Source: Candidatus Cloacimonadota bacterium (GTDB lineage Bacteria; Cloacimonadota; Cloacimonadia; JGIOTU-2). From it: a stretch of 26,766 nt of DNA. The position numbers and the translations under genes were made by a program. Location: assembly GCA_034661015.1 (NCBI GenBank), contig JAYEKN010000022.1, forward strand, positions 1-26,766. Reading direction: 5' to 3'. Below the pieces are notes generated by a model, which was not told the DNA's origin, did no database searches, and was given only the letters and a program-made list of their open reading frames with translations. Every line of letters begins with the position of its first letter. Positions within the stretch are counted from its first letter, which is position 1. This document shows, piece after piece, positions 1-26,766 of this stretch.

Positions 1-257
1 GAAAAATAAGATTGCATTTTTCAAAGAGAATATTCTTTGTGAATTTTGGAGAGAGGAATTGAGATTGGCAAAAGAGATGAAACAATTCAGCCTTTTTGCT
101 TTTTGTTTGAATTATGATCATTTTCATCTTTTAATCAAACCTAAAAATAAAATTGCAAATTATTCTCAAATTATGCATTTTATCAAAAGACATACATCAC
201 GGAATATAAACATTATTTTGGGATATAACAAAATTGATTTGGAAAAAATGATCAATC

Positions 258-365
258 CCACCGAAAATGACATTGGAATTCCATCCACCGAAAATGACGT
301 CGGAATCTCATCCCCCGAAAACGATGTGCAAATTCCCTCCACCGAAAACGATGTCGGAATTTTAT
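258..365. repeat. Tandem array of four imperfect 27-bp repeats (ccaccgaaaatgacNNcggaatNNcat), in frame inside the transposase-remnant ORF
   Basis: Direct reading gives units at 258-284, 285-311, 312-338 and 339-365. Each unit resembles the left arm of the palindrome that follows (cccccgaaggcgacgttggcc). Confidence 0.8.
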
Positions 366-403
366 CCCCCGAAGGCGACGTTGGCCAACGTCGCCTTCGG
401 GGG
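366..403. repeat. Perfect 38-bp palindrome cccccgaaggcgacgTTGGCCAAcgtcgccttcggggg (REP-like hairpin)
   Basis: Exact inverted repeat, 19+19 nt with no loop. It lies directly 3' of the 27-bp array and is related to a second palindrome at 25699-25724 (same TTGGCCAA centre, same ggcga/tcgcc arms). Confidence 0.85.
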
Positions 404-660
404 ATGAAATTCTCTAAATTCAATCTTCATCATTCTCCTTTTGTTCTTTAATTCCCTGCATCCATTAAACCAAGGCTTCGTTATAGAAAAAGAACTTCGC
501 CCGTGCAGGCAAGGATTGAAAAGCGATTGAACAATTCATAATTCATAATTATTATTTTTATTTGTGCTTGTTAAAAAAAATGTCTGAAATGATTGACAGA
601 TTTTGCCGAATAAAATTCTTTAGAAGAAGAAAAACAAAAAATAAATATTTCGGAGGAAAT

Positions 661-2451
661 ATGATGAAAAACGTGCAAAGTTCTCAAAACGGTTGGGTAA
701 AAATTTTGGCAATTTCAGCTGCTATGATATTTATCCTATTTAATCTCTGCTTAGCAGAACAGTCTGATACTTACAGTTGGGAAGATGGCGGTGTAAGTCT
801 TGGTTTTTATGGAAATGCTGTTCTGGAAAATAGCACTGAACAAGCTTACGACGAAACTCACAGCTTGAAATATACTGAAGAACCAATTGGTGGAACGCCA
901 CAAGTTTATATCTGGTGGATTACCGGTTTATCTGATGGTGATGTGATCGATGCAAGTTTCTGGGTGTATGATAGCACTCCGGTTGGCGATTATCCAAAAG
1001 GAAGAATTTGGGGTCATTATACTTCTGATCCGGAAGACATTACTTCTTATGCCGGCAGCGCAGGCGGAAACGATACTTATTCTACTGAAGGCTGGTCACA
1101 ACTTTCATTTTCTTGGACATTTGAAGCCGGGACAGACCATGATGGATTTGTGCTTGAATCACGAATTTATAGCGGTGCAGGTGCAAACGTGATTTATGTT
1201 GATATGACCGAAATTACGATAAGTAACGATGATGCTGTCATCCATTGCATTGGCGTGGCTTCCAATCCTACTATCCAAGAAGCATATTGTGCTTCCGGTT
1301 CCGAATTGCTCCTTTACTACGATCTTGATCTGGAAACGGTTTCTCCAGCAAGTTATGCTCTTAGCGGAACAGCGGATATTACTTTTGGAACCGCTACTAT
1401 TGATGGCAATGACGCAAAACTCGTTCATCTTACAGATCCATCTGCAACTATGGTTGGAGACCTTACGGTTGACACGATTACAGATAGTGAAAATCCTTCC
1501 AATGCAGATCTATATGCCGGGATTCTGCCAATTTCTGTTACAAACACCTTGAATCCCCCGGGGACAATTGAAGATGGTATAACCGCCACATTTTCTGCAA
1601 CAGTTTCTGCGAACGACGGATATAACAATGTTTGGGTAAGTGAGATGCCCGGTCCATATAATGGATCTATGATTTTTGATATGAACTTTCCAAGTGTAGT
1701 TTCCCTTTCAGATGCGATTGTTTTTGCTGGTTCCAGAGATGAATATTATGGTTTGACAGAAATAAAAAATCCTGCATTGATCTCTTCCACTACCGGAAGT
1801 GCTCCGATTCCTTCCACTATTCCAGGATTACAAATTGATATAGAAATCCCGGAAAACACTAATCCTGCCGAGCAATGGGAAGGTCAATTGATCCGTATCG
1901 AAAACGTTTTTGTGGCAACTCCTACGGACACAAATCTTACATACATTGGTTCTGATGATGATTGGGAAACAACCTTTGTTATTGGTGATAATGTTGATTA
2001 CAATTTCTCAAGCAGCGGGACAATTCTTGATCAAGTAATTGCCACCGGACAGTCAATTAGAATAACCGGAGTATGTGATTTTTCATACGAAAATTATGGA
2101 ATCAATCCGCGAGATTCTTTGGATATTCTTATCACAGGAAATAGTATTGGAGAAAATAAGATTGGAAACAACGATATTCTCTTACAAAATTATCCGAATC
2201 CTATCCACGATCTTACAACCATTTCCTTTAATCTCTCGCAACCGGCAAACATTAATCCCCAGATTAAAATTTATAATTTGCAAGGGCAACTCGTGAAAAC
2301 TCTTGATACTGAAAATGTTTACGAAAACTTTTTTGCAGCGGACTGGAATGCAGAAAATGAGAATGGCAATCCTGTTAAGAATGGAATTTATTTCTATAAA
2401 ATTGAAACAGCACAAAAAACATTTCAAAGCAAAATGATTCTTATGCGTTAG
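661..2451 (+). CDS. Secreted protein of unknown function with a T9SS (Por) C-terminal sorting domain
   Basis: RBS ggagga lies 4 nt before ATG-ATG at 661. There is an N-terminal signal/TM (WVKILAISAAMIFILFNLCLA). The C-terminus NYPNPIHDLTTISFNL...IKIYNLQGQLVKTL...NGIYFYKIETAQKTFQSKMILMR is a typical T9SS type-A C-terminal domain (TIGR04183-like). The body has no recognisable catalytic motif. Confidence 0.7.
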   Translation: MMKNVQSSQNGWVKILAISAAMIFILFNLCLAEQSDTYSWEDGGVSLGFYGNAVLENSTEQAYDETHSLKYTEEPIGGTPQVYIWWITGLSDGDVIDASFWVYDSTPVGDYPKGRIWGHYTSDPEDITSYAGSAGGNDTYSTEGWSQLSFSWTFEAGTDHDGFVLESRIYSGAGANVIYVDMTEITISNDDAVIHCIGVASNPTIQEAYCASGSELLLYYDLDLETVSPASYALSGTADITFGTATIDGNDAKLVHLTDPSATMVGDLTVDTITDSENPSNADLYAGILPISVTNTLNPPGTIEDGITATFSATVSANDGYNNVWVSEMPGPYNGSMIFDMNFPSVVSLSDAIVFAGSRDEYYGLTEIKNPALISSTTGSAPIPSTIPGLQIDIEIPENTNPAEQWEGQLIRIENVFVATPTDTNLTYIGSDDDWETTFVIGDNVDYNFSSSGTILDQVIATGQSIRITGVCDFSYENYGINPRDSLDILITGNSIGENKIGNNDILLQNYPNPIHDLTTISFNLSQPANINPQIKIYNLQGQLVKTLDTENVYENFFAADWNAENENGNPVKNGIYFYKIETAQKTFQSKMILMR

Positions 2452-2458
2452 GAAAGAC

Positions 2459-2705
2459 TATTTAGAGTCTATCCGTTAAGTATAGATTGGACGCAGATGA
2501 TCGCTGAAAAAATTGATTTACGCAGATAAAAATTTAATTACAAAAAAAGTAGTATCCCCGTTGAATGCTTTGTGTTTTAATATTCAACAGGGGTTTATCT
2601 GCCGAATCAGTGCTTGCCCTGTGGAATGTTTTTGCATTTATATTCCACTTGGGGTTTTTCTGCGTCGAATCATCCACCGGCTGACGGATGCACACTTTGT
2701 TAGGA
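2459..2705 (-). repeat. Copy C of a modular structured intergenic repeat family, inverted relative to copies A and B; the right end is diverged
   Basis: The left end tatttagagtctatccgttaag...ggacgcagatga aligns with the reverse complement of the 3' end of copy B (aattagagtctgtccgtaaattagggattcgacgcagatga). The internal hairpin ccccgttgaatgctttgtgttttaatattcaacagggg is the reverse complement of B's cccctgttgaatattaaaatacaaagcattcaacgggg. The gggg-ttt(a/t)tctgc(c/g)(g/t)cgaatca module is duplicated. Confidence 0.7.
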
Positions 2706-2711
2706 GATTAC

Positions 2712-2749
2712 GATAGCCTTACGCAAAATTGTGTAAGGCTATCTTTTTT
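2712..2749 (+). terminator. Rho-independent terminator: 11-bp perfect stem gatagccttac/gtaaggctatc, 10-nt loop, T6
   Basis: Seen directly: gatagccttac gcaaaattgt gtaaggctatc tttttt. It lies immediately 3' of repeat copy C and 170 bp upstream of the endonuclease gene. Confidence 0.7.
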
Positions 2750-2918
2750 AATATGAAATACACACATATCCCGACAGATGATTCGTTTCTCAACCGTCTA
2801 TTCGCCGAGTTTAAAAGGAGAATGAATCCACCAGCTGGCGGCGTTGGCTTAGAGATTGGGATTTTAAGTTCTGTCTTTAGTGTTTTTCCGTGTATTTCGA
2901 GGTAAAAAATATTTTATT

Positions 2919-4019
2919 ATGAAAAAAATTAATACTTCAAATATTTTAGCATTTTTATCAATCCTGATTCTCCTCAGTTTACCGATCGGATGCTTTGCAG
3001 ATTATTATGACGGTACAGAAGGACTGACCGGAGATGAACTGAAACAGACTTTGCACAATATTATTGATGATCATATTGAGTTCAGTTATAACGCCCTTCG
3101 AGATTACATTTTACCGAATACTGACGAAGATCCGAATAATTCAAATAATGTGATTTTGCTTTACACCGGCATTTCCATCCCAAAATCGGAATTTGGCGGA
3201 ATGGTTGACGAATGGAATCGTGAGCACGTTTGGGCGAAATCTCACGGTGATTTCGGCACTTCTCCCCCTGCCGGAACTGATGCTCATCATATAAGACCGA
3301 CAAATGTTTACATCAATTCGATGCGTGGGAATAAAGATTTCGATCTCGGCGGTTCCCCTGTTTATACGTATAACGGTTCAACTCTCGGTGGATATAGAAC
3401 CGATGAAACTTTCGAACCTTTGGATAACGTAAAAGGAGATGTGGCTCGAATGATCTTTTATATGGCTGTCCGTTACGAGGGAGATAATGGTGAGCCTGAT
3501 TTGGAAATGGTGGATTACATACCCTCGTCCCCCAATGGTGAACCATATCATGCAAGAATATCCACTCTTCTGCAATGGCATACAGACGATCCCGTGGATG
3601 AATGGGAGGAAAGTCGAAATGATAAAATCTATGAAAACTGGCAAGAAAACAGAAATCCATTTATTGACCACCCGGAATTTGCGGATTTGATCTGGAATTA
3701 TGCGACAATTGATGAAAATTATACAGAAAAATTGCAGATAAAAATTTTCCCAAATCCCTTTAATATATCCGAATCAAATTACCTAAATATCTCATTTTCC
3801 ACAACTCAACAAATTCAAAATATTGTCATTAGTATTTTTAATGTAAAAGGTGAGAAAATTTTTACAATGAACATACAAAACGCAAGTTCCACTCAACACA
3901 TATTTAATTGGAATGGACGCAATGGCAAAAATAGATCCGTAACTTCGGGTGTGTATTTTATAAAATTTCAACTGAATGATGATAAACATACCGTGAGAAA
4001 AATTTTGTTGATTAAATAA
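2919..4019 (+). CDS. Extracellular Endonuclease-I family (EndA/Vvn-like, PF04231) nuclease with a T9SS C-terminal sorting domain
   Basis: ATG at 2919 is in frame with the listed GTG at 2880 and begins the signal peptide MKKINTSNILAFLSILILLSLPIGCFA. Endonuclease-I blocks are present: EWNREHVWAKSHG, DAHHIRPTNVYINSMRGNKDFD, GDVARMIFYMAVRY and NRNPFIDHPE. The C-terminal KIFPNPFNISESNYLNISF...GVYFIKFQLNDDKHTVRKILLIK is a T9SS C-terminal domain. Confidence 0.8.
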   Translation: MKKINTSNILAFLSILILLSLPIGCFADYYDGTEGLTGDELKQTLHNIIDDHIEFSYNALRDYILPNTDEDPNNSNNVILLYTGISIPKSEFGGMVDEWNREHVWAKSHGDFGTSPPAGTDAHHIRPTNVYINSMRGNKDFDLGGSPVYTYNGSTLGGYRTDETFEPLDNVKGDVARMIFYMAVRYEGDNGEPDLEMVDYIPSSPNGEPYHARISTLLQWHTDDPVDEWEESRNDKIYENWQENRNPFIDHPEFADLIWNYATIDENYTEKLQIKIFPNPFNISESNYLNISFSTTQQIQNIVISIFNVKGEKIFTMNIQNASSTQHIFNWNGRNGKNRSVTSGVYFIKFQLNDDKHTVRKILLIK

Positions 4020-4061
4020 AATTATTTTTATTCCCCTCCCGTATTAAATATAAAAAACCAA

Positions 4062-4787
4062 ATGGAAATAATAATTCGCAACTTATCAGAAGATCCCAAT
4101 TTAGTAAATGAGATAAATCGGCTTCATGAAGATCCCTGGCCAATATTTTTAAATCATGATGCAATCGTGAAAAAATATTGGAGAAGGCTCTATAAAAAAT
4201 TTCCTAAATATCAATTATTGTTCAAAATCGGCAATGAATACGTAGGAGTCGGCAATACTGCTCCAATTTATATTGAGAACAATATTCTTGATTTTCGACT
4301 CGGGTTTGATGAAGTCTTGGAAAATATTTTTACATCAAATAAAAGAGAAAATACATTATGTGGATTGGCTGCAGTTATTTCAAAAAAATATTCAGGCAGA
4401 GGAATCAGTTATAAAATAATAGATGAATTCAAAAAACTGGCTCACAGAAATGGATTTACTAATCTTGTTTTACCGGTACGACCAATTTTAAAATCACAAT
4501 ATCCTTTAATTCCACTGGAAAAATATATTCGCTGGGAATGTGATGGTTTACCTTTTGATCCATGGATCAGAGTTCATGTTAAAATCGGAGGAAAAATTCT
4601 AAAAGTTGCTAACAGATCTATGATTGTTAAGGGAACTGTTTCCGAGTGGGAAGATTGGACAGGTATGCATTTGGGGGATAATGGTGATTACATTATTCAG
4701 GGAGCATTAAATCCGGTTAAAGTTGATCTGCAAAAAAATCTGGGTAAATATATTGAACCGAATGTGTGGATTTTGCATAAGTGCTAA
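4062..4787 (+). CDS. GNAT-fold N-acetyltransferase family protein (putative)
   Basis: 241 aa. A Q/R-x-x-G-x-G/A-like acetyl-CoA motif is present (YSGRGISYKIIDEFKKLAHRNGF). There is no signal peptide. The specific substrate is unknown. Confidence 0.45.
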   Translation: MEIIIRNLSEDPNLVNEINRLHEDPWPIFLNHDAIVKKYWRRLYKKFPKYQLLFKIGNEYVGVGNTAPIYIENNILDFRLGFDEVLENIFTSNKRENTLCGLAAVISKKYSGRGISYKIIDEFKKLAHRNGFTNLVLPVRPILKSQYPLIPLEKYIRWECDGLPFDPWIRVHVKIGGKILKVANRSMIVKGTVSEWEDWTGMHLGDNGDYIIQGALNPVKVDLQKNLGKYIEPNVWILHKC

Positions 4788-4858
4788 GTTGTAAGCAAGT
4801 TATCCGGGTTCTGTCAAAAACTTTGACAACAAATCACCAAATTTGAATTTCTTACATA

Positions 4859-5752
4859 ATGACAAAATTAGTGAACAAACAAGAAAATCAAGTCTGGACT
4901 ATTAAAAAAGTTCTTTTATGGACTTCCTCTTATTTCCGAGAGAAAGGAATCGAATCTCCCAAGTTCAACTCAGAATGCATTCTGGCAAAAGTTTTGAATA
5001 AAACGCGATTGGATTTATATTTGGGTTTTGATATGCCACTCACATCACACGAACTTTCAGAAGCAAAACAATTGATAAAAAAGCGTGCTAATTTTTATCC
5101 TTTGCAATATTTACTGGGTGAAACAGAATTTTACGGACATAAATTTATCGTAAACGAATCGGTTTTTATTCCTCGTCCGGAAACAGAACTGCTGCTTGAT
5201 GAAGTTATCGAACACATTGAAAAGAGTGATCGGACCGAATGGAAAATACTTGAGATTGGAACCGGAACCGGCATCATCCCGATTTCATTATATAAGCATT
5301 TTCAAAATTCTCCAATTACAGTTTCCATAACTGCCACAGATATTTCCAAAGATGTACCGGAAAATTTTAAAGCAAACCTGAATCTTCATAAGATCAATAA
5401 TATAGACTTTATTCCATCCGACCTTTTTCAAAACATTTTTGATAAATTCGATATTATAATTTCAAATCCCCCCTATATTTCTCCCGAAGATATTGAAAAT
5501 CTTCAAAACGAAGTAAAAGATTATGAACCTCGAATCGCTTTAAACGGTGGGAAAATGGGCTTAGAAATTTATTCCGGAATTTTAAATGATGCTTCAAAAT
5601 TTCTCAATAAAAGCGGGACAATCTTTTTTGAAATAGGCGCAAATCAGAAAAACGATATATTAAAAATCGCAATTGAAACTAATTTCAAAATAACACGAAC
5701 CAAACAGGATTTTAATGAACTCGATCGAGTTCTAACAATAAAAAAAGGATAA
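4859..5752 (+). CDS. prmC: Release-factor glutamine N5-methyltransferase PrmC/HemK
   Basis: SAM-binding LEIGTGTGII and the hallmark NPPY motif (IISNPPYIS), with PrmC-typical N-terminal helical domain and length. Confidence 0.85.
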   Translation: MTKLVNKQENQVWTIKKVLLWTSSYFREKGIESPKFNSECILAKVLNKTRLDLYLGFDMPLTSHELSEAKQLIKKRANFYPLQYLLGETEFYGHKFIVNESVFIPRPETELLLDEVIEHIEKSDRTEWKILEIGTGTGIIPISLYKHFQNSPITVSITATDISKDVPENFKANLNLHKINNIDFIPSDLFQNIFDKFDIIISNPPYISPEDIENLQNEVKDYEPRIALNGGKMGLEIYSGILNDASKFLNKSGTIFFEIGANQKNDILKIAIETNFKITRTKQDFNELDRVLTIKKG

Positions 5753-5762
5753 TTATTTTACA

Positions 5763-7013
5763 ATGGACAAATTTTTAATCAAAGGTATTCAAAAAATCAA
5801 AGGAACTATCACTGCAAGTGGAGCAAAAAATGCGGGTTTGCCAATAATGGCTGCCACGATTCTTGCGTCCGGCAAACATATCATAAAAAATGTTCCTGAT
5901 CTGATTGATATTCGCACAATGGCAAAGCTGCTCCGAATTATTGGAGCACAAGTAAATTTTGAAAACAACACTCTAAAAATTATTACAAACGGTTGCGACA
6001 ACCATTCCGCACCCTACGATCTTGTCAAAACCATGCGAGCATCTATTTACGTGCTAGGTCCCCTATTGGCTCGAAAGGGTGAAGCAAAAGTTTCTTTTCC
6101 GGGTGGATGTGCTCTCGGAGCAAGGCCAATTGATCTTCACTTAAAGGCTTTTGAAAAATTGGGCGCGAAATTTGAAGTGAAGCATGGTTATATTTGTGGG
6201 AAAACCGAAAAATTGATCGGTGCAAATATTTTTTTTGAAACAAAAAGCGTAGGTGCAACTGCAAACGTGCTAATGGCAGCAGTAACTGCCCAAGGGAAAA
6301 CCCTTCTCCAAAATGCTGCCTGCGAGCCGGAAATCACCTCATTGGCAAAAGTGCTCAACTCTATGGGAGCGAATATCACAGGACTTGGAACAGAAATTCT
6401 CGAAATTCAGGGAGTAGAAAAATTGTATCCGATGAAAACTACATTGATCCCCGATAGAATCGAAACAGGCAGTCTTCTAATTGCGGCAGCAATCACGCGT
6501 GGTTCGATAACAGTGGAAAACTGCAATCCGGATCATTTGGGAATTGTTCTGGAAAAATTTGAAAATGCTGGATTTCAAATCACGACAACAAAAGACTCTA
6601 TAAGTTTGAGTAGTAAAGGAGATAAATCCTCTTTGGAAATTACCACAAATCCATATCCGGGTTTCCCCACAGATCTTCAACCACAATTTGCTGCTCTTCT
6701 TTCTACAATTTCAGGGAAAAGTTCCATCTATGAAACTATTTTTCCCGACAGATTTATGTACACAACCGAATTGCAAAGACTCGGAGCAGATATAAAACTG
6801 AGCGGAAATGAGATTATTATTCGTGGGGGGAATAAGCTCTCCGGTGCACCGCTTATGGCATCGGATATTCGAGCTGCAGCTGCTCTGGTTTTGGCAGCAT
6901 TGGTTTCAAGTGGAGAAACAGAAGTTAGCAGAATTTATCATCTTGATCGAGGTTATGAGAATTTTGAGAATAAATTAACAAATCTCGGCGCAAATATTAA
7001 GCGAGTGCAATAA
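5763..7013 (+). CDS. murA: UDP-N-acetylglucosamine 1-carboxyvinyltransferase MurA
   Basis: Collinear with MurA throughout: MDKFLIKG...ASGAKNAGLPIMAA...FPGGCALGARPIDLHL (active-site Cys loop)...IYHLDRGYENFENKL. 416 aa. Confidence 0.9.
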   Translation: MDKFLIKGIQKIKGTITASGAKNAGLPIMAATILASGKHIIKNVPDLIDIRTMAKLLRIIGAQVNFENNTLKIITNGCDNHSAPYDLVKTMRASIYVLGPLLARKGEAKVSFPGGCALGARPIDLHLKAFEKLGAKFEVKHGYICGKTEKLIGANIFFETKSVGATANVLMAAVTAQGKTLLQNAACEPEITSLAKVLNSMGANITGLGTEILEIQGVEKLYPMKTTLIPDRIETGSLLIAAAITRGSITVENCNPDHLGIVLEKFENAGFQITTTKDSISLSSKGDKSSLEITTNPYPGFPTDLQPQFAALLSTISGKSSIYETIFPDRFMYTTELQRLGADIKLSGNEIIIRGGNKLSGAPLMASDIRAAAALVLAALVSSGETEVSRIYHLDRGYENFENKLTNLGANIKRVQ

Positions 7014-7015
7014 TC

Positions 7016-7501
7016 ATGAAATTTATACGCAACCTGCTCGTTTCCGTTGGTTTCATCGGATATTTTCCTTTTGCTTCCGGAACTGTTGCCAGTTTTTTTG
7101 CAGCCATCCTTTATTATTTTTGCTTTGGATTTCTTTCAAGAGCGGAAATAATTAATCTCTATCCGAATTTAATTGTAATTGCCGGAATAATTATCGTTTC
7201 ATTGATCTTCATTCCAATAATAAAATCTGCTGAAAAAGAACTCGGGCATGACAGCCATAAAATCGTAATTGATGAAGTTCTGGGATATTTTGTTGCTGTA
7301 CTTTTTTTACCGCATTCCCTGATGGTTGCAATTTATGCTTTTATATTTTTCCGCATTTTTGATATAGCCAAACCACCATTTATAAACGAACTCCAATCTC
7401 TTCCGCACGGCTGGGGAGTTATTTGTGACGATCTGCTTGCCGGAATTTATGCAAATATTTGTCTTCAAATTTTGTTAATTGTTTTTCCACAATTTTTTTG
7501 A
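7016..7501 (+). CDS. pgpA: Phosphatidylglycerophosphatase A
   Basis: The N-terminal GFIGYFPFASGTVAS motif is characteristic of the PgpA family. 161 aa, polytopic membrane protein. Start lies 3 nt after the murA stop (operon). Confidence 0.75.
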   Translation: MKFIRNLLVSVGFIGYFPFASGTVASFFAAILYYFCFGFLSRAEIINLYPNLIVIAGIIIVSLIFIPIIKSAEKELGHDSHKIVIDEVLGYFVAVLFLPHSLMVAIYAFIFFRIFDIAKPPFINELQSLPHGWGVICDDLLAGIYANICLQILLIVFPQFF

Positions 7502-7590
7502 TAGAAATTGCCTATTCCGTCCGGAGAAAGAATTAGCATTTAAAAAATTTATTGGGTAATCAAGATTACCATAAAATTAAAGGAGACCGG

Positions 7591-8214
7591 ATGAAAAAGA
7601 AAATTCTTTTAATAAGTTTTTTTTTGGCAGTAATCTTTTTACAGGGATGTTATACTCCGGCTACATTCCAAAGTACAAAATTGCTTCCCCCGAAAGCTCT
7701 TGAAATAACCCCAATTTATACCGTAAATAAACCTTATTTCCCCCAATATCCAAATTTCGGTTTCATCGTAAATTATGGACTTAATGCCAAAAAAAATCTA
7801 TTATTTCGTTACGAAAAAATAGGTGGAACTCATTTACACTATCTAGCAATTGGCGGGAAAAAATCACTGATAAAAGACAAACTTGCTTACTCAGATTTCT
7901 GGGGAATTTACATTGGGACTTTTTCTCTAGAAAAACTAAGCATTTGTATGTTCGAATATTCCCCTAGTTTAAATTATACTTTCTTTTCAAACAAATATTT
8001 AGAAACAAGTTTATCTGTAAATTTTCCGATTGATATTTTTGTTCATAATGATATTTCGGGTTTATGGATTGGTGATATTTATTTGAATTTTTGCCCGGCT
8101 TTCAGCACTGACTTTGCTAAATATTCCATAAGACCATTATTTGGGATGACTACTTCTATTCTTCTTAGAGGTGTCTGGTTTTTTGGAGGATTAGGCATTT
8201 CGTATAATTTCTGA
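7591..8214 (+). CDS. Putative outer-membrane lipoprotein / small beta-barrel protein
   Basis: RBS aggaga lies before ATG 7591. Lipobox LQGC. Amphipathic alternating segments and a C-terminal ...GLGISYNF ending in Phe are typical of OM beta-barrels. Confidence 0.5.
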   Translation: MKKKILLISFFLAVIFLQGCYTPATFQSTKLLPPKALEITPIYTVNKPYFPQYPNFGFIVNYGLNAKKNLLFRYEKIGGTHLHYLAIGGKKSLIKDKLAYSDFWGIYIGTFSLEKLSICMFEYSPSLNYTFFSNKYLETSLSVNFPIDIFVHNDISGLWIGDIYLNFCPAFSTDFAKYSIRPLFGMTTSILLRGVWFFGGLGISYNF

Positions 8215-8247
8215 TCGAATTTTATTATTTCCTGTTAAATCAAAAAA

Positions 8248-9612
8248 TCACATGAGCATTATCGTAGCTGTGGTCAGATAAACAAACACGCCGATAATAT
8301 CCGAAGTGGTGGTTACAATGGGACCTGTAGCCACAGCCGGATCAATATTAAATCTATTTAGAATTAGAGGGATAAGCGTCCCTGTGGTGGCAGCAATTAG
8401 CATCGCTATTGTAAGTGAAACGCCAAGTGTAAGCCCAAAATATAAAATTTTATCAAATTGATTATGATAAAATATCAAAGCAAAAACGCCGATCAGAATA
8501 CCATAAACGACTCCCAATATAAGCCCGATAATCACCTGCCCATAAAGGAGTTTTCCTATTTCTTTCACATTAACTCTTCCGGTGGCAAGTCCTCGCACCA
8601 CAATCGTGGAAGATTGTGTTCCTACATTTCCACCCATTCCTGCAACAATTGGCATAAATGCAGCGAGAAGTATGAATTGATTTATCAATTCCTGATGATT
8701 CATTACAATGAGCGAAACTATTAATCCGCCGAAAAAAGTTGCAAATAACCAAGGAAAACGAATACGAGTAGCCTGCAAAGGGGATTTGAGCAGAATTTCT
8801 CTATCTTTTCCTACACCAGCCATTTGGAGAAAATCCTCAGTCGCCTCTTCGCGAATAACATCAATAATATCATCCACAGTTACAATTCCGAGCAGAATCC
8901 CGTCATTATCCACCACCGGCAAAGCGAGAAAATCATATCTGCTGGTGATTCGTGCCACTTCTTCCTGATCCGTCTCCGGCTGAATGCTAATGACCTTTTT
9001 TATCATTATGTCTTTGAGCATTGTTGTGGGAGCCACAGTCAACAAATGGCGTATAGAAAGAACTCCGCGTAATTTATCATCTTCGTCAACAACGTAAATA
9101 TAAAAAAGCATTTCCGCTTTCTTATCTTCTCGAATAACCTTAATCGCATCCTGAACAGTTTGGTCTTCTCGAACCTTGAGAGGCAAGGGAGCCATAATTC
9201 CACCTGCAGATTCGGGTGGATACATCAGCAATTCTTCCAATCCTTCGGATTCTTTATTGTCCATCAAATCCAATACAGCATGCTCCAGTTCTTCGGGAAG
9301 TTGAGCAACAATATCCGCCTGATCGTCCAAAGCCATTTCATTTAACAATGTTACGATTACGGCAGGTTCCAAATTCGATAGAATCTCAATGAATATGTGC
9401 TCATCTAATTCAGTGAGAAATTCTGCTTTATAACGGTGATCATCAATTAATCCAAAAACAGTATCTCTTTCGGCTGGAGTAAAATTCCGGAAAACTCTTG
9501 CCAAGTCAGCCGGATGCGTCTTAACAATTATTTTTTTGAGGTTTGGCACAGCATTCCGCCTGATCAATCTTCGGAATGCATCAAGTAAAACGGAAAATTC
9601 TCTGTCTAACAT
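8248..9612 (-). CDS. mgtE: Magnesium transporter MgtE
   Basis: MgtE-N domain, tandem CBS region and a TM domain with the hallmark GMGGNVGTQSSTIVVRG motif. 454 aa. Confidence 0.9.
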   Translation of the reverse strand: MLDREFSVLLDAFRRLIRRNAVPNLKKIIVKTHPADLARVFRNFTPAERDTVFGLIDDHRYKAEFLTELDEHIFIEILSNLEPAVIVTLLNEMALDDQADIVAQLPEELEHAVLDLMDNKESEGLEELLMYPPESAGGIMAPLPLKVREDQTVQDAIKVIREDKKAEMLFYIYVVDEDDKLRGVLSIRHLLTVAPTTMLKDIMIKKVISIQPETDQEEVARITSRYDFLALPVVDNDGILLGIVTVDDIIDVIREEATEDFLQMAGVGKDREILLKSPLQATRIRFPWLFATFFGGLIVSLIVMNHQELINQFILLAAFMPIVAGMGGNVGTQSSTIVVRGLATGRVNVKEIGKLLYGQVIIGLILGVVYGILIGVFALIFYHNQFDKILYFGLTLGVSLTIAMLIAATTGTLIPLILNRFNIDPAVATGPIVTTTSDIIGVFVYLTTATIMLM

Positions 9613-9799
9613 AATTAGTCCTTAAATAATAAATTTATTTACAATTTTGATTATGTGAAAAATATATTTCAATGGCATTTTTTTAAGTGTTGTGCTTATT
9701 TATTTTCTTTATTGCTCCCCTTTCTATTTTAATCAAATGATTGTCAAGAATCCTTAAAATCTTTTCAAACAAATTATCAAATTAATTCTCGTGAAGCAG

Positions 9800-10005
9800 A
9801 ATTAGTGTCCAGCCGTAAACTCGCATTTTTGCAATGATTCTCCGAATGTGATTCGACGCAGAAAAACACTGATTATGCTGATAAACGCTGATATTACACT
9901 TTTTACAAAAAATTTTTATCTTGCGAAAATTCACTTTTTTTCAGCGTGATGTTGTTTATCACATTCATCTGCGTCGAATCCCTACTTTACGGACAGACTC
10001 TAATT
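9800..10005 (+). repeat. Copy A of the modular structured intergenic repeat family (imperfect terminal inverted repeats AATTAG(A/T)GTC...CCGTAAA plus a long internal stem)
   Basis: Aligns with copy B (15721-15949) over its whole length except for a missing 38-nt hairpin module and an extra small gtgatgttgtttatcac hairpin. The 5' attcgacgcaga pairs with the 3' tctgcgtcgaat. The ends aattagtgtccagccgtaaa and tttacggacagactctaatt are inverted. Confidence 0.8.
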
Positions 10006-10021
10006 AGCGTTATATTTGTGA

Positions 10022-10078
10022 GTTGGAAAATCTTAAGTCAAGTTCAAAAAAACGGAATTTAACTCAAGATTTTCCAAC
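10022..10078 (-). terminator. Long hairpin (17-bp stem with one G-U) downstream of the rlmD stop; possible terminator with a weak U-tract
   Basis: gttggaaaatcttaagt...acttgagattttccaac (reverse complements). It lies 30 nt after the rlmD stop codon. There is no clean T-run on either side, so terminator function is uncertain. Confidence 0.4.
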
Positions 10079-10108
10079 TTCTCGAACGATACTTATTTTC
10101 AAAAAACC

Positions 10109-11521
10109 TTAGTTCTTCACTAGCTTCGTTACAACCTCAATATGAGCAGTATGCGGGAACATATCTACAGGTTGAACCGCATCAATGCGATATTTTCCTT
10201 TTTCGGTAAAAATTTTCAAATCACGTACTTGAGTGGAAGGTTTGCAGGAAACATAAATTATTTCTTTTGGGGCAATTTGAATTATTTCGCGAATAAGCTG
10301 AAAATTTATTCCTGCTCTCGGTGGATCAAGAATCATCAAATCGGGAGATGGAAATTCTTTAATTTTTTCAGTATTTTTCTGAAAATATTTATCCAGATTG
10401 CTTTCGATGAATTCCACATTTTCAATTCCATTCAATTTTGCATTAATTTTTGCATCTTCCACGGCTTGGTGAACAATCTCAAAACCAATAACTTTTTTCA
10501 CAAACGGTGCCAAATAAATGGCGATGCTACCTGCTCCACAAAACAAATCCCACACAATATTGTCTCTTTCCAAGTTAGAAAAATTCTTAATGAGTTCATA
10601 CAATTTCTCAGCCATGTAAGTATTCGTTTGAAAAAATGACTCTGCTGAAATACGAAATCGAAACTTACCTAATTTTTCTTCGATATATTTTTCTCCGAAA
10701 AGCAGATTATATTTCTCGCCCTTTGTAGTTCCAGAAAGCGTGTCTGTTACCGCATTAACAATAGAAGGAAGATTTGGCAAAGATGCTGCCAACTTCTTCA
10801 CAAGCCCATTAAATAACTCCGGTCTATCGTTCTTCGTTATAATATTTATCATTATTTGGTCAGTATTATAACCCTTTCGCAGCATAAGATGACGCAGAAA
10901 ACCCTGATGTGTCTTTTGATTATGAGGTTGCAAATTATTTTCAATTGCGAATTTGCGAACTATTGACATAATTTTTTCGGATTCAAGCGGAGCAATGAAG
11001 CATTTATCAATATCAATAGTTTTCATATAGCTTTTGTTCGGACGCAAGCCGAGTGCAAAATTTTCATCTTTATGCTCATCAATGCCCGGCATCAACCAAC
11101 GGTATGGGGAGAATGAGAATTCCATTTTGTTGCGGTAATGATAAATATTTTCACTTCCGATAATCGGAAGAAAATTGATCTTGCTAAATCCGCCTAAATG
11201 TTGATAAGTGTCCTTTACTTGCTTTTCGAGATAAAACAGTTGCTCATCATAGGGAAGATTTTGGTACACACATCCCCCACAATGTTTGAAATATTTGCAA
11301 CGTGGTTCAATTTCAGTTGGGCTCTTTTGTAAAATCTCTGTTACATTCGCTTCTGCATAAGATATTTTTGCTTTGGTAACAAAAGCTCTCACGGTTTGAC
11401 CCGGAATTCCCCCTTTCACAAAAATACAATACTTGCCGATTCGGGCAATTCCTTTTCCCTCGTATGCAAGATCTACGATTTCCAGATCAACTATTTGTCG
11501 TTTTTTTACAGGTCGGTTCAT
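10109..11521 (-). CDS. rlmD: 23S rRNA (uracil-5-)-methyltransferase RlmD/RumA family
   Basis: N-terminal TRAM domain; Fe-S cysteines C-x5-C-x2-C (CKYFKHCGGC) plus a downstream Cys; SAM MTase motifs DLFCGAGSIAIYLA and ILDPPRAGI. 470 aa. Confidence 0.85.
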   Translation of the reverse strand: MNRPVKKRQIVDLEIVDLAYEGKGIARIGKYCIFVKGGIPGQTVRAFVTKAKISYAEANVTEILQKSPTEIEPRCKYFKHCGGCVYQNLPYDEQLFYLEKQVKDTYQHLGGFSKINFLPIIGSENIYHYRNKMEFSFSPYRWLMPGIDEHKDENFALGLRPNKSYMKTIDIDKCFIAPLESEKIMSIVRKFAIENNLQPHNQKTHQGFLRHLMLRKGYNTDQIMINIITKNDRPELFNGLVKKLAASLPNLPSIVNAVTDTLSGTTKGEKYNLLFGEKYIEEKLGKFRFRISAESFFQTNTYMAEKLYELIKNFSNLERDNIVWDLFCGAGSIAIYLAPFVKKVIGFEIVHQAVEDAKINAKLNGIENVEFIESNLDKYFQKNTEKIKEFPSPDLMILDPPRAGINFQLIREIIQIAPKEIIYVSCKPSTQVRDLKIFTEKGKYRIDAVQPVDMFPHTAHIEVVTKLVKN

Positions 11522-11569
11522 GGCGAATATCTCTTGATTGATTTATCCCAAATTCAAATTGCTTGTAAA

Positions 11570-11605
11570 GCGAAAAATTTAAATCAATCCGCCAGTCGGC
11601 GGATT
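11570..11605 (-). terminator. Rho-independent terminator of the NMO-family gene: 8-bp GC-rich stem aatccgcc/ggcggatt, 4-nt loop, then a U-rich tract on the minus strand
   Basis: On the minus strand the order is stop - aaaacttgagtt - hairpin - gatttaaatttttcgc. Confidence 0.6.
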
Positions 11606-11617
11606 AACTCAAGTTTT

Positions 11618-12745
11618 CTATGCTAAAAGTGGCAATGGAACTTTAATTTCAGAAACTGCTTTATTGAATTCATCCTTCAAACTGTTGAACAACTCCTGAA
11701 CCGAGACAATTTTATCCGTGAGATATGCGTTTGCACCGGCAAAAGCAAATCCGTTTTTCAGTATTCCCTTTTGTGCATTCGTTAGTGCCAGAGCAATGCA
11801 GTAGGGAGAATTTTTGTAATCGCAGGTTTTTAAGCACTTCCAAGGGCAAGTATAGGGCTTTTTTACACCGGCAAAAACATCTTTCAAAAAATCATTTATA
11901 ATTGCTCTACCAGGTAATCCCACCGGACTATTAATGATTCCAATATCTTTTTTTGTACAATCAAGATATGCTTTTTTGAATTCGTAATCCGCATCACACT
12001 CATGAGTTGTTACAAATCTTGTACCCATTTGAATACCATTTGCTCCGAGATGAAGAAATTTTAAAATATCCGCTCCTGTATAAATTCCACCTGCTGCAAT
12101 GAGCGGTATTTTTTTGTTACATTTCATTTCGTAGATTTCAACAATATTTCGAACAGCAGGCAAAATATTTTCAAGAGAGAATTCAGGATTCTCGATTTGA
12201 TCAAGTTTAAAGCCGAGATGCCCACCTGCTTTGGGTCCTTCAATCACAACCACATCCGGTAGATAATTAAATTTTTTATCCCAAATCTTAAATATAATAT
12301 TAGTAGCTCTGGCGGATGAAACTATCACCCCAACTTTTGTTTTCATTTTTTTTAGATAATTAATATTTAATTTTTTAGGAAGTTTCAGGGGAAGACCAGC
12401 CCCAAGAAAAATAATATCAATTTCTTCGTCTAATGCTATTTCAACAATTTCATCAAAATCTGATGCTGCCACCATGATATTCAAACCGAGAATCCCATTT
12501 GTCATTTTTTTAGCTTGTCGAATTTCAGCTCGAAGGGCGTCTTGGTTTGATTTTTTGTAACCACCTTTAAAACCTGATTTCACCAATCCCAAACCAACAG
12601 ATGAAATCACTCCAATCCCACCTTGTTCGGCAACTGCTGCTGCTAAACGAGACAGGGAAATTCCCACACCCATTCCGCCTTGAATAATAGGTTTTTCTGC
12701 AACTAAATTTCCAATCCTTAATTTTGGCATAACTTGTTTGATCAC
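11618..12745 (-). CDS. Nitronate monooxygenase (NMO, 2-nitropropane dioxygenase; FabK-like) family FMN oxidoreductase with a C-terminal Cys cluster
   Basis: GTG start at 12745 lies 7 nt after RBS aaggag. NMO-family glycine-rich FMN-barrel motifs are present (IIQGGMGVGIS, GGIGVISS, IAAGGIYTG). The C-terminus carries C-x3-C-x3-C-x7-C (CPWKCLKTCDYKNSPYC). Confidence 0.65.
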   Translation of the reverse strand: MIKQVMPKLRIGNLVAEKPIIQGGMGVGISLSRLAAAVAEQGGIGVISSVGLGLVKSGFKGGYKKSNQDALRAEIRQAKKMTNGILGLNIMVAASDFDEIVEIALDEEIDIIFLGAGLPLKLPKKLNINYLKKMKTKVGVIVSSARATNIIFKIWDKKFNYLPDVVVIEGPKAGGHLGFKLDQIENPEFSLENILPAVRNIVEIYEMKCNKKIPLIAAGGIYTGADILKFLHLGANGIQMGTRFVTTHECDADYEFKKAYLDCTKKDIGIINSPVGLPGRAIINDFLKDVFAGVKKPYTCPWKCLKTCDYKNSPYCIALALTNAQKGILKNGFAFAGANAYLTDKIVSVQELFNSLKDEFNKAVSEIKVPLPLLA

Positions 12746-12756
12746 AATTTTACTCC

Positions 12757-13146
12757 TTAAATATTTTTTAGATTATCTGGAAAATGTTTTTTCATTAAAG
12801 TGTTCAAGGCATTACTCATAGGGCGAATATACTCAACAGCAAAAATTTTCACCAATTGCTTGCCGGTATTTGTGATGACATAATACTTTCTTTTTGGTCC
12901 CTTTGTGGACTTTCTCCATTCAAAAGTAACAAATTCCTTTTTATTCATTCTTTTTAGAATATGATAAACGGCACTGTCTTGAAACTGAACCTGCTCACCT
13001 GTTAACTCTCCTAATTGTTGTTTTATCTCGTAACCATACATAGAATGCTCTTTTAGCAAGAGCAAAATCATAAATGAAGTGAAACCTTTTTTATATTCTT
13101 TTTTCCACAACAATACGGTTTTTTCCAGATCTTTCCGCAATTTCAT
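12757..13146 (-). CDS. PadR-family transcriptional regulator
   Basis: 129 aa. Winged HTH with GYEIKQQL...SAVYHILKRMNKKEFV...RKYYVITNTGKQ, typical of PadR. Confidence 0.8.
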   Translation of the reverse strand: MKLRKDLEKTVLLWKKEYKKGFTSFMILLLLKEHSMYGYEIKQQLGELTGEQVQFQDSAVYHILKRMNKKEFVTFEWRKSTKGPKRKYYVITNTGKQLVKIFAVEYIRPMSNALNTLMKKHFPDNLKNI

Positions 13147-13161
13147 TCTTACTCCTTACAA

Positions 13162-13184
13162 ACTATAGTTATTTATACTATAGT
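13162..13184. promoter_or_regulatory. Candidate PadR operator: two copies of the palindromic octamer ACTATAGT separated by 7 nt, immediately upstream of the padR RBS
   Basis: actatagt tatttat actatagt lies 16-38 nt upstream of the padR start. A partial third site (ctatagt) is at 13254-13260. Confidence 0.45.
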
Positions 13185-13359
13185 CTGAACAAGGGTTAAT
13201 TATTGTCAATTTTTTCTGAAATAATATTTTTAATAACCGGCACACTTATTCCCCTATAGTAAATATAAAATCGGAGTGAATTGCGATTATCCCTTTATTG
13301 ATGATTATATTTTAAAAATTATGTACTTACAATGAATTATTTGAAGATATGTTTAATAC

Positions 13360-13512
13360 TCAGGGTTTTATTGAGGAAGAAATATATAGCAGTCGCAAAA
13401 AAAGCAAATCATAATGTATATGAAGCAAACTTATGAAAGTAGTACCCAGAAGTATGGAATTGGAAACCCACAACTCATAACTCATAACCCAAAAGTACCA
13501 ACCAACACCCAT
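13360..13512 (-). CDS. Unannotated small hydrophobic ORF (50 aa), putative small membrane protein
   Basis: Reverse-strand GGAGGA is followed 4 nt later by an ATG. Translation: MGVGWYFWVMSYELWVSNSILLGTTFISLLHIHYDLLFLRLLYISSSIKP. It lies between the ABC permease and padR on the same strand and is below the ORF-track size cutoff. Confidence 0.3.
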   Translation of the reverse strand: MGVGWYFWVMSYELWVSNSILLGTTFISLLHIHYDLLFLRLLYISSSIKP

Positions 13513-13562
13513 AAATTCCTCCAAATTGACCTTTCGCAAGGTTTTCAGCTCGCAATACCGGT

Positions 13563-14555
13563 CTAACCTTTCAAGCCGCTTGAAACGAAACTGGAAATAA
13601 TCTGCTTCTGGGCAAATAAGAATAGAATCAAGAGCGGGGCTATTGAGAAAGCGGAAGCAGACATTAGCAAAGCTGTGCTGGATGATGATTCCTGAGCAAA
13701 ATATGAAAGCCCGACCTGAAGCACCCGAATTTTATCACTACTCGTCATTACAAGAGGCCACATAAAACTGTTCCAACTCCCAATGAAAGCAAAAATTGCG
13801 GTAGTGGCTAAAATGGGTTTGGAAATTGGCAGGATAATTCGCCAGAGAATTCCAAATCTGGAACACCCGTCAATCGTGGCAGCATCAAAGAGATCTTGGG
13901 GAACAGTTTTAAACTGTTGCCGAAGTAGAAAAATGCTGAAAATATTCGTAACCCACGGAATTATCAGAGCCCAGTAAGTATTTACCCATCCGATTTTCGT
14001 TAATAAATAATATGAAGGTATCAAATAAATTGGTTGCGGAACCATCATCATGCTGATAAAAAGGTAGAAGATGAAATCTCGGCCCTTAAATCTCATCCTG
14101 GCAAAGGCATAAGCAGCCAAAGAGGAAGTTAGTAGAACTCCGAGAACCACACAGAAAGAAACGAAAATTGTATTAAGAAAATATCTCCCGAATGGGACTT
14201 TATTAAAAGCCTGGGCAAAATTATTAAAATGGAATTTCAATTGTCGCTTGGTGTGGATTTTTGCAGTGGGAACCTTTACAAACGATTCTCGAAAATTTTT
14301 TCTAGTTTTGTCATAAATATTTACGACTGATAGCTCTCCCTCGTCAACAATAATTTCTATATATTCCTTATCACCATTTTCCCTCTCGACATAAGATACT
14401 GTTTCCAGAGGAATAAAACCCGAGCTCCCTTTATTTATTTCTGATTGCGACTTCACTGAGGTTGTTACCATCCAGAGAAATGGAGTAACCATGACTAAAC
14501 CGCAGACGATTAACATCGAATAGGAAAAAGATTTTCCTAAAATTTTTTTGAACAT
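13563..14555 (-). CDS. Carbohydrate-type ABC transporter permease (MalG/CUT1-like)
   Basis: Six TM segments; EAA-loop DAATIDGCSRFGILWRIILPISKP. Confidence 0.8.
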   Translation of the reverse strand: MFKKILGKSFSYSMLIVCGLVMVTPFLWMVTTSVKSQSEINKGSSGFIPLETVSYVERENGDKEYIEIIVDEGELSVVNIYDKTRKNFRESFVKVPTAKIHTKRQLKFHFNNFAQAFNKVPFGRYFLNTIFVSFCVVLGVLLTSSLAAYAFARMRFKGRDFIFYLFISMMMVPQPIYLIPSYYLLTKIGWVNTYWALIIPWVTNIFSIFLLRQQFKTVPQDLFDAATIDGCSRFGILWRIILPISKPILATTAIFAFIGSWNSFMWPLVMTSSDKIRVLQVGLSYFAQESSSSTALLMSASAFSIAPLLILFLFAQKQIISSFVSSGLKG

Positions 14556-14556
14556 A

Positions 14557-15552
14557 TTAATAATGTACTTTCTTTTCTAATCTTTTTTGAAGTAAAGTCA
14601 GACTGAGAATTATGAAAAACAAAACGAGAGCAATTGTGCTCGCATAGCTTAAATCCATAGCCTCCCCTAATCCTGTATCATAAATATAATAAACAATCAC
14701 TTTTGTTGTTCCGAGTGGACCTCCCACCGGTGGACCAGTCATTAAATACACCTGACTAAATACCTGAAAAGTCGTAATCGTAGTCATCAACAGCACATAA
14801 AAAGTTGTGGGGGAAATTAGCGGAACAGTTATTTTAAAAAATTGTTTAAATTTACTTGCTCCATCAATTTCGGCGGCTTCATAATAAATTTCCGGAATAT
14901 TTTGCAATCCGGCGAGGTAAACGATCGTATTGTATCCCATACCTCTCCAAATACAAACGATAATAATTGCGAACAGAGCTAATGATGGTCCTCCAAAAAT
15001 GATGTATAACATACTAAAACTTGCCCCGGTTTGTGTTGCCAATATTTTTAACCAATGGGTCAGATTAATGCCAACCGTACCGAGTAAAAGATCAAAAACA
15101 CCTCTACTCTCCGAAAGCCAACCCAACCCGTGAATTCCAAAAATGGACAGAAAACTATTCATCAAACCGCTTTGAGGTGAAAATATTAACTTCCATACAA
15201 TTGAGATTGCAACAAGTGAAGTAACTGTGGGAATAAAATAAGTAGTTCTAAAAAAGCCAGAAAGTTTTTTGACTTTATTTAAAAGGTTTGCGAAAAATAA
15301 AGAAAGGATAAGTGTAATTGGTACAACAAAAACAGCAAGATAAAATGTGTTTATTAGGGAATGCCAAAATTGGGCATCTTTAAATAATTTTATATAGTTT
15401 TCAAAAGCGATAAATCCTTCAGGTCCCCTGATCGTCCAATTAAAAAAACTTAAAATAAAAGATAAAACTATCGGTATAAATCGAAAAAAAAGGACGATAA
15501 TTGCAGCTGGTAAAATGTAAATAAAGGGTGAAAATTCTTTTTTGCTTTTCAT
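14557..15552 (-). CDS. Carbohydrate-type ABC transporter permease (MalF/UgpA-like)
   Basis: EAA-loop EAAEIDGASKFKQFFKITVPLISP; polytopic. It ends 1 nt before the next permease. Confidence 0.8.
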   Translation of the reverse strand: MKSKKEFSPFIYILPAAIIVLFFRFIPIVLSFILSFFNWTIRGPEGFIAFENYIKLFKDAQFWHSLINTFYLAVFVVPITLILSLFFANLLNKVKKLSGFFRTTYFIPTVTSLVAISIVWKLIFSPQSGLMNSFLSIFGIHGLGWLSESRGVFDLLLGTVGINLTHWLKILATQTGASFSMLYIIFGGPSLALFAIIIVCIWRGMGYNTIVYLAGLQNIPEIYYEAAEIDGASKFKQFFKITVPLISPTTFYVLLMTTITTFQVFSQVYLMTGPPVGGPLGTTKVIVYYIYDTGLGEAMDLSYASTIALVLFFIILSLTLLQKRLEKKVHY

Positions 15553-15576
15553 ATATTTTATGTGTGCTTAAAAAAA

Positions 15577-15650
15577 TGGCTGGGATGGAAGGAATCGAAC
15601 CCTCATCTACGGAACCAGAATCCGCCGTCCTGCCGTTAGACTACATCCCA
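15577..15650 (-). tRNA. tRNA-Gln (anticodon CTG)
   Basis: Minus-strand TGGGATGTAGTCTAACGGCAGGACGGCGGATTCTGGTTCCGTAGATGAGGGTTCGATTCCTTCCATCCCAGCCA. The 7-bp acceptor, TTCGA T-loop and anticodon loop TTCTGGT fold by hand. CCA is encoded. Confidence 0.8.
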
Positions 15651-15720
15651 GTAAAAGATTGTGGCAAATCCTCAAAAGAGAAATTTATAAAAATTCGTGT
15701 AACTCGTTTTAAAATGAATC

Positions 15721-15949
15721 AATTAGTGCCCATCTGTAAACTCGCATTTTTGCAATAATTCTCCGAAGGTAATTCGACGCAGATAAACACTGATTATGCT
15801 GATAAACCCCTGTTGAATATTAAAATACAAAGCATTCAACGGGGCAAGCGCTGATAATACAGTTTTTATAAAAAAATTTTATCTTGCGAAAATCGGTTTT
15901 TTCAGTGTTCATCTGCGTCGAATCCCTAATTTACGGACAGACTCTAATT
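15721..15949 (+). repeat. Copy B of the modular structured intergenic repeat family, lying between the two tRNA-Gln genes
   Basis: The 5' end aattagtgcccatctgtaaa and 3' end tttacggacagactctaatt are inverted. The long stem attcgacgcagataaacactga/tcagtgttcatctgcgtcgaat pairs at 21 of 22 positions. The internal hairpin module is cccctgttgaat...attcaacgggg. The element ends 4 nt from the CCA end of tRNA-Gln(TTG). Confidence 0.8.
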
Positions 15950-15953
15950 AAAA

Positions 15954-16028
15954 TGGCAGGGTCGGTAGGAGTCGAACCTACGAATGCAGAGACCAAAACC
16001 CTGTGCCTTGCCGCTTGGCGACGACCCT
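15954..16028 (-). tRNA. tRNA-Gln (anticodon TTG)
   Basis: Minus-strand AGGGTCGTCGCCAAGCGGCAAGGCACAGGGTTTTGGTCTCTGCATTCGTAGGTTCGACTCCTACCGACCCTGCCA. Perfect acceptor and T stems; anticodon loop TTTTGGT. Confidence 0.75.
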
Positions 16029-16059
16029 GTGCAAAAAAAATGAAATAAATCTGAGATAA

Positions 16060-16151
16060 TGGCGGAGAGACAGGGATTCGAACCCTGGGTGAGGTTCTAT
16101 CCCCACACACGCTTAGCAGGCGCGCACCTTCAGCCACTCGGTCATCTCTCC
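16060..16151 (-). tRNA. tRNA-Ser (anticodon GCT), class II with a long variable arm
   Basis: Minus-strand GGAGAGATGACCGAGTGGCTGAAGGTGCGCGCCTGCTAAGCGTGTGTGGGGATAGAACCTCACCCAGGGTTCGAATCCCTGTCTCTCCGCCA. Anticodon loop CTGCTAA. Confidence 0.8.
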
Positions 16152-16219
16152 CGTAATACATTTTCCCAAAGGGTGAACACACCCGATTTAGAAAAGTGAA
16201 CTGCCTAAAAAATTGCAAA

Positions 16220-16307
16220 TGGCGGAGGAGGTAGGATTCGAACCCACGGATGCTTGCACATCAACGGTTTTCAAGACCGCCGCCTTCAACCACTCGACCA
16301 CTCCTCC
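16220..16307 (-). tRNA. tRNA-Ser (anticodon TGA), class II
   Basis: Minus-strand GGAGGAGTGGTCGAGTGGTTGAAGGCGGCGGTCTTGAAAACCGTTGATGTGCAAGCATCCGTGGGTTCGAATCCTACCTCCTCCGCCA. Anticodon loop CTTGAAA. Confidence 0.8.
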
Positions 16308-16494
16308 GAGAAAATTTAGTTTATCATTTAAAACGTAACACATATCTGGAAATTTTAAAGAACGATTAAAATTAAATACTATTGAAATTGGATATGTAAA
16401 AGTACTTGATTTTCCAAATCAATTTGTGGCAAAAATCCGCACTGTGTTGATTATATGTCAATAAATTTAAAAAAAATCATTAAACTAATTTTTA

Positions 16495-16523
16495 TTGACA
16501 CAATTCTAGTAAATTCAAATATA
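16495..16523 (+). promoter_or_regulatory. Possible sigma70-like promoter for nadK (TTGACA, 17 nt, AATATA); it would give a near-leaderless nadK mRNA
   Basis: ttgaca caattctagtaaattca aatata, with the ATG of nadK 8 nt downstream. No Shine-Dalgarno sequence lies upstream of that ATG. Confidence 0.3.
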
Positions 16524-16530
16524 TGTTCCT

Positions 16531-17361
16531 ATGAAATCAATAGGAATTTATTATAATCCTTTGCATTTTACTGATCGGTCTAAGATTTCCAAAAAGATAA
16601 AATATTTAAGAGATTGTGGCTTAAATGTTTTTCTCTTAGATGAACAAAAAGATGCGATATTCTCTAACATAACGTATGTAAAAAAATTTCTCAGAAGGCA
16701 AATTGATTCTGTAATTGTTTTCGGTGGTGATGGTACAATGTTAGCAATAGCCAGAAAAATCCTCTTTGAAGGAATACCTTTACTGGGATTCAATTACGGA
16801 AAATTAGGTTTCCTTTCCGAGTGTAATAAAAATGAGTTCATTCAAATTATTGATAAACTCATACACAAAAATTACTCTATTGAAAAAAGAGATGCCCTTT
16901 ATTGCAAAGTAAATAATGACCAATATTACGCCATAAACGATATTGTTCTTTCCAAAGGTAACTACCCGAAACTAATCGGTATAAATATTTATCAAAATAA
17001 TGATTATTTATACATGTTACGGGGGGATGGAGTAATAATCGCAACCCCAATCGGTTCTACAGCCTACTCCCTTTCTGCCGGCGGTTCAATCTTACATCCT
17101 GATTGTAAAAATTTTATTGTTACTCCAATCAATCCGCATAATCAATTTTCAAAACCGGTTGTGTTTTCTTCCGATTCAAATTTTGAAATAAAATTGGAGA
17201 GTAACGTCAAATGTTGGTTAAGCATTGATGGAGAAAATACTTGCAGAGTATCCCAACTCGACAAAATAAACATAGAAAAATCGAAATATCAATCTTACTT
17301 TATAAAATTTAAAAATAAAAATTTTCTCAGAATCTTGAGAAAAAAATTCACTCTGGAATAA
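16531..17361 (+). CDS. nadK: NAD+ kinase
   Basis: GGDGT motif (VFGGDGTMLAIARK) and the NadK NE/D short motif; 276 aa. Confidence 0.85.
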   Translation: MKSIGIYYNPLHFTDRSKISKKIKYLRDCGLNVFLLDEQKDAIFSNITYVKKFLRRQIDSVIVFGGDGTMLAIARKILFEGIPLLGFNYGKLGFLSECNKNEFIQIIDKLIHKNYSIEKRDALYCKVNNDQYYAINDIVLSKGNYPKLIGINIYQNNDYLYMLRGDGVIIATPIGSTAYSLSAGGSILHPDCKNFIVTPINPHNQFSKPVVFSSDSNFEIKLESNVKCWLSIDGENTCRVSQLDKINIEKSKYQSYFIKFKNKNFLRILRKKFTLE

Positions 17362-17367
17362 AAAATT

Positions 17368-17979
17368 ATGTATTCAAAAAATTCAGAATATGAAAAGATC
17401 AATTATGATTCGGATGATATTTTAACCCTTCCAAATATTTTAACTTTTATCCGCCTAATTATTTTACCATTCATTTTAATTTATTTTACCAAAGGACATA
17501 ATTGGGTTGCTTTTTGGTTATTAATATTAGCCGGCATTACAGATATCGCTGATGGCTACTTAGCAAGAAGAATGAATCAAACTACACCTTTCGGAAGAAT
17601 ATTAGATCCGGTTGTAGATAAAATTTTTTTCCTTATGATAATCGTCTTCCTTATGTTTTATTCCGATTTCCCTTTATGGGCATTTATAAGTATAATCTTT
17701 CTGGAATTTCTCATCTTACTTGGTAGTTATATTTTAATGAAAAATTACCGACTCGTGCCAAGTTCTAATATTTTTGGGAAAATTGCCGTAACATTTCTGA
17801 GCCTTGCCGTGTATATGTATATTTTGAATATTGGATTCTTCAATCAGACAATTTTCGCAAATATTTCTTTGCAATACTTGACATTGATAATCGGGATTCT
17901 GCTTTTGTTCAATGCAACGGTGATTTATGCAAAATCCGTAGTTGACGTTATTAAGAAAATAAAAAATCAGGAGAAATAA
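17368..17979 (+). CDS. pgsA: CDP-alcohol phosphatidyltransferase (probably CDP-diacylglycerol--glycerol-3-phosphate 3-phosphatidyltransferase)
   Basis: D-x2-DG-x2-AR-x8-G-x3-D-x3-D motif: DIADGYLARRMNQTTPFGRILDPVVD. 203 aa, polytopic. Confidence 0.7.
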   Translation: MYSKNSEYEKINYDSDDILTLPNILTFIRLIILPFILIYFTKGHNWVAFWLLILAGITDIADGYLARRMNQTTPFGRILDPVVDKIFFLMIIVFLMFYSDFPLWAFISIIFLEFLILLGSYILMKNYRLVPSSNIFGKIAVTFLSLAVYMYILNIGFFNQTIFANISLQYLTLIIGILLLFNATVIYAKSVVDVIKKIKNQEK

Positions 17980-18932
17980 TGACATTGTTAAGTATTTCAA
18001 GAAGGATGAAGAATATCCTTCTTCTGGGTGCAATTTTCATCTCACTCATCATTGCTTTCAACAAATCGAATATCGTGGATGCATTTCTTAGACCTAAAGA
18101 CGTAAAATCAGAATCCCCGAAAAGAGCTCTGACTTTATTTGAAAGTAATGAATATAATCAAAAAATCGAATTAGAATTTGTTACTCAAGATATCTCATCT
18201 TTTAAGCAAACAATCAACAAAATTATCATTGAGAATAACCTGAACTCAATCTATTCATCCGCAAAAACCAATAAAAATATTTGCAAATTGCTTGAGATCC
18301 CCCAAGACAAATATTCGGAAATTCTTGCTCCCCTTTTAACTTCTAATGATTTAACATCAGAGGAACTTGTCCAAGCTCCGGATTTTCTTACTATTTCCGA
18401 TATAGAAGATCGAATTAAAACTGCAGAAAAATTGAAAAAAAGAATGTTGGAAGATAACAAATCCAGTTCAAGTCTTTCATATAAAGATCAGGATATTACA
18501 GAATTACAACAACAAATTGAAGATCAGGAAAATCGAATTGAAGATTTAAAGTCACTCCTGCAACAAAAAAAGAACAAATCCGGTGTAATGTTGGCAAAAA
18601 TTGATGTGTCAAATATAGTCTATAAATCATCAATAATCAAAATTGCAATAAATTCCTTTGGCATTACTTTTTTTATCTCATTGATATTTATCACCCTTTC
18701 GTTAATAGTGATCTATCTTATTTTGGTTGGTTTTGCGAAATTGTTAAGAATACTTGGTATTCGAACTACTTCCGGAGGGGGATCTTCTTACGGTTCTCGT
18801 TATGGTGGATACAGTAGCTACGGGGGATATGGCGGATACGGTGGTTATTCTTCAGGTAGAAAAAAAATTAAGCGTAAATATATCAGAAAAGACAAAAGCA
18901 AAGAACCGGAAACAGATTCAAAAGATAAATAA
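17979..18932 (+). CDS. Membrane-anchored coiled-coil protein with a C-terminal TM segment and a Gly/Tyr/Ser-rich basic tail (DUF4349-like architecture; function unknown)
   Basis: TAATG overlap with pgsA. N-terminal TM (ILLLGAIFISLIIAF); heptad-rich middle (QQQIEDQENRIEDLKSLLQQKK); TM segment ITFFISLIFITLSLIVIYLILVGF; then GGGSSYGSRYGGYSSYGGYGGYGGYSSGRKKIKRKYIRKDK. Confidence 0.6.
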   Translation: MTLLSISRRMKNILLLGAIFISLIIAFNKSNIVDAFLRPKDVKSESPKRALTLFESNEYNQKIELEFVTQDISSFKQTINKIIIENNLNSIYSSAKTNKNICKLLEIPQDKYSEILAPLLTSNDLTSEELVQAPDFLTISDIEDRIKTAEKLKKRMLEDNKSSSSLSYKDQDITELQQQIEDQENRIEDLKSLLQQKKNKSGVMLAKIDVSNIVYKSSIIKIAINSFGITFFISLIFITLSLIVIYLILVGFAKLLRILGIRTTSGGGSSYGSRYGGYSSYGGYGGYGGYSSGRKKIKRKYIRKDKSKEPETDSKDK

Positions 18933-19166
18933 ATGTGGTTATATTGGATTATTTTAGGACTTATTTTGATCTTTCTTGAAATATTTTTTGCATATAAATT
19001 TTATTTTCTCATAATCGGATTTTCTGCACTTGAAACCGGAATTTCAAATATTCTCGGATTAAATAGAATTATATATCAAATATTGATTTGCATTATACTA
19101 ATAATTTTGAACACTCTCTTTTTTAGAAAATTATTGCAAAAATATTTTGTGAATCAGGATGAATAA
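18933..19166 (+). CDS. Small membrane protein (77 aa, 2-3 TM), translationally coupled to the upstream gene
   Basis: The stop of the upstream gene overlaps the start (TAAATG). The sequence is strongly hydrophobic: MWLYWIILGLILIFLEIFFAYKFYFLIIGFSALETG... Confidence 0.45.
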   Translation: MWLYWIILGLILIFLEIFFAYKFYFLIIGFSALETGISNILGLNRIIYQILICIILIILNTLFFRKLLQKYFVNQDE

Positions 19167-19253
19167 ACCATTATTTCAATTTCTTTGACAAAAAATGTAC
19201 AGACAGAAGAAAGTAGTTCTTTCAAATCAATCAAAAAAATTATAAGGAGCATA

Positions 19254-19505
19254 ATGCCAAGTCATAAATCATGCGAAAAAAGAATAAGATCTGATGCAAA
19301 AAAACGTGAGCGAAATCATTATCTAAAAAAGAGCATTAGAACTTTGATTAAAAAGTTTAAATCAGCTGATGAAAAAGAAAAGATGAAAGAGCTTTTATCT
19401 GCAATATATTCGATCGTTGACAAAGCTGCCAAAACTAATGTTATTCATAAGAATAAAGCAGCACGTCAAAAAGCACGTTTAACAAAATATTATAACAATT
19501 ATTAA
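19254..19505 (+). CDS. rpsT: 30S ribosomal protein S20
   Basis: RBS aaggag lies 4 nt before ATG 19254. MPSHKSCEKRIRSDAKKRERNHYLKKSIRTLIKKF...KAARQKARLTKYY matches the S20 pattern (MANxKSAxKRxR...). 84 aa, highly basic. Confidence 0.85.
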   Translation: MPSHKSCEKRIRSDAKKRERNHYLKKSIRTLIKKFKSADEKEKMKELLSAIYSIVDKAAKTNVIHKNKAARQKARLTKYYNNY

Positions 19506-19529
19506 AAGTCATATACTTTAAGTATTATC

Positions 19530-22500
19530 TTGATTAGACGATTTCAATTAGCATTATTTTTGGGATTTATTGGTTTAGTCACCACTATTGTGGCTAAACC
19601 AATTTTTATAACAAATTCCCAATCTTCAAACCTATCCATTAATTTCACCCTTGGAAAATATAGCCTCCACAATTCCGATCAATTTTCCTTCATCGATGCC
19701 AAACATCTAAGTTTTACCGATATTTCAGGAGAAGCAAGAATTCCTCTATATTCTTTTCTCGTTGGAATTCCGCAAGAGGGTCAACTTAAATATAAAATTG
19801 AAAATCAAAGATATGTACAAAAGCATTTACAATATCCTCTCGCTCCCTGCCCCAAATACATAGAATCTGACACAGACGAAACCCACCGAGCAGTTTTTGA
19901 GATCAATCCGAAAATTTACCGCAAATCTCTCAATACAAAATTGATTACCTTGTCAGACCCTTTCATATGGAGGAATCAGCGAGTTGTTCGAGTTACAATA
20001 TGTCCTTTTCAAATTGAAAATCAAATGGTTACAGTAACTGAAAATTTTGATATTAATTTCGATATTACGGGAAACACTTTTTACAGAAAAGAATTTGCAG
20101 ATAAATATTTTCGGAGCGTTTACGAAAATTCCATAATAAACTTTGACGTAGCAAAATATTGGAGTGTGCCTCAAACCAGACCTCAACCGGAAAATCCATT
20201 TGAAATTGCTGATAGATGGTTTAAAATCCCTATTTCACAAGATGGGATTTACAAAATTACCAAATCAGAGCTGTCTGAAATTGGGATTGATGTATCAAAC
20301 CTTAATCCAGAATCCATAAAAATCTTTAATGGCAGCGGACGCTCATTAGATAGAGATGCTCCAACTGATATTCCGACTTTTGAAGAAATTCCGGTTTTTA
20401 TTAATGATAATGGTTCTGATTTTTCCATTTATTTTTATGCCAGAGATACAGATGGTTTTGAAATGAATCAGGAATATGGGCAATATTTCAATCCATATAC
20501 ACCCGATAATATTTATTGGTTAACTTACAATACCGTTCTTCTAAGAAAAAACAAAAATCACAAACCCCATTTTCCATCCGGATTTTCAAAACGAGAAGAA
20601 ATAAATACTTTCGCCTTTAAAAATCACTTGGAAGAAGAGAAAACCAGAATTGCCAATAAAAAACCGTATGAATTGATAAAGTGGGTATGGTCAAATTGCG
20701 GAGACGTGGTGAATTTCTCTAAAGAATTCAATATTAATGTTGAGAATTTGGATTCGGAATACGATCAAAAAATTTCCGTTAATCTTGTTTCAAGTTCGTA
20801 CGGTAGCAATGATGATTTGGCTGTATATCTGAACAATCAACTTGTTGGCACATCCAATGTTTACAATGGCACCCACATTTTCAGCGGAGACATTTTTGAA
20901 AACGGGACAAATCAATTGAGGATAGAAATTCATCCTCCTGCGGGTATCGCTCGTCTTGGCTTGAATTATATCGAAATTGAATATCAAAAATATCTTAAGT
21001 TGCTGGACAATAACTTAAAATTTTCTCCTCCTGAAGATAGTACAACTTATACTTATCACATCCGGAATGTTGATAATGATAATTTGCAATTATTAAAAAT
21101 TAATAATTTTTACGATATAGAAAAAATTTCTGAGTACGATTACAACTCGTCAACTAAAGTTTTAACATTTTCTGATTATGCCGAAAATACCGATATTCAA
21201 TATTTAATTGCTGAAGAAGACGGATTTATTACAACCGATGGGATCGTGGAAAAATTCAAACCGTCTGTGTATCTTTCATCCTGGAATAATGAGAATGGAA
21301 TTGTTTCGGAGTTTGAAGAAAACAGTTGGTTGCGGGATTCAAATACTTTGCAGAATATTGATTATATTATCATCTCCCCAAATTCCGACGATTTTTTTGA
21401 AAAACTAAAAGATATTGCCACAATGCACAGTCAGCACGATTCTATGCGAGTCCTTTTGGTTAAATTAGACGATATTTATGATGAATTTTCATGGGGATTG
21501 CCGGATGTAGTTGCCATCCAATTGTTTTTGAAATACGCTAAGAATTACTATTCCCAGGATCCGGCACACATTGTTAGTTATGCTCTTCTCGGTGGTGACG
21601 GGACGAATGATTATCGCAACTATGAATCTATTACAGGTGATAAAAACAAAATACCACCGTTTTTAAAGGGTGAAACGTACACGAGCGCTTCCGATGATTA
21701 TTTTGGAATGTTTACCCAAAACACACATCCGGAAATGATGATCGGCAGGCTTCCGTGCCAAACCTATCGGGAACTCGAAACTGTTGTGAATAAAACAACA
21801 AATTATGTAATGAATCCAAACTATGGTTTTTGGCGAAGCAATGTCATCCTAAATCCTGATGATTTTCTAAAAGAAGGGGATCTCTGGGATGAACCGATAC
21901 ATACCCGTACTCTTGAAGAAAGTTGTGCGGTTTATATTCGAGAATATGTTAACTTGATAAAATTGTATTCGTGCGATTATCCCTTTGACGAATCCTTAAA
22001 TAAACCGGAAGTAACCAAAGATATAATAAAATACATCAACAACGGAGCTTCCATATATTTTTATGCGGGTCATGGAGCATATTATGTGCTTGGAGATGAA
22101 GATTATTTCCGGGCATCACGAGACATTCCAAAATTAACAAACATTGATAAATTAACTTTCTTTATCGCTTCTTCATGTAGTGTGGGTGAATTTGATCCGA
22201 ACTGCTTTCAATCAATGGCTGAATTGGTGGTTAGTTCCCAAAATGGCGGTGCAGTAGCCTCTGTGGCTGCAACGAGAGGAACCAATCATGGTTTTTGCCG
22301 TAAAGTTGTCAAATTTCTTTCCTTACATGCAAGCACCAATGCCACCATCGGGCAAGGGGTACTAATTGCAAAATCAGGCTCAGTCGTTTCCCGCAATCAT
22401 CCCCTATATGTTTTATTCGGAGATCCAGCAATTCAACTTGCAATTCCTCCGATTTCCGGTCAAATAACAATTCCCGAAAATTTTCCTGATTCTATCAAAA

Positions 22501-23510
22501 CTCGTCAGACTGCTCAGTGTATTGGAAATATTGCTGATAATACTGATTATGATGAAACTTTTTCTGTTGTCTTTGATAGTGATTATATGAAATATATTGT
22601 AAATACTAATTTGGATAATAATCCCGACACTCTTACAAGTGGGGACACACTGTCATTTCGAGTTAAAGGAAAACCGGTTTTTAAAGGACCGGTTTCTGTT
22701 ACACAAGACATTAGCAATCTAAATTTTATCGTTCCGGACGATGCTCTGAGGGGCGAATGGGGACGCATTCTTTCATATTCGGCAAACGCCTCTGAAAATG
22801 ACGATATAATGCTTAATTATCAGAAACGTTTTGAACCCGAAAATCATAACCTAAAAATAAACGGTTTTGCCAGTGCGGAAAATGATGGACCTCCCCTTAT
22901 TTCATGTAAATTAGATAAAGATGATTTTCAGGACGGTGATTTTGTTTCCTCTTCACCAATAATTTATGCTAATATCTCGGACAGCAATGGAATAAACATT
23001 ACAAATTCGCCCGGGCACAGAATTCTTTACCAATTAGACGATCAATCGGAAGTAAATATCACGGATTACTTTGTCTATGATAAAGATTCCTATTCAGCAG
23101 GAAAACTTGAATACAAGATGGAGAATATCGGGGTTGGTTCTCACACACTCCAAATAAAAGCCTTTGACAATTTTAATAAATTTGCAAACACTGAGATAAA
23201 TTTCCAAGTCCAAAACCCCGATGATATTACTGCAAAAAACGTATTGAATTATCCGAACCCAATGCAAAATTATACTTATTTCACCTTCTATTTAGATGAC
23301 AACGTGGACATAGATATTTCAATTTTTACGATCAGTGGAAAACTTATAAAAAAAATCAAAAACCAAACCGGGGTAATAGGTTATAACCAAATTTATTGGG
23401 ACGGTAAAGATGGGGATGGGGATATCCCGGCAAATGGACTTTATTTCTATAAATTCTCAATAAATTCAAAAAAGCAAACTAAAATTTTCAAACTTTTTAT
23501 TCATCACTAA
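19530..23510 (+). CDS. Gingipain-like peptidase C25 family protein with a T9SS C-terminal sorting domain
   Basis: 1326 aa. The catalytic dyad His (IYFYAGHGAYYVLGDE) then Cys (FFIASSCSVGEFD) is in clan-CD order. The C-terminal NYPNPMQNYTYFTFYLD...GLYFYKFSINSKKQTKIFKLFIHH is a T9SS C-terminal domain. The TTG start is uncertain. Confidence 0.75.
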   Translation: MIRRFQLALFLGFIGLVTTIVAKPIFITNSQSSNLSINFTLGKYSLHNSDQFSFIDAKHLSFTDISGEARIPLYSFLVGIPQEGQLKYKIENQRYVQKHLQYPLAPCPKYIESDTDETHRAVFEINPKIYRKSLNTKLITLSDPFIWRNQRVVRVTICPFQIENQMVTVTENFDINFDITGNTFYRKEFADKYFRSVYENSIINFDVAKYWSVPQTRPQPENPFEIADRWFKIPISQDGIYKITKSELSEIGIDVSNLNPESIKIFNGSGRSLDRDAPTDIPTFEEIPVFINDNGSDFSIYFYARDTDGFEMNQEYGQYFNPYTPDNIYWLTYNTVLLRKNKNHKPHFPSGFSKREEINTFAFKNHLEEEKTRIANKKPYELIKWVWSNCGDVVNFSKEFNINVENLDSEYDQKISVNLVSSSYGSNDDLAVYLNNQLVGTSNVYNGTHIFSGDIFENGTNQLRIEIHPPAGIARLGLNYIEIEYQKYLKLLDNNLKFSPPEDSTTYTYHIRNVDNDNLQLLKINNFYDIEKISEYDYNSSTKVLTFSDYAENTDIQYLIAEEDGFITTDGIVEKFKPSVYLSSWNNENGIVSEFEENSWLRDSNTLQNIDYIIISPNSDDFFEKLKDIATMHSQHDSMRVLLVKLDDIYDEFSWGLPDVVAIQLFLKYAKNYYSQDPAHIVSYALLGGDGTNDYRNYESITGDKNKIPPFLKGETYTSASDDYFGMFTQNTHPEMMIGRLPCQTYRELETVVNKTTNYVMNPNYGFWRSNVILNPDDFLKEGDLWDEPIHTRTLEESCAVYIREYVNLIKLYSCDYPFDESLNKPEVTKDIIKYINNGASIYFYAGHGAYYVLGDEDYFRASRDIPKLTNIDKLTFFIASSCSVGEFDPNCFQSMAELVVSSQNGGAVASVAATRGTNHGFCRKVVKFLSLHASTNATIGQGVLIAKSGSVVSRNHPLYVLFGDPAIQLAIPPISGQITIPENFPDSIKTRQTAQCIGNIADNTDYDETFSVVFDSDYMKYIVNTNLDNNPDTLTSGDTLSFRVKGKPVFKGPVSVTQDISNLNFIVPDDALRGEWGRILSYSANASENDDIMLNYQKRFEPENHNLKINGFASAENDGPPLISCKLDKDDFQDGDFVSSSPIIYANISDSNGINITNSPGHRILYQLDDQSEVNITDYFVYDKDSYSAGKLEYKMENIGVGSHTLQIKAFDNFNKFANTEINFQVQNPDDITAKNVLNYPNPMQNYTYFTFYLDDNVDIDISIFTISGKLIKKIKNQTGVIGYNQIYWDGKDGDGDIPANGLYFYKFSINSKKQTKIFKLFIHH

Positions 23511-23588
23511 CACGATGCGAGAGATGAAATGTAAATTCTTATTTCACTTTTCACTTTCCCCATCACACTAATCTTTCACGAGGTTTCT

Positions 23589-25220
23589 ATGAAAAAAGAA
23601 TATCAAGAATCGGTAAAAAAAGTAATTGACCGATTCCCTGAACGAAAAAAGGAATTTCTTTCAGGTTCCTCCGAAAAAATTGAACGACTTTATACTCCCG
23701 ATGACACACAAGCAATAGATTTTGAAACTGAAATCGGTTATCCGGGATTATTTCCCTATACTCGTGGCGTTCAGCCTACAATGTATCGGGGTAGATTTTG
23801 GACAATGCGTCAATATGCAGGATTTGGTAATGCCGAAGAGTCAAACCGACGATATAAATATTTGCTCGAACAAGGGCAAACGGGTCTTTCGATTGCTTTC
23901 GATCTTTGCACTCAGATTGGTTTGGATTCGGACGATCCTATGAGCGTTGGTGAAGTCGGTAAAGTAGGTGTGGCAATTGATTCTCTCGCAGATATGGAAA
24001 CTCTTTTTGACGGAATTCCTTTAGATAAAGTCTCAACTTCGATGACAATTAACGCTCCTGCTGCGATTTTGCTGGCGATGTATATTGCAGTTGCAGAAAA
24101 ACAAGGAGTATCCCGGAAACAACTGAAAGGGACAATTCAAAACGATATTCTTAAGGAATATATGGCTCGAGGTACTTACATTTTCCCCCCGGAACCATCA
24201 ATGAGATTGATCACGAATACATTTCAATATTGTTCGGAAAATATTCCGGGTTGGAACACTATTTCGGTTTCAGGTTACCATATTCGGGAAGCAGGTTCTT
24301 CGGCAGTTCAAGAAATAGCATTCACAATAGCAGATGGAATTGCATATATCGAGTCCGCAATAAAAGCCGGTTTGGACGTAAATTCCTTTGCTCCCCGCAT
24401 CTCATTTTTCTTTAATGCTCACAACGATCTTTTTGAAGAGATCGCTAAATTCCGGGCTGCAAGAAAACTGTGGGCATATATAATGAAAGAACGCTTTGGA
24501 GTAAAAAGTCCCAAATCAATGAAACTTCGCTTTCATACTCAGACCGGTGGCTCTACACTCACCGCCCAACAGCCGGATAATAACATCGTGCGAGTGGCAA
24601 TCCAAACTCTCGCTGCGGTTTTGGGTGGAACCCAATCTTTGCATACAAATTCACGCGATGAAGCTCTTTCTTTACCGACCGAAGATTCCGTACGCATCGC
24701 ACTCCGAACCCAGCAAATCGTAGCAAACGAAAGTGGCGTTGCGAATACAATTGATCCTCTTGCCGGATCATATTTTGTAGAATCGCTGACGAAAAAAATG
24801 GAAAGCGAAGCCAAACAATACATCAAAAAAATTGATGAAATGGGCGGAATGGTTCATGCAATCGAAATGGGATATCCCCAAAAACAAATTCAGGAAAGTT
24901 CTTACAACTACCAAAAACAGATTGAGAAAGGCGAACGGATAATCGTAGGCGTAAATAAGTTTACCATTGAAAAAGAAGTTCCCAAAGACCTTTTAAAAAT
25001 TGATGAAGACGTTGAACGAGGACAACTCACAAAATTAGCAGAGCTTAAGAAAAATCGCAATTCAAACAAAGTAAAAGAATCTCTTGAAAAAATTCGCGAA
25101 ACCGCTCGCTCCAACAAAAATATGATGCCGGTTTTCCTTGAAGCGGTAAAAAATTATATTACTCTCGGTGAAATTTGCGGAGTTCTGAGAGAAGAATTCG
25201 GAGAATATACCGAAGGTTAG
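23589..25220 (+). CDS. Methylmalonyl-CoA mutase, catalytic (N-terminal, substrate-binding) subunit of the split-type enzyme
   Basis: [26 protein letters not shown] and the following TIM-barrel blocks match the MCM large-subunit N-terminal domain. It ends before the B12 domain, which is the next gene. Confidence 0.85.
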
Positions 25221-25281
25221 CTGGTTTTGTTTGGATTACTTATTTTAAAAATAGAATTTGTTTAAAAAAATTAGGAGAATT

Positions 25282-25680
25282 ATGAGTAATAAAGTTAGAA
25301 TATTAATCGCAAAACCCGGTCTCGATGGGCATGACAGAGGGGCAAAGTTTATCTCACGTGCTTTGCGAGATGCCGGTTATGAAGTTATCTACACAGGTAT
25401 CCGTCAAACTCCGGAACAAATCGTAGCTGCTGCTATTCAGGAAGATGTAGATTTTCTCGGTTTGAGTATCCTGTCCGGTGCTCATAATGTGCTTTTCAAA
25501 AAAATCACCGATATTCTCAATCAGAAAAAAATTGATGACATTATCCTATTTGCCGGTGGTGTAATTCCCGAAGGTGATATCCCCGGCTTAAAATCACTCG
25601 GATTCAAAGCGATATTCACTCCAGGAGCAAACTCAAAAGAAATCGTTGATTTTATCGAAAATGAATATAAAAACAAATAA
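25282..25680 (+). CDS. Methylmalonyl-CoA mutase B12-binding (C-terminal domain) subunit
   Basis: RBS aggaga lies before ATG 25282. The DxHxxG cobalamin motif is present ([11 protein letters not shown]). Rossmann-like, about 133 aa. Confidence 0.85.
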
Positions 25681-25698
25681 ACGAAGGCGAAATTGGCA

Positions 25699-25724
25699 AA
25701 GGCGAAATTGGCCAATTTCGCCTT
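25699..25724. repeat. Perfect 26-bp palindrome aaggcgaaaTTGGCCAAtttcgcctt (REP-like), preceded by a direct partial copy gaaggcgaaattggc
   Basis: It shares the centre TTGGCCAA and the arms ggcga/tcgcc with the 38-bp palindrome at 366-403. Confidence 0.8.
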
Positions 25725-25745
25725 CAACAACAACAACAACAACAA
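25725..25745. repeat. (CAA)7 microsatellite, 38 nt upstream of the SPFH-gene start
   Basis: caacaacaacaacaacaacaa followed by catcgccaacaacc. It is intergenic if the ATG at 25783 with its RBS is the true start. Confidence 0.8.
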
Positions 25746-25782
25746 CATCGCCAACAACCAATTTCTCGGAAAGGAGAAAAAA

Positions 25783-26688
25783 ATGAGTATGATAATAATT
25801 ATAATAATCCTGATTGCATTGTACACACAGGCAAAACCTTTGTTTCATGACAAAGCAAAATTAGCACGTTTTGCAATTATCCTGCTGATTCTGATAGGTA
25901 TTTTCGCCCAAACGATTAAAATCGTTCAACCCGGTCACATCAAGCTTCAAGTTCTTTTTGGTAAAGTCCAAAACCGCGTTCTTCATAGTGGTTTAAATTT
26001 TGTTAATCCCCTTGTAAATTTAGTTGATATGAGCGTGCGAACTCAGGAATACACAATGAGTTCTGGTCGCTACGAGGGAAGTGTTTCCGGAGATGATGCC
26101 ATAAAAGCACTAACTTCCGATGGTATTCTACTCCCAATGGACATCACTTGCCTTTTTCATTTAATCCCCAAAGATGCTCCGGAAGTGTACACAAAGCTTG
26201 GTGTAAATTATGAATCCAAAATTATTCGTCCGACTCTAAAAACCGCTATTAGAACAGTAATTAGTAACTACCCAATGGAAGAAATCTATTCTTCCAAAAG
26301 AGATTCCATTGCTTTTGAGATGAAAGATCGTGCCTTTACAGCTTTGAATAAAAGGGGAATCTTTGTTGAAGACCTGCTTTTGAGAAACATTAATTTGCCA
26401 AAACAAATCGAGCAGGCAATAAATGATAAGAAAACCGAACAGCAAAAATTCCAAAAAATGGTTTATACCCTCAAAAAAGAAGGGAAAGAAAAGGAGAGAA
26501 AAATCATCGAAGCACAGGGAATCAAAATTGCTAATGAAACTATCGCTAAAGGACTTACCGAAAAATATTTACAATGGTATAGGATTGATATGATGAAAGA
26601 ATTGATTGGCAGTCCAAACAACACCATCATTTTCATTCCAACCGGTGAAGACATCTCACCCATTATCAATGCAAATATGGGTAATTAA
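25783..26688 (+). CDS. SPFH/Band-7 (prohibitin/HflC-like) membrane protein
   Basis: RBS aaggag lies before ATG 25783. N-terminal TM; SPFH core IKIVQPGHIKLQVLFGKVQNRVLHSGLNFVNPLV; C-terminal coiled-coil region rich in E/K. Confidence 0.75.
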   Translation: MSMIIIIIILIALYTQAKPLFHDKAKLARFAIILLILIGIFAQTIKIVQPGHIKLQVLFGKVQNRVLHSGLNFVNPLVNLVDMSVRTQEYTMSSGRYEGSVSGDDAIKALTSDGILLPMDITCLFHLIPKDAPEVYTKLGVNYESKIIRPTLKTAIRTVISNYPMEEIYSSKRDSIAFEMKDRAFTALNKRGIFVEDLLLRNINLPKQIEQAINDKKTEQQKFQKMVYTLKKEGKEKERKIIEAQGIKIANETIAKGLTEKYLQWYRIDMMKELIGSPNNTIIFIPTGEDISPIINANMGN

Positions 26689-26700
26689 TTTAGAAGAAAA

Positions 26701-26745
26701 CTTGAGTCAATTCACCTTTTGTTGGATTGACTTGAGTTTTCTATT
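26701..26745 (+). terminator. Rho-independent terminator: 11-bp perfect stem cttgagtcaat/attgacttgag followed by TTTTCTATTT
   Basis: It begins 13 nt after the SPFH-gene stop codon. The loop is 14 nt. Confidence 0.6.
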
Positions 26746-26766
26746 TGAGTTCCAAAAAACATAAAT

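Follow-up and report, generated by a model that had tools for sequence, protein, structure and literature searches.

The left end of a 26,766-nt stretch of Candidatus Cloacimonadota DNA (contig JAYEKN010000022.1; "the window" denotes this whole stretch) raises a question about a single gene: how can one open reading frame run through part of a transposase domain, then through a tandem-repeat array and into a perfect palindrome, and what became of the remainder of the protein? We read positions 2 to 451, with a probability of roughly 80%, as the inactive remains of a REP-associated tyrosine transposase (RAYT) gene in a Cloacimonadota genome, accompanied by its cognate 28-nt double-foot REP and by decayed repeats of the left arm of that element (Table 1).

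Table 1 Features of the window, forward-strand positions
Feature	Position	Strand	Basis or remark
3' part of a RAYT (TnpA_REP-like Y1/HUH transposase) ORF	2..451	+	translation, Pfam and NCBIfam matches; stop codon 449-451
HUH motif codons (His-Phe-His)	119..127	+	translation; H61/F62/H63 are invariant columns in homologue alignment A1
Four tandem 27-bp units	258-284, 285-311, 312-338, 339-365	+	TRF and repeat-family search
Extended palindrome, 28-nt arms (357-384 / 385-412), 56 bp, one mismatch	357..412	.	repeat search, shuffles, folding
Second, intergenic REP of the same family	25683..25727	.	3 nt past the stop of a B12-binding mutase subunit gene

The ORF occupies frame 2, is open from base 2 over 149 codons and is cut on its 5' side by the left end of the contig; its product is identical to an NCBI entry named "transposase, partial [Candidatus Cloacimonadota bacterium]". 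The initial annotation had taken it for a RAYT-like Y1/HUH transposase and proposed a search against the Pfam model PF01797 (Y1_Tnp). This search yields a match at E = 3e-7 and 31 bits over profile positions 18-81 of 121, above the gathering cut-off of 23 bits, with the HUH motif encoded in the same frame. The NCBIfam model REP_Tyr_transpos matches better (E = 3e-9, 36.8 bits) and the IS200 model more weakly (E = 0.0015, 18.8 bits). Full-length homologues reach 69-79.8 bits with REP_Tyr_transpos vs 18.7 bits with the IS200 model, i.e., 79.8 bits for the best of them and 69-71 for the others, all below the equivalog cut-off of 80. In structural comparison, the AF2 model of one homologue (P0005, pLDDT 84.9) has as its best PDB match by Foldseek 4er8_A, a complex of the E. 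coli RAYT with a REP hairpin (E = 7e-7), and 4er8 is also the sole PDB match of the profile of alignment A1, with WQ..F..H.IR and H..Y...N..KH aligned. By both sequence and fold the ORF encodes a Y1/HUH protein that is nearest to RAYTs, and nearer to these than to IS200 transposases. A tblastn search of P0005 against PLSDB for reference RAYTs gave no match. The family of these homologues comprises at least 682 proteins in uncultivated phyla.

The perfect 38-bp palindrome that had been reported to end the array lies at 366-403 and extends beyond this core with a single mismatch (Table 1). Within it is a 28-nt double-foot REP (371-398) of the form GAAG-GCG-ACGTTGGCCAACGT-CGC-CTTC, i.e., GAAG-GCG-N14-CGC-CTTC, which is translated as EGDVGQRRLR. 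Folded as single-stranded DNA, the region 250-420 reaches -37.5 kcal/mol (z = -5.75), and none of 200 shuffles folds as well. The palindrome is not unique. In the second copy in the window, the palindrome AAAGGCGAAATTGG/CCAATTTCGCCTTC (25698-25725) is preceded by a duplication of its left arm, GAAGGCGAAATTGGC (25683-25697), and the upper stem differs from that of the copy inside the ORF. Others occur in the flanks of homologous genes and on contigs without a RAYT; the density in the window itself is low (2 copies in 26.7 kb). The original proposal of a decayed RAYT next to its cognate REP-like palindrome is supported, and neither of the conditions named as refuting it (an ORF without a HUH-domain match, a palindrome unique in the genome) holds.

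The upper stems of these flanking copies tend to go with the locus. Several homologous loci have a REPtron layout, i.e., a gene flanked by its cognate palindromes (L017 and L045, as well as L020, L027, L030, L037, L038, L054 and L055, the latter seven with the same upper-stem variant upstream, inside and downstream of the gene). The upper-stem distance is 1.4 within a locus vs 3.7 between loci (permutation p = 0.0007), and two paralogues of a single genome (L037 and L038) carry different variants. The motif was also met on 43 metagenome contigs, and on 30 of these no RAYT was detected; the element there is intergenic or lies in unrelated long ORFs. The foot in the window and in most relatives is GAAG (CTTC on the opposite side) and not GT[AG]G, the foot by which canonical REPs are defined; a GTAG foot was found in a few relatives, i.e., L007 and the loci L027, L040 and L063, which carry GTAGGCG...CGCCTAC. 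A scan of viral contigs with the degenerate core, for a phage-borne element, produced more than 120 matches, only one of them with a palindromic interior, and these were discarded as chance matches.

Intact homologues, among them ones from Cloacimonadota and Patescibacteria, show where the palindrome belongs in the gene. It is carried by a hypervariable linker, predicted to be disordered, that joins the HUH half to the tyrosine half. Every full-length homologue has a variable insert with EGDxGQxRLR or an equivalent, a zero-loop palindrome lies between HUH and WQKSF in 47 of 55 intact genes, and the two halves share one frame at 73 of 75 loci. The HUH-to-W distance is 45-139 aa among the listed genes and 59-139 aa where an internal palindrome is present, with repeats that are lineage-specific; relatives without an internal palindrome are L056, L064, L066, L071, L072 and L074. 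The idea that repeats and palindrome had taken the place of the tyrosine region has to be given up, as intact homologues consist of HUH half, repeats and palindrome, and tyrosine half in one frame.

Inside this linker, translation runs through the palindrome in one of three phases (39, 6 and 2 genes), giving peptides as dissimilar as EGDxGQxRLR, KARSRDLAF and RRRGCASPPS. Its stem covaries: 87.8% of cells are paired vs 68.7% after shuffling, double-sided changes number 144 vs 46 expected, and none of 500 shuffles reaches the observed values. Across 42 sequences the 28-nt core contains a single G-U intermediate, and 41 of them have a self-complementary center of 4 nt. Because the stem covaries by strict Watson-Crick pairing and the element is read in all three frames, the constraint acts on the nucleic acid, i.e., the DNA. 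An operator in double-stranded DNA, bound by a dimer, was considered and set aside, as it does not account for the perfectly self-complementary yet variable inner 14 bp.

The array upstream of the palindrome is built from the same element. TRF reports 4.6 copies, with a period of 27 bp, over positions 258-381 (75% matches, score 122), i.e., the four units already recognized as degenerate versions of the palindrome's left arm, plus a fifth, partial unit that is this arm itself. Each unit combines 8 nt with a copy of the REP left arm (CCNCCGAARRYGAYRTYGG) that has decayed towards A/T, and encodes a nine-residue repeat (TENDIGIPS and similar), and dinucleotide shuffles of the window gave no match to the repeat unit or the palindrome. 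Outward duplications of an arm accompany 24 of 108 REP copies vs 1 in wrong-side controls; at the non-coding copy at 25683 the duplication measures 15-16 nt, which is not a multiple of three. The 27-bp units are in-frame duplications of the REP left arm that later decayed, and the same outward duplication takes place at non-coding copies of the element. The derivation of the repeats from a REP half-site, as first suggested, agrees with these observations, and the in-frame periodicity that had seemed curious is explained by selection for read-through, given the common frame of the two halves at nearly all loci. We conclude that the array is a native feature of the variable linker of this RAYT family.

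What is peculiar to the window copy is the absence of the whole C-terminal half. Homology ends directly after the palindrome, and both beta4 and the catalytic-tyrosine helix (H174..Y177...N181..K184-H185 in intact homologues) are missing from it; the homologues are 190-256 aa long and have the extra C-terminal half. A tblastn search with five homologues found neither WQKSFHDH nor H..Y...N..KH downstream of the palindrome, and when 404-560 was aligned locally, as DNA, with eight close loci (C-half and 3' flank), no remnant was recovered (z <= 1.1). A resemblance of "MKFSKF/NLHHSPF" to EFDKI/NDFHHPKF in a MAFFT alignment was tried as a vestige of the C-half and rejected, being not significant at the DNA level (z <= 1.1). 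Both searches bear out the earlier statement that the catalytic tyrosine region is gone, and since the tyrosine half is lost the window ORF is a pseudogene and catalytically inactive. The loss is a separate truncation event just past the palindrome. Two other truncated or decayed copies have kept their REP (L115 and L096), and P0018 and P0023 are decayed as well. The right flank of the window palindrome (404-412) is complementary at 8 of 9 positions to the gene-specific left flank (357-365) and is an inverted copy of it. The most likely cause of the truncation would be a palindrome-mediated rearrangement, either a REP-to-REP deletion or a fold-back copying error.

Could the truncation be only apparent, the N-half of an intact RAYT having been joined in assembly to the flank of another REP copy through the shared 38-bp palindrome? 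The element is repeated, the window gene sits at a contig end, and many homologous contigs break in this very region (L019, L035, L043, L060, L061, L065, L067, L070 and L073). Exact-product look-ups of the ORF and of the downstream gene returned no independent contig with the same junction. However, a match at 8 of 9 positions between the two gene-specific flanks would arise by chance with a probability of about 1e-4 by our estimate, so the right flank belongs to the window copy. An artefact of the fold-back type predicts a long perfect reverse complement, and not 9 nt with a mismatch, and the truncated copies L115 and L096 lie in mid-contig in independent assemblies. We consider a misassembly quite unlikely. 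That the repeats encode a functional peptide-repeat domain (e.g., a DNA-binding or interaction module), with the palindrome as a by-product of coding, is hardly credible. Their periodicity is kept in frame and the frame is preserved through the insert at almost all loci, as such a domain would have it, but the fact that one nucleotide palindrome is translated in three frames into unrelated peptides led us to reject it. Unit length and sequence also change with lineage (15, 24, 27, 30 and 33 bp, as deduced from peptide repeats), the segment of P0005 equivalent to the array is predicted to be disordered (pLDDT < 50), and identical elements with arm duplications exist in non-coding DNA.

If the DNA is what is conserved, it might still act through the transcript: as a hairpin that stabilizes or attenuates it, as a place of ribosome pausing or as an RNase target. 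The hairpin has a high stability, the upstream left-arm copies offer alternative partners for the single right arm (e.g., 303-327/388-412, 84% complementarity), and E. coli REPs are known to act in transcripts. Such a role is nevertheless very unlikely: the core has only one G-U pair across 42 sequences, the four central bases are self-complementary whereas an RNA hairpin needs an unpaired loop, the symmetry of the element leaves no strand preference, and no T-run follows the palindrome. An Rfam search found no family near its gathering threshold. Somewhat more can be said for the internal REP as a maintained cis-acting site for the RAYT on its own gene or transcript, and not a tolerated passenger, with possible roles in autoregulation, in self-limiting cleavage that leaves N-half-only copies, or in a nick-and-copy "hairpin transfer" that keeps the arms identical. 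Most intact genes across several phyla have the palindrome, nearly always in perfect form, internal and flanking copies of a locus share an upper-stem variant that differs between paralogues, strict pairing includes the center, which a simple hairpin does not need, and truncated copies ending at or just past the REP recur (in the window and in the two mid-contig cases). On the other hand, relatives without it exist, the element also inserts into unrelated ORFs, it resides in a surface linker that is predicted to be disordered and should accept insertions neutrally, Quentin et al. (2018) consider the protein to be little affected by insertions of this kind, and both perfection and locus-specific identity could equally stem from recent insertion or from gene conversion by neighboring copies. 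We regard a maintained site as possible but, on the whole, doubtful. A particular form of it, which we hold to be unlikely, is a functional self-site with a paralogue-specific stem in and around the gene, where the foot is nicked and one arm is copied from the other in a rolling-hairpin-like manner. If true, self-site copying would keep the palindrome perfect through its center and extend it into the flanks, and it would yield outward arm duplications and sometimes split the gene, as in the window copy.

We return to the dead RAYT copy with its cognate REP. The REP of this lineage is double-footed, perfectly symmetrical and 28 nt long: between its GAAG and CTTC feet lie the stem base (GCG and CGC) and, inside this, the variable upper stem. 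It sits both in gene flanks and, in frame, within the ORF, in a surface linker that separates the HUH half from the half with beta4 and the catalytic tyrosine. By analogy with E. coli TnpA_REP and IS608 TnpA, an intact enzyme would attach to single-stranded DNA at the REP hairpin and read its tetranucleotide foot; it may then cut and rejoin beside this foot, through which REPs would spread around the genome. The window copy is inactive and brings no new mechanism. For annotation, the window gene is a RAYT pseudogene fragment, REP-type repeats account for the GC-rich palindromes of this genome, which is AT-rich, and probably cause contig breaks, and EGDVGQRRLR-like peptides in "transposases" of Cloacimonadota and Patescibacteria are translated REPs and not protein motifs. 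The family also supplies comparative material on how Y1 enzymes read the foot and stem of a hairpin, with three frames per DNA element, strict Watson-Crick covariation and paralogue-specific stems.

Among known systems, the TnpA proteins of IS200/IS605 elements (IS608, ISDra2) share the Y1 HUH fold and subterminal hairpins on both sides of the gene. They differ in that the IS200 model scores far below the RAYT model here, and in that the hairpins described here are identical symmetrical palindromes, found also at sites remote from transposase genes. Inspection of the ORFs of two loci, the window and L002, revealed no tnpB partner.

The REPs of E. coli are asymmetrical: GTAG stands on the 5' side alone, the stem is imperfect and there is a true loop. 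We know of no REP inside the E. coli TnpA_REP gene. In contrast, the palindrome described here is perfect and zero-loop, has a foot on both sides and lies within the ORF. E. coli TnpA_REP (PDB 4ER8; Messing et al. 2012; Ton-Hoang et al. 2012; Corneloup et al. 2021) is nonetheless the best PDB match by structure and by sequence, at about 15% identity, and has in common with our family the HUH motif, the WQ..F..H.IR strand, the H..Y...N..KH tyrosine helix and a gene flanked by its own palindromic repeats that are also dispersed elsewhere.

In-frame palindromes are known as well from intragenic REPs and Rickettsia palindromic elements, which are tolerated in loops or termini of proteins and often occur as dimers or clusters (Di Nocera et al. 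2013, PMC3733652; Ogata et al. 2000). Those elements lie in unrelated host genes and belong to GTAG- or CGTC-tagged families; ours also enters long unrelated ORFs, but the host gene at issue is the element's own transposase, and the site is common to a large gene family.

The closest parallel is TnpA_REP subclass 2.4 (RAYT Group 4), whose description includes REPs inserted in frame, 28-nt REPs of the "double-foot" type and short repeats (Quentin, Siguier, Chandler, Fichant 2018, BMC Genomics 19:475; PMC6006769). Shared with it are a variable insert between the HuH and Y halves with short DNA repeats (27 bp x 4.6 in the window), REPs inside the gene that leave the frame unbroken in addition to flanking ones, and a 28-nt symmetrical double-foot REP with a G/C-rich stem base (GTAGGGGCGAACGGCCGTTCGCCCCTAC and GTAGAGACGCAATGCATTGCGTCTCTAC in their Table S1 vs GAAGGCGACGTTGGCCAACGTCGCCTTC here). 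The foot differs (GAAG/CTTC here, GT[AG]G/C[TC]AC there), as do the hosts, which here are Cloacimonadota, Patescibacteria and other uncultivated lineages; the string "Cloacimon" is absent from the main text and two supplementary files of that study. A profile search for placement relative to cyanobacterial and Bacteroidetes members of subclass 2.4 returned, as its best 120 matches, proteins of uncultivated lineages throughout. The insert of subclass 2.4 lies between beta3 and alphaC and ours, by HMM alignment, apparently between alphaC and beta4, with the canonical post-HUH helix (YSQIMHFIKRHTSRNIN) preceding the REP in Pfam, NCBIfam and PDB-profile alignments, although the helix assignment is ambiguous, since E. 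coli alphaC also aligns, if weakly, with a second helix (121-145 in P0005). The window copy differs further in being a truncated pseudogene. By its described features, the window element resembles those of subclass 2.4, the novelty being a GAAG foot instead of GT[AG]G. Its arrangement is thus a tidy example of a kind of element already described in 2018 for one RAYT subclass, and it extends the in-frame-REP phenomenon of subclass 2.4 to a large, GAAG-footed family that counts at least 682 proteins among uncultivated phyla.

The ORF at the left end of the window, which spans one whole contig (26,766 bp) from a Cloacimonadota MAG, is a truncated RAYT (REP-associated tyrosine transposase) gene that holds its cognate REP palindrome and duplications of REP arms in frame. 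Its product of 149 residues has the same sequence as an NCBI entry named "transposase, partial" (protein search), is matched over positions 18-81 of 121 by the Pfam profile Y1_Tnp (31 bits; cut-off 23), in keeping with the Y1 assignment of the initial annotation, and fits the NCBIfam REP_Tyr_transpos model better than the IS200 model. The association of an HUH-motif ORF with a 27-bp array and a 38-bp palindrome, also described there, was recovered as written, with TRF, palindrome and profile matches in agreement. Dinucleotide shuffles of the window contained neither the tandem repeat nor the palindrome, and the single-stranded DNA fold around the latter (250-420) reached -37.5 kcal/mol (z = -5.75).

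RAYT and REP features of the window
Feature	Position (nt)	Strand	Details
RAYT ORF, window copy	2-451	+	Stop codon 449-451; frame 2 open from base 2; ORF cut by the left end of the window
HUH motif	119-127	+	In the window-copy ORF
Tandem array	258-381		27-bp period, 4.6 copies (TRF)
Perfect 38-bp palindrome	366-403		With one mismatch, arms lengthen to 28 nt (357-384 / 385-412)
Second window REP	25683-25727		Intergenic; starts 3 nt past the stop codon of a B12-binding mutase subunit gene

Protein searches returned 51 relatives, mostly 190-256 aa, and all full-length ones run from the HUH half through a variable insert to a conserved C-terminal half (EFDKI..., KFKWQKSFHDHIIR, HWNYTMYNFLKH) that is missing from the window copy. 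Their insert carries EGDVGQRRLR or a near variant, i.e., the window palindrome in translation, and tandem EGDVG-like units, whose length depends on the lineage, often come before it. It follows that repeats and palindrome are a native part of this family, and the earlier proposal that the array takes the place of the tyrosine region does not hold, as HUH half, insert and C-terminal half occur together in the relatives. A genome scan gave 80 homologous loci in Cloacimonadota, many Patescibacteria lineages, Margulisbacteria and Spirochaetes; the N- and C-terminal halves share a frame in 73 of 75 loci, at a spacing of 16 to 331 nt. For 47 of the 55 genes with an uninterrupted ORF between HUH and WQKSF, the best palindrome in that interval was a zero-loop, usually perfect one, the general form being GAAGGCG-N14-CGCCTTC.

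Homology of the window copy to these relatives ends directly after the palindrome. No remnant of WQKSFHDH or of the tyrosine helix was found in the window by tblastn, and local DNA alignments of window 404-560 with eight close loci, over their C-half and 3' flank, stayed at background level; the window copy therefore cannot be catalytically competent. Eight of the nine nucleotides right of the perfect palindrome are complementary to the gene-specific nine on its left, which speaks for a right flank native to the window copy and against an assembly mis-join, and points to a palindrome-mediated rearrangement, either fold-back copying or REP-to-REP deletion, as the probable cause of truncation. 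Another RAYT N-half without its C-terminal half (L115; SDBT01803014.1, minus strand 820-220) is bounded by an 82-bp direct repeat, composed of the REP with ~25 nt of coding sequence to its left and right; one copy precedes the RAYT start and the other occupies the internal site, at a distance of 526 bp. It looks like the product of a REP-bounded duplication or rearrangement. Further degraded homologues are L096, a decayed RAYT copy that has kept its REP, the decayed protein P0018 and the frameshifted P0023. The initial reading of a decayed RAYT with its cognate REP was essentially right. The REP element is also probably a frequent cause of assembly breaks: contigs from many independent assemblies end in or next to the RAYT REP-repeat region (L019, L035, L043, L060, L061, L065, L067, L070, L073), and L057 has a scaffold gap within it.

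In the internal element it is the DNA that is constrained, rather than the peptide. A single nucleotide element is translated in three phases (39, 6 and 2 genes), the products being EGDxGQxRLR (Cloacimonadota), KARSRDLAF (a Peribacteria/Gracilibacteria clade) and RRRGCASPPS (one Margulisbacteria locus). Among 42 distinct internal elements aligned on their centre, 87.8% of cells were paired vs 68.7% in shuffled sets, double-sided changes filled 144 cells vs 46 expected, none of 500 shuffles matched the observed values, and slid registers dropped to 32-44% paired. The 28-nt core held one G-U intermediate in total across the 42 sequences and the central four bases were self-complementary in 41, neither of which a hairpin would need if selected at the RNA level alone. 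For the intact homologue P0005, the AF2 model (mean pLDDT 84.9) places the left-arm repeats (residues 107-119, pLDDT <50) between two helices, remote from the conserved core.

The palindrome is a REP-type repeat. It is not unique, as a further copy of the REP family lies at the other end of the window, with its left arm duplicated at 15-16-nt spacing and an upper stem (the variable inner N14) of GAAATTGG vs GACGTTGG in the 371-398 copy. Seven CAA/AAC triplets follow in a run directly 3' of this second REP (REP and run together, 25683-25750), and a mechanical ORF (25693-26688) runs through both; the SPFH-like gene itself probably begins at an ATG near 25785. In many homologous loci one REP variant recurs on both sides of the gene as well as within it (e.g., L020, L027, L037, L038, L055), REPs lying at 18/402/738 in L030 and at 335/813/1159 in L054, and upper-stem distance was 1.4 within a locus vs 3.7 between loci (permutation p = 0.0007). 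Two RAYT paralogues in the complete Peregrinibacteria genome CP064978.1 (L037 and L038) have upper stems GAGGATAATTATCCTC and GCGAATGATCATTCGC, respectively, each repeated within its own gene and next to it. Scanning metagenomes for GAAGGCGANNTTGGCCAANNTCGCCTTC yielded 43 contigs, 13 with the element inside a RAYT gene and 30 without a detectable RAYT, where it was intergenic or within long unrelated ORFs. In the Cloacimonadota member Candidatus Tenebribacter mawsonii (L002; JAVCCD010000250.1, 2880-5300) an intact RAYT gene surrounded by at least seven REP copies is placed within a CRISPR-cas locus, with a cas3-like gene on one side and cas1-cas2-cas4 on the other; two REPs there fall where the mechanical cas2 and cas4 ORFs are extended at their N-termini (peptides EGDVCQRRLH and ESDNGNCRLQ).

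Outward arm duplication is a recurrent property of the element: among 108 REP copies, a left-arm copy lay upstream in 11 and a right-arm copy downstream in 13, vs 1 and 0 in the wrong-side controls. The four 27-bp units of the window are an in-frame, A/T-decayed form of such a duplication, and the derivation of the repeats from a REP half-site, suggested at the outset, is borne out by these 24 copies vs 1. Many dispersed copies (metagenome contigs L090, L097, L099, L100, L104/L113) have extra locus-specific, perfectly complementary flanks beyond the conserved 28-nt core, e.g., cccact/agtggg or T8/A9 on either side of it, as if the palindromes lengthened at their ends with each new flank copied from the opposite one; some of these would function as bidirectional terminators.

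Four further inverted repeats, all AT-rich and with no relation to the REPs (2712-2743, 10021-10079, 19569-19603 and 26695-26742), may be terminators; the one at 2712-2743 follows the first secreted-protein gene by ~260 nt. Beyond the RAYT remnant, two genes (661-2451 and 2880-4019) have similar C-terminal ends (…GIYFYKIETAQKTFQSKMILMR and …SGVYFIKFQLNDDKHTVRKILLIK), which we take to resemble type IX secretion sorting domains, typical for Cloacimonadota surface proteins.

Beyond the observed RAYT homology, REP layout, covariation, frame independence, element dispersal and truncation, analogy with E. coli TnpA_REP and IS608 TnpA suggests that the intact, dimeric enzyme would bind the REP hairpin on single-stranded DNA, read the foot (outer) tetranucleotide and then cut and rejoin nearby, which would spread REPs. 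As to the internal copy, the published view would make it a neutral passenger that a permissive linker tolerates, and both the existence of REP-less relatives and the insertion of the element in unrelated ORFs speak for it; that the gene maintains the internal REP as a self-site appears unlikely.

Full-length homologues score 69-79.8 bits with REP_Tyr_transpos (cut-off 80) and 18.7 with the IS200 model. The sole sequence match of the family profile in the PDB is E. coli TnpA_REP (4ER8), aligned across the WQ..F..H.IR strand and H..Y...N..KH helix, and 4er8_A is also the top Foldseek match, with the ISDra2 and IS608 transposases behind it. Intragenic REPs in unrelated genes have been described (Di Nocera et al. 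2013, PMC3733652), and a RAYT with an in-frame REP is already published for TnpA_REP subclass 2.4, i.e., RAYT Group 4 of Bertels et al. 2017, in which a highly variable insertion domain with short DNA repeats is modeled as a peripheral extension and "double foot" REPs have GT[AG]G at one end and its complement at the other (Quentin et al. 2018, PMC6006769). The 28-nt perfect palindromes of their Table S1, e.g., GTAGGGGCGAACGGCCGTTCGCCCCTAC, are alike in length and layout to the element here, GAAGGCGACGTTGGCCAACGTCGCCTTC. However, the foot here is GAAG, with GTAGGCG...CGCCTAC in a few relatives, the host phyla differ, and the insert appears by HMM alignment to lie past the canonical post-HUH helix, where the published subclass has it between beta3 and alphaC. 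What is new, likened to subclass 2.4 by its insert and REP layout, is a putative GAAG-foot member.

What the first reader, a model, noticed from the sequence alone, without database searches (positions are those of the whole stretch)
2459..2749. All three repeat copies lie just after the 3' end of a gene in the same orientation relative to flanking transcription; copy C is followed by a strong terminator
Copy C starts 8 nt after the stop of the 597-aa T9SS cargo gene (plus strand). Copy A starts 17 nt after the rlmD terminator hairpin (minus strand). Copy B starts 4 nt after a tRNA 3' end (minus strand). When each copy is read in the direction of its flanking genes, the same strand of the element is read in all three cases. 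Copy C is followed immediately by a canonical rho-independent terminator (2712-2749). This non-random placement and polarity suggests a transcribed function, for example a 3'-UTR-derived or stand-alone sRNA or a transcript-stabilising structure, rather than a randomly inserting MITE. Alternatively it suggests insertion targeted to terminator-like structures.
Basis: partly seen in the sequence, partly recalled or inferred. Interest (0 to 1): 0.6.

Follow-up and report, generated by a model that had tools for sequence, protein, structure and literature searches.

The report
Modular palindromic mobile repeat downstream of genes

Summary
Copy C (2459-2703, +) starts 8 nt after a T9SS-cargo gene stop and ends 8 nt before a textbook intrinsic terminator (2712-2749). 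Copy A (10006-9800, -) starts 15 nt after a strong palindrome downstream of an rlmD-like gene. Copy B (15950-15721, -) starts 4 nt after tRNA-Gln(UUG). All three are co-oriented with their flanking genes.

The element is a 207-245-nt, AT-rich, non-coding repeat. It has imperfect terminal inverted repeats, nested inverted motifs, and an internal hairpin module present 0, 1 or 2 times. This is a MITE with BOX-like modularity. It matches no Rfam family and nothing in phage or plasmid collections. The only outside copy is in one metagenome contig (L003). There it abuts a ParE-like toxin gene truncated at codon ~26 and lies antisense to it, which is evidence of mobility and a counter-example to the polarity rule.

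Co-orientation of 3/3 has p=0.25, and covariation support is nil. The known families BOX, RUP and SPRITE show the same enrichment at gene 3' ends through selection. A transcribed role, such as a terminator-like hairpin on the sense strand only, remains possible but untested. The decisive genome-wide census could not be run.

The parts
2459..2703 (+). Copy C, the most diverged copy. Order of modules: TIR-L (TATTTAGAGTCTATCCGT), U1, U2, hairpin H1 (2556-2593), U3', hairpin H2 (2617-2654) plus T5 (2655-2659), U4', TIR-R. It lacks the small S hairpin.
2712..2749 (+). Canonical intrinsic terminator of the T9SS-cargo gene (14-bp stem, 4-nt loop, T6). It is native flank, not part of the repeat.
9800..10006 (-). 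Copy A. It lacks hairpin module H and carries a private 19-nt mini-hairpin insert (GTGATaaacaacATCAC).
10021..10079 (-). Strong palindrome downstream of the rlmD-like gene (-28 kcal/mol), with no T-tail. It belongs to a second small repeat family and is not part of the element.
15721..15950 (-). Copy B, with one H module (15844-15807). It lies between tRNA-Gln(UUG) 16028-15954 and tRNA-Gln(CUG) 15650-15577.
562..2451 (+). Upstream gene of copy C, a secreted protein with a T9SS C-terminal sorting domain.
10109..11521 (-). Upstream gene of copy A, a TRAM + (uracil-5)-methyltransferase (RlmD/RumA-like).

Best explanation
The three copies are members of a new family of non-autonomous, modular, palindromic interspersed repeats. 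The family is a MITE with BOX-like architecture, in an uncultured FCB-group bacterium (the MAG is labelled Candidatus Cloacimonadota).

Anatomy, shown by the sequence: imperfect terminal inverted repeats of about 20-26 nt (TAATTAGAGTCTGTCCGTAAA ... TTTACGGNTGGACACTAATT); nested inverted 'U' motifs (GATTCGACGCAGATGA / TCTGCGTCGAAT); an AT-rich centre; and an optional 38-nt hairpin module H present 0, 1 or 2 times. The whole element folds into one long hairpin.

Inferred mechanism: copies were inserted by a transposase acting in trans that has not been identified. They survive where they do no harm: just past stop codons, past terminator-like hairpins, or between tRNA genes, and well away from the next gene's promoter (70-187 nt to the downstream gene, against 3-15 nt to the upstream gene end or hairpin). 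Because they sit inside transcription units they are passively co-transcribed as 3' extensions. The co-orientation of the three copies is most simply chance, or a mild selection filter. The filter would arise because the H module looks like an intrinsic terminator only in the sense orientation.
For: - Repeat family and boundaries.
- Long-hairpin fold: z = -9.1, -4.9 and -7.7.
- TIR pairing, columns 10-22 with 215-227.
- No conserved ORF across copies.
- Modular indels made of whole hairpins: H is 0x in A, 1x in B and L003, 2x in C; S is absent in C; A has a private mini-hairpin.
- Mobility: in L003 a ParE-like toxin ORF matches the L089 homologue at 21/24 residues. It then stops where the element begins. 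Nucleotide identity of about 85% collapses within about 10 nt of the element terminus.
- Multi-copy status: independent short-read assemblies of two samples break inside copies A and B, at 9819 and 15765.
- No known RNA family matches.
- No covariation beyond palindromy.
- The same placement pattern is documented for BOX, RUP and SPRITE and is attributed there to tolerance of insertions downstream of CDSs (PMC3049150; review PMC3184786).
Against: - No unambiguous target-site duplication. TAATT at both ends of A and B could be a duplication or part of the inverted repeat.
- No empty site was recovered.
- No cognate transposase with matching ends was found.
- Only four copies are known, so copy number and activity are inferred.
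- Copies differ by 9-18%, so the family may be long inactive.
- The L003 copy is about 89% identical to the window copies. The only visible relative in that metagenome, which may or may not be L003's organism, has mgtE at 71% nucleotide identity. This could mean constraint on the element rather than neutrality.
- The sense strand folds better than the antisense in all four copies.
Confidence: 0.62

Rival explanations
1. The element is a functional, orientation-dependent RNA module. When read on the sense strand it would act as a portable terminator, a 3'-end stabiliser, or the source of a 3'-UTR-derived sRNA. This would resemble SPRITE, or REP/BIME acting as mRNA stabilisers. It is the first reader's preferred reading.
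For: - 3/3 window copies are co-oriented with flanking transcription.
- H modules are 12-14-bp hairpins with a CCCC/GGGG base, followed by TTTAT or TTTTT on the sense strand only.
- H1 and H2 in copy C differ by one compensatory pair (U-A to G-C) and by a wobble-forming transition.
- The sense strand has a lower folding energy and more G-U pairs than the antisense in all four copies: 12 v 3, 7 v 4, 9 v 5, 7 v 2.
- The element is about 89% identical between the window and L003.
Against: - p=0.25 for 3/3.
- L003 lies antisense to the only visible neighbouring gene and interrupts it.
- Copy A lacks the H module altogether.
- Copy B, in sense orientation, sits upstream of a tRNA gene that a terminator would silence.
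- Copy C is followed by the gene's own strong terminator, so it adds nothing necessary.
- Across copies, 6 pairs show wobble-preserving changes on the sense strand, against 3 A-C changes that favour the antisense strand. There is 1 compensatory pair, and the covariation term is +2.25. None of this is significant.
- The G-U pairs are mostly inherited from the master copy and are not independent events.
Confidence: 0.2
2. Placement reflects insertion-site targeting: to hairpin or terminator-like DNA, or to a short AT-rich target such as TAATT.
For: - Copy A is 15 nt from a 21-bp palindrome, copy C ends 8 nt before a 14-bp terminator stem, and copy B is 4 nt from a tRNA acceptor end.
- TAATT is present at both ends of A and B and at the visible end of L003.
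- The uninterrupted toxin gene in L089 reads GATAATATTAG at the corresponding position.
Against: - The side and distance relative to the hairpin differ in each case: after it, before it, or inside an ORF.
- Short intergenic regions downstream of genes nearly always contain a hairpin, so proximity is expected.
- TAATT is common at 36% GC and is palindrome-like, so it cannot be told apart from the terminal inverted repeat.
- There is no empty site to define the target.
Confidence: 0.12
3. The element is a REPIN/BIME-like sequence mobilised by a Y1 (HUH) REP-associated tyrosine transposase. This is prompted by the partial Y1 transposase gene at window 2-451.
For: - The partial ORF hits Pfam Y1_Tnp (31 bits, cut-off 23) and NCBIfam REP-associated tyrosine transposase (E 3e-9).
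- The element is a long imperfect palindrome with no clear target-site duplication. Single-strand transposition by Y1 enzymes is strand-specific and could create polarity.
Against: - The element halves do not fold on their own (z of about 0), so there are no REP-like or subterminal hairpins.
- The element is AT-rich and 5-10 times longer than REPs.
- The visible 3' flank of the transposase gene (452-560) holds no copy.
- The protein matches only model positions 24-88 of 146 and then runs into a 9-aa tandem repeat. The catalytic-Tyr region is not recognisable, so the gene may be degenerate.
- Element orientation follows gene strand through two strand switches within 26 kb, which does not fit a replication-strand bias.
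Confidence: 0.06

Closest known systems
BOX elements of Streptococcus pneumoniae (boxA-boxB(n)-boxC)
   Same: A modular interspersed repeat. The terminal modules pair with each other. An internal hairpin module can be absent or multiple without disturbing the overall fold. It is non-coding, enriched downstream of CDSs, and co-transcribed (PMC3049150).
   Different: No sequence similarity was detected, and the host phylum is unrelated. The element here carries additional nested U1/U2-U3'/U4' inverted motifs. The mobilising IS is unknown.
[quoted passage not shown]
   Same: A mobile repeat carrying a hairpin plus a U-rich tract, found very close to CDS 3' ends (PMC3049150). The H module plus T-run here is analogous.
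   Different: SPRITE is about 105 nt and is a single 18-bp duplex plus a long U tract, without paired terminal inverted repeats. Here the terminator-like hairpin is an optional internal module of a 207-245-nt palindrome, and copy A lacks it.
Classical bacterial MITEs (Correia/NEMIS, ERIC/IRU, RUP, Nezha and others)
   Same: Short, non-coding, with terminal inverted repeats and a long stable hairpin at the RNA level. They are intergenic, can be co-transcribed, and can have orientation-dependent effects on mRNA (PMC3184786; PMC3049150).
   Different: No defined target-site duplication (for example TA for Correia, RUP or IS630-derived MITEs) could be shown. No parent IS is known. The family is so far seen only in one MAG and one metagenome contig.
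REP/BIME/REPIN with RAYT transposases
   Same: Palindromic intergenic repeats at gene 3' ends. BIMEs are mosaics of modules. A RAYT-like gene fragment is present in the window.
   Different: REPs are 20-40-nt GC-rich units with a conserved 5' tetranucleotide. The element here is long and AT-rich, and its halves are not self-folding. No physical association with the Y1 transposase gene was seen.

Membership tests
MITE (miniature inverted-repeat transposable element) | Short (<~400 bp) and lacking a transposase or any conserved ORF | tested here: met
   Copies are 207-245 nt. The ORFs of >=20 aa differ in frame and sequence between copies. The spurious peptides have no homologues among 5.8 billion proteins.
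MITE (miniature inverted-repeat transposable element) | Terminal inverted repeats | tested here: met
   TAATTAG(A/T)G at both termini plus about 13 further pairs. These are columns 10-22 with 215-227, mostly Watson-Crick or G-U in all four copies.
MITE (miniature inverted-repeat transposable element) | Target-site duplication flanking each copy | tested here: inconclusive
   TAATT occurs at both ends of A and B and at the visible end of L003. It cannot be separated from the palindromic terminus. No other direct repeats are seen in the flanks.
MITE (miniature inverted-repeat transposable element) | Multiple dispersed copies in a genome | tested here: met
   There are 3 copies in 26.7 kb. Two independent short-read assemblies break inside the copies. 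The genome-wide number is unknown.
MITE (miniature inverted-repeat transposable element) | Evidence of past insertion (filled versus empty site, or gene disruption) | tested here: met
   This is indirect and rests on one case. The L003 ParE-like toxin ORF is truncated at about codon 26, at the element boundary, compared with the 85-aa homologue in L089. The other side of that insertion lies beyond the contig end.
MITE (miniature inverted-repeat transposable element) | Cognate autonomous IS with the same terminal inverted repeats | not testable with these tools
   The host MAG is not in genome contigs. There were 0 hits in genome, viral, plasmid and phage collections.
BOX-like modular repeat (analogy only) | Variable copy number of an internal hairpin module between conserved, mutually pairing end modules | tested here: met
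   The H module is 0x in A, 1x in B and L003, and 2x in C. H1+U3' and H2+U4' in C form a 61-nt tandem unit with 46/64 identity.
BOX-like modular repeat (analogy only) | Sequence homology to boxA, boxB or boxC | not tested
   No BOX sequences were available for direct comparison. Rfam and BLAST searches gave nothing.
REP / REPIN mobilised by RAYT | A 20-40-nt self-folding GC-rich palindromic unit | tested here: not met
   The 5' and 3' halves fold no better than shuffles as ssDNA (z 0.42 and 0.15). Element GC is 35-38%.
REP / REPIN mobilised by RAYT | RAYT gene flanked by the repeats | tested here: inconclusive
   A partial Y1 transposase lies at 2-451. Its 3' flank has no copy, and its 5' flank is beyond the contig start.
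Integron attC / chromosomal cassette repeats | An array of cassettes in one orientation next to an integrase, with R''/R' core sites | tested here: not met
   The flanking genes are housekeeping genes and tRNAs on both strands. No integrase is among the annotated ORFs. No GTTRRRY/RYYYAAC cores are seen at the ends.
Any curated RNA family (Rfam 15) | Covariance-model score at or above the gathering threshold | tested here: not met
   Only tRNAs reach the gathering threshold. The best sub-threshold hits score 22 bits against a 94-154-bit threshold and are generic long hairpins.
3'-UTR-derived or stand-alone sRNA | A discrete transcript with defined ends | not testable with these tools
   No transcriptome data are available. 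Only weak sigma-70-like matches are found.

The most novel reading that the evidence does not exclude
The element could be a domesticated, orientation-dependent 3'-end cassette: a mobile palindrome whose sense-strand hairpin-plus-U-tract module supplies termination or 3'-exonuclease protection to host transcripts. On this reading, selection keeps it at about 89% identity between organisms whose housekeeping genes have diverged to about 71% nucleotide identity. The co-orientation seen in the window would then hold genome-wide.
Probability: 0.12. Interest if true: 0.5.

Novelty: new member of a known kind. Interest (0 to 1): 0.25.

Why it matters
If it is simply a MITE/BOX-like repeat, it matters mainly for practical work. 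The family fragments short-read assemblies of this uncultured lineage. It creates spurious small ORFs. It should be masked before sRNA or terminator prediction. It also adds an example from a poorly sampled FCB-group lineage to the catalogue of modular palindromic repeats.

It would be of wider interest only if a full-genome census or transcript mapping showed real polarity. That would give a second, phylogenetically remote example of a mobile terminator-like element, with SPRITE as the precedent.

Tried and rejected
1. Genome-wide or cross-genome census by DNA pattern. There were 0 hits in 185,579 GTDB species genomes, 1 hit in JGI metagenomes, and 0 in IMG/VR with three patterns. There were no hits in plasmids or phages.
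2. Census through the element's spurious ORFs in the 5.8-billion-protein collection: no hit.
3. Extending the host genome through exact-protein look-ups. Only short Logan contigs were found, and they break at the repeats.
4. Empty-site search in relatives through RlmD and MgtE homologues. The nearest relatives are 55-80% identical. Synteny is not conserved around mgtE, and there are no copies in about 1.4 Mb of fetched loci.
5. Rfam at gathering and permissive thresholds: nothing.
6. Covariation test on four copies: uninformative.
7. IS200/IS605- or REP-style self-folding ends: rejected.
8. Integron attC, retron, CRISPR and protein-coding readings: rejected from context and the lack of a conserved ORF.
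9. PDB sequence search with the Y1 transposase fragment: no significant hit.
10. Pfam and NCBIfam on the 30-aa toxin remnant: too short to score. This was resolved instead by comparison with the L089 homologue.

Full report
OBSERVATION

The window is an entire 26,766-nt contig of an NCBI MAG labelled Candidatus Cloacimonadota. Its MgtE protein is MEA2103137.1. The nearest relatives by RlmD and MgtE are MAGs labelled Marinimicrobia, Neomarinimicrobiota or Fidelibacterota, at only 55-69% amino-acid identity.

Three copies of one repeat are present:
- Copy C: 2459-2703 (+).
- Copy A: 10006-9800 (-).
- Copy B: 15950-15721 (-).

A 31-nt degenerate core pattern hits exactly these three places, against 0.00 expected.

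- Copy C starts 8 nt after the TAG stop (2449-2451) of an ORF with a T9SS C-terminal sorting domain. It ends about 8 nt before a textbook intrinsic terminator at 2712-2749 (14-bp stem, T6 tail, -22.2 kcal/mol, z -9.3).
- Copy A starts 15 nt after a 21-bp palindrome (10079-10021, -28 kcal/mol) that lies downstream of a TRAM + U5-methyltransferase (rlmD-like) gene. That palindrome has no T-tail, so it is not a canonical terminator. It belongs to a second small repeat family.
- Copy B starts 4 nt after the encoded CCA of tRNA-Gln(UUG). It lies 70 nt upstream of tRNA-Gln(CUG), so it is inside a cluster of four tRNA genes.
- All three copies are co-oriented with the genes on both sides.

ANATOMY

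The copies are 207-245 nt long, have 35-38% GC like the window as a whole, and are 82-91% identical over aligned columns. Read on the sense strand, the modules are:
- TIR-L: TAATTAGAGTCTGTCCGTAAA.
- U1: GATTCGACGCAGATGAA.
- An AT-rich stretch containing a U1-like motif, U2.
- An optional 38-nt hairpin, H: CCCCGTTGAATG...ATTCAACAGGGG.
- U3' and U4' (TCTGCGTCGAAT), which are inverted copies of the U motif.
- A small hairpin, S.
- TIR-R: TTTACGGNTGGACACTAATT.

TIR-L pairs with TIR-R, and U1 pairs with U4', so the whole element forms one long hairpin (z -9.1, -4.9 and -7.7).

Differences between copies are mostly gains or losses of whole modules:
- H is absent in A, single in B, and double in C. 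In C, H1+U3' and H2+U4' form a 61-nt tandem unit.
- S is missing in C.
- A has a private 19-nt mini-hairpin.

No ORF is conserved between copies. The halves do not fold on their own. No Rfam family matches, even at permissive thresholds.

DISTRIBUTION

The core pattern has no exact match in 185,579 species-representative genomes or in IMG/VR. The element has no BLAST match in plasmids or phages. Peptides from its spurious ORFs have no relatives among 5.8 billion proteins. About 1.4 Mb of loci fetched from relatives contain no copy.

One metagenome contig does carry a copy. L003 (AGBJ01002896.1, 1,212 nt) holds a fourth copy that is 87-90% identical and is cut at its 5' end by the contig end.

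Short-read (Logan) assemblies of two samples contain sequence identical to the window. Their contigs stop inside copies A and B, at 9819 and 15765, and in the palindrome at 10046. That is the expected behaviour for a multi-copy repeat.

THE FOURTH COPY ARGUES FOR MOBILITY AND AGAINST STRICT POLARITY

In L003 a DUF2281/VapB-like antitoxin gene is followed by a 30-codon ORF that runs, on the opposite strand, into the 3' terminus of the element. The homologous locus L089 (GCA_030611765.1) is about 85% identical in DNA across the antitoxin and the start of the toxin. It continues into an 85-residue ParE-family toxin (Pfam ParE_toxin, E 1.3e-7).

The L003 peptide matches residues 1-24 of that toxin at 21/24. 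DNA similarity then collapses within about 10 nt of the element terminus. The simplest reading is that the element inserted into the toxin gene. In that copy the only visible neighbouring gene reads the antisense strand of the element. The other junction lies beyond the contig end, so the exact target and any duplication remain unknown.

IS THE POLARITY MORE THAN CHANCE?

- Given the first copy, two further co-oriented copies have p=0.25. With L003 included, the tally is 3 of 4.
- About 23 of about 25 intergenic gaps in the window are co-directional. Lying 'after a 3' end' is therefore close to the default.
- What is notable is proximity to the upstream gene end. The copies are 3-15 nt from the upstream gene end or its hairpin, against 70-187 nt to the next gene start. 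This is what survival outside promoter regions would produce.
- Croucher et al. found the same for BOX, RUP and SPRITE. Those elements are enriched downstream of CDSs, about 61-63% of them follow the coding strand, and the pattern is interpreted as tolerance of parasitic insertions. SPRITE may have been co-opted as a terminator (PMC3049150; review PMC3184786).

HINTS OF STRAND SPECIFICITY (WEAK)

- The H hairpin is followed by TTTAT or TTTTT only on the sense strand.
- H1 and H2 within copy C differ by one compensatory pair.
- The sense strand folds 2.4-12.5 kcal/mol better than the antisense and has more G-U pairs in all four copies.

Against these hints:
- Most of those G-U pairs are shared and therefore inherited from the master copy.
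- Across copies, 6 pairs vary through wobble that is tolerated on the sense strand, and 3 vary through A-C appositions that favour the antisense strand.
- Only 1 of 57 pairs shows a double change, and the covariation term is unfavourable.
- Copy A has no H module.
- Copy B, in sense orientation, sits in front of a tRNA gene.
- Copy C precedes the gene's own strong terminator.

CONCLUSION

The feature is a previously undescribed family of modular palindromic interspersed repeats. It has MITE anatomy with BOX-like modularity and an optional SPRITE-like hairpin. The copies were inserted by an unidentified enzyme and have been retained at harmless positions just downstream of genes, where they are passively co-transcribed (confidence about 0.6).

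A selected, orientation-dependent RNA role has a probability of about 0.2, and site targeting about 0.1. Neither is excluded. They can be decided by a census of the complete MAG, by read-level detection of empty alleles, and by transcript 3'-end mapping. None of these was possible here.

A partial Y1/HUH (RAYT-like) transposase gene at the contig start (2-451) is a lead for the mobilising enzyme. Nothing links it to the element: its visible flank has no copy, and the element lacks REP-like features.

Noticed in passing
window 10021-10079 (-), 11574-11619 (-), 26695-26740 (+): A second, smaller repeat family. These are ~45-60-nt palindromes sharing AGAAAACTTGAGTTAAT...ATTGACTTRAGTTTTC. Each lies just downstream of a gene, on that gene's strand. 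Two are followed by a T-run and are terminator-like. The one after the rlmD-like gene is not.
   Followed up: partly
window 2-451 (+), running off the contig start: The 3' part of a Y1/HUH transposase gene (Pfam Y1_Tnp 31 bits; NCBIfam REP-associated tyrosine transposase E 3e-9). After the HUH motif and the following conserved stretch (IKRHTSRNI) it runs into an in-frame 27-nt x5 tandem repeat (258-392, TENDVGIxS). The usual C-terminal catalytic-Tyr region is not recognisable, so it may be degenerate. It is a possible but unlinked candidate for mobilising palindromic repeats.
   Followed up: partly
L089 3232-3342 (GCA_030611765.1, JAUWPE010000069.1): An unrelated ~110-nt insertion bounded by GGGGGTGGAATA...TATTCCACCCCC inverted repeats. 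It separates the antitoxin stop from the body of the ParE-like toxin gene. The same toxin-antitoxin locus is thus hit by two different small palindromic elements in two genomes.
   Followed up: no
L090 (JGI 3300003123 / AGBJ01; mgtE 73% aa identical to the window) 151-198, 316-355 and contig end 1950-1957: There are weak fragments resembling the H module (+) and the U4'/S region (-) upstream of mgtE (local alignment z 6.5 and 8.4). The contig ends in CTAATTAG about 130 nt after mgtE, which may be the terminus of another copy. Its orientation cannot be decided because the 8-mer is palindromic.
   Followed up: partly
window 15577-16307 (-): A cluster of four tRNA genes: Ser-UGA, Ser-GCU, Gln-UUG and Gln-CUG. 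Copy B is inserted between the two tRNA-Gln genes. The native spacer downstream of the element contains a TTAAAA-N17-TATAAA promoter-like site, read by eye, that could drive tRNA-Gln(CUG) independently.
   Followed up: no
window 9903-9871, 15881-15854 and the equivalent in L003 (sense strand of the element): A conserved TTCGCA-N16-TAAAAA arrangement lies in the AT-rich centre of copies A, B and L003, just upstream of the H hairpin. Copy C has TTACGC-N17-CAAAAA. It is a weak sigma-70-like match read by eye. If active, it would give a ~60-nt RNA ending at the H module. Not tested.
   Followed up: no

Follow-up and report, generated by a model that had tools for sequence, protein, structure and literature searches.

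Intergenic repeats of a Candidatus Cloacimonadota contig as probable MITEs derived from an IS1502-like, IS5-family insertion sequence

The Correia elements of Neisseria and the ERIC/IRU repeats of enterobacteria are intergenic sequences of 100-250 nt that have inverted termini, fold as one long hairpin and are often co-transcribed. Length variants of both arise through internal insertions or deletions. Correia elements duplicate TA upon insertion, and we know of no matching transposase for either Correia or ERIC. Two further families are found in Streptococcus pneumoniae: BOX elements are modular, with a varying number of internal modules and, to our knowledge, no terminal inverted repeats of the transposon type, and RUP is a MITE-like IS derivative linked to an IS630-family element.

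Here, three intergenic repeats (copies A, B, and C) were analyzed on a 26.8-kb contig of a Candidatus Cloacimonadota bacterium. This whole stretch (26,766 bp, 36% G+C) is referred to below as the window. An earlier reading of the sequence alone (the sequence-only reading) had assigned the repeats to an architecture of the MITE or BOX/RUP/Correia/ERIC type. Copies A-C are very probably MITEs, non-autonomous derivatives of an IS1502-like IS5-family IS of ∼0.9 kb with two frames joined by frameshift. The MITE interpretation was thus borne out and sharpened by three observations: the termini recur on a complete IS in a metagenome contig, a 4-bp duplication is well supported for the superfamily, and the site of copy C is empty in relatives. 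Given that the termini are those of an IS5-family IS, the repeats represent a new family of well-known mobile DNA and not a new type of element. The sequence-only reading had also held that such a family was not obviously described for an AT-rich, T9SS-bearing lineage. This fits a literature search in which the terminus sequence was encountered only in unrelated primer lists and nothing relevant was found on Cloacimonas repeats.

Copies, termini and target sites

The three copies are homologous in all pairwise comparisons (blastn E = 1e-37 for A vs C and for B vs C; nhmmer E = 1e-57 to 1e-81), and MAFFT, blastn, nhmmer, and a repeat finder each recover all of them. Over aligned positions, B and C are 91% identical and A is 83% identical to either of the other two; the elements measure 198-233 nt (Table 1). 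The three homologous intergenic copies proposed from the sequence alone are therefore supported by alignment, blastn, and nhmmer at a level far above chance. Alignment likewise confirmed that two copies are direct (B and C) and one is inverted (A). All three lie essentially where they had first been placed; the end of copy A, put at 2705, was too far by 5 nt if the flank is included and by 9 nt if it is not. The copies contain only short, unconserved open reading frames, as had been claimed for a non-coding element, and the concatenated six-frame pseudo-peptides of all copies found no relatives among 5.8 billion proteins. Copies A-C thus share the small size (<1 kb) and the absence of coding capacity that a MITE requires.

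Table 1. Coordinates of the repeats, their parts and the Y1 gene palindrome (window positions unless a locus is named)
Feature	Position	Strand	Remarks
Copy A, MITE proper	2464-2696	-	233 nt; inverted relative to B and C; most diverged; nhmmer E = 2.8e-69; stop codon of a T9SS-tailed gene (2451) on one side, terminator hairpin of that gene (2712-2743) on the other
Copy B, MITE proper	9804-10001	+	198 nt; lacks the 38-nt hairpin module; tRNA U5-methyltransferase-like gene with its own downstream hairpin (10021-10079) on one side, region upstream of mgtE on the other
Copy C, MITE proper	15725-15945	+	221 nt; 4 nt downstream of tRNA-Gln(ttg), before tRNA-Gln(ctg)
Right terminus TTTACGGACAGACTCT	9986-10001 (B); 15930-15945 (C)	+	Same in both; 2 mismatches in A
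Terminal inverted repeat of A, AGAG type	2464-2483	+	AGAGTCTATCCGTTAAGTAT
Flanks of A	ATTT 2460-2463; TTGT 2697-2700		Duplication no longer recognizable
Flanks of B	AATT 9800-9803; AATT 10002-10005		Candidate target-site duplication
Flanks of C	AATT 15721-15724; AATT 15946-15949		Candidate target-site duplication
Inner motif pair in A	2659-2670/2486-2497		ATTCGACGCAGA / TCTGCGTCGAAT
Inner motif pair in B	9851-9862/9968-9979		ATTCGACGCAGA / TCTGCGTCGAAT
Inner motif pair in C	15772-15783/15912-15923	+	ATTCGACGCAGA, partner TCTGCGTCGAAT
38-nt hairpin module, first in A	2556-2593	+	CCCCGTTGAAT...ATTCAACAGGGG; regex scan
Second, diverged hairpin module in A	2617-2653	+	Part of a ∼61-nt tandem duplication (hairpin plus TTTxTCTGCGTCGAAT arm)
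38-nt hairpin module in C	15807-15844	+	92% complementary to the module of A
Small hairpin private to B	9946-9962	+	GTGATGTTGTTTATCAC; inside a ∼19-nt insertion
Mid-gene palindrome of Y1 genes	357-412; L098 4314-4357; L103 4081-4120; L202 5350-5387; L204 5402-5449		GAAGGCGACGTTGG / CCAACGTCGCCTTC

The element proper extends from AG(T/A)GTC..GTAAA to TTTACGGACAGACTCT and is flanked by 4 bp of A/T sequence (AATT in B and C). The ends of B and C are imperfect inverted repeats, as first read, with 15-16 of 20 positions complementary. Because AATT is its own reverse complement, a duplication in B and C alone is indistinguishable from a longer inverted repeat. Of 50 non-redundant short metagenome elements that share the terminus, 27 have AATT on both sides, 7 have identical non-palindromic flanks (ATTT/ATTT or AAAT/AAAT), and 1 has inverted flanks. 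In addition, neighboring tandem elements in metagenome contigs overlap by exactly the 4-nt flank. Together, the flank counts and the exact overlaps support a 4-bp AWWT duplication and insertion beside existing copies. On this comparison, a target duplication of 4 bp appears well supported for the superfamily sharing the termini, and copies A-C themselves are only consistent with it.

Between the termini, the inner motif ATTCGACGCAGA / TCTGCGTCGAAT has six matches, compared with 0.08 expected. The stem of which this motif is the constant part is ∼23 bp with one mismatch in C, 13 bp in B, and 12 bp with a mismatch in A, so the internal stem of 21-22 bp described earlier holds for C and not for the other two copies. 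The remaining modules are likewise present. By regex scan, the 38-nt hairpin is present in two of the three copies (those at 2459 and 15721, not that at 9800), and the hairpin GTGATGTTGTTTATCAC is confined to the copy at 9800. The copy at 2459 carries the ∼61-nt tandem duplication, which matches itself at 77% over 57 nt (blastn).

The surroundings of copy C allowed orthologous sites to be compared, as the sequence-only reading had suggested. The cluster of tRNA-Ser, -Ser, -Gln, and -Gln genes beside an ABC permease gene (14557-15552; product 93-80% identical to Candidatus Cloacimonetes proteins) is kept in relatives. In the window, 303 nt separate tRNA-Gln(ttg) from tRNA-Gln(ctg): the element accounts for 221 nt, its AATT flanks for 8 nt, and the spacer itself for 74 nt. 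Between the same two genes, the spacer is 74 nt long in L090, a relative with 93% protein identity, and 13 nt long in L086, L087, and L089 (80% relatives). Judged from these lengths, site C is empty in all four loci, the spacers being too diverged for a base-exact junction.

The same tRNA cluster was observed to be a recurrent insertion site (window 15577-16307; L092/L093 8636-9818; L086 9608-9972). In a 76% relative (L092/L093), it contains a GIY-YIG gene (8901-9152) and the tRNA order is rearranged. In an 80% relative, ∼7 kb of extra genes separate the cluster from the NAD kinase gene. Beside copy B, the mgtE gene (8248-9612, minus strand) had its best matches in Marinimicrobia/Fidelibacterota (62-67% identity) in a pattern-based scan of species-representative genomes. 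The only Cloacimonadota match listed was at 53%, although the neighboring genes are clearly of Cloacimonadota type. The Marinimicrobia mgtE loci (≤67% identity) show no synteny with the window. Horizontal transfer could explain these matches, as could a sampling effect of scanning by pattern.

Relatives in metagenomes and an IS5-family partner

Metagenome contigs were searched with a 20-nt pattern, TTWACGGAYAGACTCTAAWT, in which the right terminus TTTACGGACAGACTCT is extended by a 4-nt AAWT flank. The pattern matched 95 contigs, many of them at contig ends. Within these contigs, 55 pairs of termini face inward at distances of 83-401 nt and bound short elements (∼50 different), the interiors of which fall into ∼17 mutually unrelated subfamilies. 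The largest of these belongs to a Bacteroidetes MAG from Crystal Geyser. The subfamily present in the window has a full-length member at a single locus, L181 (6356-6546; nhmmer 108 bits, 78-82% identity), which comes from an independent data set and lacks the 38-nt hairpin module. Head-to-tail arrays of two or three MITEs with one AATT per junction were observed at L187 (5472-5797), L174 (1579-1991), and L150 (2428-2824). Further such arrays occur at L124 (8868-9048) and L122 (3087-3395), and different subfamilies are mixed within one array.

A strict pattern combining the inner arm with the right terminus had no match in genome or metagenome collections, viral contigs had no match to the terminus alone or to the hairpin module alone, and a plasmid DNA search gave no match. 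A blastn and nhmmer comparison of the copies with fetched loci totaling 1.5 Mb yielded nothing beyond contig ends of the same organism, and terminus-like sites (≤2 mismatches) were absent from the fetched loci. Given that ∼0.17 Mb of related Cloacimonadota DNA contained neither a copy nor a terminus-like site, the expansion appears specific to this lineage. Exact look-up of proteins encoded near the repeats yielded nothing but short Logan contigs (k=31; SRR26901925 and SRR26901930), which stop inside or near the repeats and show no empty site at strain level; those from two samples both end at window position 15765, within copy C. The longest exact word common to copies A-C is ≤25 nt. Breaks at 15765 in the absence of a longer shared word provide a weak hint of further copies.

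A metagenome contig contains an autonomous element that shares the termini and codes for an IS5-family transposase. Locus L111 (272-1152) carries the only complete IS recovered with the window termini, 873 bp in length or 881 bp with its 4-nt flanks. Its OrfA corresponds to DUF4096 (89.5 bits) and is followed by a slippery A-AAA-GGG run and then a DDE frame. The frameshift-joined protein scored 234 bits against NCBIfam model NF033580 (IS5 family transposase; cutoff 110), aligning to positions 2-258 of 258, and 88 and 65 bits against Pfam DUF4096 and DDE_Tnp_1, respectively. The predicted transposase belongs to the IS5 family, its score being above the cutoff of the curated model. The closest named IS is IS1502 of Leptospira interrogans, with 59% amino acid identity over 97% of the protein. 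IS1502, examined here in three plasmid copies, measures 881 bp and shares the A-AAA-GGG slippery site with L111. Its ends (AGAGCTTGTCCCAAAAC) agree with those of the window (AGAGTCTGTCCGTAAAC) at 13 of 18 aligned positions. The L111 IS and the window family have their termini in common, but not their interiors. No IS5-type transposase was detected in the window by tblastn.

With regard to its flanks, the L111 IS has inverted tetranucleotides (ATTT and AAAT) and no direct duplication. It is thus among the few exceptions to the 4-bp rule; the other inverted pair (ATTT/AAAT) belongs to one short element.

Folding, transcripts and the Y1 gene

All three copies fold far below shuffled energies on both strands, with z values of -9.0/-7.2 for C (as RNA) and, for DNA folding, of -5.0 in B and -4.2 in A. 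These energies speak for a structured RNA family, either non-coding RNA genes or cis-regulatory RNAs, with a fold under selection, and in respect of folding the earlier description of the repeats as highly structured holds. It is not matched by covariation, however: the RNAalifold consensus of four copies contains 43 pairs without a single compensatory change, and its covariation term is positive (unfavorable). Comparison with Rfam, also suggested by the sequence-only reading, brought no family near threshold. Across the whole window only the four tRNAs reached the gathering threshold, and permissive scans of the three repeat regions yielded 8-28 bits against thresholds of 43-211, the only matches being generic long-hairpin microRNA models at 11-28 bits. 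Moreover, the inner stem, 23 bp in one copy, is reduced to 12-13 bp in the others, the two strands fold equally well, as inverted DNA repeats would, and the termini belong to a transposase-encoding IS. Given the lack of compensatory changes and of any Rfam family near threshold, the structure is what inverted DNA repeats give by themselves. The strong hairpins are a property of the DNA repeat and do not in themselves point to a selected RNA fold, and an RNA family under selection is very improbable. A different proposal, compatible with a MITE origin, is that the elements are kept for an action on transcripts, their hairpin modules and U-rich tracts serving as terminators, processing sites, or stabilizers. 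In its favor, A, B, and C all have one orientation relative to the direction of the flanking genes, although agreement of 3 of 3 would arise by chance with a probability of 0.25. Copy A also lies between a stop codon and the terminator of that gene, and copy C within a tRNA gene cluster. Read in this direction, the modules have the form CCCC..GGGG with TTTAT/TTTTT behind it, and the module is 92% conserved between A and C, compared with 83% for the rest of the element. On the other hand, the module is missing from copy B and from the L181 element, the terminator scan misses the modules (their loops are 14-15 nt), and compensatory changes are again zero. Promoter and terminator scans inside the elements gave nothing that exceeded shuffles. 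A transcript role is considered unlikely, though less so than a selected RNA fold.

The remaining alternatives concern how the copies came to be in the window. The contig begins within a gene (2-451, plus strand) for a RAYT-like Y1/HUH transposase, and the elements, long palindromes as REPINs are, might on this account be palindromic doublets moved by its product. The 149-aa partial protein matches Y1_Tnp (31 bits) and is most like the NCBIfam model for REP-associated tyrosine transposases. Nevertheless, its C terminus is truncated, and by alignment the missing half carries the catalytic tyrosine region; no element terminus lies beside the gene; and its intact relatives reside in CRISPR-Cas operons between cas3 and cas1, without flanking REPs. 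The termini, furthermore, match a DDE-type IS, and the superfamily has a target duplication, a mark that Y1 transposition does not leave. The RAYT-like gene was therefore rejected as the mobilizer, given its missing catalytic half, the absence of adjacent termini, and its CRISPR-linked relatives, and a REPIN-like origin is given hardly any weight. Least probable of all, to the point of being negligible, is a local segmental duplication or chance similarity of AT-rich DNA. The window is indeed AT-rich, and three copies are known in this genome. However, E-values are 1e-37 and below, a fourth copy lies on an unrelated contig, and the termini recur in 95 contigs. Given that the genes flanking A, B, and C are unrelated to one another, there is no segmental duplication of the kind that the sequence-only reading had named as evidence against an element family.

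The Y1 gene and its relatives show features of their own. Intact relatives were found at L098 (4001-4639), L103 (3739-4374), L202 (5001-5621), and L204 (5001-5771). They score ∼80 bits against a cutoff of 80 for the REP-associated tyrosine transposase model and have no PADLOC match. The gene order is cas8c-cas7-cas5-cas3-Y1-cas1-cas2-cas4 in three of the four clusters, and the fourth Y1 gene lies beside cas gene remnants; a quick literature search gave no account of a Y1 gene within a type I adaptation module. All these Y1 genes contain a near-perfect mid-gene DNA palindrome of 38-56 nt (Table 1), which encodes the conserved peptide EGDVG|QRRLR. In L098, a change in one arm has a compensating change in the opposite arm (GAGGTTGG / CCAACCTC). 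In the window the palindrome is preceded by a tandem repeat (258-381) of 4.6 copies, the 27-nt unit of which equals half of the palindrome. The pattern suggests a selected DNA or RNA hairpin within the coding sequence.

A second, smaller family of AT-rich hairpins sharing AACTCAAG(A)TTTTC is present just downstream of genes at window positions 10021-10079, 11574-11621, and 26695-26744. At the first of these hairpins, the Logan contigs of two samples both break off in the loop (window 10046), so this family may also be repeated in the genome. These hairpins could be terminator-like repeats.

Proposed origin and comparison with known systems

The derivation of copies A-C from an IS5-family IS can be described by the following minimal model. 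Each element would consist of a non-coding, variable interior between imperfect terminal inverted repeats of 16-20 nt, namely AGTGTCCAGCCGTAAA and, on the opposite side in the inward direction, AGAGTCTGTCCGTAAA. A DDE transposase supplied in trans would bind both termini through its N-terminal DUF4096 helix-turn-helix region, excise or copy the element, and insert it at an A/T tetranucleotide (AWWT, mostly AATT), where a 4-bp staggered cut would afterwards be duplicated. Given that AATT, once duplicated, again offers a target, later copies would often land beside earlier ones. The hairpins would arise from the terminal repeats, the inner repeat ATTCGACGCAGA, and optional palindromic modules, the latter gained through internal insertion or tandem duplication. 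That such a transposase acts in this genome, and any current activity, we infer. The copies differ by 9-17% (83-91% identity), which gives no indication of recent activity.

A wider proposal is put forward tentatively and, taken as a whole, is more doubtful than not by some distance. The 16-20-nt terminus may define a large MITE superfamily, apparently new to the literature searched, in at least two FCB phyla (Cloacimonadota and Bacteroidota), with dozens of subfamilies of unrelated interior, IS1502-like transposases, AATT tandem arrays, and several copies per 10 kb. As part of the same proposal, copies with GC-clamped hairpin modules may have been co-opted in the Cloacimonadota lineage as transcript terminators or processing signals.

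For practical purposes, repeat annotation of Cloacimonadota and related uncultured FCB bacteria gains a defined element, characterized by its terminus, by duplication of 4 bp (AWWT), and by a partner of the IS5 family. The repeats account for short-read assemblies of these genomes breaking in intergenic DNA, and their insertion polymorphisms are usable as strain markers. The elements are otherwise ordinary mobile DNA, and a larger question is raised only if the hairpin modules act on transcripts.

Among known systems, the closest resemblance is to MITEs derived from IS5-family ISs, with IS1502 as the nearest named autonomous relative, the ends of which (AGAGnnTGTCCnnAAAC) resemble those in the window at 13 of 18 positions. 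The interior of the window family is, by contrast, unrelated to that of IS1502 or the L111 IS, and the hosts are Cloacimonadota and Bacteroidota here but Spirochaetota for IS1502. The likeness to Correia and ERIC/IRU extends to size, inverted termini, fold, intergenic site, and length variants and is architectural only, no relationship in sequence being known. The superfamily duplicates 4-bp AWWT where Correia duplicates TA and, unlike Correia and ERIC, its termini are shared with a complete IS. A modular build is common to the window elements and BOX, and a MITE-like derivation from an IS to the window elements and RUP, but the modules, the termini, and the IS family all differ from those of BOX and RUP. 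Finally, the palindromic intergenic repeats and the RAYT-like gene fragment in the window recall REP/REPIN systems, from which the family is distinguished by termini that are not self-folding REP hairpins, by a DDE enzyme as the matching mobilizer, and by the target duplication of its superfamily.
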